From positions 1-64,000 of IMG/VR virus record IMGVR_UViG_3300015615_000196: DNA of 64,000 nt. The stretch is one strand, 5' to 3'. The notes beneath the pieces were generated by a model, which saw nothing but the letters and a program-made list of their open reading frames with translations, had not been told where the DNA came from and searched no databases. Numbering within the stretch: position 1 is the stretch's first letter; every line of letters begins with the position of its first letter. This document shows, piece after piece, positions 1 to 64,000 of the stretch. This DNA is from a virus. Lineage: Duplodnaviria > Caudoviricetes. The translations under genes were made by a program, and so were the position numbers.

Positions 1-8
1 AAAAACAT

Positions 9-836
9 GTTGTTGATCTATTGAATTTGAAAGGTAGTCACAACACATAGGTACTACTTAATCGGTATGACTTTGTTGTTGATCTATTGAATTTGAAAGG
101 TAGTCACAACTTCTTGCTTCAAATCGAATTAAAAGAGTTCGTTGTTGATCTATTGAATTTGAAAGGTAGTCACAACGACAATCTATCAGGCTCAGAAAAA
201 TCAGAAGTTGTTGATCTTTTGAATTTGAAAGGTAGTCACAACCAAAGCAGGTTGACAAATTTGCTCCCGATTCGTTGTTGATCTATTGAATTTGAAAGGT
301 AGTCACAACCATAGTTTGTAACAGTGAACGGCTCACCATGAAAGGTAGTCACAACTTTCGATCAAACCATGACTTGGTTGTTGATCTATAGAATTTGAAA
401 GGTAGTCACAACTACAAGTACTTGATTGACACCAAGCAATTCGTTGTTGATCTATAGAATTTGAAAGGTAGTCACAACAATGCATTAATTGTAGGTCTTT
501 TCAATCAAGTTGTTGATCTATAGAATTTGAAAGGTAGTCACAACCCGAACCCTCCCTGACAGAGTTGTTGATCTATAGAATTTGAAAGGTAGTCACAACA
601 TAATGCTTGTAGCAAGTTTTAATTTGAAAGGTTCTCACAACCGATTCACCTGTCTGAAAAGTATAAAGGGTTGTTGATAATCACCTTAATTTTGAAAGGT
701 AGTCACAACTAAATATGATGATCCCTCATATCCGTTATTGATCAATACAATTTGAAAGGTAATCACAACTTTATGGTCTATACTGCTCACAGGGGACTGT
801 GTTGTCGATCACTATAATTTGAAAGGTAATCACAAC
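9..836 (+). CRISPR. CRISPR array, degenerate (trailer) end; may continue left of window; no cas genes in window
   Basis: 36-nt repeat GTTGTTGATCTA(T/A)GAATTTGAAAGGTAGTCACAAC at 9,75,141,207,274,377,443,509,564; 5'-truncated copies at 339-355 and ~621-641; diverged copies at 670,734,801; spacers mostly 30-31 nt, shorter near degenerate copies. Confidence 0.97.
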
Positions 837-849
837 CATAATGTGCTTA

Positions 850-875
850 TGCAACTTTTTTTGATGGTTTACGTA
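850..875 (+). promoter_or_regulatory. ECF-type promoter TGCAAC-N16-CGTA
   Basis: Matches the window-wide AAC-N16/17-CGT motif; upstream of DUF262 gene. Confidence 0.7.
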
Positions 876-897
876 TAATTAAATCAGGTAATCACAA

Positions 898-1527
898 TTG
901 AAAAACAAGCCATTTACCCCTAAAACGGACGTTGAACCCCGATCAGCAGACCAGAAACGGTATGATGATTACGTGCATACGCCCGGAAAGTTGTCGGCTA
1001 CCGTGTTCAAAACACACTTGCCGTTCAACGTAAACAAGGGGCTTGCTGGCTTTGAAATCCCTGATGTACTGGACGAGTCCTATTACAAACTGGACTTCGA
1101 TGTGTACTTGCCAAGCAAGAAGATGAACCTTCAACGTCCTTTAGTCTGGACGTTACAGCAGAAGCAAGAACTCATTTACTCCATCCTCAAGGAAATCTAT
1201 ATCCCACCGATCACTGCCGTACAGCACACGGAAGATGACAATAAGAAAATACGCATACTCAAGATCATTGACGGCAAGCAACGCCTGACTACCGTTATCG
1301 CTTTCTACAGAGGCGAATTCTCCATTGAGCATGACGGCAAGCAATACCACTTCGATGACCTTGCCAACCAAGCAAAGAGACTGGTTGAAAACTGTTTTCG
1401 CTTTGACGTAGGCTATTCCTACTACGACAATCCTGTCACCGATGAACAACTGGTAAGTTGGTTTCAAATGATAAATTTTGCTGGCACTCCACAGGATAAG
1501 GAACACATGGATAAACTGAATAGGTAA
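898..1527 (+). CDS. DUF262 (GmrSD/ParB-Srx fold) domain protein
   Basis: Motifs QRPLVW...KQELIYSI...IPPI and IIDGKQRLTT. Confidence 0.85.
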   Translation: MKNKPFTPKTDVEPRSADQKRYDDYVHTPGKLSATVFKTHLPFNVNKGLAGFEIPDVLDESYYKLDFDVYLPSKKMNLQRPLVWTLQQKQELIYSILKEIYIPPITAVQHTEDDNKKIRILKIIDGKQRLTTVIAFYRGEFSIEHDGKQYHFDDLANQAKRLVENCFRFDVGYSYYDNPVTDEQLVSWFQMINFAGTPQDKEHMDKLNR

Positions 1528-1534
1528 TCACAAC

Positions 1535-2002
1535 ATGGAATATATTCGCAACAACCCCGAAGTATCGGAAGCATTCAAAAATGAAGAAGTCCAACTTTTC
1601 TTTCAAAGGTTCCTGAGAGAAATGGAAGACCCGTATGTCCTCAAGCAATTCCTGATTAACGGGTATGAGAAGACTTGGAAGGAACAATTCGACCAGATCA
1701 GGAAATCATTCAAGGTCATTACCTATGCCAAGAAAAAAGAAGATGGCTTCCTTGAAGTAGAACGAATCGTAGACGGTGTAAGATTCAAGGTCGGTGATAA
1801 AGTCGTTGACCTTGTGGCCAAAGAAAATTCGAAGGAACGCATCCTGCCGATTGGAAGACTGTACGAAGATGATCGTGGTCTTCATGTACGGCTTGATGTC
1901 ATTCCTGAACCAAACCTCACACTCACTTGGAGAGACTTGTCAACGGTTGAACATGCCAATCCTGTAATTAAAGAACTAAGAGACTACGGAAAACTTAAAT
2001 AA
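1535..2002 (+). CDS. hypothetical phage protein
   Basis: 155-aa ORF co-directional and tightly packed with neighbours. Confidence 0.75.
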   Translation: MEYIRNNPEVSEAFKNEEVQLFFQRFLREMEDPYVLKQFLINGYEKTWKEQFDQIRKSFKVITYAKKKEDGFLEVERIVDGVRFKVGDKVVDLVAKENSKERILPIGRLYEDDRGLHVRLDVIPEPNLTLTWRDLSTVEHANPVIKELRDYGKLK

Positions 2003-2087
2003 ATTATGAACCTAACTCAATTATTGGACTTCCTCAAAGACGGTGATCACTTCTTGGGATTTATTATCGTATTGATCATCGTACTCA

Positions 2088-3830
2088 GTGGAACAGTCCA
2101 GATCATCAAAGCAATCAAAGGAAAGAAAACGGACTGATGGGAAAATTATGATAACGATTAAAGGATTTCCACTATTGCATGAAGATGAATGCGATACGAT
2201 GTTTAGTGCAGACCAATCATGGGCTGGCGAATTTTTCATTAAACCAAAATATAAGTGGTTGCCAGATTCTCGTGAGGACGAAGAACGAGAAGGATATTTA
2301 TTAAAAGACATAAAACCCGGAATGTATCTGGTTGGTCTTGAGGTTATTTCTGATCGTTGGCTTAATAAAGGATTCTGTGCAATGTTATTGAATCACTATG
2401 GACTTGTTTTGGATGAATCGTATCCTATGGCACGAATGGATAATTATAAACACGAAAAAACGTATGTTCATTATTCTTTTGAACACATCACAGATCATTC
2501 CCACAACCCACTTGAAGTATCTTTAGATTAATGGCAAAGAAGAAAACCAAAAAGCCCGTCAAACTCGCAGAGTGGAAAATCCGTGAATGTTACAACGGAG
2601 AAGGTGAATTTACCACATGGGAGATCACCAACGAAGCTGTCATACACTCCTGTATATGTTATGACGAGAATGATGCAATTTTCATTTGTGCAATCCTAAA
2701 TAAACAACGAGAACATGAACAACAAGATAATAAAAATCGGTAAACTGGTGAGTGTCGATGCAACACTTCCTGATGGAGAATATCAGGGAGTTTGGGGTGG
2801 ATTCACTATTCACGTAACCACTCCTGCCGACCGTCAGGGATACGAACTCAAAACCAATAGCGGAGTTAAGGGTTTCGGTATTCCAGTAGTTGTCAATATC
2901 GTAAATGGTGAGGCAACATTTGAGGAAAACAAACAAAACAAGAGATAACATGGAACGCTTCGAAGTAATTGGAAGGGGAGAAATCGAAATGAAACGGCTT
3001 CATTTACCTTTGACTATCAAATGTAAATGTCCTAAGTGCAATACCATTGCCGAACACGACTTCGAAGACAACTACCTGAGTTATCCAACGGTAAACAAGG
3101 AAGAAACTATTGCCGTGTACTGCAAGCAATGTGAAGACTGGTTCCAGCAGAAGATCATACTCAAAATTGCAATCGAAGTTCAATAACTTATGGCACTCAC
3201 ATTCACAGCAGAAGAAACAGCACAGGCTCTTGTCGAACAGAGTTTCCCTGTATCAAAGTACAAGAAAAACGTACAGGACAGAAGGGTAGAAAGAATGAAA
3301 CTCTGGAAGGAAAGAGGGGTAAAGGCATTGATCGAACACGAACAAGAACTCATTGAACACGGAGAAAAGGTAATTGCCCTGATGGAAGCTGCTTATCTGA
3401 AAAGAACGATAAACGGCTTGCTGAATGATAATCTTAATTAACAAGGCAAAGATCAAGAGATTCAAGTTCCGACAGGCACTTATCCCTGTAAGAGAAAAGG
3501 AATATATCCCACCGGGAATAATCTACGTTAGTTTAAAATCCGTTCTGGTAGAATCGAAGACGGTGAGGTATCGAATTAATGACAACAATCGCACTGGTTA
3601 ATAAGGAAAAATTACGGAAATTTACAATTCGTCCATGTTCCCTCCTTACAAGGGAACTGATCGAAGATTTCAAAGATCGAATCGAAGAAACCTTAATTAA
3701 TTTTAAAGCATATCATAGTATCAATGCAGAAGAAGAACTTACCAAACTCCTGTTCAATGAACTGATGAAAGCACAACGTCTTGCAGAGGCAAAGAGGATT
3801 GCTGCAAAGTCGATTGTAAAACGATTTTAA
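2088..3830 (+). other. run of short hypothetical ORFs (2088-2531, 2531-2743, 2715-2948, 2950-3186, 3190-3441, ~3425-3601, 3579-3830)
   Basis: Abutting/overlapping start-stop codons on + strand; 2950-3186 has CxC-x-C/CxxC zinc-ribbon pattern. Confidence 0.7.
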
Positions 3831-3833
3831 CAA

Positions 3834-4613
3834 ATGACATTCAATAGAAAAATTAAAAGACAGTGGTGGTATAAGCTGATTTTCAAACCAGACATCTACC
3901 TGAAAGCATTATTGGTAAGTGCATTCGGTGTGGGAATTATCACGACAATCCTCATATTCCTTTTCGGTGGCGGTCACACCGAAACAATTCCACCTGCATT
4001 CCATAGTATTCTCGGTGTGGTATTAGGTTTGTTACTGGTCTTTAGAACGAATACGGCATATGACAGATGGTGGAAAGGTCGTGAGTACTTATCCAACATC
4101 GAAGCAAACTACACGTATATGAAGTCCAAGATCGAGACAACTTCTATGTTAAGCAACCAGAGAAAGATGATCGAAATGATGGTAGATTCATTGGACTTGC
4201 TACAAGCATTCCTGATCAAAGAAGATCATATGGAAACAAAAACACAGTTTCTAAAACAAATCCATTTGCTCTTTATCGAAGACAAACGCAACAACTACGG
4301 AATAGAGACAGTCTTAAAGGAAGTAATTGACAACTTCAATTCATTAGAAAGAATTCGAGATACCCCAATTCCACAATCATATTCCCTGCATATCAAGGTT
4401 TCAATTCTACTGTACTTCCTGACCCTACCATTCGGTATACTGTATGAAATGGGCTACCTATCAATTGTGCTGGTAATGATCCTGTATTACGTAGTAGCTG
4501 GAATCGAGATCATATCCAATGAAATAGAAAACCCGTTCACAGGTGACCCAAATGATTTACCAGTGGAAACATATATTGCCAGTTTAAAACGACAATTGTT
4601 AATAACGTACTGA
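3834..4613 (+). CDS. bestrophin-family (YneE/UPF0187-like) ion channel
   Basis: LGLLLVFRTNTAYDRWW, ERIRDTPIPQSY and IENPFxGDxNDLP motifs; hydrophobic segments. Confidence 0.9.
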   Translation: MTFNRKIKRQWWYKLIFKPDIYLKALLVSAFGVGIITTILIFLFGGGHTETIPPAFHSILGVVLGLLLVFRTNTAYDRWWKGREYLSNIEANYTYMKSKIETTSMLSNQRKMIEMMVDSLDLLQAFLIKEDHMETKTQFLKQIHLLFIEDKRNNYGIETVLKEVIDNFNSLERIRDTPIPQSYSLHIKVSILLYFLTLPFGILYEMGYLSIVLVMILYYVVAGIEIISNEIENPFTGDPNDLPVETYIASLKRQLLITY

Positions 4614-4671
4614 CTTAAACGACTTTTGTTTTTTATAATTTTTTACAGTAGATTTGTTTACCGTGTTCGAT

Positions 4672-5292
4672 ATGAGCGAATCAATTACTGAATACCGTAT
4701 ACTACCACACAAGACCTTCATCGCAGACCTCTATCTGCAATTCAAACGTACACGGGTTGTAAAAACATGGTTTGGATTCGGTAAGGAAAAAGAGATTATT
4801 GAATGGTGCTATATCCCGGAGAAAAGCTATCCCGAAGTATTCGGATATTGGCTCTCCACCTATTCAGCACCAAGTAAGTTGCCCTTTGGACGGGAAGCGG
4901 AATTCATTAGTTGCTTTGCAGAACAGGAGAGTTTCGATGTCATACCGTTTACCAAACGTTACCCGGACATTGAACAGTACTTCGAGCACTTGCGAAACAT
5001 TCGTCAACAATACTTGGAGACAAAGGAAAGACAACGAAAGAACCGCAAAGTGCAATACCTGAGCCTACTATTCACATTCATACTGGTAACGACTACGGCA
5101 GGATGTACAGTAGTCGAGCAGGATTGTAAAACCGATGTTGAAGTACGGTATAAGAGCACTGGTATATTAGACACGGTTGAAGTAAAGGGCAAGACCCCAC
5201 ACCTACACAAAAACGGATGCCTTTATGCACAGGGTGATGCCGTTGTCTGTGATGTCAGTAGTGCAAGAAAGTTGAACGTAAACTGCAAGTAA
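4672..5292 (+). CDS. hypothetical protein with internal hydrophobic/lipobox-like segment
   Basis: Long ORF; LLFTFILVTTTAGC segment. Confidence 0.6.
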   Translation: MSESITEYRILPHKTFIADLYLQFKRTRVVKTWFGFGKEKEIIEWCYIPEKSYPEVFGYWLSTYSAPSKLPFGREAEFISCFAEQESFDVIPFTKRYPDIEQYFEHLRNIRQQYLETKERQRKNRKVQYLSLLFTFILVTTTAGCTVVEQDCKTDVEVRYKSTGILDTVEVKGKTPHLHKNGCLYAQGDAVVCDVSSARKLNVNCK

Positions 5293-5293
5293 G

Positions 5294-6129
5294 ATGAACG
5301 ACACATTACACCCGCTCACGGTTTTCCGTAATAGACTGTTGAAGATTGGCATTGATCTACAGTTCTTTGGGAATTACCCTTGGATTTATATCGATTCGAT
5401 AAACGGAATGAGGGTAAAGGAGAAGTTCGAAGCCGATCATGGATTCACTGTGGCCTTCCATCCACTTAGAAAAGAAGACCCATTCGAATTCACGGACTTG
5501 AGGGTTATATTTAATTTGATTAGAACCTATGTTGAACTTAATAATCCTTAATGTTCACAAGTTGCGGAACCTCCGATTTGATGCTGATAAAGCAGCCGAC
5601 TTATTGAAAGTAGGAGATCGGGGAGCATACGGAACGGTGGACTGGATATTCTTGGCAAGTAGATATGGGAACCAGCACTTGTTTAGATTTGAACAACCTG
5701 AGAACAACGTGAAGGTAAATGTTTTCAGGTGCAAGAACCATGAACTACTCGAACAAATAGAACGGTTTATGCTGGAACACTATACCTTCCCTGACCAGCC
5801 TGTCGATCCTCTTGCATGGACTTTTGCCGGATAAATATGTATTTTACTTTATGGACACGATACTGATAAACCGTACACGGCTACTAAAGTGGAAGATCAG
5901 GGAAGTAAAAGCAAGTGGAGTGCTTGACGAACATCACTGGTTCTATGACGGATCGTTTGTACTGGAAGGACAAAGGTATTTGCGCTTTCGTGTGTTTCAT
6001 GACCAGCATGTTTTTATCGGAGCAGTAGAAGACAATGAGAAACTATGGGACATCAGAGAGGTAGCTGAAAAGATTGTCAGTTATATCATGGTTAAACGTA
6101 CCATAATTCCATACTTAGGCGTACTTTAG
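5294..6129 (+). other. three short hypothetical ORFs (5294-5551, 5529-5834, ~5851-6129)
   Basis: Packed co-directional ORFs ending the + block. Confidence 0.65.
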
Positions 6130-6532
6130 CACTGTTGACCGAATACGGTGAAACTGCATTCTGAGCGAATAGAACGGTAATTAGTCCCACAATCACCCAC
6201 AACACTCCACAAAACAACACCCCTACATAGACACGATGTCTAAGTTCATGTCTATGTTGGCATTTTTGCACGTCCCACACGCCACAAATCAATAGCTTAA
6301 ATAACTTTTCAAAAACTTAAATTATATTTTTTTATAATCCGTGTTCACTCTAACCGTGTTCTCTGCGCCCCGTGTGCAGTTCGAGCCGAGTACAAACCTT
6401 AATTAGATTTCGAACACGGAAACTTAGATAGGTTTTCGTCCGTACCTTAATTAGTTTATTGTGTTGTACGGTTACACGTACAATGTGCTGCCGTTGTCGA
6501 TCCGTACACGGGAGTGAAACCTTAGATAAGTT

Positions 6533-6672
6533 TTATATGGGATCGCATATAAAGAACACGGGAACCCGGACATTGTATGTGATAGCATATAGTTATACCC
6601 GATGGGGTATAAAGCAGGATCGAACACGGTGATTTATACCTGATCGGGTATAATGTTCCCGAACGGGAATAT
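6533..6672. repeat. four related 20-bp imperfect palindromes in the convergence zone
   Basis: TTATATGGGATCGCATATAA (6533), TTATACCCGATGGGGTATAA (6593), TTATACCTGATCGGGTATAA (6634), ATGTTCCCGAACGGGAATAT (6653). Confidence 0.8.
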
Positions 6673-6705
6673 GTACTCCGTACAATGTATGAACAGGGGA
6701 GAATG

Positions 6706-9375
6706 TTACCGAGCGGTAACTTTTATCCGTGTGCGTTCTGGTACAAGGGTAATGTCATTGATATGTTTGACGTGCACGGGCATCCCGTCAATGGTTACTT
6801 GTAAGTCCCAACCCATTATCTGGTTGCTGCCGATGAACGTACAGGTTCCCGTACATTGTACCCTTTTGTTATGGATGACTTTGCCGTAGTTATCCCTGTC
6901 CTCCACGAACACGGAGATTTTCTTATTTAAGAATTGGGATTCTAATACGGCAAGTAGTTGGGCATTCATCGTTTCCGTGTGCGTCTCTGTAAATAGGACA
7001 TGGGGAATTTTGAATAGTAGTAATGCTGCATTTCCCACCAGTGGATTTCATCCATAGTGAGAGCAAGCCGTATTAGGTGCTTGAACCATCGCCAACGGTA
7101 TAGCCAGCACATAGGTTAAATTAGTTTTGAAACCATTTTAATTGCATGTCGGTATGCCACGATTTTACCCCAAGCACATTCCTTAGTTCTCATATCAGTT
7201 GATCCGTGTTCGGCAAGTTCCTTCAAGGAATTCTCATGGATGATTTCAGCTACTTCGAGTCTTTGTTTAAGGTCTGAAAGTATTTTGGTTTTCATACCTA
7301 ATCGTACCGAGAACAGAATTCCGTACACGGCAAGGGTAAAGACCACGATTAATAAAATGATGTCTACTACCATAGGTTATTTAATTGCGTCAAAGAATAC
7401 CTTGCCGAATGGGAGGAAGGGCTTTTTGGGCTTTCTCAGGAATTGCTTACCTGCCTTCTTCTGGACATTGTAGTCCTTCATCTTCCTGTCATACTCGTGC
7501 TGGATGGTCATCAACTGTGCCAGCATGAATACATATCCTGCGTAAACGGACACGGATCGTTTGCTGCCTTTTGGTCTTAGGGTGAGGACATCACCGGGTT
7601 CCAAGGTCAGGATGATTGCTCTTCCCTTCCTATCCGTTGCCATTAGTTCACGCTTGACTCGTTTGTGTAGTTTGGTTGCCATATGCTTTTATTGTAGTTG
7701 GTATTGAATTTCTCCGTTGTTGATTACCCCGACATCCTTGATCACCTTGGCACGTTCCAGATCGGTAAGGGCGAATGACCAGCCGTATTCGGACATGTGC
7801 TGTAGGTGAGTCTTCTTGAACAACTCGTCCTGTGTCATCGGCAAGTTACCATTTTCTTTGAGCACGGTGACTATGTCGTCAGCGATCTTTTTGAGTTGGG
7901 ATGTCAGTGTTACCTTTGTCATGTACATTGTTACTTTTGGATGTTATCAATTACCGTGTTCAATTCTGCCAGCAGTGCACGGTTCCTTTCGAAGGCACTA
8001 CTATGGTGATACGCAACTTCACTCTTTAGGTTGGGGCTATAGGTGATGTTACTGATCAATCCGTACATTGCCCACCAGAGGGATGCAGCAGGGTTCTTTG
8101 CATTAGCTGCCGGGTCACCGTTGACGAACCCGTACTTGTGCAGCATGTCATGGATGAACCCATATGCTGGTTTACTCCACTCTTCCAGTTCTTGGTAGTG
8201 TGTCTTCTTGGAAGCCGTGTTCTGCCATTCAATCACCTTATGGTGGTAGAGGTGCAGGTCACTCAGGACATCAGCAGAGACTCGCTTTGCTGCATCGATA
8301 CAGTCCTGTGTACGGGGAAATATCTTGTTACTTGTCATCTTTTCGCAGAAAATTAATTAAGATTTCCTTTGCCTTGTACACCTCATAGACCTCCTTGGTC
8401 ACTTCGCCTACTTCCTGTTCGAAGGAATGTTGACCAGCCGATACTTCGGTCATCTGGATGTACTTGCCATCCTTTTCCACAATCCAGTCATGGGGTGGAA
8501 TTGGATGGACTTGTTCGAGCACGGAGATCGGATCGACCTCTACATGCAATCGGGTTGTCCCGTATACTGTTACTTTTTTCATCATTTAGAATGTGAAGGT
8601 TTGGTTGAACTTACCATCCGAACTCTTTACGATGGCTCCGTAAAACTCACCACCTCTTTTCAGGATGTTGATCCGGGTCATTGCCTGTGCTTCTGTAGAC
8701 AGGGTTCTAACCGTTGCATTTTTCTTCTTGGTGAAATCTGCCTTGGTTTCGAAGGCACTCACTTTGTAGGTTGTTGTCTTGGTTTTCATACTCATTCTAA
8801 CGGACACGGGTTTCAAAGGTTTCAACAAATGTCACCTTTTTTCGAAAATTGGTGACAAAGAGAAGATGGATTTCTACAATTTCGATCATCGGCTGCGTTT
8901 CCTTTGATCGGCTCTCCTACTTGATTCGTAGTATATTATACGGATAACCGTGTTCAAGGTTTCAAAAACTTTACAGTTTTTGTAAACTATTACGAAGGGG
9001 GTTCGAGAGGATTTGTCACCCTAACCTTTGAAAACCTTATATAAGTTTTGTGAAATCTGAACTGGTACGGAACTTCCTTCCTATTACTTCATTCCAGATT
9101 ACGATGTCGAGTTGCTTGCTGTAGACGTTGTCATTGAGTGTGACGGTAGCCGTGTACTTACATCCATCCTCGATTACGATTGACTTATAGTGTGCCAGCA
9201 GCCGATGATCCAGAGGGTCTCTGTTGACTTCTCCGGTTTCCAGATCGGTGAGGCGTGAAGAGTCCCATACAAGAACACGGTCGCCAACTGCCTTGGTCTT
9301 ACCGTCATGGTTCTTGTTGATAGTCTCGTTTACGAATTGGAGAAAGGGGTTGTTATCTACTGAATCTTCAAACAT
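6706..9375 (-). other. run of short hypothetical ORFs (6706-6969, 7116-7373, 7377-7682, 7689-7922, 7931-8338, 8328-8585, 8586-8790, 9037-9375)
   Basis: Packed minus-strand ORFs with phage-like composition. Confidence 0.7.
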
Positions 9376-9545
9376 CGTTGCTCATTGAAAAGGGTGATAC
9401 AAGTAACCATAGGCCGTTTACGATGATGACCAGTACGAAGGTGAGTGCACCGGGTAGCTGGTAAATTTCGCTTACGATTGTAATGAGCACGGTGATGATC
9501 ATCATCACCACCGTGTTCTTATCTGCTTGTGTTAGCTTCATAGTC

Positions 9546-10121
9546 TTAGCGTCTCATTTCTACAGGGAGAGTTGTCATCAATGCAGTACGTGCGTGATGC
9601 AGTGTTGCCTTGACCGTGCCAAGTGGCAGGTTGAGTTCGGTGGAGATTTCATCATATGAAAGCCCATCGAAGAAGTGCAGGGATGCGATCAGCTTCTGGT
9701 TCTCAGGAAGGGTCTCGAACTTCTCGTACATTGTACGTGCCACCTCTTTGTGGATCAGGGCTTCCTCCGGGTTTGACTCACGATCACGGAGTGCGTGAAG
9801 CTGGTCAATCTGCGGATGTTCACCTTGTTGCCATTCGACATAGACTTGGTCGAGCGGAACTGTGGACAATGTCTTCTTACGGATGTGGTCGATGACCGTG
9901 TTCTTTGCAATGTTGAACAACCACGTCTGGAACTTGGAGAGTTCTTCCTTGTATGTGTGCAAGGACTTGTGGACTTTGATCATGACATCTGAGGCGAGTT
10001 CTTCTGCCGTCATTTCGTCTTTGATCTTGGAGAGGATGAAGCCGTAGACCTTCCGGTTGTACTGCTTGTAAATGTTTTCGAATGTCATTGTCATTGGTGT
10101 ATAAGTTTCGTTTATACCCAA
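9546..10121 (-). CDS. RNA polymerase sigma-70 factor, ECF subfamily (SigW-like)
   Basis: Region 2 (AEELASDVMIKV...FQTWLFNIAKNTVIDHIRK) and region 4 HTH (LHFFDGLSYDEISTELNLPLGTVKATLHHAR). Confidence 0.95.
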   Translation of the reverse strand: MGINETYTPMTMTFENIYKQYNRKVYGFILSKIKDEMTAEELASDVMIKVHKSLHTYKEELSKFQTWLFNIAKNTVIDHIRKKTLSTVPLDQVYVEWQQGEHPQIDQLHALRDRESNPEEALIHKEVARTMYEKFETLPENQKLIASLHFFDGLSYDEISTELNLPLGTVKATLHHARTALMTTLPVEMRR

Positions 10122-10124
10122 TTG

Positions 10125-10151
10125 AACGGACGACCCGGTTACAAGGTTACG
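10125..10151 (-). promoter_or_regulatory. ECF-type promoter CGTAAC-N17-CGTT upstream of the sigma gene (possible autoregulation)
   Basis: Same motif as >30 other sites. Confidence 0.75.
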
Positions 10152-10362
10152 CTTTTCTGAACATTTTTCTTTGCATAAGTAGGGCAGGTGTATTGGCTAC
10201 AGGAGATCAGGAACCAAGTACATGCGATGACCAGCAAAAACTTAAATAACTTTTTCATAGACATAAATAGTTTGCTGATCAAAGGTAAACAGAAAGGGGG
10301 TAAAATAAAAAAAGGGTCGGTAACCAGCCGACCCCCAAACCAATAAACCGAAACCTAATTTC

Positions 10363-11085
10363 TTATTCTTCCAATCCCTTTTTGGTTGAGTATTGGATTG
10401 CTTCTTTGATTGCCTCCTGAGCGTTCTTGTCTGTTTTCGCACGGTCGTCAAGATATGTTACCTCACCAGTTTCCACACTTACCTTGGCGATTACCTTGCC
10501 ATCTGTGTCATCATCTGCATCGGATGTCCATGCATCGATATGGATCAGACCATCGTCTTCGAAATCATTCCTGATGTCTTTCCATATGGGGCCACGTTCC
10601 AGTGTTACCAGATCATTTGGCTGGCATTCGTGGGCATATGCACCTACTTCTGAACCTGCCTCGTTCTTGAGTCTGAGTTCTTCACCTTTGATTTCGATCA
10701 CGGTGTAAACTCCTGATGACGTGCCAGAAGGGTCTTTACCTGCTGTGTCTTCGTCCGGGTCAGTCCAGATCACAGAATCACCTACTTTAAATTCCTCTTC
10801 CTCAGTATACGATTCATGATCACGTTCTGTGCTGTATTCACGAGTCCAGTCTTCCTCCACCACTTCCCCTTCATCATTCAAATTGAAGAATTCAGGATCA
10901 CTTCCTTGGGCGCGAAGAGCCTTAGCCGCTTGTGCTGGTGTAAGTTCCTCGTAACCTTTCACATCCACCACACCAGAGCAATGCCCTTCTGTGATGTCGT
11001 ACTTGATCTGCTCAAGATCGGTGGAGTTGTACTTCACCTCACTGAGGATTTCGATTTGGATCGTGGTCTTAAAAAACTTTTTCAT
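10363..11085 (-). CDS. acidic hypothetical protein
   Basis: 240-aa ORF with A-rich start region; followed by hairpin-U tract at ~10306-10335. Confidence 0.75.
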   Translation of the reverse strand: MKKFFKTTIQIEILSEVKYNSTDLEQIKYDITEGHCSGVVDVKGYEELTPAQAAKALRAQGSDPEFFNLNDEGEVVEEDWTREYSTERDHESYTEEEEFKVGDSVIWTDPDEDTAGKDPSGTSSGVYTVIEIKGEELRLKNEAGSEVGAYAHECQPNDLVTLERGPIWKDIRNDFEDDGLIHIDAWTSDADDDTDGKVIAKVSVETGEVTYLDDRAKTDKNAQEAIKEAIQYSTKKGLEE

Positions 11086-11087
11086 GG

Positions 11088-14032
11088 TTATTGGTTTTGT
11101 TTCTTTGCGTCTTCAATTGCTGATCTTCCTTCTTGGAGCAGGACATCCAACCACGAGCAGTTACCATCGGTTATCTCTGCGGCTTTCTCTTCCTTCTCCT
11201 TTGCCCACTCTGGATCGTCATGATAACGAATCAGTCTTTCGAGTCTCAGGATCAGTAGTTGTGTTGTTGCGTCCATGATCTATCTAACGTACATTGTCCT
11301 CAAAGGTTACATGTCTTCCAATTCTTTTTTCACCCATTCATCATGGGCTTGCTCGGTTTTACTACCATCGCCTTTCTGGAATGCAAACGGACATTTGGAA
11401 TAACATCCCTGACCAACTTCACAAAACGGTACATTGTCATGGTACAATATATCCACGCACTCGTAACCGTGTTCGGTATGTTCACTGTAGTCACATTGAT
11501 GGTGACCACACGACCCGGTTCTTTCTCGTTTCTGACAGGCCATAGAAAAATTAATTAAGGTATTGAAAAGGGATATTAAGCCGTTCATATTTCAGCAACC
11601 CGGAGTAAAACTTCATCGGGCAGTTGGACAATGTGAACGGCTTAGTTATCATTTGATTACCAGATGTTTACGGACTCTCTTCTGGACAATATCGAATGTA
11701 CGACCTTTGAACAATGTTTCCAGTGCGCGATCCTTGCCCTCATTCCGCATGTAGTAGGTGTTACCTGCTTTGTCGGTGATGATCAGGTTCTCGTATTTGA
11801 TGAACACGGACACTATGTCCGCACTCGTCAATGTGCCTACGAATGTTTTCATTAGTACATTGTGTTTAAGGTGGCTTCGAGTTTCAATCCGGTTTCCTTC
11901 TCAAGATCACGAAGTTCCTTCATGATTTCTCGGTACTTTCGGTTTGCCTCGGCTTGTGAGATTTCACCGTCTTCATGTAGGTTCTCCGGGGACAAACGAC
12001 ATGCAAGATCAGATAGCTTGCGTTGTACTTCCGGGGACAGACCTTGTGGCCGGGTGAACTGATTTCGCTTCCGTGCGATTTCGTCTTTGATGAACTGAGC
12101 CTTTTGCTCCTTGTTCATTGAGTTGTAGTCTTCCATATGTTTGTTAATTGTTTGGTTATACCAGTTTAACGAACACGGAGTTGAAAGGTTACGTTTTTAA
12201 TCCTGAATATTTGCCATAGCCAGTTCATAATCCTTACGGGTGACTTCATTGACCTGATCGACATATTCAATGTCATCCGGTTCAATCAGACCTGAATCGA
12301 CAGCATGACCAATAATGTCAGCGTCAATCATATCAGGTACTGGATTTGACATAGCAAGCCATGCAGAGAATCCGTTGGCATTGCCACCATAGTTTACATG
12401 AATGTGAAAGTACTTGGTTTCCATATTTGGTTTTTAAATTGGTTTCAAAAAGAAGGAGGCAGTGAGGACTTATTTCTATTGCCTCACCATTAGGTTATGC
12501 TACATGTGGGGTCATTCCCCGATGCCATTCCTTATGATTAATTTAACGGAAGCGTCTGATCAAGGTTGCACGTTTCGGTAAAAATTTATTCGTTACGTCA
12601 ATCGGGTCACGGTCGGAACCATCCTTGTAAAGGTGTACCTGATATAGGTACTCGTCCTCGTGTTTGTTTTTAATGGTCTCCCGAACTTCATCGGGTGTAT
12701 AGCACGACTCATGGCGTTCTGCATAGTCGTCACCGCCTCTTAATGATTCGCGGATTTCAACGATATATTTATCAGGCTTGTTCATGTACATTGTACGTTT
12801 AAGCTAACATTGAATTGTAGGAACCATTCATAATTTCCTTCGTGGTGGTATCCACGAGAAACGACCAATGCAACCCAAGTGAGTCGTCATTCTGATCGTG
12901 GAAGTAACGACCAAGATCGTACACGGCATAGTCGTCATTTTCAGCTATGTACTTCTCAAGTTGATCGTAGGTTGCATCCGGCCCAATTTCATCTTGGGTC
13001 TCAGTCGGTATGCAGATAACGTTAAGGTTTTTTGCAAAGGTTGCCATCGGTTTTAATATTGGTTATACAGTAACAAACGTACATTGTACGTTAAAGGTTA
13101 CACGACCTCTATTCTTTTTTCCTTGAGTGCCAGCAGCAATTCATACAGACCAGCAGCATCCAGTTCCTCAAGGCCGTATTGGAATACGTCAGCAGTACCG
13201 CCAGCGTCTACGTGAACGTCAGCGTACATTGTAAGGTCTTTATCGACCCGCTTCAAGTCCGTGTATATGTTATCGGAAATGAAGTGGAGGTACACGGACT
13301 CTTTGAAGGTTACGTGACTTGTGGCCTTGCTCAAAACTTGTTTAAGTTTCTTTTCGCATTCTTGCCTCAAGCTGTTTACCGTGTTTTCGTATTGTTTGAA
13401 TAGGCGTTTCATGATTATATGGTTTTGGTTTTGAATCCGAAATGACAGAACCCCGTTACGTCACTGATATAGTCTGAGGCCAGTTCCCCAATTTCGTCCT
13501 CGTCAGTATCGACAGGGACTTCCATTGTTAAGGTAGGCGGGAGATCAATTTGTTCCCCGTCAGTATCGTATTGAATATCGGTAATGAGAATCTTTTTCAT
13601 GGTAGTTTAATTGTTTGGTTTACGGACATTGTACATTTAGAAATCGAATACGGCATTGAACCCTTTTGACTTGGCCAGTTCCCGTGCCTCTTTCTTACTG
13701 TAGGCCGTGACCGTAACAAGCGACCCAAATTCGTACATCTTATTGCCGTCAATCGGGTTACCGTCCTTTGTTAGCTTGGAGGTATAGAAACCCCCCTCGT
13801 CCTTAAAGGACATTGTACGTTTGGTTTCCTTCATTGGTTTACGGCTCAATACTTCCATATCGAAGTATGTAGGTTCCTCAATATCACCCCCGCTATATTC
13901 CTGAATGACTTTGCCGGGGAATAGTGACTCAGCTACAGACTTACGGGCAAACACTCCAAAGGAAGGTAGCCACGTTGTTTCCCATTCCTTATCGGTAAGG
14001 ACGGGCTGATAATAAACAGGTTTCTTTTTCAT
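11088..14032 (-). other. run of short hypothetical ORFs (11088-11276, 11307-11588, 11649-11852, 11852-12136, 12197-12424, 12543-12791, 12799-13047, 13098-13412, 13415-13600, 13637-14032)
   Basis: Several directly preceded by the AAC-N16/17-CGT motif (11286, 12167, 13077, 14085). Confidence 0.75.
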
Positions 14033-14101
14033 TGTAGTTAGTTGTTTGGTTTTAAATCGGACATTGTACTATTTGAGAACCCGTTTACGGGTGCAACCCG
14101 A

Positions 14102-14866
14102 TTAAGGTTGCACCACGAACGGACTATTTTTGATCAGGTCGTTTGTTTCCCGGTTACGTATGCTTTTCCAACGCAAGCCTACAATTACGTCCTTTGCGTC
14201 ATTGGGGCGATAGTCGTAAGTATCACCGTCAATCACTTTGACCCCGTTGTATGTTTCAGGAAGGGGCTGGTTACGGCCTACGTTAAAGATAACGGCTACC
14301 CGGACATTGTTCTGTAGGGCAATTTTACAGTCATCCCAATTATATCCGGTGAAGCTGAAAGTCAAATCGTAATTGGGATTTTTCTTTGCAACCTCAATCC
14401 GGTTAAGGATTTTGGTATAGTCGTAAAATTGCACGTTCGGAAATGCCTCAAGTATGTTTTTACCGTCCTGTTTGAAAAGGATAGGGTTAAGGTCGCTTGT
14501 ACCGTTCAAACGGACTGCAAACTCTTTACCTTTTCGGGCCGTCCTGTTTGAAGCAAGTTTAACCTCATTAAACAAAGTAGCGTTAAATTCAGCCCGGTTA
14601 TCGTAAAAAAACTTTGTCTTATTGATACGGGCGTTAGTCATTGCTTTATAGGACTTGTCCATTTTAGCACGACCGGACGTGTTTAAACATCCTGCAATAC
14701 ATTCCTTTGTAGCCATAGCGCAAACGTTATGACCGGAAAGATTAGAGGGCGCAAGGTACATAACGTAGGTATCTACATTCAGCACCTTATCGCTTTTCTG
14801 TATTTTGGAACTTGAATTTACATTTCCAAGATACGAAAAGCCATGAGTTGAAAATTTTGGTTTCAT
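14102..14866 (-). CDS. GP88-like phage protein (radical-SAM-like Cys motif)
   Basis: C-x6-C-x3-C (NVCAMATKECIAGCL), AVRLNGTSD, FYDYTK, DGDTYDYR, IVGLRWK motifs. Confidence 0.7.
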   Translation of the reverse strand: MKPKFSTHGFSYLGNVNSSSKIQKSDKVLNVDTYVMYLAPSNLSGHNVCAMATKECIAGCLNTSGRAKMDKSYKAMTNARINKTKFFYDNRAEFNATLFNEVKLASNRTARKGKEFAVRLNGTSDLNPILFKQDGKNILEAFPNVQFYDYTKILNRIEVAKKNPNYDLTFSFTGYNWDDCKIALQNNVRVAVIFNVGRNQPLPETYNGVKVIDGDTYDYRPNDAKDVIVGLRWKSIRNRETNDLIKNSPFVVQP

Positions 14867-15149
14867 TCAGTTTTTTGGTTTATGCAAAGTTTAACGGGCA
14901 AAGTTTCCAAAGGTTGCAACAATCTGAAAAGTTTCTTAAATGAATTTAACGACCTAAATAAAACGGAGGTCTGCAATAACCGTGTTCTACACTTTCCTTT
15001 GTTCGGCTCTACCTTACCTTGTTATCGGATTGGTACTTAATTTAACGGGGAAACTTATACAAGGTTTCAAAAAGTTTACAAAAAATGTAAAGTTTTTTCG
15101 TAACCTTTGACCGTGTTCATCCGTTCATACGTGCATAAACCAAACAACT

Positions 15150-15497
15150 ATGGAAACCACGTACTTAACCCTCGACTACTTCAAAGCTGAAAAGCTGGTA
15201 GACTTTTACTCCATGCAGGAACTTTCAGGCGTAATGAAACGCCATAGTATTGTATGGTGTTGGGGTGCGCACAATTACGCAAACATTGAGGACAAACTTT
15301 TCCGGTTCAAAGTGCAAGGCCGTTTGTTTAAAGGGCTTGTATGGATTGGAGTAAACGGCCTCGACCTGTTTAATGTTTACTTTTCAACTGGTAGGCGTTC
15401 CGAAAATGGCTGTTACAAGCTGGTAGACAAAATTGAAAACGTCTACATTGAGGACTTGATTGAAACAATCGACAAAAAAGTTGAAACAAAATCGTAA
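15150..15497 (+). CDS. hypothetical phage protein
   Basis: Downstream of promoter motif at 15099-15125. Confidence 0.8.
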   Translation: METTYLTLDYFKAEKLVDFYSMQELSGVMKRHSIVWCWGAHNYANIEDKLFRFKVQGRLFKGLVWIGVNGLDLFNVYFSTGRRSENGCYKLVDKIENVYIEDLIETIDKKVETKS

Positions 15498-15521
15498 CCT
15501 TTCAGCAACCCCTACGTTTAA

Positions 15522-16082
15522 TTGAGTATGGAAACCAACATAACAAACCTCGGCAAGTTACTTGCCGCGATCAGCAAGATCAAAACACCTTCATTCGTGC
15601 GGGTGTTGAATTACTCCAACGATAAAGGAAACGGTGAAGTTGCCGATTATACCTTTAACTTGGGTATCAGCTACGAAAACGCAAAAGTATCGGACACGGA
15701 CTATTTGCGTAACCCCAAAAATATTGAGGGGTTGGACTTTGGCAAGTTGAAACCGTTTTCAGAAGAGGCAAGGGCTTTAATGCTCGAAGCAAATTTGAAC
15801 CCGGATAACAAGCAATCGCAAGCCCAAAGTGATGCCTACGTTACGGTATGCCCGAACGTCAGGGTTCACAAGGAAACAGGCCGGGTATTCATTTACGGCT
15901 TTGTTATCAGTAAGGACGTAAAGGTGCAAGGCTCTTACAAAAAAGTCAATAGCGCACCCCTTACCCTTGCAAAGAATATCATCCGCAAGGAACTGCGTAC
16001 CAACAAATTCAGGCAGGTTGCCTTCGACAAGTTGGACACGGTGAGGGTGAAAGGTCAGGAACTGGAAATCCTGATAGGCTAA
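15522..16082 (+). CDS. hypothetical phage protein
   Basis: Promoter motif at 15493-15518; terminator follows. Confidence 0.8.
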   Translation: MSMETNITNLGKLLAAISKIKTPSFVRVLNYSNDKGNGEVADYTFNLGISYENAKVSDTDYLRNPKNIEGLDFGKLKPFSEEARALMLEANLNPDNKQSQAQSDAYVTVCPNVRVHKETGRVFIYGFVISKDVKVQGSYKKVNSAPLTLAKNIIRKELRTNKFRQVAFDKLDTVRVKGQELEILIG

Positions 16083-16093
16083 AACGAAAATAG

Positions 16094-16129
16094 GCACGAT
16101 AAAGTAACCCGCTTTATCGTGCTTTTTTT
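16094..16129 (+). terminator. intrinsic terminator
   Basis: GCACGATAAAG-loop-CTTTATCGTGC followed by T7. Confidence 0.85.
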
Positions 16130-16300
16130 GCTTTATTATCTTGAAATTGAATTAGATAGACCCCTGCAATAACCGTTTTCTAATTTCCTTTGTTCGGCTC
16201 TCCTACTTGATTCGTAGTAGTAATAACGGACACGGAGTTCTAAGGTTACGAAAAACTTAAATAAATTTCATGTAACCTTTGACCGTGTTCATCCGTTAGA

Positions 16301-17295
16301 ATGAATATGAAAACCAATAAAACATACACCGTTTACATGAAAGTTGAGGACGTATTACGCTACATGAAGCGTAAAGCCCTTGCCCTGAAACAATTCAAAA
16401 TCGGGGACTTTAAAAACCATTTCTTTCTTGCGGCTGACGTTGCAAGTAAAATGACCCCGGTTGAGTTCCGCAAAATGGAATGTGACGTGGTTCAATATTG
16501 GATTGAAGACCCCAAAGGTACACGGGACTTGGACAAAGAAGACGATGAAGACTGGAATATGTTGCTCAGGTCTGGTGCTTTAAAACAAGTGTAACCTTTA
16601 ACCCGGCTTATCCGTTATTACTCTTATGAAACAGAAATGGTACTTCTTCTACAAGCGGACAAACGGTGACGAAATTCTGCATTCAATAAAGGAATGTATC
16701 GCACCAAGAAGGACGCATACATGGAAACTCCTGAATCGGATACTTTCCAATGACGACCTTGTTTGCGGTATTGGATATACCACAAGACGTGAAGACTACG
16801 AAAACCTAATTTCAACCAAATGAAAAAGCAAACCCTGATTGAAGAAATTAATAACCTTGTTGACAAGGATGTAACGATTGAACTTCCCCGGCCATTTGTT
16901 CCTGATAAGGCTGGCGATCAAGAAACCATTACACAAGTCCTCAAGGATGAAGACGGAAACCTCCAAGTTGCCACATGGAATGAAGACAACGGAGGCAACC
17001 GGAAAGACGTTTATAATGAAACGTACCCGTTGAACGGTGACTTGCTGACCAAAAGTGACCTGAAAGAAATTCTAAGCCAAATCAAAGAATTTATCAACTC
17101 ATGATAATCGGAGCCAAATATGTAAAGACGGTTAAAGTAACCGACCCTGACACCGGAAATGAAGTTGCCATTCAAATCATGAAGCTGGAAACCGGAGGCA
17201 TGGTCGGACTGGATGAAAGTTTCCTTGAAAACACTGATGAACCCGTTTACAGTCCTTATGACGTAGGAGTTCAAATAAGTGAAGACGAATTGTAA
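16301..17295 (+). other. four short hypothetical ORFs (16301-16594, 16626-16823, 16820-17104, 17101-17295)
   Basis: Promoter motifs at 16271 and 16590; overlapping stop/start. Confidence 0.75.
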
Positions 17296-17343
17296 CCTTT
17301 AGGGGTTACTTTTCGTATTACTACTATAAACCAAACAACTACC

Positions 17344-18444
17344 ATGAAAACGATAAGTGGCTACAAAGCCTTTTACATTGCCCTCGATCAAATGGAAGCC
17401 GATATGGAAAAATTCCGTAACGAGCAGCCCGATGAAATGAGGTTTTGGGCTACCCGCATTGACCACGAAACAAACGTTTCTGAATGCAAACCGTATAAAG
17501 ATAATGTGTTCCTTTGGCGTGGAGTTGTGAAAGTAAACGGAGGCAAGAGAAGCGGAGGAAGCGGCTACGATGCACCCTGCGTTTTCATGTGGAGGACGAC
17601 TCCAAGTTACATGACCGGAAAGAGTTCCGAACAAATCATGAAGGAAAGCGAAACCGAAAAGGTATTGCATATTGAAAAGGGTTACGAGTTCTGTATCGTT
17701 CGTGACCGTCTTCGTGAAGCTACTGAAACCCATTGGGGCAAAAAGTTTATTTACGAGTTCGAGCAAAAGCACTTTCATCATAAAATGGTGATAAGGAAAA
17801 AGGGCAAAGTTCTCTTTGAATGCTTCGAGCGTTGGGAGTTTACCAACTTCTGTGAAGGAGCCAAAAAGGTTGAATACCGTGACCCTGAGACCCCTACCGA
17901 AATTTTCAGGTACTTCAATCCGTTCCGTTTGCTTGTTGTTCCTTTCACTGACAAGGAATATACGCAAAAGTCAATCGAACGTTACGGAAGCAACTGCGGT
18001 AACGAGCCGTCACAAATGGTTGAGTACTTGAAGAAACACTACGGCTTCAAGCCGAACGCAAAGAAATTGTGGGTCGTTCACCTTATGGGAATGGGCCGTT
18101 ACACTGAGTTTTCCAGCGACAAGCACATTACTACTTGGTGGATCATGGAAAGCAACGAGCAGCCAAGCAATGAGGATGCACTATATTACCTCATGAATCA
18201 GCTTGAACTGTATGACCGTGACAACTTGGGTGACGTACTGCAATTCATGAAAGACAGTATGAGCCGGAACATGAATGACGTTAACTACGTGCTTGAGGAA
18301 CGTATTATGGACTTATGGAAACGTAAGGTAGTTTATACCCTTGAACGTCTCATGGATACCAGCATAGAAGAAATCAAAAAGTTCTGGAATGAAAACCAGA
18401 CGCGATACGAGAAGACAGCAAATTTTGAAGTTTTCTTCCGATAG
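17344..18444 (+). CDS. hypothetical protein (366 aa)
   Basis: Long ORF after promoter motif at 17291-17317. Confidence 0.8.
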   Translation: MKTISGYKAFYIALDQMEADMEKFRNEQPDEMRFWATRIDHETNVSECKPYKDNVFLWRGVVKVNGGKRSGGSGYDAPCVFMWRTTPSYMTGKSSEQIMKESETEKVLHIEKGYEFCIVRDRLREATETHWGKKFIYEFEQKHFHHKMVIRKKGKVLFECFERWEFTNFCEGAKKVEYRDPETPTEIFRYFNPFRLLVVPFTDKEYTQKSIERYGSNCGNEPSQMVEYLKKHYGFKPNAKKLWVVHLMGMGRYTEFSSDKHITTWWIMESNEQPSNEDALYYLMNQLELYDRDNLGDVLQFMKDSMSRNMNDVNYVLEERIMDLWKRKVVYTLERLMDTSIEEIKKFWNENQTRYEKTANFEVFFR

Positions 18445-18501
18445 GATTGTAACCTTTACCACTGACGATCCGTTAACAGTAGTATAAAAACCAAAAAACC
18501 A

Positions 18502-18894
18502 ATGGCAAAGAAACAAATGTGGGTTTGCAGCGATTGTGGCAGCACAAAAGTTCAAACCAAAATGTGGATGAATCTTAATACCAATAAACCCGTGTCCGAA
18601 GTATCGGATGGTGACAGTGACGACAATTGGTGCGAAGGTTGTGAGTCACACACGGACGTAGAATTAAAGGCGGTTGAAACGAAAAAATTTATCTTAGGTT
18701 ACAAAGACCCCGGTGAAGCAACCGTTGACGGTTCAAACCTTACGCTCTACAAGAGCAAGAAGGAAGCTGACTTCGATTCTGAGGAATGGGTGGAGGTTGA
18801 GGCAGTGGATGAAGAGCAAGCACGGGCGAACTATGAACAAGCCCGGTACGATTGGTTACTTGAACACAACAAAAAATATAACAGCAAATCGTAA
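18502..18894 (+). CDS. hypothetical protein with CxxC...CxxC zinc ribbon
   Basis: CSDC...CEGC; promoter motif at 18448. Confidence 0.75.
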   Translation: MAKKQMWVCSDCGSTKVQTKMWMNLNTNKPVSEVSDGDSDDNWCEGCESHTDVELKAVETKKFILGYKDPGEATVDGSNLTLYKSKKEADFDSEEWVEVEAVDEEQARANYEQARYDWLLEHNKKYNSKS

Positions 18895-18943
18895 CCTTTA
18901 CCACTGGTGATCCGTTGAAGAGATAAAACCAAAACAAACTACA

Positions 18944-19264
18944 ATGGCAAAGCATAGAGAATTCCGGGTGACGTGGACAATTGACGAAAATGCCACGAAC
19001 CCACTTGAGGCGATCCGCAAAGCAATTGCAGCCCTCCCGCATGAACAAAATGAAGACACAATTGCAACGGTCTTCGATGTGGAGGAACTGGATGAAAATA
19101 GCAAAGTAATTGCAACGCATCAAATCGACACGCTTGAAGAGGGATCAAACCCTTTCAGTGATGAAGACCTGAAAGCAGCAGAAGAGCAGCAAGAAGACGA
19201 AGACGAGCAGCGAGAAATTGCCCTCGACAAAACAATGGATAAGATTCGAGACGAAAACTTTTAA
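18944..19264 (+). CDS. acidic hypothetical protein
   Basis: Promoter motif at 18890. Confidence 0.75.
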   Translation: MAKHREFRVTWTIDENATNPLEAIRKAIAALPHEQNEDTIATVFDVEELDENSKVIATHQIDTLEEGSNPFSDEDLKAAEEQQEDEDEQREIALDKTMDKIRDENF

Positions 19265-19421
19265 AGATACACGGACGTAAAGTAGATAGTAGGGAGCCTA
19301 AGTAGTTACGTAGTAGATAGGTTGCCGAAAGCGGTCTTGTTACTTGGGTCGAATTCAGACCGGGTTGCAGATGGGAGGTTAACAGTCCTCTAAACGTCCA
19401 CCGCATTTGTTTGTTTGGTTT

Positions 19422-19453
19422 AGGCACGGGAGTAGTTACCCGTGCCTTTTTTT
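19422..19453 (+). terminator. intrinsic terminator
   Basis: AGGCACGGG-loop-CCCGTGCCT then T run. Confidence 0.85.
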
Positions 19454-19579
19454 GTACATTGTCCCCTCCCCTCCTGTACATTGTCCAAACCTTATATAAG
19501 TTTATCTGTACATTGTGCAACCTTTGCGGACATTGTACGTTTAACATATTAAAGAAACCAAAACAAAAAACAAAACAAA

Positions 19580-19966
19580 ATGGAAAGAATTGTTAAACTA
19601 CTTCAAAAAGGATTCGAGTCCTCAAGCATGAAGACCCCTGAATTCAAATCGTTCGCCCGGTTATTCAAGAACGACTTCACCAAAGAACTGAATGACATTC
19701 ACGCGAAGATGATTAACTTTAGCGTTGGTCACTTTGACGTGTCTGGATTCTTCCAGCTTGACAACGGAAACTTATTTTACTTTTCGTTGTCGGACGCTCG
19801 TGGCTTCGAGTTCAAACAAGGCGACTTTCAATTAATGATCCGCACCGCACAACATGCAAAGGATTATCGTGGAGGTCATAACACTTGGGTGACAATGGAA
19901 ACGGGAATGCTCAGGAAATACTTCATGCGAGGCGATGCTACTGCGTATTTGGCAATACATAGCTAA
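19580..19966 (+). CDS. hypothetical phage protein
   Basis: Promoter motif at 19516; terminator at ~20011-20042. Confidence 0.8.
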   Translation: MERIVKLLQKGFESSSMKTPEFKSFARLFKNDFTKELNDIHAKMINFSVGHFDVSGFFQLDNGNLFYFSLSDARGFEFKQGDFQLMIRTAQHAKDYRGGHNTWVTMETGMLRKYFMRGDATAYLAIHS

Positions 19967-20104
19967 AGCAATATACTCGATTGAGCATAGGCAGTCTTTG
20001 CCACTAACGATAAGGTAGCCCAAAAGGTTACCTTATTTTTTTCATTACTCAATGAAACCTTATATAAGTTTTGCCGTTTGTGACTATGTATAAACCAAAA
20101 AACA

Positions 20105-20362
20105 ATGGACTATTCAAAATCAACAATTTCACAACTTGCAACGGTGATTGCAATGGACTGGAAATCACAGGGGCAAATTTACTTTGGAGCCGTCCCCTAC
20201 ATTGACGCAATGTACGGAATGCAAAGCATAAACGACAATTACGGAATGGATTCCGGGCGGTCGATTGTAGCTTACTTCCTGAGCAATGCAACGAGGTGGA
20301 AAGGTGAAACAGCCAAAGCCGTAAAAGCTGAATTGAACAAAAGGCTGAAATCCAAAGCATAA
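20105..20362 (+). CDS. conserved-looking hypothetical phage protein
   Basis: Promoter motif at 20053; terminator ~20376-20408 nearly identical to the one at ~20011. Confidence 0.8.
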   Translation: MDYSKSTISQLATVIAMDWKSQGQIYFGAVPYIDAMYGMQSINDNYGMDSGRSIVAYFLSNATRWKGETAKAVKAELNKRLKSKA

Positions 20363-20603
20363 ACAGCCCAAACGGAAAGGTAGCCCGAAAGGTTACCTTT
20401 TCTTTTTTGTCCGTTCATTCAAATCAAATTAGACGTAGGTCTGCAATAACCGTCCGCTCATTTGGTTGTTTCCCCTCTCCTACTCCGTTCCCGTTTCGTA
20501 ATAGTAATAACGGACAAGTCAGTAACAAGGTTACAAAAAACTTAAACAATTTTGTGAAACCTTAAATAAGTTTTGCCGTGTATATACTCAACCAAACAAA
20601 CTA

Positions 20604-21248
20604 ATGAAAACCAATACTTACCACAAACCCGGCAAAAACAAACAAATTGCCCGCGATAAAATGGTTGAAGCAATCGCAGATAGTAACACCTCTTACGGTA
20701 CTATCTTGTCCCTGCCTAACACAAGCTGGCTTATTGAGGAACAAGTAATGAGCGAAGTTTCAAACCGTTTCAAGTTCTTAGGCGTTGAATGTCACGGCCC
20801 TACTTTTGACAAGATGGTAACCTGTATGCTGGAAAATAAATGGAGGTTTCAAACCCATTTCGGTAAATTATCCGAAATCATTTTAGCAAGCAAGCCTAAT
20901 GCATTCAGCCATATAATCGCAGACTATTGCGGTCAACTCCACAAGCAAGCAAAAGAACTCCGTTACGCCCTCCAAAACAATTTAGTTGAGGTTGACGGCA
21001 CTATCGCAATCACTTTGAACAAACGTATTGCAATGGGTCAGGCATTGAAATTTGAAAAGCAAACCATCAAAGGTTACGGCAAACGTCCCAAAGCTAAAAA
21101 CCGTTGTGCATGGCAATTAGAGTGCTTTGTAAGTGAATTTGGAAATTACGAAATCGAAGAGGTTTTTGAATACAAGGACGCTAAAAAGAAATCGGATGGC
21201 CGTTCGGGTGCAAACATGATTCTAATGATTGTAAGACGGGTAAAATAA
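20604..21248 (+). CDS. hypothetical protein, possible divergent SAM-methyltransferase fold
   Basis: FLGVE and HIIADYCG segments resemble class I MTase strands; weak. Confidence 0.45.
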   Translation: MKTNTYHKPGKNKQIARDKMVEAIADSNTSYGTILSLPNTSWLIEEQVMSEVSNRFKFLGVECHGPTFDKMVTCMLENKWRFQTHFGKLSEIILASKPNAFSHIIADYCGQLHKQAKELRYALQNNLVEVDGTIAITLNKRIAMGQALKFEKQTIKGYGKRPKAKNRCAWQLECFVSEFGNYEIEEVFEYKDAKKKSDGRSGANMILMIVRRVK

Positions 21249-21800
21249 AAACCCGTCTTATTTCAAACCTTGTTTAAGTTTCCCCGTTACTACTACTATG
21301 AGACTCGCAAACCAAACAATTACAAAAACCCGAAACATTGGCGGGTTCATTATGGAAATGCAGGTAGCAAATATCCGTAATGAAGGAATCTACCAAGCAA
21401 CGTACTACAAAGGAGCGGAGCCTTTTATTTGGGGTGAAACGTTCCCGTCAGAACTCGAAGCTATTCAGGACGTTGATAGCATGGTAACCGAAAAGGCAAA
21501 ACAATTTCCAACTGTGTACGGTCAGGCGTAACCTTGACCGTACCTTTCCCGTTACTACTACTATGAAAGTCAAACAGAAAACCATCAAAAGGATCGAGCG
21601 GGAGTACTCGTTCTTTTTTGCATCCCTTATCATTTTCATTCTGAAAAACTGGTAAGCAATGAAAGCCCTACTATTTACCGTTATCGTGCTGGCTTTCAGG
21701 TATGCAAATACCTTGCTTTGGGCCTACACAAATTTTGTTTGTCGTTCCTGAAACCTTGTTTAAGTTTTCCCGTTACTACTGATATAAACCAACAAACAGT

Positions 21801-22112
21801 ATGAATATCAAAGAGCAAATTGCAAACTACGTGGGCGACATTCAAAAGGCTTACCACGATTCACCTTTTTGGGGTGGCAAAGATGGCAAGAATGCTGAAC
21901 ACCACAAATTTACGGTTGAATATGGCCGTAAATTCGCCAAGATCATTCACAACTCATGGGGCCAAAATGGTGTCCATTGCTTTGTGGAACTTGCCAACGG
22001 TAACATTTGGAAGGCTGGAACGTGGAAAGCCCCACAACCGAATGGAGTCCGGGGAAACCTCAACAACTTCACCAAGCCCCTTTTCAGTGAAGACTTTTAC
22101 GTAAGGGCTTAA
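21801..22112 (+). CDS. hypothetical phage protein
   Basis: GRKFAKI...VHCFV...IWKAGTWKAP; promoter motif at 21749. Confidence 0.8.
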   Translation: MNIKEQIANYVGDIQKAYHDSPFWGGKDGKNAEHHKFTVEYGRKFAKIIHNSWGQNGVHCFVELANGNIWKAGTWKAPQPNGVRGNLNNFTKPLFSEDFYVRA

Positions 22113-22333
22113 TCAAAAGTTTCTCAAGAAAAACGTAACCTTCGACAAGGGGGTTACGTTTATTCATTTGTAACCGTTTACGGGAACCGAGTATACTCCA
22201 ACACGCCCTCTTTTTTTTATTACCTTCAATTACCCTGTATTACCTTTAGTTACCAAACTGGAAAAAACTTAAATAAGTTTTGCAACCTTGTGGCCCCGTG
22301 TCCGTTTATTGATATATAAACCGACAAACAGTT

Positions 22334-23179
22334 ATGAAACGCTTAATAAAAACAGTCCAACTTAGTTTCTTTCAGGACGATGCAAACGGTGAATTTGGCC
22401 TTTGCCATAAGAACACACAAGACGACACGTATGGTCGTGCCTTCAATGCTTTTTGGGATGGCTTAGGCTTATTCCATGACGTATTCGAGCACTCGCACGA
22501 GTACGAAAACAAATACTTTCGTGGTGACTATGCAATGAACATAGGGGGCGAAATGGCCGCTATGGGATCACTTTGGTATTACGTTGACGTACTTGGATTG
22601 CATAGCCGTTTACGCTCCACCTTTTACGCTCCATCTACGTCAATGATGCAAACAACTCTTTCAGACGTTCAGGAATGTATTACAGATGGTTACACGAGTT
22701 ATGGCAATACGCTGGAATCAAACGTACCTTACCAACGTCCTACTGATAACGGGGAACTGGAATACGTTATCGCTGAATACTGGAAGAAAGTAAAAGAAAC
22801 CAACGTAAGAACCGAATACGAGCAAGAAAGGGAGTCGGCAATAGAGTACAAAAAATCGGTAACCTTCCGTAAAATCGCAGACCTTCACCGTTATGGCTTC
22901 CGTATGGCTGAAAGGCTTGTACCTGAAAAATGGGAAAACAGGATTGCACTTGAAAACTTCATTGCCTTTTGGAATGACTTCTGCAAGGCTAACAATGCAG
23001 AAGAAATGGCAAGGATGTTTCGCGGGTTAACCGTGAAAATTTACAAAGACGAAACGGGCACAATCAGTTGGAAAGCTGTCTTAGAATCGGCTGACTATCT
23101 TAGCTTCACTGACGTAACGATAACCGAAAACACCCGGTTTGCAATGGAAGACGCTTGGATAATTGAGGACGAAAATTAA
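22334..23179 (+). CDS. hypothetical protein with His/acidic putative metal-binding motif
   Basis: HDVFEHSHE...GEMAA; promoter motif at 22281. Confidence 0.7.
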   Translation: MKRLIKTVQLSFFQDDANGEFGLCHKNTQDDTYGRAFNAFWDGLGLFHDVFEHSHEYENKYFRGDYAMNIGGEMAAMGSLWYYVDVLGLHSRLRSTFYAPSTSMMQTTLSDVQECITDGYTSYGNTLESNVPYQRPTDNGELEYVIAEYWKKVKETNVRTEYEQERESAIEYKKSVTFRKIADLHRYGFRMAERLVPEKWENRIALENFIAFWNDFCKANNAEEMARMFRGLTVKIYKDETGTISWKAVLESADYLSFTDVTITENTRFAMEDAWIIEDEN

Positions 23180-23441
23180 TTAAGATTTTCGCAACCTTGC
23201 CCGACCGTGCCCGTTATTACTACTATAAACAACGAAACCAAATGAAACAGAAAACCAAAGAACACCTTTTAGGGCTGGCGATCATCGTATTTGATATTGT
23301 AATGCTCGTTATCCTACTGTGATTCAGCAAGTTATCAAATTAGGGGCTTCGGCCCCTTTTTTGTTTTAAAAAATTATTTAAACTTTGCGCAACCTTTATT
23401 TAAGTTTTCCCGTATAACTAAGTAAATTAAACAAAAAACAA

Positions 23442-24344
23442 ATGAAAAAACCCGTAGGTAAAATCGTTGCGCTGGCTGAACTTCTGTTTGAGGTTCAAAT
23501 GGCAAAGATTAGCGAAATGTTGGGCTTCAATACCATTGGCTCAACTGAGTTTGGTATCTTCGGCAAGATTGACGGTATTGGTAAGCCGTTCCTGCTGAAT
23601 ACCTGTTCGGACGTGTATGAACTCGTACCGAATTCTGAAATCTTCCCGGTCATTGAAAAAATGTTAAGAAAGGCCGGAATCGAATTTACGGTTGAATACC
23701 GTATGCTTGACTACTCCCGTTTCTATGCTGACTACACGTTGAAGACCGGGGGAATCACAATCGGAAACCGCAAAGATAAAATCTACCCGGTTCTCCGTAT
23801 TGAACACTCGTACAACGGACTGGTAAAGTACAAACTGACTTTCGGTTACTTCCGAATGATTTGTTCAAATGGTTTGACCGTTCCCGTTGAAGGCACTGAC
23901 GAAGTAAACATTACGATCACTGGCAAGCATACTGCCAAAATCAAAAAGAGTCTGGAAAAACTTGTGGAGAAAATTGAGTACTTCACAAACAACCACGACC
24001 GTTACGCAAAACGTTTCCATGAAGTTGCTGAACGTTGGATTGAAAAATGGGAAGACCGTGTTGAGGCCGTTATCGAAGCAACGGGAGTTGGTAAGCGTGG
24101 GTTTGCTCAAATCACTGAGCAGATTAAGAAAGAAGCAGCAACCCTTTACGGTGGCAAGGTTAACGACTGGTTGATTTACAATGGAATCAATTACCATATC
24201 TTCAACGCAACAACGTCCGAAGGTAAGGAGTACGCAACCGCCCCGAACTTGAGAAGGGATGCAGACAAAAAGGTTTGGGATGCAATCTACAAACACCCCA
24301 AGACTGCCGACCTCAAAAAGAAGGCAAAGGTAGTGGCTGAATAA
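23442..24344 (+). CDS. DUF932-like protein
   Basis: YELVPNSE...HSYNG...FGYFRMICSNGL motif. Confidence 0.75.
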   Translation: MKKPVGKIVALAELLFEVQMAKISEMLGFNTIGSTEFGIFGKIDGIGKPFLLNTCSDVYELVPNSEIFPVIEKMLRKAGIEFTVEYRMLDYSRFYADYTLKTGGITIGNRKDKIYPVLRIEHSYNGLVKYKLTFGYFRMICSNGLTVPVEGTDEVNITITGKHTAKIKKSLEKLVEKIEYFTNNHDRYAKRFHEVAERWIEKWEDRVEAVIEATGVGKRGFAQITEQIKKEAATLYGGKVNDWLIYNGINYHIFNATTSEGKEYATAPNLRRDADKKVWDAIYKHPKTADLKKKAKVVAE

Positions 24345-24410
24345 GCAAGCCAGAAAATTAAATAAGAAACCCCTGCAACCTTGTGGGGGTTTCTTCGTTT
24401 ATACTCACAT

Positions 24411-24526
24411 GACCCGCCCCCTATCCCCTACCCCTTCCACCCCGGCCTGACCCCCGTCATATCCCCGCCATCCCCCTCCCGTATCCCCCCCTCGGTACGC
24501 CCTCTTAGCCCCCTCCTATTAGGGGC
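24411..24526. other. C-rich (G-rich on minus strand) low-complexity tract
   Basis: More than ten C3-C7 runs in ~115 bp within an AT-rich genome. Confidence 0.9.
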
Positions 24527-24710
24527 GTGGGTGGAGCATGAAAAAATTTTTTGAGAGAAAAAATACTACCTCTATATGCACTATAAAAAATTATAATTCA
24601 TATGGAATTTGAGCCTTGTGGACGGGGTCTCTTTCAAAAATTTTTCTGGCCAAATTTTTTGTATTTCAAATATTTGCTTTATAGTTTTTTATACGTAGCT
24701 TTGAATTCCT

Positions 24711-27700
24711 ATGCGCAAGAAAATTAAAGTCACCTACAATGAATACGGCACAGTAAAGGCCAAAATTCTGTACATCAATGGCTGGTGGAATTTTGCCAAC
24801 GATCTCTCTGCATTATCAATTCAAGCAGATAACATTATCAAAGTTGAAGTCCTCTTAGAAGCAGAACCTGAGAACATCACTGATACCACAAAATGAAAAT
24901 AACGATTGATCCGGTCTACACACTTTATCCACATTGCAAGATTATCAATGTGGAAGAGTACTTCAACAACACGAAGAAGTGGACGGCAATCCTTCCTGAT
25001 GGTAATGATGTACGTGATCCTGAATTGTATTACACATACGGACTGAATTTTGTAATCGGTATGTGTGCTAAGGATGGTTCAGCAACAATAGTTCAACTAC
25101 ACGTCATTGACGAAAACGGAGAGCACTGCTATCCTGATTTCAAAATCGAAGAACTGGTATCATGAAACTGACAAGCAAAGCACAATTCTCAAAAACAGGT
25201 AAGGACGGCAAGCAAAGAAATTTCTTGTCTTACTTTCTGGATGGAGTATTGATCTTCAAGCAAAAAATTTCATTTAACGAAAAAATGGAACACGGCTTCG
25301 ATAGGAGAACACGGATATACGATGACTATTTGCTGAACGGAAAAATTCATCAAACAAGGATGAATATTGACACACGTAAAGTAAGAGAAGTTTATTTCCC
25401 TGTCTCAAAAGAAATTTTGAAGAAGTTGAACGTACCAAAAGACTTGAAAATATGTTGCCAGTAATTCACATACCCACAACGAATCTCAACATTTCTCCTG
25501 TAAGTATTATTATGGGGGGAGTTGACAAAAACAAAGTTATTGGTATTGTACAGTTCATGGGTGGCAGACAAGAATTCATGGACTTCGCAAAAAAATTTGT
25601 TGTGGATTTGGCCACATACGAAAAACGTCAACTCGCTTTTGCAGACAAAGATTTTGCTGAACGAATTGAAAGCTGTACGGTGGTTATCCTTGGACAGGTT
25701 AAAGGCGAAGTGATCAATCAAATCTGGTTTGTAAAAGATGAAGAAAAACAATAAAGCACTCGGCCTGTTCATGGGCCTGACGATCAAGTTCATTGATCTG
25801 AAACACATTGCACAACCTTCTTTCTGGATGATTGTCGGAGACTATCCACATGAAACTACTCCAAGCAGAGGAATGATTACTTCATTCAATAGCGAAGACG
25901 GTGCATGGTCTGCATTTGAAGATCAATCAAGGTATCATACTTCTTATGACTGGATAATGGGAGTTATCGAAAAAATTGAGTCTCAGGGATATTCTGTAGA
26001 AACAACTCACATTGGTAACGACTACGGAGTAAAGATTTTCTCAAAGGACATGAAGATGTTGAAGTACACGGCAATGAGTACTACTTCAAGATTGGAAGCA
26101 CTTTATCTTGGTGCACTTACCTACATCGAAGGAGAAGCAAGAGAACGTGTAGAGAAAGTCAAGAAACAAGAAGAACAAAAAAGAAGAGACGATGATGAAG
26201 CAGAACGTCAACGTAGAAGAAAACAAGATGACGAAATGATGCTTGCAATTATTGCCTCATGTAGTATAGCAGGAAGCATATGAAAGGTAAACCAAATGAA
26301 ATTTTTAAACAAACCTTTAAGAAAGGTATTGTTGTCGAAAAGATCGATGTAATGGCTGACGTTAAGAAAGCCAAAAAAATTGAAATCATCAATCAAGGTA
26401 AAATGTCGGATGGTGACGAATTTGTTACTGTTAAAATTTACGTATGACATCAGTTTCAAAAAGAAGAAAAGCAAAAAACAACCTTTACGGTACTTCAAAT
26501 TTGAAGACCAAAGGAAAGGCGAAAGGTACTGACCATTATAATTCTTCAAAACGCCAACAGATCAAAAAGAAAATCAAAGAGGAAGAAGAACAATATCCAA
26601 TTGGACATCCAAAGAACTTGCTCACGTCAATGCGTCAATGGAAAGAAGATGTGGATGCAGCAAATTAATCTATGAGAATGATTAAATTCATAGTACCACG
26701 TCATCACGTCTGGTACAACAACGATACTCCTTTCACAAAATTGATATTGAAGAAAGTGCACTCTAATGCACTTTTCGGTATGGAACCCATCCTATCAATG
26801 GAGTTTTGTACAATAAGGTGCAGTATGATGCACCCTGACGTAATGAAAACCCTGCTCACGGATAAATTCAGAGACGGTGATCAGGTAGAAATTCCTGTTG
26901 AAGAAATCGAAGGTGGAGTCTATGCCATTGCCCTCAATGACGAAGACATATTGGACAAGATCGCTATGACCGGAGAAAATAGAATACGGAACTTCCAAGA
27001 GAAGTACCAGAACTATCTGGTTGGTCAAAGCGAAAGAAGCCTCTACACCAAAGCAGATATGCTCAAAGCATTCTACGGTGGGATCAATAGCAGAAGTTTA
27101 GTGATCACTCCTGAGACCACTGCCGGAGAGATCACAAAGTTCACGGAAGAACAATTCGAAATTTGGTTACAAGTATATTTGGGTGCTAAACAACAAAGCG
27201 GTGAAAACACACTATAGAATCGTAAAACACGTTACATGCGAACGTTTCATTAACGAAAAAACCTGTACCAGTGATTTTAAAACAAAAGAATGGTACACGG
27301 TAGAACGTAGATGGTTCTTTTTCATTTGGATCACCTGTCGGTATCAATGGACAACGCATCATTGGGGTGGTTCAGATAGTTCATGGAGAAAATGGGAATG
27401 CACCTCTATTCAAGAAGCTGAGGCATTGATCCGTAGTTGGCACGAAAAAATTGAGGAACCCCAATCCTATTCGTCTGTGGTTAAAGAACTGGCACTGTAA
27501 TTCCGTGTTCGTCTCTTACTGGTGCACTTAAAATAAGTGAGGTAGTGTACTTAAAACTATACCGTTTTCGTATAGAAACACTATTTCGCAACCTTTTTAT
27601 ACAGATTCCGTATAATTAGTTTATGGAAACGATGACCCGACATTTTATCCTCAATAGGATCAAGAGCATTAAAAAGGACGAAGAAAACTTCCGCTCCCCG

Positions 27701-28219
27701 TTTTGGAATAGAACGTTTGTGGCCTTCCATGACCCCATCCAAGAAAAGGATGTCAATATCCCACTCTCAGAAGTGGATTTCGATATTGTGCCGGATAAGG
27801 AACTGGTTTCCTTTTTTGAAATGATCATCCGTAATCAGGAGTGGCGAATGGAGACCGGGGCCATATAACCTTTTTCAAGCATTTCCGTATAATCAAGTAT
27901 GAAGTACCCGCACATGGAACCGATGCTAAAAGACGAAATGGATGCTTTCTTTGGCAAAAGAAGCTACCCCATTGACTCTTGTTTTGCACTCGATCACGGA
28001 GATCACGTCCATATGTTCAGGCAACTCGAACATAGTGTGTTGCACCTCATGCGCTCGGACGGTGACTTTAGTCTGGCCGTCATGCATGAAGGGTTCCTCA
28101 ACGTAGAAAAGGATCAAGAGGTCTTACACAGCATTCCCTTACCTACATTCGTAAACGCAGTGAGGGAGACCATCTACAAGTTTGAAATCGATCAATACTG
28201 GAAACCCAAAGAATCATGA
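24711..28219 (+). other. run of hypothetical ORFs (24711-24896, 24893-25165, 25162-25464, 25452-25754, 25738-26283, 26444-26668, 26672-27217, ~27203-27500, 27623-27868, 27899-28219)
   Basis: Overlapping stop/start codons; promoter motifs at 27587 and 27865. Confidence 0.7.
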
Positions 28220-28785
28220 AAAGTGTTATCGCCATACTCCTGCTCATTTCAACTGCCGTATACGGTCAGGTGGATTATAGCCCCCGTCCTGATTTTATTT
28301 CTTCGGAAAAGCCAATCAAAGTCATTACATGGTTGGAAACCGCTCCCCGTGACTGCAAGCTGTCTTTCAATCATCTGGTCACATTTGTGGATGTAAAGGA
28401 TGAAGGTCTGTTCAATAGTACGGTCTTCGTAAAAATCGTCCACAATGGAGACACAGTGAGGCGTTTTGATTTCCCGACCGGGGAATTGATAGTCAACCGG
28501 ATTTATACCTTTGATGATATTAAGCTGAGGAAGAACGACAAAGTCCAACTGGTCTTCCAGCTTAATCCAGAGACCAACCATGAGAAATATGTATTCTCCA
28601 TTGTGAACGAACCACTGGTAGGGAAGTCCGATGTAGAAACGGTAGTCGAACAAAAGCATGAAAAAGAAGCGAAAGCATCCGGTGGTCAAAAAAAGACAAC
28701 GGTGTATTCCAATAGTGAAAAGGAACTTAAAGCCTTCCGCAGAAGAAGAACAGTAGAAAACTTATTGACTGCCATCCTTCGATAG
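28216..28785 (+). CDS. secreted hypothetical protein
   Basis: N-terminal signal peptide MKSVIAILLLISTAVYG/Q. Confidence 0.7.
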   Translation: MKSVIAILLLISTAVYGQVDYSPRPDFISSEKPIKVITWLETAPRDCKLSFNHLVTFVDVKDEGLFNSTVFVKIVHNGDTVRRFDFPTGELIVNRIYTFDDIKLRKNDKVQLVFQLNPETNHEKYVFSIVNEPLVGKSDVETVVEQKHEKEAKASGGQKKTTVYSNSEKELKAFRRRRTVENLLTAILR

Positions 28786-28788
28786 TCT

Positions 28789-29109
28789 ATGTGGAAGAAA
28801 AGGATCATTGTCGGTAATGACCATCACGAGTACCGGGTGGATGACACCACTGATGGGTATTTGTTTAACATTGAGAAAAACGCATCTGGTGTAGTACGTT
28901 TGTATGATCTTCGTGATATGCCAGCGACATACTATCTCTTCCAGAGTGTAAGGGAAGCGAAGAAAATAGCCGTTAAATCGATCACGGATAAGTCCGTGTT
29001 AGAACCGTTCATCGACAAGAAGTGGTATGAGGATCAGGCAAGGTTTGTGAAGGTAATAAAGGACACGGACGAGTTGCTTGCGAAGTTGAGGAAAGAACAC
29101 GGGCTATAG
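28789..29109 (+). CDS. hypothetical protein
   Basis: Co-directional ORF. Confidence 0.7.
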   Translation: MWKKRIIVGNDHHEYRVDDTTDGYLFNIEKNASGVVRLYDLRDMPATYYLFQSVREAKKIAVKSITDKSVLEPFIDKKWYEDQARFVKVIKDTDELLAKLRKEHGL

Positions 29110-29157
29110 AAATTTATAAAACTGTAAAATCGGTCAGGCGGGTCGTGGCCACGTAAA

Positions 29158-29658
29158 ATGAAAAGTTGGATATTAAAAAGTGGGGGTGAATTGACTGGTG
29201 GTATTTCTTACCAGCAGAGGGTTTCAGATATTCTCAGGCACATAAAGAAAGTTGAGGATAACTGTAATTTACTTGCACGTAAGTTATGGGAGAAGGAACC
29301 GGAGACTGCCTTGCTGCTTATCCGACTTGGCAGGTTGCACGATGCATCAAAATTGGAGCCACTGGAATTACAGGGGCTTTATCCTGAGTCTTCTTTTTTT
29401 AACGAAGCCCTTGAGCATCATCATAAGAACAATCCGCACCATCCTGAGTTTTGGTCATCCATTCACAGTATGTCCGATGAATACATTGCTGAAATGGTAT
29501 GTGACGTAACGGCAAGGGGTCAGGAATTCGGCAGTGATGTCCGTGAGTGGTTTAAATCCAAGGCCACAGTAAAGTATGGCTTTGACTATGTGAAAGACCC
29601 TGTTGGAAAGAAAATCGAAAAATACCTATCTTTGTTACTGACAACCCCGTTTTCATGA
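29158..29658 (+). CDS. HD-superfamily protein (DUF5662-like)
   Basis: H...HDASKL...HHHKNNPHHPE...EMVCD. Confidence 0.75.
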   Translation: MKSWILKSGGELTGGISYQQRVSDILRHIKKVEDNCNLLARKLWEKEPETALLLIRLGRLHDASKLEPLELQGLYPESSFFNEALEHHHKNNPHHPEFWSSIHSMSDEYIAEMVCDVTARGQEFGSDVREWFKSKATVKYGFDYVKDPVGKKIEKYLSLLLTTPFS

Positions 29659-32457
29659 CCAGAGATCAGATACGCGAATATGTGAAGCAACAGTGGTTGA
29701 AGGATAAAACAATCTCCATTCCAGAGAAGACAAAGCATCTTATTGAAGGAATGGAAATGTACGATAAGATTGTCCGTCAGGCATTCTTTGATTCTTTTAC
29801 CGAAGCCGTAGACAAGCGTCCGAAGGAAAAAGGATTCACCAGAGGGATGTTTGGTCTTGATGAAGAACAGATTTATAAGGTACTGGAAAAAATAAAAAAT
29901 CAAATATGAGTTATCACACACGAAAGGCCGTTGTCTTTTCATTATTGCTTGCACTTGAATTGTGCATTGTGGTCTTTATGTTCTACAGTTCGGAGCCGAA
30001 GTACATAGACAACATTTCGACCAAGAAGAGTATCGACCGTTTCGATATGGTTGTGGTTAAGGAATACGATTGGAGTAACATCACCGAAATTGAGACGTTG
30101 ATCGTGTTGCAAGTCGATACTGCTTCTCATACGGCAGTAGCAAAACGAATGGACGGGTTCGCTCATAGTGACAGGTTCTACACCCTGAACTTGAAGACCA
30201 AGAATTTCAGACTTGTTGGACAAGGTACGTTCTACCACAAGGTCAACGAATACGTAGGATTCAACCTGATGTTCATTACCAACGTGTGTTTGATGATCGT
30301 GTTGGTTGCACTCGGTGTTTCCACGTTCAATGCATTATCGAAGATTTTATGATATACGAAGGTTTCAAAATCCATTCAACGGAAAGAATTCACGAAGCAT
30401 ACTGTAGCAACAGAAAATGCAAAAAGCGTGGTGAAAAGGAAATGATTGAGGTATCCAATGGATTTGCCTCAGTTGCGCTTTTCTGTCCTCATTGTGAAAG
30501 TGTGTACGTCCTTACACTTGAACGTGTTGATCCCCGTAGCAAAAAGAATCGTGGTCAATACAAGAGATTTCTTGAGCAATGCCGGGATGAAGTTCGTCTT
30601 CAACAACTCAAGAGACAGGCCATCGGTCAACTGGAATTGGAGAAAGCAGCCAAACGCAGCAAGGAATGACAAAGCAAATGGACAAGTGGTACAAGTACTT
30701 CACCGAGTACTATGGTTGTGATGACGAAGAAGTCATTTCAGACGACCGTGATCTTGTATCACATAATGCCATTGTCGATTTCAAAAGATCGGTGAAGAAA
30801 GAAATCGAAAACGAGATTGCTAAGATTGAACAGAAGAAGGACAACTGCAAAGAGGTTATGAGTATCTTGGCATTCAATCATCAAATCCAGTCATTGAAGA
30901 AAGCAATTGAAATGCTGGACACGGCACTACCACTAAAGGATAAAAATGGATAATTGTCTCTGGTCAATCGTACAAACGCAAGCTGTAAACAACAGCGATG
31001 AAGATATTTCACTTCCGGGATGGGTTCCTGCCAAAGGTAAAAACCCTGATCTAAACTACCATCCTGTATGGTGGGTAAGGATCGGAGAGCCGTTTGAGAA
31101 CTACATTGATGCAATCTTTGCCCGTGAAGAGTTGCCCAATCCAGAAAATTACATTATCTTGCCCCATTATTGACATGAGTAAAAGAACAAAAATATTGCT
31201 ATTGGTGCTTGGCGCAGCCGTTTTAATTACGTGTCAAGTACTTTTCAATAAATTTGTTTTCGACTCAAGCCAAGCTGTTTTATTCTCACCATTGTGGGCG
31301 ATCATCTATAACGTCTACGTGTTGATGGGAATTGGACACTTGCGCAAAACAAGTTAACAATGGAGAAGACTCCTTACGATATTTTCTGCGAAGACGTTGT
31401 GCACAAATTGAGCGAAAGTTTTTACAGAGCACATGAGAAATGGATCACCGAGTACGATGGTACATTCAACCAATTGCTTGTGAAATATTTCAACCTCAAC
31501 TTTGATGCAAGTACTACGGCTTCATTAATTCAACGTAACACCAAAGACCATGAGTGAGAACGATGTAAAATCAATCTGCATTGATCAGAGTGATCTTGAA
31601 TTGCTCAAGTCAATCAAAACCCGTTTGGTAAAAAGCCAGCTTTATGATGAAGCAGCAAAAGTCCGTGATCTTGAGAAGAGGTTGACAGAATTGATCACCG
31701 ATCTCATTGGTATGGGATATGTTCTTCCTTCATTGAAAGGTGAAGAGCAGGAAAAGATTTTTTCCCGTCACGATGTTCGCAAGTTGATCGACTTGACCAA
31801 CAAGCCATTGAAGGAAGCCCTTCAACGCTATGAGGATTCTATGAAGCTGTTGATCGAGCAGCACGTTGCCGGACTTATGGGTACGATCCATGATCAGCAG
31901 GATTTAGCGAAGGAAGAAGCAATTGCTTTCGGGACGTTCATCCTGAACCAATTTACCAGTTCTCCATTGTTCAATTCCAAGCAGATTTATGAGGATTGGC
32001 AAGCCGACAAGGTGAAGAAAGCGAGAGAGGCCCAAATAGCCTCTAATTTGCGTATGAATGATCCACAAACGATGATGAACCAAATCGTGACCAGAGACCC
32101 CTCTGGACAATGGGTGTCTGCAAAGCCAATAGAAATGGTCTGTGAGCATGAGGGTTGCGCCAACATACACGGCAGGGAGTATAAACGCCCTGAAACCGGG
32201 GATTCTTGGGATGGAGAGCCTATTTTCCTCTGTGATAAGCATTCTGTAGGCCATGAACCGTTTTCGACCTAATGGAGCAGAAAGTAGTCCTTTGTGGTAT
32301 CTGCCCCTACCTGTACACAGTTGACGGGGTAAAGCCGTACACTCCTACCGAAAAAGAAAAAGAGATTTTTCTTGACAATATGAAAAAGGGGTTGCCGGAA
32401 GATACCGTTGTCGTTTACTCACCAGTGCCATTACAACCTCCCTTTATCAAGAAATGA
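29655..32457 (+). other. run of hypothetical ORFs (29655-29909, 29906-30352, ~30349-30669, 30666-30953, 30946-31173, ~31175-31357, 31360-31557, 31550-32272, 32272-32457)
   Basis: Translationally coupled ORFs; two are predicted membrane proteins. Confidence 0.7.
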
Positions 32458-33365
32458 AAAAGAAAAGAATTGCAATACTTTTTTCAGGTGGACTTGATTC
32501 TACCTATTTGGTTTACAAAGCCCTCAAGGACGGACATGATGTAACTCCCGTGTACATCGAAATACTCAACAACCCCGGCAAGTCTACAATTGAGAAGCAA
32601 GCAATCTTTCAGCAGTTTCTTGTTTTCAAAACACAAAACAAAGAATTAACTGGAAAGTTAATGTCACCACAATTAGTTGGGAAGATGGAAGTCTGGAAAT
32701 CATGGGACAGTGATCTTCAATTCAATCAAGTACCGATCTGGTTATTGTGTATTCAGTATATGGATTATCGTGACTTCGATGAAATTCAAATTGGATATGT
32801 TGCCAACGATGATGCGAATGCATTTCTCTCCGACATTTCCAAGACCTTCAAGCAACTTATGTGGATGCGCAGTACTGATGGAAGACCAAAAGCTAAATTG
32901 ACTTTCCCTCTTGCACGTATTCAGAAACAAGAGATCATCGAAGAATTACCATATGCATTTAGAGAGCATCTTTATTCTTGCGAGACTCCGATTCTTCTTG
33001 AAACAAAACACAAGATTGAGATACCAGAGTTGGATATGAATAGTCAGTTTCAACGAACTTTCTTAGGCAACGATGAAGGGATGGTTGAAGATTATGAAGT
33101 CTGTGGTAGTTGCAGTTCCTGTCACAAGATATTCACCAATGAGTATCTGTATGATAGATACCAATCGATTCATCATACTGACTATCAAAAAGTCCAGACT
33201 AAGATGACTTTACGAATGCACGATAAACTTCTCAGTGAAGCAAAACACGACAGCAGACTCAAGTCTTATCTTGATGATCACGAGCGTAGAAAGACCGAAG
33301 GGTTTGAATACGCAGTGAAAGAAGAATTCAAGGACGTTGCTCTCGTAGATAAAGCCGAAGCATAA
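32454..33365 (+). CDS. QueC-like PP-loop ATPase (7-cyano-7-deazaguanine synthase family)
   Basis: LFSGGLDST PP-loop; YSCE...CGSCSSC zinc site. Confidence 0.75.
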   Translation: MKKKRIAILFSGGLDSTYLVYKALKDGHDVTPVYIEILNNPGKSTIEKQAIFQQFLVFKTQNKELTGKLMSPQLVGKMEVWKSWDSDLQFNQVPIWLLCIQYMDYRDFDEIQIGYVANDDANAFLSDISKTFKQLMWMRSTDGRPKAKLTFPLARIQKQEIIEELPYAFREHLYSCETPILLETKHKIEIPELDMNSQFQRTFLGNDEGMVEDYEVCGSCSSCHKIFTNEYLYDRYQSIHHTDYQKVQTKMTLRMHDKLLSEAKHDSRLKSYLDDHERRKTEGFEYAVKEEFKDVALVDKAEA

Positions 33366-34409
33366 TTACTTCGAGTCCCAATACTGTTTAAAGATCGGAA
33401 TAGCTAACAAGTAGTTCAAGTCTACTTGGATCATTCTCAATGTCTCAGCAATGAGATCGTGGTCGATGTACGCATCTTCATCATCAGTTCTGAAAATCTT
33501 ATCTAAGGTTTCGACATAGCTTTCGGCATCACCGACAAACTCCCATTCAAGGATGTGAACCTGATTTGAATTTTGAGCAGGGACTACGGCAACATCCGAG
33601 TACGTTGCTCCATCCAATATGTCATCTACGACATAATTTTTTCCATCCTTTACTGCTTGCTGCATTACCGTTGGCGGGTGATGACTTTGTGTTGGATTTG
33701 GCACAAGGTTGTCGATAGTGACGTGTACCACAAAGTATTCAGTATAGAAATCGGCATTCTGTTTTTCACTGGTAAAGAAGAATCCACCGTAGGGGTTTCC
33801 GCTACTTACGATACCTGTTCCGATCAATCTTGGGTCAAATTGTTTGAACGGCAACGGGGTTCTGCTTCCATGATAATAAATCTTATTTAAAATATTACCA
33901 TCTTCGTTAAGTTCTCCTTTATCACTTTTACCGAAGTTAAGTCCTCCTTTATCAATTTTACCAAACGAATCAAGTTTTGGATATGAAGGATCGCCAGTGA
34001 TCTTTGCTTTCTTTTTCTGTTGAATAACATCCCATACGTGAGACTTAACTTTCATGTGATTTGCCACAATATATTTAACTACAGCAGGATTACCGCCCAT
34101 CGATGTAATCCAGTCACGGTACTTATCAACAAACTTTTCAGATTCCTTTTCATGACCGTGTGCAGTTGGGTTTCCGTTTTTAAAGTCGAGTGTAAATGCC
34201 TTACCAAGATCATGAAAGAGTGCAGCAAGAATGATGTCCATATCATCTGGATGTTGGCGAATTGCTCTGGTTACCACCACAGCAATATGTTTCAAAGTAT
34301 TACCTTCTGGATGGTGAACAGGATTTTGAGGTGCTTTCCATTGCTGCCAAAATAGGTTTTGGAGGTCTTTTGGTGCTGAACGGACTAAATCTTTGAAACT
34401 TTGGATCAT
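33366..34409 (-). CDS. HD-domain protein (CCA-adding/PNKP-type HD) fused to a putative ADP-ribosyltransferase-like domain
   Basis: QNPVHHPEGNTLKH...LAALFHDLGKA...HGHE...NHM; C-terminal YYHGS...FD...GGFFFTS...ADFY; start placed at MIQSF after GTATTTAT motif. Confidence 0.7.
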   Translation of the reverse strand: MIQSFKDLVRSAPKDLQNLFWQQWKAPQNPVHHPEGNTLKHIAVVVTRAIRQHPDDMDIILAALFHDLGKAFTLDFKNGNPTAHGHEKESEKFVDKYRDWITSMGGNPAVVKYIVANHMKVKSHVWDVIQQKKKAKITGDPSYPKLDSFGKIDKGGLNFGKSDKGELNEDGNILNKIYYHGSRTPLPFKQFDPRLIGTGIVSSGNPYGGFFFTSEKQNADFYTEYFVVHVTIDNLVPNPTQSHHPPTVMQQAVKDGKNYVVDDILDGATYSDVAVVPAQNSNQVHILEWEFVGDAESYVETLDKIFRTDDEDAYIDHDLIAETLRMIQVDLNYLLAIPIFKQYWDSK

Positions 34410-34460
34410 AGCTATAAATACAGAAAAAAAGGTGGCAGTATTTATGGGAAATTCTACGTT

Positions 34461-35165
34461 ATGCAATACACTGACAATCTTTTAAGTGTAGGCGAATTCT
34501 ACAATGAGGTTTTTGAAAAGAATACGATCTACCTACACCACACCGCAGGGGCACACAGACCCGATTTAGTTATCAACTATTGGGATGGCGATGACACCGT
34601 TGACGCAAAAACAGGAAAGAAAATTCCGTACCCGATTGCAACAGCCTATGTAATTGGTGGAGTATCAACCCGTGACAAGAATGACATCAAATATGATGGT
34701 AAAATCTATCGTGCATTCGATGACACTCTTTGGGCGCATCACCTTGGTACGACATACCCGAACAACCGTGCACTTAACAAGCAGTCAGTTGCAGTAGAAA
34801 TTTGTAACTACGGCCCTCTCAAGTTATCGAATGATGGCAAGTTTTACACTTACGTGCAGAGCATCGTTCCACCAGAGCAAGTGATAAAGTTGGACAAACC
34901 TTTTAGAGGTTTCACCTACTATCATGCGTATACGGACAAGCAGATTGCAGCTACGAAAGATTTCATTGTTGCAATGAAGGCAAAGTTTCCGAAAATTGAA
35001 TTAAAGTCTCCGCTTTTGACTGTCGAAGGTTTTGAGTTAAATGACAAGGCGAAAGCAGGAGTACCGGGAGTTTACTCTCACAGTAACGTTAGAACTGACA
35101 AGTTCGACCTTACGCCACAACCGAAAATGTTGGCAATGCTGAAAGAAGTATTGTCCCCTCTCTAA
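34461..35165 (+). CDS. N-acetylmuramoyl-L-alanine amidase (Amidase_2 type)
   Basis: IYLHHTAG, AVEICN, HSNVRTDKFD zinc ligands. Confidence 0.85.
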   Translation: MQYTDNLLSVGEFYNEVFEKNTIYLHHTAGAHRPDLVINYWDGDDTVDAKTGKKIPYPIATAYVIGGVSTRDKNDIKYDGKIYRAFDDTLWAHHLGTTYPNNRALNKQSVAVEICNYGPLKLSNDGKFYTYVQSIVPPEQVIKLDKPFRGFTYYHAYTDKQIAATKDFIVAMKAKFPKIELKSPLLTVEGFELNDKAKAGVPGVYSHSNVRTDKFDLTPQPKMLAMLKEVLSPL

Positions 35166-35193
35166 AAGTTTGACACAACTTTGACTCGGTTGG

Positions 35194-35221
35194 AACCCGT
35201 GCAGAAATGTGCGGGTTTTTT
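35194..35221 (+). terminator. intrinsic terminator after amidase
   Basis: AACCCGTGC-loop-GTGCGGGTT then T run. Confidence 0.7.
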
Positions 35222-35278
35222 ATTCTACGCAGATTATGCGGTGAATAAGGGGTCTATTCTACGCAAAATATGCGGTGA

Positions 35279-35734
35279 TTACCACCAGAGTCTCATGTAG
35301 ACTCTGCCAAATGATTTCATTCCTCTTTGGAATTCTTTCCATTCGGTTTTAGTCATCCAGCCACCATCGGTGTCTTTGATGGCCAATTCAAAAGCACGGA
35401 TTGCACGGTCAATGTCTTCGTAGAGTTCCCCTTCGTTGACGATAGTACCTTCAATGATTTCACGATGGCGTTTGAGACGTGGCAGAACAAAGTTTGCAAT
35501 GGTTGCGCTGAGACACCATGTTTCGGTATCGTCAAAACCACGTTCCATTCTTTGTTGTTGGAATCGTGGTTCACGTTCATCGTGTGGATCAGTCAACGAG
35601 AAGTTGATGTTCGGGATGTTGAGATATTTCGGATCAGCTTTTGGCGCAGTTGCCAAAGCAAATCTTGCTTTCACTTTTTCTGATGCAGTGAGTTCTTTTT
35701 TAGGCGTTGCTTTCTTTTTGGCCATAGAGTTCAT
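35279..35734 (-). CDS. hypothetical phage protein
   Basis: RGFDDTETWCL...C-terminal LWW. Confidence 0.75.
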   Translation of the reverse strand: MNSMAKKKATPKKELTASEKVKARFALATAPKADPKYLNIPNINFSLTDPHDEREPRFQQQRMERGFDDTETWCLSATIANFVLPRLKRHREIIEGTIVNEGELYEDIDRAIRAFELAIKDTDGGWMTKTEWKEFQRGMKSFGRVYMRLWW

Positions 35735-36314
35735 TCAATTTCGGAAACGCATCCGTATACTGTTTCAACGTAGGCCAAGTCTTGTCTCTTTTATTGAGAA
35801 TCATCTTGTCCCACTTGAGATCGTGTACTACCGTATGCAAGTTGTTTGCGATACGAAGTTCAGGATCGTGAGGATTTATTCCACCTTCATATTCTTTACT
35901 GTAGTAGTTATCACACTTGTACTGAAAGATTGCATGAGGTGAAAGCGTAAGAAATCCGTGTCCGAATCCTTTCGGTACAAACATCTGCTTACGGTTTTCA
36001 TCATTCAAAATTTCCATGTGTACATTACCATAGCTTCTTTCTTCTGGACGGAGATCGACAACAATGTCAAGCACCGAACCTGATACCACACGTACAAGTT
36101 TTGATTGTGCGTAGGCTCCATACTGAAAGTGGAATCCTCTGAATACATTTCTGTACGAGATAGATTGGTTCTCCTGTACGAATTTCACCGGATACCCAAG
36201 TGCACGGTCAAGAACATAGTCACGGTAAGTTTCAAAAAACAAACCACGATCATCTTCATAGATGACGGGTTCAAGAACAATCAGTCCTTTAAAACCAGTT
36301 TCGATTATGTTCAT
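35700..36314 (-). CDS. rfbC: dTDP-4-dehydrorhamnose 3,5-epimerase
   Basis: DDRGLFFE, RGFHFQ, QSKLVRVVSG, VVDLR, VPKGFGHGF, YKCDNYY. Confidence 0.95.
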   Translation of the reverse strand: MNIIETGFKGLIVLEPVIYEDDRGLFFETYRDYVLDRALGYPVKFVQENQSISYRNVFRGFHFQYGAYAQSKLVRVVSGSVLDIVVDLRPEERSYGNVHMEILNDENRKQMFVPKGFGHGFLTLSPHAIFQYKCDNYYSKEYEGGINPHDPELRIANNLHTVVHDLKWDKMILNKRDKTWPTLKQYTDAFPKLNELYGQKESNA

Positions 36315-38925
36315 TCAAGTTCTTTTTTATCGATTTGCGCTGGCATCCAGTGCGTTATATCCATCCAAGTTGATGTGATCGCACGATCCATCGGCCCCGG
36401 ATATTTTTCTACTTCAAACACTCCCCTGTATTCTGTTCCCTTCGTTTCAGTGTTGAAATAATTTCGTTTTACATATTTTGCTGCAACGAGCCTTTTACCG
36501 TTGTAGCCAATTACGTCTTGGTTTTCTTCTGGAAGACTTTCGGTTATTGGAATGAGTCTCATAGGATATACTTGCTTTCTAAGTTGATACCGCACATTTT
36601 GCAGAATTCAATGAAGTCCGCATATGTGAAGTCGTTTTTAAAATATACCACAAGTTCATATCTGTCATGTGGGAAGATCAATGTTTGATCATCGTCAATT
36701 GAGATAATGTGAACTTTGTTTTTAACCTTGTCATGCACTTCAATTTCAAATGCCCAATCCTTGTGACTGCAAGGATAACCGCCACCACAATCACAAGAAT
36801 CATAGTTTACCTTCACGTTGGTGAAGAGCAATTCTGATTTTGCCTTGTAGTATTTTTCGACTTGTTCATCGTAGATGCTTTGCGACATGATCTCTTTATC
36901 GCTTTCAGCAGGAAGCCACAATTGATTCATGTCCATTCTGGACAAATCATTGGTATCGAATGGGATTTTGAAAAAGTCCATTTGTTCGTAGATTTTTGGT
37001 TTGTATTCTCCGTGTTGGAGAACCGTCTTCATTTCAGTAGTGTTGTCCATCTATAAAATCTTGAGGGTCGTGTCCTTCTTTTATTTTTTGACTCGGTGGG
37101 GGTGTTGTATCCACAGGCCCACGTTCTCCTTTGGGTCTTTCTTCAATTTCCACAATTACCACTTGGTCTTTCTTTTTCAAGATGTTTAAAATCGCGAAAT
37201 GAAGTTGAAGCAATTCAGCACCAAGCGTGGCGAACAATGAAAGAATGATTGCAATGGATGACTTCATATCAAAACTCAACACCCAATTAAACGGCTTCAA
37301 CATTAACATAAAGAACAGGTAGAAGACTACCATGATTAAGAAGTTCCTTACGAAGTATGTTTTCAGCAATGCTTTCATGCAAGAGGTTTGAAACGTTCAG
37401 TTATCGATTCTTTCTCTTCTTCGTTGTCGCTTTGATCCAACATAATGAAATATTCAATCACTACTTCGGCAGCAAAATTTTGAGCATAGTGTTCTCCATC
37501 CTTGCTACGGATGTTAAGCGGTGAAACAGATTCAAGAATCCAGTTGTACTTTTCTAAGAGTACAGCAATGTCATCGTAATTCATTTGCGTTTTTAAGTTT
37601 CGGTTCTTCTTTCTTCGTAAAGCCGAAGAGATTACCAATAAATTTAATGACGTGCCAAATTGCCCAAATTGCAACAACTCCGAATCCGATGGAGATTAGA
37701 GCGATGACACTTACGTGTAAATTTGCAGCTAAGTCTTGTGGGTCTATCATATTACCATTTTCCTTTGGTGACGTTTACAGCAGGATCAGAAATCTTTGCA
37801 TGATCTTTCGGAAAAATTTTCTTGGCGTTTTCACGTTGCATGAAAATTCTTTCGATACCACCAACGAGAAAATCCTTCAACACTTCGTAGTGAACAAAGT
37901 CTGGTTGTGATGGATCGTCAACGGCAATGACATCTTTCGAATAGATCGGATCGTTGTCCTGAAAAATTGTGATGTTGTAGGAGAAGCCAATTTTCTTGAC
38001 TTCGTATTTGAATGCTGTGTTGTACTTGAGACTCAATCTCCCAAGCACGTTATCAACTAACAGTATGTAGGGGTCTTTCTTGTCCATAGTACAAATATCT
38101 TATGGACAAAGATAATGATTTTTTAGAGTATTGCAATTCTGTTGATATAAAACTTTGTGTCTTTTTCAACGTTCAAAACCTCTGTAATCGAATAGATTAC
38201 GTCTAAGGTTTGGGTTTTGACAAGAATCAATCCTGAACGTCTGAACACATTTCTGATCTCAACGTTCGAGCATTTGGTAAGCTGCGTTAAGACAGAATCA
38301 ATGTTTTCATTCAATACTCGCAAATTATAATTTGCTGCTGCTATGGACATAGGTCTGGCCGTTATAATATATTATAAATACCAAACCAGACAGGCTTTGG
38401 TCAAATAGCCTTAACTGACCTTACCAAAGCGGTTTTTAACTACTTTGGTACGTCCATCCGTATCGACAAATACAACCACATCGTCAGTGAGCATTACTCC
38501 GGTCTGAGCCAAATGAAAATATTTCCATTCGATAACTTCGAAAGGAAAACCAGCGTAAATGTCGAGAAGGTCTTTCCTCTCCAACAGTAGTCCTTGAAAT
38601 GATTTCATTTGTTGTATTTCTTTTTTAGTCTTTCCAATTCAGCCAATTCTTTCGACTCGTTTTCCTGTCGTTTAATTTCGGCAGCTTCTTTGTCGAATTG
38701 TGCATACCAAGTATTCACATCGACTTCGTAAGAGGCTTTCACTTCGTAGAACATGATGTTGCTCAACTTTGTCTCTTCGTGGTTGTTGTTCTCCTTGACG
38801 TATTTCTTGAGAAACTGAGTTGCTTCGGCAGAAGTCTCTGCATCAAATTTAATGGTCTTCACACCACATCCAATTGTGTAATCACAACCTTCTGCTTCTT
38901 GTTTTAGTATTGCAACGAATTTCAT
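36311..38925 (-). other. run of hypothetical ORFs (36311-36561 DUF551-like, 36559-37050, 37034-37378, 37375-37584, 37752-38087, 38123-38350, 38411-38608, 38605-38925)
   Basis: Coupled minus-strand ORFs; ITHWMP end typical of DUF551. Confidence 0.7.
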
Positions 38926-39695
38926 GCTTCTTGTTTTTTGTAGTAGTTAATTATTCTCTTGAATTGCTTTTCCAGATCAAGGTCTTTCTTATTTAATTTT
39001 CTGTGATAAGACGTGAGTACCACACCGCTCATGTCATCTGCATGATTAATGCCGTGACTTTCAAACCATGCATTCAATGCTGGTTTAACTTGAGGGTAGG
39101 TATCATCGTTTTCATTAACAGAATTCTTTGCGTAGTTCTCTGACCACCACAAACGCCATCTGTTACGAATCCACATTCCCAACGTCATATGGGCAAGTCC
39201 CATCATTTCTTTTTCAGGACAGGTCTGGAAGGCTTCTTTGTCTTGAAGGAATTTATCCAGATATGCAAATGCTTCATCGAGTGTTTCAGGTTTGTAATCA
39301 ACGTGCATGATCTGTCTCTGAATTCTTTTTTGAAGAAGCTGATAACGTTCCAGCGTTTTAAATTCTCTTGCTCTCTCAGAGAACAAAATATATTCTCTGT
39401 TGGATTGCTCATACTCCGACATCGCAATCTCGTCCTGAATTTCTTTTGCCCACTGATCCTTTGTCAAGTCGATGATCGTACCATCTGAAATCACGTTCCA
39501 GTAATGATGATGTTTTTTATTGTAGAGGATCAATCCTCCAAAGAAGTCATTCACGATCAATGCAGTTACTGCACAGTGTCCGAAACTTGGATTCTCCCGT
39601 GTCCATTTATCTTTGTTTGCCGGAAAACTTGTATCGCTGTCCCATGCATTCAGGAACAGTCCACGTAAGTTTTCAATGTCAACACTTTCTTTCAT
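38922..39695 (-). CDS. YunG-like domain fused to DUF6794-like domain
   Basis: NPSFGHCAVTALIVND...HYWN...IDLT; HMTLGMWIRNRWRLW...HADDMS. Confidence 0.6.
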   Translation of the reverse strand: MKESVDIENLRGLFLNAWDSDTSFPANKDKWTRENPSFGHCAVTALIVNDFFGGLILYNKKHHHYWNVISDGTIIDLTKDQWAKEIQDEIAMSEYEQSNREYILFSERAREFKTLERYQLLQKRIQRQIMHVDYKPETLDEAFAYLDKFLQDKEAFQTCPEKEMMGLAHMTLGMWIRNRWRLWWSENYAKNSVNENDDTYPQVKPALNAWFESHGINHADDMSGVVLTSYHRKLNKKDLDLEKQFKRIINYYKKQEA

Positions 39696-39943
39696 CTTAT
39701 TTGTGATTGAATTTAATTGATGGCATAAAGCCAATCGTAACTTTCTCTTTTGTTCTGTGCTGTTTGAGGAATTTGAAAACGATCATTGCCAGTGCAGCAC
39801 CGCCCCACGATCCGATTGCCCACCAGATACTACCGTTGCCGATTGCAGCAAGTAGTGCAAAGGGAACGATACACGCTCCGATGTTTGCAATGATCAAACA
39901 AATCTTTTCTGGAAGCGGAGATATTCTGATCAAGTCCAGTATG

Positions 39944-40414
39944 TTATTTACTTTCTGGTTCTGTTCCGGTGTCATCTTTTTTCTCTTCGTTCTTTTCTTC
40001 TTCAATTGATTTTAATTCCAACTCGGCTAAGTTCGCCACCGTAAGAAGGGTGGTGTATGCTTGTCCAAGTCCTGCACGGTCATCCAAAAAAATGTTGGCG
40101 TAGATTTTCCCGTTGTTGCCGTACTGCATATCAATCACATTTTGATTGATGCCGTCAACTTCAATTCCATTCTTCTGAAAGAATTCTTTAATGAACGGGT
40201 AGCGTTCAACTTTGGATGCGGTGAAGACCACGACATAGAAACCCAACTCTTTACATTTCTTCAAGAGATTGAGTACCATCGTGTGTGAGGTGTTTCGGTT
40301 ATGGGTATCGTAGACTGTTTCATCGAAATCACAGGCCACAATCAGTTTGGGGTGCTTTTTCCACTCGTTAAAGAGTCGGACAACAGCATTATCGGTTTTA
40401 AAATAGGTATCCAT
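39944..40414 (-). CDS. HAD-superfamily hydrolase
   Basis: ACDFDET, VVFTA, KIYANIFLDDRAG. Confidence 0.8.
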   Translation of the reverse strand: MDTYFKTDNAVVRLFNEWKKHPKLIVACDFDETVYDTHNRNTSHTMVLNLLKKCKELGFYVVVFTASKVERYPFIKEFFQKNGIEVDGINQNVIDMQYGNNGKIYANIFLDDRAGLGQAYTTLLTVANLAELELKSIEEEKNEEKKDDTGTEPESK

Positions 40415-40503
40415 ACGGTTTCCAAATTTAGGAAATTTCCTAATATCTGGTTAGAATTTGTCCAGTTTTTTTTCGACCTTTGAATCCTTAAATTTAAAGG
40501 CTT

Positions 40504-41334
40504 ATGAAAGACGATCTTGGCGACCGAATGAAAACCTACTACGAAGACCGTACACGGATTTCATTGCCCCGTAGAACCTTTACCATTATCCGTATTGATG
40601 GTAAGGCATTCCACACCTACACAAAGGGTCTTACCAGACCATTTGATAACGATCTCATTGATGACTTGAATGAGACCACTAAGTTCCTGTGCCAAAGCAT
40701 TCAAGGAGTAAAGATGGGCTATGTTCAGTCAGACGAGATTTCGTTGGTGTTGACGGATTTCGAGAAACATTCAACTGATGCTTGGTTTGATGGCAATCTT
40801 CAAAAAATGGCCTCAATCTCAGCAAGTATGGCAACATCGAAATTCAACCAATTGAGAACGGTGCGTTTCTTGAGAAATACGATGCACACCTTATACTTGG
40901 AGAAGTTCAAGATGGCACATTTCGATAGCCGTGTGTTCACCATTCCATCATTGGAGGAAGTGATCAACTACTTTATTTGGAGACAGCAAGATGCTTCTCG
41001 CAACTCGGTATCGTCTGTTGCTCAGTCTTTGTATTCACACAAAGAATTGAACGGTAAGACTACCAGTGATATGCAAGAATTGATTTTCCAGAAAGGTCAG
41101 AACTGGAACGACTTTCCTGCTGGTCAGAAGCGTGGCCGTACCATTGTGAAGAGAACCGTTGTCGTTCCTACTACGAAGGATATTGTTGAGAAAGCACGAG
41201 ACAAATCAGCTTTCGTATGGGATGATGTGAAGGGTTATGGAATCAACCGTAACCAGTGGGTGATTGAAGAACCACCGATTTTCACAGAAGACAAGGATTA
41301 TATCCGATTGACAGTAATGAAAAAGGAGGCGTAA
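40504..41334 (+). CDS. tRNA(His) guanylyltransferase Thg1-like protein
   Basis: IRIDGKAFH, YVQSDEISL, HFDSRVF, YFIWRQQDASRNS. Confidence 0.95.
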   Translation: MKDDLGDRMKTYYEDRTRISLPRRTFTIIRIDGKAFHTYTKGLTRPFDNDLIDDLNETTKFLCQSIQGVKMGYVQSDEISLVLTDFEKHSTDAWFDGNLQKMASISASMATSKFNQLRTVRFLRNTMHTLYLEKFKMAHFDSRVFTIPSLEEVINYFIWRQQDASRNSVSSVAQSLYSHKELNGKTTSDMQELIFQKGQNWNDFPAGQKRGRTIVKRTVVVPTTKDIVEKARDKSAFVWDDVKGYGINRNQWVIEEPPIFTEDKDYIRLTVMKKEA

Positions 41335-41347
41335 ACCTCCTTTTTTT
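41321..41347. terminator. bidirectional intrinsic terminator between convergent genes
   Basis: A5-GGAGG-loop-CCTCC-T7. Confidence 0.75.
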
Positions 41348-43040
41348 ATTTTGGGCCGTACTTCTTGTACAATTCGTCTCGAAATACAAGTTGAGACAAT
41401 CCGTAGACCTTGCATGAGTCTTTGAACTCAATCGACTTCATATCATTCCAGACTAAGCATTCACCCCACGATACTGCCTTATAGTAACAAGTGTAGTTAT
41501 CGATCTGAGTTTTTACTCTGATCTGGTAACGAATATAATCGCAGTCCTCAAAGTACCTGCAAGAATTCGTTGCGAAAAAAATTAACAGGTATGGGAATAT
41601 CTTCTTTAACATGTCACAATCGGGCCAGTTAAAGTGCATCCACATATCCCACTACCACCATTGGCTGGATTACAGCCACAACGTTCAGCAATTCCTGCAC
41701 GTTTTTCCATTTCTTCATCGATCCATGATTTCTGCTTGAATGGCTTAATCGCTGGCATCGGAATCATCGGATAGCTTGGCGTAGGTGATGGAATGTATTG
41801 AATTTCCTTTTCTTCTTTCTTGCGAAGCAGTGCTGCTTCGTCACGAGTGATTTTACCCTCGTTTAAGAGTCTGGTAATAAGACTCTCTTTGCTTGCATCC
41901 ATTTCTCATAACGGATTAAAATAAAGTGATGGGGATTTCTTTCTTTACATTCCCCGCATCCCAAACACTAAAGAACTGACTTTTGTTCTTGTCGCTGATC
42001 AGAATGTTTCCTTTCAATTGTAAATACCCCTTCAAAACTAAATTGTAATGACGGATGATTTCAATAAAGATACTGATGATACTTCCGGCAAAGCGACCAA
42101 CGGGCATATCAACGTCCATTTCAATGCTGTAGAGAGACACGGCATTGTAGGCCATAATCTTTTCTTCCAGTGTAATAGCGTTTAAATCCTGACGAAGGGC
42201 TTTGTAGTAGTAGGATTCGACCAGCTTGACGATCTCGTCAAATTCGTTCGTTTGAGTTGAGTAGTATACCAGCCAGTCCTGAAATGACTTTATCTTTTTC
42301 TCTTGAAGATCGTTGCAAATTTCGGAAAAAAGGAACTTGGCCAACTTATCTTCCCTGTCAGGGGAAGCATTGATGGTATCAGCATAGAATGCGTTAAATC
42401 GCTCCTTTATTTGGTCGATGTTACTCTTCATATACACCCTTATACGTAAAAAGGGGCTATTTGTTGCTCTTTTTCTTGACCTCTACAAAATCGGCTATGA
42501 TCATTAATTTCAGCCTGTTTTTAGGGTCAGAAAGGTTTTCAAGAACCCAACAAAACTCTTTGGAATCGTAGTCGATGCGATATTCCTCCCCCTTATACAT
42601 AACTACATCCCGGTAGAAAAGTTTCTTGCCGTTCTTGTCTGTGTACTCGGTTTGGACTGCATTAACGAACACGGGTTTAACCGTGCTATTCATTGGAATG
42701 CCCCCTTCCTTTATGCGGATGTGATCAAAAAGGTGATCGTTTTCTGGTCGCAAATATGGATGCTTACCAGCATTAGAACTTACTTTGTTCATTGATTTAC
42801 ACCCCCCGCAAATGATACAAACATCTTATCCATGATTTCATCTAATTGAAACTCATTGATGATTGCATCCTTCTTTAACACAATGGCTGTCTTGATGGGT
42901 GTTGAAAATTTTTGATTCGATAATCGAACCAACTTGAATCTATGGTACTCTGCTCTTCCTCTTGTTTCTTCCTCCACTATGAACTCAACATGTGGAAACT
43001 CTAATTTTAATTCGGCTAAAACATCGACTACATCGTACAT
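41346..43040 (-). other. hypothetical ORFs (41346-41612, 41606-41902, 41916-42437, 42457-42792 YopX-like, 42789-43040)
   Basis: Packed ORFs; 42457-42792 has QTEYTDKNGKKLFYRDVV YopX-like motif. Confidence 0.65.
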
Positions 43041-43045
43041 GAATT

Positions 43046-44290
43046 CTATTTGTTAAATCGGTTGAACGCATTAGTTGTGATCAAGGTATAATCTACTTTT
43101 CCAACGAAGTTGCGTAAACTGTTTGCGTTGCAGTAACTCATTGTACTTCTCAGATAATCCTCGAAATTTTTTGTCCACTGTTCAAGAGTATACTCCACAG
43201 TCAACCTTCTAACAACACCCTCAGAAGTTTTCAGTACTTTGTTGCCCAATGCTCTTTGTGCACCTTTCGTACTCATGCCTCTGAATTCTTTCTTTATTGT
43301 GAATCCTCTCTCGTACAAAAACTTTGCAATAGTAGGATTTATTTTGATACCACGCCAATAATTTTGACCAGAACTTTCAAGTGCTTTGGTGAACATACTG
43401 CCAACCATCACATAATCAGCACCAAGCGCAAGTGCTTTTATTATGTCAGAATATTTTTTCATTCCACCATCGGCAACAATCTTCACTGGATTCTTGTGTT
43501 TTTGTTTTATTGCATTACATTCTGCAATCAAACTTGCCATCGGATAACCTACTCCCGTTTGTTGGGTGGTTAAGCAACCATTACCGTTGCCGATACCAAC
43601 ACGAGCATAATCGATTATGCCGGAGTCACAATACACTTGATATGTTTGAGGATTGGCAATGTTACCTGCCATGATCTTCACTTGCGGATATTTCTTCTTG
43701 ACCTTTACACACCATTCCAATACCATGCTCATGTGACCATTGGCAATATCCAATAGTACATGTTTAACGTCAGTGAAGTCCGGGATTTCATTCAAACCAT
43801 ATGAGGTGAATGTGCCGTTAATCATATTCTTGTTGGAAGTTCTCGGCAGAACTACTCCAATTTTATTTTGAGAAAACTGATATGCATTATGGAGCGAAAC
43901 TACCGTGTCCATCGGAGCGGTGAACAAAGGGAGAACATCCTGATCCCAACCAAAATCTGTTTTGTGGTAAGGGTTAATTAAGTTTCCTTCGTATCGACTA
44001 CGGATATTCGTTTGTGCTTTTGGAATGAGCGTGATGTCATCAAAGTCGAATCTTACTCCTGATCTCAAGCCCTGCAATTGCATCGAACCAATTTCAATTG
44101 TTGGTACAGGCGGTATCGGAGTATCAATTAACTCCTTCGGTATTTCACTGTGAGAAACAAATTGCTCTGTAAGTGTTTCATTTGCAGGAGATTCAATTCC
44201 TTGATTCGGCATTTTCACATCTATGCTTTTGTCTTGCACAGACATGCTTCTGTCCCCGTTGGGGTCTTTCAACTTGTGCGATGAAGCCAT
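43046..44290 (-). CDS. GMP reductase / IMP dehydrogenase family protein
   Basis: FDDITLIP, APMDTV, DIANGH, MAGNIA, RVGIGNGNGCLT, VADGG, KALALGADYVMVG, FRGMST, SEG. Confidence 0.92.
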   Translation of the reverse strand: MASSHKLKDPNGDRSMSVQDKSIDVKMPNQGIESPANETLTEQFVSHSEIPKELIDTPIPPVPTIEIGSMQLQGLRSGVRFDFDDITLIPKAQTNIRSRYEGNLINPYHKTDFGWDQDVLPLFTAPMDTVVSLHNAYQFSQNKIGVVLPRTSNKNMINGTFTSYGLNEIPDFTDVKHVLLDIANGHMSMVLEWCVKVKKKYPQVKIMAGNIANPQTYQVYCDSGIIDYARVGIGNGNGCLTTQQTGVGYPMASLIAECNAIKQKHKNPVKIVADGGMKKYSDIIKALALGADYVMVGSMFTKALESSGQNYWRGIKINPTIAKFLYERGFTIKKEFRGMSTKGAQRALGNKVLKTSEGVVRRLTVEYTLEQWTKNFEDYLRSTMSYCNANSLRNFVGKVDYTLITTNAFNRFNK

Positions 44291-44292
44291 GA

Positions 44293-44790
44293 TTAAGCGA
44301 GTCTGAACTTAGATAAGAATTCCTTTAGCAGGAAATTTTTTTCTCCACCGATTTGCTGTTTGAATGCTACTTCATCGAAGATGATGTGTATTGCAGGAAC
44401 AACTTCCATTGTACCATACTTAATAGGCTTCAACGCTGCTGCTGCATCGGGATACTTCTCACGATTCCAGATACGTTCATCTGCCAAGAAACAGAATGCA
44501 GTCATGCCGTTGTAGAGATCGGGTTCTTTGAAGAACGCAAGATCAACAATTTGATTATCGACCAAGTAACGGAAATGTTCGTTCAATGAAATTGATGAAC
44601 CACCATTTAGAATAATGATGGTTTTATCGCGTCCAGCCCAAGTCTGGTATTCTTCGGTATGACCGAATGCTCGTGCATGTTCAACAATTGCGTGAGCAGC
44701 TTGAATGCCCTGTTGAATTGGACTGAGGTTGTATAGAACAATGACATACATTCTTTGTTCTAACGGAGTGGCTTCTTTTTGTTCGTCCAT
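44293..44790 (-). CDS. Pth2-like peptidyl-tRNA hydrolase family protein
   Basis: MYVIV...SPIQQGIQAAHA...KTIIIL...FKEPDL...TA. Confidence 0.65.
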   Translation of the reverse strand: MDEQKEATPLEQRMYVIVLYNLSPIQQGIQAAHAIVEHARAFGHTEEYQTWAGRDKTIIILNGGSSISLNEHFRYLVDNQIVDLAFFKEPDLYNGMTAFCFLADERIWNREKYPDAAAALKPIKYGTMEVVPAIHIIFDEVAFKQQIGGEKNFLLKEFLSKFRLA

Positions 44791-44791
44791 T

Positions 44792-45271
44792 TTAAATATG
44801 GATTTCTCTCAAGTTATTCCCGACCATTGCACCAGCAATATCAAAGTCAACATCGAAGTCACCGTGTTCATCCCAAAATCCACCGCCTCTGTATGTTATA
44901 TCTATAATCAGATATTCAGCAGATGGTAGTATTCTGAAAAGATCATCACGAGTGTGCTTGGTGAAGTGATCCAGATAAGGGCGAAGATCGACATTTTTTA
45001 CCATATCTTCAAGTCCCATGTTCGATAATTCTTCGCTCAATAGTTTGTCTACTGTGGCGACATCGAACAGGATCAAAGATTCCTCGCCATCATCAGTAAA
45101 TTGAAGCCAATAATCTGCATTGTGAATTTTACCTTCACTATCAATACAAAATTTTGGCAATACACTGGTTAAATAGCGATCATGGGAAAACTGCTTCCGT
45201 AGTTGCCCGATCTCGTTCCCTGTCATTTGATAGACCTCAAGGGAAAGAAGTGTTCTGTGTTTAGTTCTCAT
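44792..45271 (-). CDS. hypothetical protein
   Basis: Co-directional ORF. Confidence 0.7.
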   Translation of the reverse strand: MRTKHRTLLSLEVYQMTGNEIGQLRKQFSHDRYLTSVLPKFCIDSEGKIHNADYWLQFTDDGEESLILFDVATVDKLLSEELSNMGLEDMVKNVDLRPYLDHFTKHTRDDLFRILPSAEYLIIDITYRGGGFWDEHGDFDVDFDIAGAMVGNNLREIHI

Positions 45272-45274
45272 AGT

Positions 45275-45466
45275 AAATGAAATGAGCGTACCCTGAATTC
45301 TGTTCTATTGTGTCATTTATCTGTTTGCAGCAACCCGATTAATAGGCTTGGTCAACCCTAATCTGTTAGCCTTGCATCTTCGCGGTGATAACGGCTTTCG
45401 CCTCCCGCAAGCCAAATTGATGTTCAAAGTTCCTCTCCGTAGAGCGACACATCCTCTGTTTCATTT
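45275..45466 (-). ncRNA. rnpB: minimal RNase P RNA (catalytic domain, reduced specificity domain)
   Basis: GAGGAA-CUUUGAA / ACAGAA-UUCAGGG-UA (P4), UGUGUC/GACACA (P2) after AGAUAAAU, P3 CUCU-ACGG-AGAG, P5 CAUC/GAUG followed by CAAG, P1 AAAUGAAA..GAG/CUC..UUUCAUUU. Confidence 0.85.
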
Positions 45467-45871
45467 AATGAGTCCCATGAACCAGCATGTGATAACGAAT
45501 AGATGGCCACTGAATATCACAATATAGTTCAAAAGAAGCACCGTTGGTGATATATACGGCTTTCTGTAGAAAAGGTTGCTCACTCCTACAGATACCACAA
45601 TAATCAAAGGTACAACCCATAAATTAGTAAACAAAGTGAGTGCAAACCAAGGAACAAATGCTGATTGCACAAATGTCCGCAACTCCGTATTATCTCTCCG
45701 ATATTCTACAGCAAGTTTCATACGATACAATTGCGGTAGAATTTTCATTTTTGAAATGTACCTTCTCTTCAACTCCAACATGTAGGAGAACTCAAAGTTG
45801 TACATTGCAAACAGTGCGTCTATTGCAAGGAATATACTTAGAAAAAATATTATGTGTGCGAACAGTGTCAT
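45461..45871 (-). CDS. membrane protein, hypothetical
   Basis: Three to four hydrophobic segments. Confidence 0.7.
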   Translation of the reverse strand: MTLFAHIIFFLSIFLAIDALFAMYNFEFSYMLELKRRYISKMKILPQLYRMKLAVEYRRDNTELRTFVQSAFVPWFALTLFTNLWVVPLIIVVSVGVSNLFYRKPYISPTVLLLNYIVIFSGHLFVITCWFMGLIK

Positions 45872-46401
45872 TAACCTACCTTCACCTTGTTGGCTATTTC
45901 TTTGTGGAACGCAGCCAAGAATGCTTCTTTAGCTTCTTTCGGTGACATACAACGCATTGGTGGATATTCTGTGTCTGGCTTTTCAAGCATGACAACTTCC
46001 CACTCCCACTTCAACAGAAGAATATCAACTCTTTCAACTTCCGGTGATTTTGGATAATTGAAGTTGAACTTCTTCGCCAGCACATTCATCAAGTTGTCCT
46101 CGATTGAATTGTACTCTGCCAATTCAAGTTTGATTGGCTTCGGCATATCCAGCAAGTATGCTTCACTTGCATCGTGCATTAAAGCATCGAACTTGTAAGG
46201 CTCTTTTGCAACTTCATAGCATAACAATGAATGCTGTGCTACGGAATAGAATCTTGGGAGGTGTCCACCGAATCGACATTGATTTGACAATGCGTGTGCA
46301 ATGTCCTCAATGAGTAACGTGTCTGGATTAGGCTCAAATACGTTTACGTACTGCCCTGAAATCGTTCTTATAGAACGAACAGCATACAAATTCTCTGTCA
46401 T
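45871..46401 (-). CDS. HD-family 5'-deoxynucleotidase (YfdR/YfbR-like)
   Basis: IEDIAHALSNQCRFGGH...YSVAQHS...LMHDASEAYLLD. Confidence 0.9.
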   Translation of the reverse strand: MTENLYAVRSIRTISGQYVNVFEPNPDTLLIEDIAHALSNQCRFGGHLPRFYSVAQHSLLCYEVAKEPYKFDALMHDASEAYLLDMPKPIKLELAEYNSIEDNLMNVLAKKFNFNYPKSPEVERVDILLLKWEWEVVMLEKPDTEYPPMRCMSPKEAKEAFLAAFHKEIANKVKVG

Positions 46402-47102
46402 TGTAGTAAATTAAAGTGGCGTAACATTTCTGTTACTTTGGTTTCGAGTTCTTCGAGAGTACCATCGTTCACGATAACGTAGTCCCAATTCGTGTAATCG
46501 TTGAGTGCCGTTTCGCTTGGATGTGATGATGTGGAAACTTTTGAAGGACGAATGATTTTAATAACAATGCCCTTCTTTCTTTTGATACCCTCAACTTCGT
46601 TCGGGAATCTGGTGTCTGTGATGATTACTCTATCGTTGTCGGTAAGATCGCCAAGAGTAGCATTCACCCAAATGTTGGGATGAATTACATCCCGTCCACC
46701 TTCTGTACCCAAGAGTTGAAGTATTAATCGTGGAGTAAGAATTTGACTGGTGGGTTCTTTGTGTTCGAGAAAATTCCATCCACGTTCTTTAACAAACTTC
46801 ATTACGTCTTCTGGATTCGAGAAGAATGGTGTAACTCTGCCATCTTCTGTTTCATCCAATAGATTTTCATCTACCAGATACCAACGTCTCCATTCCTCGC
46901 CCAATGGTTTGTTTTTGAATTCGATGTCTTCGAAATCTTCCACTTTGCAGCCAAGGAGTATTGCACTCATTTCTTTTAACTTGCCAGCAAAGCGTCTTGT
47001 TCTCCAATCTCGATTGTTTGTGTTCTTCATGATCAGTGCAGCAACAGTATCCTTACCGTTTTGCAATTGAGCAGCAAGCCCAATGATATGTGGTGTATCC
47101 AT
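46398..47102 (-). CDS. deoxynucleoside monophosphate kinase
   Basis: GKDTVA, FAGKLKE, TPRLILQLLGTE, ITDTRFPNE, HPSE. Confidence 0.92.
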   Translation of the reverse strand: MDTPHIIGLAAQLQNGKDTVAALIMKNTNNRDWRTRRFAGKLKEMSAILLGCKVEDFEDIEFKNKPLGEEWRRWYLVDENLLDETEDGRVTPFFSNPEDVMKFVKERGWNFLEHKEPTSQILTPRLILQLLGTEGGRDVIHPNIWVNATLGDLTDNDRVIITDTRFPNEVEGIKRKKGIVIKIIRPSKVSTSSHPSETALNDYTNWDYVIVNDGTLEELETKVTEMLRHFNLLQ

Positions 47103-47749
47103 TATCCGAAAATTTTAACGTTATACAATTTTTCCAAGTTTTGTTTTTTGTCCATTGACTCACTGTCCCAAGTACTTACATGTTCATTCACGTTGTAGGC
47201 TTCAAGTTCACCTGCAACTTGTTTCATCATCTGCTGTAGTTCGGGCACTGAGATCGGTTCTTGATAATTCACAACTGAGAATTCATCACCGTTGACATTT
47301 GTTCTTACGTTGATTTTGCTCTTGAGAATGTCACTCTCTTTCAACGGCTCAGTGTAATGAATCACAGGTTTACCATTGACCATATTGACGCTCTTCGTCC
47401 TGTAAATCACATTGTTATACAAGTAGTACGATTGAGCATCCTTTATTTTGTAGAAGACACCCTTATGGTACGACAAATTGATTTCATCGAGTAGTCCATA
47501 GTTCTCAAGTGTCTTTGCCAGTTCATCCGTTGTCTTTGGCAAACGTTTAGTAACGATGCTGACGAATGATTTTAAATGACCGGGTGGAAGATCAGGGTGA
47601 CTTACGATACGCAAGCTACCTTGAGGACGTGAGTCGTTTGGATAATAAAGTATCCATCGTGCATCCACGTCAAATTCAGAAACGTGACCGAACTTTCGTT
47701 GCCACGTTCCTTGAACTACTGTACCACTGTCATCATCTTCCTCAGCCAT
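47102..47749 (-). CDS. hypothetical protein
   Basis: Coupled between clpP and kinase. Confidence 0.75.
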   Translation of the reverse strand: MAEEDDDSGTVVQGTWQRKFGHVSEFDVDARWILYYPNDSRPQGSLRIVSHPDLPPGHLKSFVSIVTKRLPKTTDELAKTLENYGLLDEINLSYHKGVFYKIKDAQSYYLYNNVIYRTKSVNMVNGKPVIHYTEPLKESDILKSKINVRTNVNGDEFSVVNYQEPISVPELQQMMKQVAGELEAYNVNEHVSTWDSESMDKKQNLEKLYNVKIFG

Positions 47750-48426
47750 TACTTACGAGTTCTTTTATCGTAAACGTCATCAATGATGCCGTATTCTTTT
47801 GCTTCGTTTGAACGCATCCATTTGTCACGGTTTGCATCCTTACTGATTTGCTCAACAGTCTTGCCAGTAGCATTTGCAAGAATCTCATAGAGGTCTTTGG
47901 TAACTTCTTGAGTTTCCTTCAATGCAATCTCCATATCAGAGACCACACCACGCATACCACTTGACGGTTGGTGAATCATTACCCGTGAATGTTTCAATGC
48001 TCCACGCATTCCCTTCTCACCACAAGCGAGTAACACTGCTGCCATTGATGCAGCCATACCAGTACACAAAGTACCAACTTTTGGTTGGATGTAGTTCATC
48101 GTATCGTAGATACCGAACCCATCGTATACTGAACCACCCGGAGAGTTGATGTACATCAAGATGTCTGACTTTGAATCAGTTGATTCAAGATACAACAATT
48201 GTGCTGTGATCAAGTTGGATACCAAGTCATCGATCCCCATGCCGAGAAAAATAATTCGGTCGGCAATTAATCTGGTGAAAACGTCAATAGGTCTGAAATT
48301 GTTTGGACGTTCCTCAATGATGTAGGGAGTCATATTCGAAACGTAGTTGTTGTAGGAGTCAACGGCATTACCGCTCATTCCCAAATGGTGAACCGCATAT
48401 TTGCGGAAATCATTTTCTTTGTTCAT
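47749..48426 (-). CDS. clpP: ATP-dependent Clp protease proteolytic subunit
   Basis: DRIIFLG, YINSPGGSV, GMAASMAA, MIHQP, RDKWM...EAKEYGIID. Confidence 0.97.
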   Translation of the reverse strand: MNKENDFRKYAVHHLGMSGNAVDSYNNYVSNMTPYIIEERPNNFRPIDVFTRLIADRIIFLGMGIDDLVSNLITAQLLYLESTDSKSDILMYINSPGGSVYDGFGIYDTMNYIQPKVGTLCTGMAASMAAVLLACGEKGMRGALKHSRVMIHQPSSGMRGVVSDMEIALKETQEVTKDLYEILANATGKTVEQISKDANRDKWMRSNEAKEYGIIDDVYDKRTRK

Positions 48427-49296
48427 TTATCTATTTGCTTTACGTGATTGATTCGACATACGTCTCTTGTGACGTTTCTTTTTGTTTTGTCTCGTGTTCA
48501 ATTGCTTGAGCGGACGAGAGCCATGATGTTTCGCACGGACAAAATATAATGCGAGTGCAGCCTTCTCAGTTTCGTTCATGTCTTCTTCTTTCTTCATGAG
48601 AAGAATCTGAACCTCCTTATTGGTGAGAACTTGCTGTGGGTGACGGAAGATAACCTCTTTGGGAGGTTCTTGATTTTCAGCAGCTTCGGCTGCATTCTGT
48701 GCTTCTACGTCTTCGGCACTTTCAATTAGTTGAGAATAAGAATGAAGTTCTTGTGGTTTTTCGTTCGGTTGGATTTGATCGTCTTCGTTCATTTTTAGAT
48801 CATAAACAATAAGATTATTTCTCCAAATATACGAATTTAAATTTCATCTGCAATACCATAGATAAATTTTCTTATTATTGAATAGTTCTCAAAACTACTT
48901 GAAAAGGTCTTAAATTGCCCGTTTTCTTTACCGACTTGGTAGATGTATTTCTCGTTCTCTTTGATGACACTTTTCAATGACTTAGTGTCAACACCCCAAC
49001 TGATTCTTTGTTCTTCGGTGGTGCTTTCCATCAGGTATTTGTATGCATCGCATTCGCGATCTGATGTCGATATGGGATAGGTTCGTTTTAAGAGAATGAA
49101 TTCATCCATAGAGTTTAACTATGTGATCTGCAATGAACTGCGCTTTGTTCAAGGGATCAATAGATAAATACTCTCTCAATGGAGGTTGATTTTTGGATGC
49201 AACCTTCATGAGTTCACGAATGAATTCGTATCTGCCTTGAGTGAATAAAGTTTCTTTACTCTGCTCTTTCAGAATTCTAAGAACCTCTTTTTTCAT
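48427..49296 (-). other. three hypothetical ORFs (48427-48792, 48837-49109, 49102-49296)
   Basis: Packed minus-strand ORFs. Confidence 0.7.
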
Positions 49297-49298
49297 AG

Positions 49299-49370
49299 AG
49301 GCGGGAGAAGTGCTTGCATCTTCGTATTAGGTCTTGCAAACCTACGACTCTCTATCTCGTCCATCCCGCC
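49299..49370 (-). tRNA. atypical tRNA-Cys(GCA) with degenerate T loop
   Basis: Acceptor GGCGGGA/TCCCGCC-U73; anticodon arm TAGGT-TTGCAAG-ACCTA; T arm GAAG-ATGCAAGCA-CTTC. Confidence 0.65.
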
Positions 49371-49430
49371 TTATTGTCCTAAAAATGTCCCAAATATTTT
49401 TACAACAGTATTTATTAAGAAATCAATATT

Positions 49431-49841
49431 ATGAAAAAACTATGTTCCAAATGTAAAACAAAAAAAGAACTCAAGCAATTTTCTCGTAATCGTTTTAATT
49501 CAGATGGTTATCATCATTACTGTAAATCCTGTAAAAATAAGGATGCTAAACATCGATATTCAACAAATGAAGAATATCGTTTAAAACGTCAAAGAAAACA
49601 ATTAAATTATCTATACGCACTATCTGAAACTGATTACGATCAACTACTAACAAATCAAAATCATTCATGTGCAATTTGTCTACTTCCATTTGAATCAAAA
49701 AGAAAGACCTTCGTTGATCATTGTCACAAATCAGGCAAAGTCAGAGGACTACTTTGCCCGAAATGTAACAATTTATTGGGTCAATGCCACGATGATACTT
49801 TGATTTTAAATTCAGCAATCGAATATCTCACCAAAATTTAG
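49431..49841 (+). CDS. endonuclease VII-family (His-Me finger) protein, probable free-standing homing endonuclease
   Basis: CSKC..CKSC then CAIC...VDHCH...VRGLLCPKCNNLLG; inverted relative to neighbours, AT-richer. Confidence 0.88.
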   Translation: MKKLCSKCKTKKELKQFSRNRFNSDGYHHYCKSCKNKDAKHRYSTNEEYRLKRQRKQLNYLYALSETDYDQLLTNQNHSCAICLLPFESKRKTFVDHCHKSGKVRGLLCPKCNNLLGQCHDDTLILNSAIEYLTKI

Positions 49842-50443
49842 TGTACTGCAACATTACTTACAATGTGTTTTCCACGTCTGTCAATTTGTTTCCATTTGAT
49901 TTTGAAGGACGTAGACTCGATACCACCGAACATTGAAGCATTTGCATGAATCTCACAAAGACCTGTGATCAATAAACTTACTGCCAACGGACTTTTGCAG
50001 AATTCATCGAGTTCCTCATTCTTAATGGTATGGATCACCATATCATTCTTGATCAACTCGGCAACAACATTGTCATTCTTAAATAACTTTTTCCACACTT
50101 CATACGATGCATTCGCATGATCAGGAAAATGTTGCTTACCGTTTTCGTCAAGACAACGGACATAAGGCTTTCCACAATCGTGATACACTTGGTAGCGCAT
50201 CATCGTATCGTCATCCAGTACGTTACTGATAACTTCGTAACCATACTGATCAAGCCAATCAGGAAGTTTCCATTCGTATTTCAATGGTGATCCTGTACGT
50301 AAATGAGCAATCAAGTCACGATAGTACTCGTTGACCAACTTACCGTGATCGAGAACAGACATTCCTTTTGTCTGCTCACAAGCAATCATATCATCAATGA
50401 GTTCCTTGAAACCCAAGTTCTCAGGTATTATTTTAGTTTCCAT
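49838..50443 (-). CDS. HD-domain protein
   Basis: SVLDHG...YHDCGKP...HFPDHA...DMVIH. Confidence 0.8.
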   Translation of the reverse strand: METKIIPENLGFKELIDDMIACEQTKGMSVLDHGKLVNEYYRDLIAHLRTGSPLKYEWKLPDWLDQYGYEVISNVLDDDTMMRYQVYHDCGKPYVRCLDENGKQHFPDHANASYEVWKKLFKNDNVVAELIKNDMVIHTIKNEELDEFCKSPLAVSLLITGLCEIHANASMFGGIESTSFKIKWKQIDRRGKHIVSNVAVH

Positions 50444-51069
50444 ACTTGTCCTTTTTCAGGGTCATAATGCCAAACATAAAACTCGGCTTTCTTTTCAGGA
50501 TAGAACTTCCCGCTTTCGATTACTGCCATGCATTCACCTTGGCAGAAAGTTTCTTTTGTGAGTCCAAGCCATCCGTGTGCGGTCATCGTATTGAACTGAC
50601 CGATCTTACTGGTAAGTGGTTGGCGTACTTCCCAACCACCAGAGAAATATTTGTCGATGGTTCTGGTTGTCCACTCGGCAATTGATTTCTCGTGTACGTT
50701 TCTCGCATACGCAGCTTCATCTTCGATATGCTTCCAGTATGAGGCTTTGCGTTCCTCATTATGAACATATGTGAGATCATAGCGAATGCGTTTTTTGATT
50801 CGTTCGAGATCACCTTCTTCATCCCAAATGATACTGTCGATGTCCATTGTATGAATGTCAACTTTGTATCCTTGTGTTGAAGTGACCAGCACCGAATCGT
50901 GAGGATAGAATCGTTTCTCTTCTCCCAATTCTAAATACTGGTAGGGGCCATCCCAATAACCTTCCTTCGGTTCTGCAAACCAAGGTGCACCCCCACCGGG
51001 AAGGCGAACGTAGCCTTCACCAGTAGGGTCTGCTTCCTGCAACATCTTTATGAAGTCTTTTGTTTTCAT
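50428..51069 (-). CDS. hypothetical protein
   Basis: Coupled ORF. Confidence 0.75.
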   Translation of the reverse strand: MKTKDFIKMLQEADPTGEGYVRLPGGGAPWFAEPKEGYWDGPYQYLELGEEKRFYPHDSVLVTSTQGYKVDIHTMDIDSIIWDEEGDLERIKKRIRYDLTYVHNEERKASYWKHIEDEAAYARNVHEKSIAEWTTRTIDKYFSGGWEVRQPLTSKIGQFNTMTAHGWLGLTKETFCQGECMAVIESGKFYPEKKAEFYVWHYDPEKGQVWKLK

Positions 51070-51521
51070 GATATTGCTTGGTTCTTCTCTAATCTTATTT
51101 TGTAGAAGTCACCTTTCTCCTGCTTGTAGTCAGCATACGCAGCTTGCATTTTTGCCAATGCTTCTTTGTATGCCTTTCTCTTTTCTTGGATGGCGATTTC
51201 CTTGTCAGACTTGATGACACGCACTCGTAAGTCGGACTTCAAAATTGTCTTCATCAAGAAGTGTAAGAACTTGTTGATCCCTGCCAACGTAGGACGGTTG
51301 TAAATCATCCAGATGTAGTTCGCAAGTTTCTTTCTTTTCTTCTTGCTTGCGTTGATCAAAGCTGCATTGAATTCTGCTTCTGTGATCTTGTCAAAGTTAT
51401 CTCGGTCTTTGAACTGGTAATCGTTTTTCTTAACGAAGTCCTCGATCTTACCGAAAGCTGATTTAATGAACTGATAGTTAATAGCAGTTGCATGTACGTG
51501 ATTTGAGATTGTGTTTTCCAT
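51066..51521 (-). CDS. basic hypothetical protein
   Basis: First long ORF after the amber uORF and hairpin. Confidence 0.75.
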   Translation of the reverse strand: MENTISNHVHATAINYQFIKSAFGKIEDFVKKNDYQFKDRDNFDKITEAEFNAALINASKKKRKKLANYIWMIYNRPTLAGINKFLHFLMKTILKSDLRVRVIKSDKEIAIQEKRKAYKEALAKMQAAYADYKQEKGDFYKIRLEKNQAIS

Positions 51522-51602
51522 AACTGAAAATTGTTAAATTGTTAAATGATTATTTTCTTTCGTTACTTGGACACTGTGTCCGAGTAAATGTCCAAGTTCA
51601 GT

Positions 51603-51638
51603 TTATGGAGGTCGTTCGATGATCTATAACTTTTTCAT
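51603..51638 (-). CDS. putative leader peptide MKKL(TAG)IIERPP-stop
   Basis: ATG AAA AAG TTA TAG ATC ATC GAA CGA CCT CCA TAA after A-rich start context; hairpin at 51565-51597 follows. Confidence 0.65.
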
Positions 51639-51654
51639 GATTGTAGTGTTTAAT

Positions 51655-52026
51655 TTATTTAAATGATTTTAATGCCAGTGGTAGGTTCGAAAGCATCTTT
51701 CGAATTTCAGGTGTGGCGTATACGGCAAGAGCAGTTGCTTGATCCTGAATATCAGGTTCACGGAAAAGTGTGACGTAAGGCGTTGTCTCCCTTAATCGAT
51801 TGTACCAATCGATCAAAGACGCTTCGTCTTTAACTGCAAGTGTGATAATTGAATTGGATTCTTCTTTCCATTGCTTCGCAATAGCAGGATGCTCGTGTAT
51901 GAAGTCAGCAATGGCGTGGGCGGTCTGGACGACCTGATAACCCGGTGAAATATCCTGTCTGGTAAGTGTTACCAGCTTGGATTCGGTAAATCTCGAAATC
52001 TACCCGATGTTGTGATCTTTTTTCAT
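51655..52026 (-). CDS. Pth2-like peptidyl-tRNA hydrolase with in-frame TAG at codon 9 (missed by ORF track)
   Basis: MKKDHNIG*ISRFTESKLVTLTRQDISPGYQVVQTAHAIADF...SIITLAV...FREPDIQDQATALAV...LSNLPLAL; TAG at 52000-52002. Confidence 0.8.
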
Positions 52027-52081
52027 GACAGTTGTTTTTAAATTGTGTTTCGTTTAAATCTAAGTGCCTTGTAACTATATA

Positions 52082-52107
52082 TACGCAAAGGAGGGAAAAA
52101 GGTTTCA
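52082..52107 (-). promoter_or_regulatory. ECF-type promoter TGAAAC-N16-CGTA for the Pth2-like operon
   Basis: Exact SigW-type consensus; terminator hairpin just upstream (~52111-52140). Confidence 0.8.
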
Positions 52108-52160
52108 ATAAAAAAAGGGTTTTTTTCAAAACCCTCTTTTCAGTCGAATTTAAACGATTT

Positions 52161-52928
52161 TTAGTTCTCGTCTTCGTCAGAAAGTAATGATTCCGAATTT
52201 ACAGATGCCAAACTTGCACTCATACCTCTGTATGAAGCTGCTGCTCTTGACACTTTACTGTAAAGGACTTGATTACCAAGTGATGTGTTTTGGAACTGGA
52301 AGGTATTACCTTGAGAGATATTTAAACCCTTGCTCACAGTAACTGCGTCCTCAGTTGAACATAAGAACAAAAACTGCCAGTTGTTTTTCTTTTGATACGC
52401 AATCAAATCGGCAATGTCTGTTTGTTTGAACTCTGTGCTGGAATTTTCTCCACCATCTGTTACGATGATACACAAAACCTTTGTAGGTCTCTGTGATTCC
52501 TTCACATTCTGCATAGTTGCTTTGTATCCAGTGACACTCTTTCCAATTGCATCATACAATGCAGTCATGCCTCTCGGTACAAAGGTAGCAGTAGTCAACT
52601 CAGGTACATCTTGAATGTCAATGCTCTTACCCTCATACAACGGTTCGAATCTGTCATCAAATAACGTTCCTGATAAAGTTGCTTTATCTTTCAGTTTCTT
52701 CTGCTCACTAATGAAATTATTGTATCCACCGATTGCGTCATTTACTACAGGTCGCATTGAACCAGAACGGTCGAGAATTGCGATGATGTGAGTGGATTCT
52801 TTTTTACGTGCTGTGGTTTTTTTAGCCTTCACAGTGGGCTTTTTTGCCTTAGCTTTTACCGCTTTTTTTGCTGCGGTTTTTTTAGCTTTGGCCGTAGTCT
52901 TCTTTGGTCGTGCCATAAAAGTTGTCAT
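52161..52928 (-). CDS. vWA-domain protein with Lys/Ala-rich N-terminal tail
   Basis: MIDAS DRSGSM, TALYDAIG, IVTDGGENSS. Confidence 0.9.
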   Translation of the reverse strand: MTTFMARPKKTTAKAKKTAAKKAVKAKAKKPTVKAKKTTARKKESTHIIAILDRSGSMRPVVNDAIGGYNNFISEQKKLKDKATLSGTLFDDRFEPLYEGKSIDIQDVPELTTATFVPRGMTALYDAIGKSVTGYKATMQNVKESQRPTKVLCIIVTDGGENSSTEFKQTDIADLIAYQKKNNWQFLFLCSTEDAVTVSKGLNISQGNTFQFQNTSLGNQVLYSKVSRAAASYRGMSASLASVNSESLLSDEDEN

Positions 52929-53051
52929 TAAATAAGGTTATACGCTGGTAAATACAGCACCTACAAATTTAATTAAGGATTTGTTCACCACCAAGGAAAC
53001 TTAATTAAAATTTTGCCGTAAATGCCTGAAATTCTGTTGTATTTATAGGAT

Positions 53052-53447
53052 ATGATTACAATCCACAAGAAAGATGGGCTTCAAACAGACGAGAACTACC
53101 TCAACTATATTACTGATTTCGTCAAATTTGCTGCTGCCATCCTGAACATGAAGGACGACTTCAACCTTTTCCTTCTTGGAAAGGGTCAGGATGGGGAGTC
53201 TACGACAGGTGGATACAGTCCGAGCGAAAATACGATCCGTGTTCTTTATCAGGACAGAGCATTAGTGGACATCTTGAGAAGTATCGCTCACGAAATGGAG
53301 CATCAGCGTCAGAATAATCACGAACTCATTCAAGGAAAACCACAGAATATCGGTGGGTTCTTGGAGAATGATGCAAACATCATTGCTGGAATCTTAATTA
53401 AACTTTACGTCAAAGCGACAAACAATCACAACCTATACTGGATGTAA
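53052..53447 (+). CDS. HExxH zincin-like protein
   Basis: LRSIAHEMEH...ENDAN. Confidence 0.7.
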   Translation: MITIHKKDGLQTDENYLNYITDFVKFAAAILNMKDDFNLFLLGKGQDGESTTGGYSPSENTIRVLYQDRALVDILRSIAHEMEHQRQNNHELIQGKPQNIGGFLENDANIIAGILIKLYVKATNNHNLYWM

Positions 53448-53472
53448 TTGTCACGCTTGACTATTACACTGT

Positions 53473-53817
53473 ATGGAGAAGATTTCTAAAGTCATCAGAT
53501 CACACGCGAATGGATCAATGTTCGAGTACGTGTTCTTTTGTCCGGGATGTGGTTGTGCACACGGGATTCGTACTACAAGTTGGCCGATGCCAACCGGATT
53601 AACAGAAGAGTACATTGAACTCTTCCAGAACAAATGGACTTTTAATGGTGATGTTGAGAAGCCTACTATACACCCTTCCATTCATGTATGGCATAAAGAT
53701 AAGAAAGGCAATAAAACTACAACTTGCCATTCGTTCGTTACGGAAGGTAAAATCCAATACCTCAATGATTGTATCCACGATTTAAAGGGACAGACAATCG
53801 ACTTGCCGGATTTTTGA
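53473..53817 (+). CDS. DUF6527-like Cys/His protein
   Basis: FCPGCGCAH...WTFNGD..KPT..PSI...CHSF...DCIHDLKGQT. Confidence 0.7.
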   Translation: MEKISKVIRSHANGSMFEYVFFCPGCGCAHGIRTTSWPMPTGLTEEYIELFQNKWTFNGDVEKPTIHPSIHVWHKDKKGNKTTTCHSFVTEGKIQYLNDCIHDLKGQTIDLPDF

Positions 53818-53893
53818 GCACAAGGTGGGATTCGAACCCACGACATATGCCTGTTTTGCAGACAGGAGCCTTGAACCACTTGGCGACATGTGC
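53817..53893 (-). tRNA. tRNA-Cys(GCA)
   Basis: Cloverleaf; loop CTGCAAA. Confidence 0.9.
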
Positions 53894-53898
53894 GTGTG

Positions 53899-53980
53899 TA
53901 CCCCCGACAGGATTCGAACCTGTACGCCTTTCGGCACTACGTTCTAAGCGTAGCATGACTACCATTTCCAACACGGGGGC
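53899..53980 (-). tRNA. tRNA-Leu(TAG)
   Basis: Class II cloverleaf; loop CTTAGAA. Confidence 0.93.
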
Positions 53981-54007
53981 ATTTTAATCTCTTTCTAATA
54001 AGTATTT

Positions 54008-54322
54008 ATGGGTATGCAGGGAGTAAACGAAATAACCAACATTTTCAAGGACGACCAAGAATACATTCCGGTCATTGCTGATCACGGAACGGTTGATGAT
54101 GCCATTTTCGGTGCTGCACTTCGTAAGGGTCATCTACCCAAATCCAATGTTACTACCGAATCTTTCAACATTGTCAAGAAGAATATCTACAAGATACACA
54201 AGCATGACGTGCCAAAGTTACTCAAGCTGCTCGAAGGTCTCAACAAAAGGCATCAAAATCAATTTCAGCCTCACATTGACGACATTTCTTACCACTTCAA
54301 CTCAATCAAAAAGAAGAACTAA
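54008..54322 (+). CDS. hypothetical protein
   Basis: Preceded by GTATTTAT motif. Confidence 0.6.
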   Translation: MGMQGVNEITNIFKDDQEYIPVIADHGTVDDAIFGAALRKGHLPKSNVTTESFNIVKKNIYKIHKHDVPKLLKLLEGLNKRHQNQFQPHIDDISYHFNSIKKKN

Positions 54323-54516
54323 TCCTTATCTACATCGTTGAGTACGTACTTCACAAGAAGCACAACTGCGATTGTACTGAAAGGAATAAACAGTATGATC
54401 AAATCGATCAAGAAAAGAACTGGATTAATGAATCCATGATTCTTCAACTTGTAGTAAGTTGTCAACGGGAGGATTATTCTCCACCAGTTGAATTGCTTGA
54501 TCTTATCCATCATATG

Positions 54517-54598
54517 TACCCTTGGAGGGACTCGAACCCCCACGCCTCACGGCACTGGCTTCTTAGACCAGCGTGGCTACCAATTACACCACAAGGGC
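54517..54598 (-). tRNA. tRNA-Leu(AAG)
   Basis: Class II cloverleaf; CTGGT-CTAAGAA-GCCAG. Confidence 0.9.
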
Positions 54599-54627
54599 AT
54601 GTACATTTAAATACTGAGAAGTATTTG

Positions 54628-54698
54628 AGCCTTGACTGAGAATTGAACTCAGATTCTTTGTTTACGAAACAAAAGTTTTGCCGTTAAACTATCAAGGC
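54628..54698 (-). tRNA. tRNA-Thr(CGT)
   Basis: Loop TTCGTAA. Confidence 0.88.
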
Positions 54699-54705
54699 AA
54701 TTTTT

Positions 54706-54780
54706 TGGAGCCTCCAATGAGAATCGAACTCATGTTTCTCCCTTACCAAGGGAATGTTCTACCATTGCAACTATGGAGGC
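54706..54780 (-). tRNA. tRNA-Thr(GGT)
   Basis: Loop TTGGTAA; CCA encoded. Confidence 0.9.
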
Positions 54781-54786
54781 TTATAC

Positions 54787-54872
54787 AAAGTATTGTTCTG
54801 ACATTGAACTACGCCCTTACGTCATGATCGTAATTTGAGGATCGGTGGGACTCCAACCCACAACTATACTTC
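54787..54872 (-). ncRNA. circularly permuted tRNA-like RNA (YrlA/Y RNA-like), copy 1
   Basis: Order: AAGTAT stem - T arm GTGGG-TTGGAGT-CCCAC - closed acceptor hairpin - D arm GTTC-AATGTCA-GAAC - ATACTT. Confidence 0.7.
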
Positions 54873-54874
54873 TG

Positions 54875-62073: not shown

Positions 62074-64000
62074 TTAGAGATTGACTTGCTTCTCAGCCAT
62101 TTCGAACTTGAAGGTCAACTCCTTGCCATCAATCTTCTGGACAAGTGTGTCTTCTTCGAAAGACTTGAATTCAGCAAACCACTTCTTCGATAAAATCAAC
62201 GCAAATTTGATCTGCGCGATTTCTTGAAGAGCAGCCTTACGCTGTGTAGATACGTCAGCGTTTACGGTCTTCAACCAGTTCTCAAGGATTTCATCCTTCT
62301 TCTTCTGGTCTTTCAAAGACGTGTAAATCTTTGAAGTGATTTGAGTGTTGTAGTCCTCAATTGCTGGCTTGAGCAATTCGTCAGCCGGAGTCAACGTCTT
62401 GCCATCTTCCAGTTTCTTGATCACACTGGCAACCGTAGGAATGCTTGAGTACTTGGCAATCTTCGTGTTGAGTTCAACTGCCATGTAGAAGTCTTGACTT
62501 TTTTCAGTCAACATCTTCGGAGCAAATCCGTTGTAGGTTGTGATACCGAGTTCTTTCAACCAAGCCTCTGCTTCCGATCCGTATTTTTCAACGAAACCTT
62601 GTGAGGTCTTAGGGAAGTGTTCCTCATTGAAGTACTTGTAGGCTTTTGCAAGACCTTGAAGTTTCAATAAGTTGAATTCGATTTCTGCAAGTTTCTTTGC
62701 AGAGATTGACTTCACCATCTTTCTGTTGATCACAGGAAGAGCAGAGAAATCAAGCACAACAATTTGATTTGGCAGATAGCTTTCTGCTGAATCAATGATT
62801 CCGTTTGCTTGGAACAATGCGAAAGTTGCCTTCGACAAAGTCACCGGAAGTTTCGTGATGTTCAAGATACCATCCTTGATGATCGTGTAGTTACGGAAGA
62901 TGAACGTATCGATACGCTCAATTCCAAACTTGTTCTTCGGTAAGTTGATGTAACCATCGAAGCGAACGTTGATCGATAAGTTGGCTCTTTCAGATGACCA
63001 CACAAGATTTGAGATCGTGTAACCTTTGGTCTTGTCGTTGTACTCGAACTTGACCGCATCTTGATTGGTCTGTGCAAATGAATCAGTCAAGGCTTTCAAT
63101 TCCTCAACGGTCTTCGCACCTGCAAGCTGTGACTTTTGGCTCTCATTGAGTTCGCCAGTAGATGTTGCTTGCACTTTCTTCGCACCGATTCTCTTGTACG
63201 TGAAGTTTTCGTTCAACGGATAAACAAGAGCATTTTCATCGGCAGTCAAGTCATTGATGAAGTTCATCACGCAGTATGCGTTTTCATCAACAACCAATTT
63301 CTCAACACGGCCTTTCAAGAATTGTTTCGTATTATCGAAGACACATTCCTTCACCATGTTCTTGAAGCTGAACAACTTTTGCTTTCCGTATGCGTTAACG
63401 AACACATCATAAAGGTTCTTGTCGCCCAACACCTTGAACACATCGTCAGCGTAATCGTTTTGAAGTTTTTCCATCAAAACGTAGAGACTGGTGTAAACGA
63501 GTTTGTTGAGTTCAGGTTTGTTCTCGTAGTTAAGTACGAGACCAGTGTTTGCCTTCTCTGCGAACCAAAGAAGTGAGAGAGTGTCTTCTGGTACTAATAC
63601 CTGATCGTCCGTGACACTGTAGAGAATGATTTCGTTGGTGGGTGATACCGTGAAAACGAAATCGAAAATTCTGTTGCTCGGAATGTCAACAAGAATCTTT
63701 TTCGAAGAACCGTAGGTCTTTTGAAGTTTTGCTTCGAAGACTACATCGTAATCATCGAACTGCTCGGCTTCAACCTTCTCACCACCGACAAGTTCTGCCA
63801 TCTTTGCGATTGCATTGCTGTCAGCATAGTAGCCGTATTCAACGAAAGTTGAAGCAGCAAGGTCGCCTTCGAGAGTCTTCAATGACTTCATTACATCCGA
63901 CCAGTTACAGTCGTTGTTACCACCATCAGTCAAGAAGATCAAAGAAAAGACTCCGTCTTTACGGTTCTTTCTGATTCTTCCGATTGCTTCTTTTGCAAGA
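62074..64000 (-). CDS. large vWA-domain protein, N-terminus beyond window
   Basis: IFLTDG and VEYGYYAD...MAELVGG vWA C-terminal strands; frame open to the window edge. Confidence 0.75.
   Translation of the reverse strand, partial: LAKEAIGRIRKNRKDGVFSLIFLTDGGNNDCNWSDVMKSLKTLEGDLAASTFVEYGYYADSNAIAKMAELVGGEKVEAEQFDDYDVVFEAKLQKTYGSSKKILVDIPSNRIFDFVFTVSPTNEIILYSVTDDQVLVPEDTLSLLWFAEKANTGLVLNYENKPELNKLVYTSLYVLMEKLQNDYADDVFKVLGDKNLYDVFVNAYGKQKLFSFKNMVKECVFDNTKQFLKGRVEKLVVDENAYCVMNFINDLTADENALVYPLNENFTYKRIGAKKVQATSTGELNESQKSQLAGAKTVEELKALTDSFAQTNQDAVKFEYNDKTKGYTISNLVWSSERANLSINVRFDGYINLPKNKFGIERIDTFIFRNYTIIKDGILNITKLPVTLSKATFALFQANGIIDSAESYLPNQIVVLDFSALPVINRKMVKSISAKKLAEIEFNLLKLQGLAKAYKYFNEEHFPKTSQGFVEKYGSEAEAWLKELGITTYNGFAPKMLTEKSQDFYMAVELNTKIAKYSSIPTVASVIKKLEDGKTLTPADELLKPAIEDYNTQITSKIYTSLKDQKKKDEILENWLKTVNADVSTQRKAALQEIAQIKFALILSKKWFAEFKSFEEDTLVQKIDGKELTFKFEMAEKQVNL

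Follow-up and report, generated by a model that had tools for sequence, protein, structure and literature searches.

A miniature type A-like RNase P RNA gene in a jumbo phage, with a predicted P4 helix that lacks the bulged uridine

RNase P RNA is commonly seen as a ribozyme of cells, and the bulged U of its P4 helix is described as universal. This U coordinates the catalytic metal M1 (PMC3488217), and change or deletion of U52/U69 carries a 13- to 100-fold cost, the residue being termed 'not irreplaceable' (PMC3488217). The C domain of the E. coli RNA alone cleaves at the correct site ~100-fold more slowly, for which P6 is needed and P18 is not (PMC5839562); the length of P3 is immaterial, and the C5 protein makes the C domain ~190-fold faster (PMC5839562). 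Residues A248/A249 of J5/15 contact N-1 of the substrate (PMC10731613). In archaeal type T RNAs P2 has 3 bp, the P5/P15 linker is 2 nt long and the universal P4 positions are kept (PMC3579882). A literature search that had most subscription papers outside its reach returned neither a report of a phage- or virus-encoded RNase P RNA nor a natural P4 without a bulge, and the accessible part of a 2024 review gives no viral P RNA. What is new here, judging from sequence, is a natural sub-lineage of RNase P RNA with a predicted bulge-less P4.

The window analyzed is a stretch of 64,000 nucleotides and covers bases 1-64000 of a virus record of 362,603 bp, which is complete and has direct terminal repeats. 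The record represents a jumbo phage with a T4-like Gp23 capsid gene and 61 tRNA calls. On the minus strand, positions 45274-45467 hold a gene of 194 nt for a miniature type A-like RNase P RNA, which takes up the space that separates two ORFs of the same orientation, neither assigned to a family. The upstream ORF (45461-45871, minus strand) encodes a hydrophobic protein of 136 residues and is syntenic in the orthologues; its stop codon lies within P1 and is overlapped by the 5' end of the RNA gene. The downstream ORF (44792-45271, minus strand; 159 aa) starts 3 nt past P1. The first-pass annotation had recognized a ~190-nt RNA at 45275-45466, which is close to the true extent given above. The operon also encodes ClpP, a dNMP kinase and an IMPDH/GMP reductase. 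By eye, window positions 44293-44790 resemble a PTH2-like peptidyl-tRNA hydrolase and 45871-46401 an HD-domain nucleotidase, neither of them confirmed by Pfam or NCBIfam. Exact-protein look-ups with the window's own neighbor genes did not find a second assembly.

The host is probably a member of the Bacteroidota, given an excess of promoter motifs, the rarity of Shine-Dalgarno-like motifs and the frequency of A at -3. The motif TTTG-N19/21-TAnnTTTG has 24 matches in the genome, compared to 3-14 in shuffles, and of 250 long ORFs in the genome 14 carry a Shine-Dalgarno-like motif and 120 an A at -3. A predicted promoter of this type, TTTG-N19-TACCTTTG, matches the consensus at 45605-45635 on the minus strand, within the upstream ORF and 138 nt before P1, and is the sole full match on that strand within 43-62.5 kb (19.5 kb). 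A consensus match to the -7 box lies at most ~80 nt upstream of the P2 region in six of eight orthologues. Scans for sigma-70 promoters and terminators gave signals at chance level.

For the structure we use E. coli numbering and helix names, as in the cited reviews; all positions are on the minus strand. The universal core of RNase P RNA is present, with P1-P2-P3-P4 and a P4 pseudoknot that links CR-I to CR-V, and so are the sequence motifs of CR-I, CR-IV and CR-V. P1 consists of a 9-bp outer and a 3-bp inner helix in which the 5' strand (45454-45467) pairs with 45274-45286; in nine orthologues 96% of its cells are paired, with double changes at 4 pairs. P2 is a 6-bp helix between 45446-45451 and 45309-45314 that is 100% paired, and P3 (45435-45444) is a 3-bp hairpin with a UACG loop. 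CR-I (45423-45435) comprises GAGGAA at 45435-45430 followed by the 8-nt 5' strand of P4 at 45430-45423, and CR-V (45290-45303) comprises ACAGAA at 45303-45298 followed by the P4 3' strand at 45297-45290. The 5' strand of P5 (45419-45422) pairs with 45375-45378 and is 99.5% paired in the family. The 5' strand of the P6 pseudoknot (45412-45416) pairs with 45347-45351 in L17. In J5/15, CAA (45372-45374), the equivalent of A248/A249, is invariant in the nine orthologues. The P15/L15/P16/P17 arm (45329-45371) presents L15 GGU at 45335-45333, the 3'-RCC-binding motif, and CR-IV, AGAUAAAUG, occupies 45314-45322.

What is missing is most of the S domain. The CR-II/CR-III T-loops are absent, and the 29 nt between P6 and the 3' strand of P5 hold a stub (45381-45409) made of P7 (45409-45405/45385-45381) and a P9-like GAAA hairpin (45402-45393), where we infer the names P7 and P9 from position. 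P8, P12-P14 and P18 of bacterial type A are also absent; for P18 this follows from the mere 6 nt between CR-IV and P15, as the first-pass annotation had noted. The landmarks that it listed are all present on the minus strand in the order claimed. Its S domain of a 4-bp GCGG/CCGC helix and a GAAA hairpin was right in the hairpin and a pair short in the helix, since P7 has 5 bp. Not in its account were the P6 pseudoknot, P16/P17 and the length of the P4 5' strand, 8 nt rather than 9. With P6 and P16/P17 found, the whole type A catalytic domain apart from P18 is present.

By sequence comparison, 45467-45274 is confirmed as a genuine RNase P RNA gene. An HMM built from 48 homologues, window copy excluded, matches it with 83 bits (E 2.6e-24) and reaches 13 bits at best on the reversed genome; the HMM search of the genome gives the window copy only, which dismisses a second copy. 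A covariance model built from 43 other members, again excluding the window copy, scores 100 bits (E 1.4e-19). Single-sequence folding of the 194-nt RNA is unremarkable (z -1.1), as expected for a pseudoknotted RNA. Rfam has no match at this locus at gathering thresholds, nor do genome searches with RF00010, RF00373 and RF02357, the last without a match in the phage genome. The RNA stays below the RF00010 gathering score (100 bits), and a local E-value scan alone found it, as a match to the archaeal RNase P model RF00373 of 24.1 bits (E 4e-5) that lies under the gathering score of 84. In blastn against cultured phages the window copy gave chance matches only. A phage-encoded minimal RNase P RNA without an elbow-reading S domain, as first proposed, is thus backed by homologues, covariation and synteny, and the search of other large phages gave >80 homologues with strong covariation that includes P4.

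The family was collected with spaced-motif scans of viral and metagenome contigs, which are biased to intact motifs, and comprises at least 92 loci and at least 76 distinct cores, window copy included. In 49 aligned members 86.6-89.5% of cells are paired, compared to 67-69% after shuffling and at most 46% in slid controls, and the covariation score is 0.55 against 0.18 for shuffled alignments; pairing and double changes in these members count sequences, not events. P4 is 99.5% paired with double changes at 6/8 pairs and P6 88.6% with double changes at 5/5, and pairing is 95.5% in P7, 93.9% in P15 and 92.9% in P16. Among the matches listed, a tRNA lies no more than 1 kb away at 57 of 91 homologue loci. 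A search of 185,579 prokaryote genomes gave the phage-like form on no more than three contigs, short ones from MAGs that are probably misbinned phage DNA.

Within the clade of the window phage, the RNA was detected in at least 7 of 13 complete relatives. A 321-kb relative (L740:2509-2513) has the syntenic operon without a gap and without the RNA, a clean loss, and this absence together with the patchy distribution among clade relatives makes the gene dispensable. The closest relative, G001, gave a match of 17 nt inside a protein gene, which was rejected as chance. Several members of the family depart from the common form. At L614:1470-2348, in a clade relative of 364.7 kb (G004), the gene is split at P19 by ~670 nt that encode a GIY-YIG/NUMOD3 endonuclease of 207 aa; complementary ends of the insert loop the ORF out, and CR-V and P4 resume after it, as expected if the RNA fold must survive. 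A 488-kb phage carries a degenerate second copy without GAGGAA (L428:1888-2026, minus strand) ~300 nt downstream of an intact one. L615/G011 has an insert of ~110 nt in the P9-like loop, and three clade relatives (L611 and L612 among them) have a CR-V variant with A for G. L707 (LR756502.1), from a 642-kb metagenomic phage, is an unannotated member that another family member matched in blastn.

The 5' strand of P4 in the window RNA is one base short. All of its 8 nt pair with the 3' strand; C70 is missing, and the shortening places the U69 equivalent (45427) within a continuous 8-bp helix, where it forms a U-G wobble. The U that is universally bulged is thus present, and paired. In 83 of 83 distinct homologues the strand is 9 nt long; its fourth base (U in 82, A in 1) stays unpaired and precedes C70. 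One member, L366:967-1215, has A rather than U at the bulged position. P4 had also been described in the first-pass annotation as 're-paired' relative to the E. coli sequence, with G-U pairs. The C-G/U-G pairing is a common trait of the subfamily, not a peculiarity of this RNA: among the matches listed, the P4 5' strand starts ACUUC in 35/75 distinct homologues.

Energies and orthologues both point to the continuous register. The continuous helix is at -7.3 kcal/mol compared to -1.9 to +1.6 for bulged alternatives; we rejected registers that restore a bulge, as they carry a penalty of 5-9 kcal/mol, with 6/8 pairs only in four orthologues. Opening the fourth and weakest pair costs 3.0-3.8 kcal/mol by nearest-neighbor energies. 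A scan for copies lacking C70 led to another bulge-less RNA, carried by a phage of 371.5 kb whose capsid is 82% identical; in 55 hand-aligned pairs between this RNA and the window RNA, 9 double changes and 2 single changes retain pairing and 0 pairs are broken. Synteny look-ups through a neighboring protein gave seven further bulge-less orthologues, and the nine copies come from independent assemblies of JGI and Logan samples. The P4 strand has 8 nt in 9/9 of these syntenic orthologues, and 72/72 P4 cells are paired in the continuous register, compared to 5/8 per sequence in the canonical one. In three orthologues the second pair is G-C instead of C-G, and this change establishes the bulge-less register. 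One orthologue (L733) has a Watson-Crick U-A at the U69 position, which weakens the idea that a U-G wobble is an obligatory replacement for the bulge. C70 is retained by a syntenic orthologue from a relative whose capsid is 79% identical, and the bulge is kept in the syntenic relative G002.

Over the whole structure the nine orthologues are 97.5% paired, with double changes at 12 pairs where shuffles lead one to expect 5.2. Identity to the window copy is 77-92% at the nucleotide level for the RNA and 24-75% at the amino acid level for the flanking proteins. GAGGAA, CAA, GGU and the final UAC are invariant in 9/9, and the invariance of the CR-I and CR-V backbone, J5/15 and L15 GGU indicates that the metal pocket and the grips on the substrate are retained. 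As the nine orthologues share a register and the RNA is better conserved than the flanking proteins, the deletion is real and inherited, and purifying selection has continued after it; a single origin is likely. The alteration of P4 is not confined to this sub-lineage. In a separate clade (L198:8622-8781, L708, L713, L715, L719) the 5' strand has 9 nt, the bulged U is shifted three pairs towards P5 and 8/8 pairs form, so that phages have remodeled the geometry of P4 on at least two occasions. The L198 copy sits within an array of 38 tRNAs.

The phage RNA resembles bacterial type A (E. coli M1 RNA, rnpB; RF00010) in the order and pairing of P1-P5, the P6 pseudoknot, the 6-bp P2, the P15-P17 arm with L15 GGU, J5/15 and CR-I, CR-IV and CR-V. 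It differs in having half the length, in lacking P8, P10-P14, CR-II/III, P18 and the bulged U of P4, in being carried by a virus without a detected RnpA gene and in escaping a genome search with RF00010. Like archaeal type T (RF02357), it has naturally shed most of the S domain, keeps a stub of P7 and a P9-like hairpin, lacks P18 and goes undetected by standard models. Type T works with archaeal proteins. The phage RNA differs from it in its 6-bp P2, its 3-nt linker and the loss of the bulge, and we infer that the likeness is probably convergent. Two archaeal MAGs, one of them of Micrarchaeota, also contain archaeal RNase P RNAs of ~190-200 nt outside the Thermoproteaceae (L503, L512), with a reduced S domain and a perfect P4. 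The engineered Eco CP RPR delP18 P3Mini (PMC5839562) likewise has no S domain, no P18, a short P3 and a retained P6, and in the parts kept and lost the phage RNA, as predicted, matches the engineered E. coli C domain; unlike the phage RNA, the construct keeps U69 and lacks the P7/P9-like stub. Relative to other phage miniature RNase P RNAs, the nine-member sub-lineage differs in its continuous P4, in the shifted sequence of P6 and in having a shorter P16/P17.

Candidate substrates are close at hand. An array of 28 tRNA calls lies at 53816-61542 on the minus strand, 8.3 kb upstream of the RNA and on the same strand; the RNase P RNA gene itself sits outside it, in a protein operon. The proposal that the RNA is suited to odd phage tRNAs was not borne out, and with it goes this rationale for the loss of the S domain: 56/61 tRNA calls have a normal elbow, with both the D-loop GG and the TTCRA T-loop, and the leaders are classic. 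U occupies -1 in 41/61 leaders and A-2U-1 is found in 32/61 (p 1.6e-14), which is the known preference of RNA-based RNase P (PMC10731613). Such leaders suit host RNase P equally well. CCA is encoded in ~6/61 tRNA calls, and a CCA-adding-type domain occurs in a 992-aa frame at genome position 230396. A Thg1 tRNA-His guanylyltransferase, which belongs to the phage's equipment for tRNA maturation, is encoded at 40504-41334 on the plus strand (PF04446, E 1.4e-28). As G at -1 is already encoded in both tRNA-His genes, Thg1 may, speculatively, serve to repair 5' ends. RnpA (PF00825) was found neither in this phage nor in five relatives, and no HARP gene was found in this phage genome. At window positions 54875-54947 (minus strand) Rfam calls a tRNA with a CUA anticodon (amber suppressor), overlapping a differing ARAGORN Ser call at 54837-54924, and genome position 299220 has another CUA tRNA.

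We favor, with moderate confidence, the reading that the RNA is a slow, host-RnpA-dependent and acceptor-end-guided RNase P of bacterial type A descent that has lost its P4 bulge. It would be transcribed from the host-type promoter or excised from the operon mRNA, a route proposed because P1 closes the RNA off exactly between two ORFs, and would fold through P4 and P6 and bind the RnpA protein of the host. Pre-tRNA would be gripped at the acceptor end only, by L15 GGU on 3'-RCC, by the A of J5/15 on U-1 and by RnpA on the leader, and the 5' leader would be cut with Mg2+ held by the CR-I/CR-V backbone. The O4 ligand of U69 would either be dispensed with or become available when the weakest P4 pair opens transiently. 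Such an enzyme would be slower than that of the host and would supplement it while ~60 phage tRNAs mature. In favor of this reading are the covariation and the invariant surfaces of the RNA, the closeness of many homologues to tRNAs, the presence of Thg1 and a CCA-adding-type domain, and tRNA leaders that suit RNase P. The loss of the S domain (~100-fold) compounded by that of the bulge (13- to 100-fold) could leave very low activity, and that the bulge normally matters is indicated by the ~83 other family members that keep it. Against a supplement, the host already owns an RNase P, the gene is dispensable and the window copy lies outside the tRNA array.

We rank this slow RNase P above three other readings. 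An ordinary family member carrying a single-base assembly error, or a decaying pseudogene, was suspected at first because the 83 homologues are all bulged; the gene is patchy within the clade, and another phage has a degenerate second copy (L428). That reading is now highly improbable, since nine independent assemblies share the deletion, with compensatory changes in P4 and elsewhere, and comparison with relatives over 136.6 kb of the genome gave no credible frameshift. The one candidate, near 161,860, was rejected as a natural gene split found in 12/12 complete genomes, that of the window phage included. At genome positions 161,855-161,875 two overlapping genes, which we take to be probably baseplate gp26/gp51-like, meet at a slippery-looking site and are fused in G001; a -1 frameshift there is possible. 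An active nuclease retuned to hairpins or other non-tRNA substrates (phage non-coding RNAs, tRNA-like RNAs or mRNA leaders), which would recognize an acceptor-like stem with RCCA without an elbow, is doubtful. The RNA retains no T-loop reader, C-domain constructs cleave model hairpins at +1 (PMC5839562), CCA is encoded in few of the phage tRNAs and the window copy is off the tRNA arrays; in the part of the 2024 review that was available, U69 contacts the acceptor stem, and its loss could relax the geometry. However, among the matches listed most family members do lie in tRNA arrays, phage tRNAs are mostly canonical, and the proposed targets are candidate substrates only.

More serious, if still unlikely, is a non-cleaving or nearly dead P RNA that sequesters host RnpA or CCA-ended pre-tRNAs as a decoy or dominant negative. 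The loss of the bulge would then be a disarming change by which host tRNA maturation is dampened or redirected, and by sequence this loss does raise the odds of a decoy somewhat. In 9/9 orthologues a helix buries the only catalytic ligand that comes from a base, the continuous helix is favored by 5-9 kcal/mol over bulged registers, the surface that faces RnpA (P2/P4/CR-IV/CR-V) is intact, and a phage RnpA was not found in six genomes. Inhibiting RNase P nevertheless looks costly to a phage whose ~60 tRNAs need 5' processing. The metal ligands of the CR-I and CR-V backbone remain invariant, and U69 has never become C in the nine sequences available, although a C-G pair would be more stable. Mutants without this U remain active (PMC3488217), and a sponge purely for the protein is at odds with the invariance of the substrate-binding elements J5/15 CAA and L15 GGU.

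For the slow RNase P that we favor and for its rivals alike, the nine bulge-less RNAs beside the bulged one of G002 form a natural comparison for the role of the bulge. If the RNA is active, the bulge would be dispensable in a minimal holoenzyme and the catalytic model would have to be revised; if it is inactive, evolution would have disarmed a ribozyme and made a new non-catalytic RNA. At 194 nt it also offers a compact scaffold for structure work. Standard Rfam annotation overlooks the RNase P RNAs of phages, and these copies imply that large phages supply their own RNA for tRNA 5' processing or interfere with that of the host.

What the first reader, a model, noticed from the sequence alone, without database searches (positions are those of the whole stretch)
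51565..51638. Amber-interrupted uORF MKKL*IIERPP* followed by a switchable hairpin
Seen: directly after the Pth2-like gene, a 12-codon uORF with TAG at codon 5 (same TAG-ATY context as the Pth2-like gene) ends in Arg-Pro-Pro-TAA. About 5 nt later is a hairpin ACTTGGACA/TGTCCAAGT with a competing inner GGACA repeat, then a three-gene block ending in an HD protein. Known: Pro-Pro before a stop and RxPP-type motifs stall ribosomes. Inference: only read-through ribosomes reach the stall site and remodel the hairpin, a second amber gate on the same operon.
Basis: partly seen in the sequence, partly recalled or inferred. Interest (0 to 1): 0.8.

Follow-up and report, generated by a model that had tools for sequence, protein, structure and literature searches.

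The report
Amber-gated leader peptide switch in phage
A tiny leader gene with a deliberate UAG stop, kept in more than 35 giant-phage lineages, most likely turns on the next three genes only when the phage's own UAG-reading tRNA lets ribosomes run on to a Pro-Pro-stop stall site that uncovers the hidden start codon of the next gene.

Summary
The window is the first 64 kb of a 362.6-kb, standard-code jumbo phage carrying two tRNA(CUA) genes. The mini-ORF MKKL-UAG-IIERPP-stop (51638..51603, minus strand) sits 81 nt upstream of an unknown 151-aa gene (P0002).

- **Conservation:** 35 of 39 independent P0002 loci (28-87% protein identity) have the same leader, M-x(1-5)-UAG-(mostly Ile)-x(0-4)-[R/K]-(x)-P-P-stop or an R-G-P variant. 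The gate codon is always UAG. Arg, Pro and terminal stop codons vary synonymously. A strong Shine-Dalgarno precedes the leader ATG in the lineages that use one. The same loose pattern occurs in 2.2% of control upstream regions.
- **Switch:** It is a long-range pairing of the leader's last Pro codon, stop and following bases with the P0002 start codon. It maps to the leader stop in 32 of 35 loci, and cognate pairs beat non-cognate pairs (p<5e-5).
- **Modelled effect:** A ribosome footprint at the leader stop raises the unpaired probability of the P0002 AUG from 0.12 to 0.45. A footprint at UAG does not.

Best reading: an erm/cat-like translational attenuator whose inducer is amber suppression. 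Nothing is shown experimentally.

The parts
51603..51638 (-). Leader mini-ORF MKKL-UAG-IIERPP-UAA (12 codons including both stops)
   Evidence: Sequence read. The only such pattern in the genome. Homologous leaders in 35 of 39 P0002 loci.
51624..51626 (-). Gate codon UAG (codon 5), followed by AUC (Ile)
   Evidence: The gate is TAG in 35 of 35 leaders. The next codon is ATT 21, ATA 7, ATC 1, GTA 3, TTA 1, AGT 1. Terminal TAGs of long ORFs in this genome are followed by A in only 7 of 22.
51603..51614 (-). Arg-Pro-Pro-stop (CGA CCT CCA TAA), the proposed stall site
   Evidence: [R/K]-(x)-P-P-stop or R-G-P variants in all leaders. Arg is CGA, AGA, CGC or CGT. The first Pro is CCT, CCA, CCC or CCG. 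PP-stop and RAPP/RGPP stalling comes from the literature (PMC7246954, PMC12992588).
51592..51610 (-). Anti-start segment CUCCAUAAACUGAACUUGG, which pairs with the P0002 start region
   Evidence: MFE and centroid folds. Duplex -14.0 kcal/mol, with the AUG partners at -2..0 of the uORF stop.
51565..51597 (-).
   Evidence: -13.3 kcal/mol, z = -2.6. Other loci have unrelated hairpins at variable distances.
51516..51533 (-). Translation-initiation region of P0002 (CAAUUUUCAGUUAUGGAA), sequestered by the anti-start
   Evidence: AUG unpaired probability 0.004, against a genome mean of 0.43. It rises to 0.39 with a ribosome footprint on the uORF stop.
51066..51521 (-). P0002, 151 aa, basic helical protein of unknown function; the regulated gene
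   Evidence: 50 homologs. AlphaFold pLDDT 85 with no PDB or Atlas match. No Pfam, PHROG or NCBIfam family.
50428..51069 (-). P0003, 213 aa, unknown; its start overlaps the P0002 stop (ATGA)
   Evidence: Conserved neighbour.
49838..50443 (-). P0004, 201 aa, weak HD-domain protein; overlaps the end of P0003
   Evidence: PF01966 E = 0.0016, below the gathering score. phrog_14850 E = 1.5e-66.
51655..52026 (-). Pth2-like gene with the same kind of gate (MKKDHNIG-UAG-AUU...), directly upstream
   Evidence: The gate is conserved in about 20 loci and in 35 of 37 further unique loci, one of them TAA with tRNA(UUA).
54875..54947 (-). tRNA with anticodon CUA, about 2.9 kb upstream on the same strand
   Evidence: Rfam RF00005, 52.6 bits. 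Anticodon loop CCCUAAA read. ARAGORN miscalls the overlap as Ser(tga). A second tRNA(CUA) lies at genome c[299220-299292].

Best explanation
This is a leader-peptide translational attenuator whose inducer is amber suppression.

**OFF state.** The 3' end of the leader (last Pro codon CCA, stop UAA, next bases) base-pairs with the AUG region of P0002 and hides its start codon. Ribosomes translating the leader normally terminate at UAG (codon 5), 21 nt before the leader stop. That is too far upstream to disturb the stem, so P0002, P0003 and P0004 stay off.

**ON state.** When the phage tRNA(CUA) reads UAG, ribosomes continue to Arg-Pro-Pro-UAA and dwell there. They sit on the anti-start segment and free the P0002 AUG. 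P0003 and P0004 follow by their overlapping stops and starts.

**Context.** The upstream Pth2-like gene carries the same gate inside its own reading frame. The whole block is therefore expressed only in cells where UAG is being read through.

**Shown by sequence comparison and folding:** the conserved, apparently translated leader; the invariant UAG; the P-P-stop; the conserved, position-specific anti-start pairing; linkage to suppressor tRNA genes.

**Inferred:** read-through, stalling and the sign of regulation.
For: 1. **Leader conservation.** 35 of 39 unique P0002 loci have the leader, against 2.2% of controls. The gate is always TAG.
2. **Peptide-level selection.**
   - Arg is CGA, AGA, CGC or CGT. 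The first Pro is CCT, CCA, CCC or CCG. The terminal stop is TAA, TGA or TAG.
   - ATG, TAG and the stop stay in frame although the number of codons on either side of the TAG varies.
3. **Translation signal.** AGGAGG lies 6-9 nt before the leader ATG in 11 lineages, whereas P0002 there has no SD.
4. **Anti-start pairing.**
   - It is in the MFE fold of nearly all loci.
   - Searching the whole leader, the best partner of the AUG lies within -8..+14 of the leader stop in 32 of 35 loci.
   - Cognate duplexes average -12.3 kcal/mol, non-cognate -8.6, shuffled -4.6; permutation p<5e-5.
   - Covarying examples are L090, L018, L021, L025, L031 and L026.
   - Where the last Pro codon is not CCA, a separate UUCCAU follows the stop.
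5. **Footprint modelling.** AUG unpaired probability is 0.13 free, 0.12 with a ribosome at UAG and 0.45 with a ribosome at the leader stop (Wilcoxon p = 2.5e-9). The genome background mean is 0.43.
6. **Suppressor tRNAs.**
   - Two tRNA(CUA) genes in this genome and two in each complete relative.
   - A tRNA(CUA) lies within the fetched DNA in 16 of 35 loci, in about ten of them within roughly 100 nt of the P0002 stop.
   - One Pth2 gate is TAA, and that locus has tRNA(UUA).
7. **Standard code.** The genome otherwise uses the standard code. A crude codon-score screen found the Pth2-like gene to be the only convincing TAG-interrupted protein gene.
8. **No terminator.** No terminator-like site lies in the leader region.
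9. **Literature.** PP-stop is a termination-stall context (PMC7246954, citing Hayes 2002). RAPP, RGPP and RAGP are arrest cores (PMC12992588, PMC10951233).
Against: - Nothing was measured: not read-through, stalling or regulation.
- In this window alone the start-region duplex is unremarkable. At -14.3 kcal/mol it ranks 76 of 372 genes when 110 nt upstream are scanned freely.
- Within the close relatives the 6-bp core CCAUAA/UUAUGG never varies, because it is also constrained by coding. There are no double compensatory changes, and the flanking extension covaries only modestly (p = 0.026).
- Five to eight loci show weak or no predicted sequestration (L027, L028, L037, L097, L099, L100).
- Leaders of only 6-11 residues are shorter than characterised RAPP or SecM arrest peptides, and R-P-P lacks their middle residue.
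- The near-invariant Ile codon after UAG is not explained by the model beyond a read-through-favouring A at +4.
- The function of P0002-P0004 is unknown, so the biological logic cannot be checked.
Confidence: 0.62

Rival explanations
1. Amber-gated translational coupling without a programmed stall. The stem places the leader's stop codon against the P0002 AUG. Ribosomes that read through UAG and terminate at UAA are handed directly to the P0002 start (termination-reinitiation). The Pro-Pro only slows release a little, or is partly a by-product of needing CCA to pair with UGG.
For: The stop and start codons are literally paired with each other. P0002 has no SD in lineages where the leader has a strong one. 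This gives the same sign of regulation as the main model.
Against: P-P, R-x-P-P and R-G-P are kept even where the anti-start lies downstream of the stop and does not overlap the Pro codons (L026, L031, L091, L105). Variants L021 and L022 keep I-R-S-P well before the stop. Both points argue for peptide-level selection on a stall motif.
Confidence: 0.17
2. No suppression is involved. The mini-ORF ends at UAG, and ribosomes reinitiate at the adjacent AUU, AUA or AUC (a non-canonical start) to make a short x-x-R-P-P peptide. UAG-AUH is a stop-restart junction.
For: An Ile codon (AUH) follows the UAG in 29 of 35 leaders and in most Pth2 gates. AUU is a known rare start codon (own knowledge: infC).
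Against: A stop-restart junction would accept any stop, yet the gate is TAG in 35 of 35 leaders although TAA ends about two thirds of genes here. tRNA(CUA) genes co-occur, and a TAA gate goes with tRNA(UUA). GTA, TTA and AGT also follow the gate.
Confidence: 0.06
3. One reading: the local hairpin ACTTGGACA/TGTCCAAGT and its competing inner GGACA stem form the switch, remodelled by the stalled ribosome (for example, transcription attenuation).
For: The hairpin exists, is stable (z = -2.6) and starts 5 nt after the stop, within reach of a ribosome at UAA.
Against: Its sequence, position and even presence are not conserved among loci. No U-tract or terminator-like site follows. It does not touch the P0002 start.
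Confidence: 0.04
4. The sign is opposite, or the element is a sink. Ribosomes stalled at PP-stop trigger mRNA cleavage or rescue, or block the operon. Alternatively, the leader only titrates or reports suppressor tRNA without controlling P0002.
For: PP-stop stalls recruit rescue systems in E. coli (Hayes 2002, via PMC7246954). A peptidyl-tRNA-hydrolase-like gene is the neighbour.
Against: This does not explain the conserved, covarying pairing with the P0002 start codon. It also does not explain the predicted opening of the AUG by a ribosome at the stop.
Confidence: 0.06
5. It is an untranslated RNA or DNA motif (a protein-binding site or promoter) that only looks like an ORF.
For: TTATAGAT resembles a -10-like element. 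Part of the conservation (CCAUAA) is explained by RNA pairing alone.
Against: SD at the right spacing, frame maintenance across length variants, and synonymous codon variation at Arg and Pro. No Rfam family matches.
Confidence: 0.03

Closest known systems
Leader-peptide translational attenuators of resistance genes (ermC/ermB, catA86, cmlA)
   Same: A short translated leader. A ribosome pausing inside it melts an mRNA stem that hides the initiation region of the downstream gene.
   Different: There the inducer is a ribosome-bound antibiotic. Here it would be read-through of an in-frame UAG by a phage suppressor tRNA, followed by an intrinsic Pro-Pro-stop pause. The sequestered element is the AUG itself rather than an SD.
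RAPP/RGPP/RAGP arrest peptides (ApdA, ApdP, ApcA, SecM; PMC10951233, PMC12992588)
   Same: A C-terminal Arg...Pro-Pro or Arg-Gly-Pro core at the very end of a small upstream ORF. Some variants here read I-R-G-P or R-Y-P-P, much like I-R-A-G-P or RAPP.
   Different: Most leaders here are R-P-P or K-P-P (no middle residue) and only 6-11 residues long. They are not upstream of Sec/YidC genes, have no secretion signal, and contain a stop codon.
prfB (RF2) autoregulation through an in-frame UGA
   Same: An early in-frame stop codon acts as a sensor of the competition between termination and a recoding event.
   Different: RF2 uses a +1 frameshift within its own gene and senses release-factor level. 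Here a separate leader senses suppressor tRNA (and/or RF1) activity and acts through an RNA stem on another gene.
Engineered amber-codon leader switches (UAG placed in trp/tna leader peptides; reviewed in PMC6412442, section 6)
   Same: The logic is identical: downstream expression requires translation of a leader beyond an inserted UAG.
   Different: Those are synthetic, depend on an orthogonal tRNA/synthetase pair, and act on transcription (Rho/rut). This one is natural, acts on translation, and is conserved in phages.
Stop-codon-recoded phages and their 'code change module' (Borges et al., 10.1101/2021.08.26.457843)
   Same: A phage-encoded suppressor tRNA, with in-frame stops proposed to time gene expression.
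   Different: Those phages have in-frame stops in 26-71% of genes. This genome is standard-code with essentially two UAG sites, both in this module. No leader-peptide sensor is described there (the word 'leader' occurs 0 times).
tnaC
   Same: A small leader ending in Arg-Pro-stop, with a stall at termination that controls downstream genes.
   Different: TnaC needs free tryptophan, is 24 residues long, and acts by blocking Rho. It has no in-frame stop.

Membership tests
Leader-peptide translational attenuator (erm/cat type) | Short translated ORF just upstream of the regulated gene | tested here: met
   Comparative only. Conserved ATG, frame, SD where SD is used, and synonymous codon variation. 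Lies 51-144 nt before P0002.
Leader-peptide translational attenuator (erm/cat type) | mRNA structure that sequesters the initiation region of the downstream gene and overlaps the leader's pause site | tested here: met
   In silico and comparative.
Leader-peptide translational attenuator (erm/cat type) | Programmed ribosome pause in the leader | not testable with these tools
   Only the motif ([R/K]-P-P-stop, R-G-P) is seen. Needs toeprinting or ribosome profiling.
Leader-peptide translational attenuator (erm/cat type) | Inducer is a ribosome-targeting small molecule | tested here: not met
   The conserved in-frame UAG and the linked tRNA(CUA) point to suppression as the input.
RAPP-like arrest peptides | Four-residue core RAPP, RGPP or RAGP at the arrest point | tested here: not met
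   The window has E-R-P-P. Most relatives have R-P-P or K-P-P. Only some have R-G-P, R-Y-P-P or R-N-P-P.
RAPP-like arrest peptides | Encoded upstream of protein-localisation genes, with an N-terminal secretion or membrane signal | tested here: not met
   Leaders are 6-11 residues. The downstream gene is an unknown soluble-looking helical protein.
Alternative genetic code phage (code 15, TAG = sense) | In-frame TAG in a large share of genes, and low coding density under the standard code | tested here: not met
   ORFs of at least 120 codons cover 82% of the genome under code 11 against 86% with TAG as sense. TAG ends 22 of 307 long ORFs. Only one convincing TAG-interrupted protein gene.
Phage suppressor tRNA with dedicated targets | The gate codon matches the anticodon of a suppressor tRNA in the same genome or locus | tested here: met
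   TAG gates go with tRNA(CUA) in every locus where a suppressor is seen. One TAA gate goes with tRNA(UUA).

The most novel reading that the evidence does not exclude
This would be a natural sensor of genetic-code state. A leader peptide reports whether UAG is currently read as sense, and in response it switches on a small operon through a stall-opened start codon. It would belong to a self-contained cassette (suppressor tRNA, amber-gated Pth2-like hydrolase, amber leader, P0002-P0004) that standard-code huge phages carry. Such a cassette could be the control layer, or the evolutionary seed, of phage stop-codon recoding.
Probability: 0.55. Interest if true: 0.88.

Novelty: new variant of a known kind. 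Interest (0 to 1): 0.82.

Why it matters
Phage suppressor tRNAs and stop-codon recoding are thought to time late gene expression. No cis-element that reads out suppression has been described in the papers I could search.

- This leader would be a compact natural device that turns weak, probabilistic read-through into a translational switch.
- It gives a directly testable handle on when and why standard-code huge phages deploy amber suppressor tRNAs.
- It points to an unknown protein family (P0002, with P0003 and an HD protein) that is functionally tied to suppression.
- It is the natural counterpart of engineered amber-leader switches used in synthetic biology.

Tried and rejected
- **Nucleotide search against GenBank phages:** no match for the region.
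- **Strict DNA pattern scan of IMG/VR:** found only one relative. Protein-anchored searches were needed.
- **Genome-wide TAG recoding:** rejected.
- **Origin of the tRNA(CUA) at 299 kb:** it is not a recent copy of another tRNA of this phage (best 71% identity). The amino acid it carries was not determined.
- **DNA search for that tRNA in relatives:** failed. ARAGORN on the relatives' genomes, fetched in 20-kb pieces and joined in a script, found their CUA tRNAs.
- **Fixed-column pair counting in close relatives:** no compensatory double changes, because the core is coding-constrained and bulges shift the register.
- **Single-sequence duplex strength in the window:** not exceptional.
- **Function of P0002:**
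  - No Pfam, PHROG or NCBIfam family.
  - No PDB or ESM Atlas fold match.
- **Functions of P0003 and P0004:**
  - P0003 has no Pfam or PHROG family and only chance-level NCBIfam hits.
  - P0004 has a below-threshold Pfam HD hit and a strong match to the uncharacterised phrog_14850. It has no PDB sequence match and only a chance-level NCBIfam hit.
- **Rfam:** no family in the leader.
- **Terminator-type attenuation:** rejected, since no terminator-like site lies in the leader.
- **Look-ups without DNA:** one contig look-up found no record and one returned gene positions but no DNA.
- **Complex prediction:** I did not run a job, because I claim no protein-protein binding.

Full report
**What is there.** All genes in this part of the window are on the minus strand.

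The window is the first 64 kb of a single 362,603-bp contig. ARAGORN finds 61 tRNA genes in the contig, including a tRNA with anticodon CUA at c[299220-299292]. A second tRNA(CUA) lies in the window at 54947..54875. It matches Rfam tRNA at 52.6 bits and its anticodon loop reads CCCUAAA. ARAGORN miscalls the overlapping stretch as Ser(tga).

The gene order on the minus strand is:
- a tRNA array;
- a vWA-like protein (52928..52161);
- a terminator-like hairpin (52116-52135);
- a Pth2-like gene (52026..51655);
- the mini-ORF (51638..51603);
- P0002 (51521..51066);
- P0003 (51069..50428);
- P0004, a weak HD protein (50443..49838).

The hairpin 5 nt after it is real (11 bp, -13.3 kcal/mol, z = -2.6).

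**The genome is not recoded.**
- ORFs of at least 120 codons cover 82% of the genome under the standard code, and only 86% if TAG is read as sense.
- TAG ends 22 of 307 long ORFs.
- A codon-score screen for ORFs that need read-through of a TAG returned four candidates. Only the Pth2-like gene looks like a real protein.

In the Pth2-like gene the PF01981 match starts at residue 17. The TAG is codon 9, and no ATG, GTG or TTG lies between the TAG and residue 62. So this phage has two suppressor tRNAs and, as far as I can see, two conserved in-frame UAGs, which lie next to each other.

**The mini-ORF is conserved, and at the peptide level.** I anchored the comparison on the downstream protein rather than on the uORF, so the sample is not biased toward loci that have the motif.

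P0002 has 50 relatives in the protein collection. I fetched DNA around relatives from IMG/VR, JGI metagenomes, Logan assemblies and GenBank huge phages.

Of 39 unique loci with at least 170 nt upstream, 35 carry a leader of the form M-x(1-5)-TAG-x-...-[R/K]-(x)-P-P-stop or an R-G-P(-T)-stop variant. Examples:

| Locus | Leader peptide |
|---|---|
| Window | MKKL*IIERPP* |
| L001 | MKNL*SISRPP* |
| L018 | MKTL*ILERPP* |
| L090 | MKPYL*IIRPP* |
| L027 | MK*IRPP* |
| L026 | ML*IIKPP* |
| L028 | MS*VKPP* |
| L031 | MKDT*IRIRYPP* |
| L025 | MKIHW*IKIRGP* |
| L100 | MK*IIRGPT* |
| LR756501 (735 kb) | MS*SRPP* |

Of the four loci without this leader:
- L022 and L106 have the same ATG...TAG-Ile...R-S-P or R-G-P beginning but a longer tail.
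- L024 has the tRNA(CUA) itself in that position.
- In L034 the gene start is uncertain.

Features of the 35 leaders:
- The gate is TAG in all 35.
- The codon after it is ATT, ATA or ATC in 29.
- Arg is CGA, AGA, CGC or CGT.
- The first Pro is CCT, CCA, CCC or CCG.
- The final stop is TAA, TGA or once TAG.
- Eleven lineages have AGGAGG 6-9 nt before the leader ATG.

The same loose pattern is found in 30 of 1388 control upstream regions of three complete genomes. There the gates are TAG, TAA and TGA in about equal numbers. The strict pattern occurs once in this genome. This is not chance, and it is hard to explain without translation through the TAG.

Folding each leader showed the same long-range stem in nearly all loci. 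The last Pro codon, the stop and the next bases (typically CCAUAAUUG) pair with the P0002 start region (CAAUUAUGG).

The hairpins inside the loop differ in sequence and position from locus to locus.

Tests of the long-range stem:
- **Position.** I searched the whole leader (66-171 nt) for the best partner of the start region. The nucleotides pairing with the AUG fall within -8..+14 of the leader stop in 32 of 35 loci.
- **Specificity.** Cognate leader/start pairs average -12.3 kcal/mol, non-cognate -8.6 and shuffled -4.6. None of 20,000 permutations reached the cognate mean.
- **Covariation.**
  - L090 has UAAUGGUGUG with CACACCAAUA.
  - L018 has GAUUGAAAUU with AAUUUUAAUC.
  - L021 has UUUCAUGA with UCAUGAAA, which explains its odd ...PVS* ending.
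  - Where the last Pro codon is CCG or CCC, a separate (G)UUUCCAU follows the stop by 2-7 nt (L026, L031, L033, L091, L093, L105).
- **Start-codon accessibility.** The P0002 AUG is predicted unpaired with probability 0.004 in the window. The mean over 372 genes of this genome is 0.43, and only 4.8% of genes are below 0.02.

Caveats:
- Among close relatives the six-pair core never varies, because it is also fixed by coding.
- The flanking extension covaries only modestly (p = 0.026).
- In the window alone the duplex energy is ordinary if any upstream partner is allowed.

The case rests on the comparison across loci.

**How it most likely works.** I masked a ribosome-sized stretch (15 nt before to 13 nt after the first base of the A-site codon). 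With the ribosome at the UAG, the AUG stays clamped (mean unpaired probability 0.12, against 0.13 with no ribosome). With the ribosome at the leader stop, it rises to 0.45 (35 loci, Wilcoxon p = 2.5e-9).

The UAG lies 15-24 nt before the leader stop in every locus. A terminating ribosome at UAG therefore should not reach the anti-start.

Pro-Pro before a stop is among the strongest termination-stall contexts in E. coli and is depleted at bacterial C-termini (PMC7246954, citing Hayes 2002). Arg-x-Pro-Pro and Arg-(Ala)-Gly-Pro are versatile arrest cores, and RAPP/RGPP arrest resists EF-P (PMC12992588, PMC10951233).

No terminator-like site lies in the leader. P0002, P0003 and P0004 have overlapping stops and starts.

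Together this fits an erm/cat-type translational attenuator whose inducer is read-through of UAG. Read-through ribosomes dwell on the anti-start, the AUG opens, and the three genes are made.

The steps resting on sequence comparison and folding predictions are the conserved leader, the clamp and the tRNA linkage. The steps inferred are read-through, dwell time and the sign of regulation.

**Link to the suppressor tRNA.**
- Both complete relatives (366 kb and 371 kb) carry two tRNA(CUA) genes each, one of them 1-5 kb upstream of the leader.
- In 16 of 35 leader loci a tRNA(CUA) lies within the few kb fetched. In about ten it starts within roughly 100 nt after the P0002 stop.
- When any tRNA is present in these short loci it is usually the CUA one.
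- The Pth2-like gene has the same gate, M-x(1-13)-TAG-ATT or GTA/GTT, in about 20 loci of the first set and in 34 of 37 further unique loci.
- One locus (L151) has a TAA gate, and it carries a tRNA with anticodon UUA 891 nt upstream.

That covariation, and the exclusive use of TAG in the leaders, argue against a simple stop-restart at the adjacent AUU.

Within a genome, the leader gate and the Pth2 gate often begin with nearly the same residues. In L031 both begin MKDT*I, in L022 both MKH*I, and in L028 they read MS*V and MS*I.

**Comparison with what is known.** The device works like antibiotic-inducible leader attenuators. It uses a stall motif akin to, but not the same as, RAPP/SecM cores. 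It shares the idea of an early in-frame stop as sensor with prfB.

Its logic matches engineered switches that place UAG in trp/tna leaders (PMC6412442, section 6).

The main paper on phage recoding describes suppressor tRNAs, release factors and a code-change module, but no leader-peptide sensor. Two full-text searches found no natural amber-containing leader attenuator. That is absence in the searched library, not proof of absence.

I class it as a new variant of a known kind.

**Earlier notes of this scan.** Notes on the neighbouring Pth2 gate and on the tRNA at 54875-54947 gave me two leads, which I checked myself.

Noticed in passing
window 54875-54947 (-): A second tRNA with anticodon CUA, inside the tRNA array about 2.9 kb upstream of the module. 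ARAGORN instead calls an overlapping Ser(tga) at 54837-54924. Rfam tRNA scores 52.6 bits.
   Followed up: partly
window 55241-55315 (-): Weak tmRNA-model hit (RF00023, 19.9 bits, below gathering) beside the tRNA array. Possibly a tRNA-like or permuted element.
   Followed up: no
window 51655-52026 (-) and loci L001-L157: The Pth2-like gene's N-terminal gate and the leader's gate in the same genome often share nearly the same first codons (for example L031 MKDT*I in both, L022 MKH*I in both). This suggests a portable gate cassette, or concerted evolution.
   Followed up: partly
loci L025, L026, L028, L091, L093, L096, L097, L099, L100, L109, L110: In SD-using lineages the cassette is compact: SD-leader, then P0002 (no SD), then one or two tRNA(CUA) genes starting within about 100 nt of the P0002 stop in most of these loci (about 300 nt in L026). 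P0002 may act on or with that tRNA.
   Followed up: partly
window 51066-51521 (-): The P0002 family (basic, helical, long C-terminal helix) gives a confident model (pLDDT 85) with no match in PDB (Foldseek) or the ESM Atlas, and no Pfam, PHROG or NCBIfam family.
   Followed up: partly
genome G000 C1 ~239693 (-): Another ATG-AAA-...-TAG-ATH start (MKIV*I) followed by 59 open codons. A possible third amber-gated ORF outside the window.
   Followed up: no
genome G000 C1 298550-298621 (-): ARAGORN reports a tRNA-like gene with a two-base 'anticodon' (tg), 0.6 kb from the distal tRNA(CUA). Similar odd calls appear in both complete relatives.
   Followed up: no
window 52116-52135: A canonical intrinsic-terminator-like hairpin with T-runs on both sides, between the vWA-like gene and the Pth2-like gene. 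The amber module probably starts a new transcription unit here.
   Followed up: partly
L151:1624-1698 and its Pth2-like gene start: A locus where the Pth2 gate is TAA-ATT and the nearby tRNA has anticodon UUA (ochre suppressor).
   Followed up: partly
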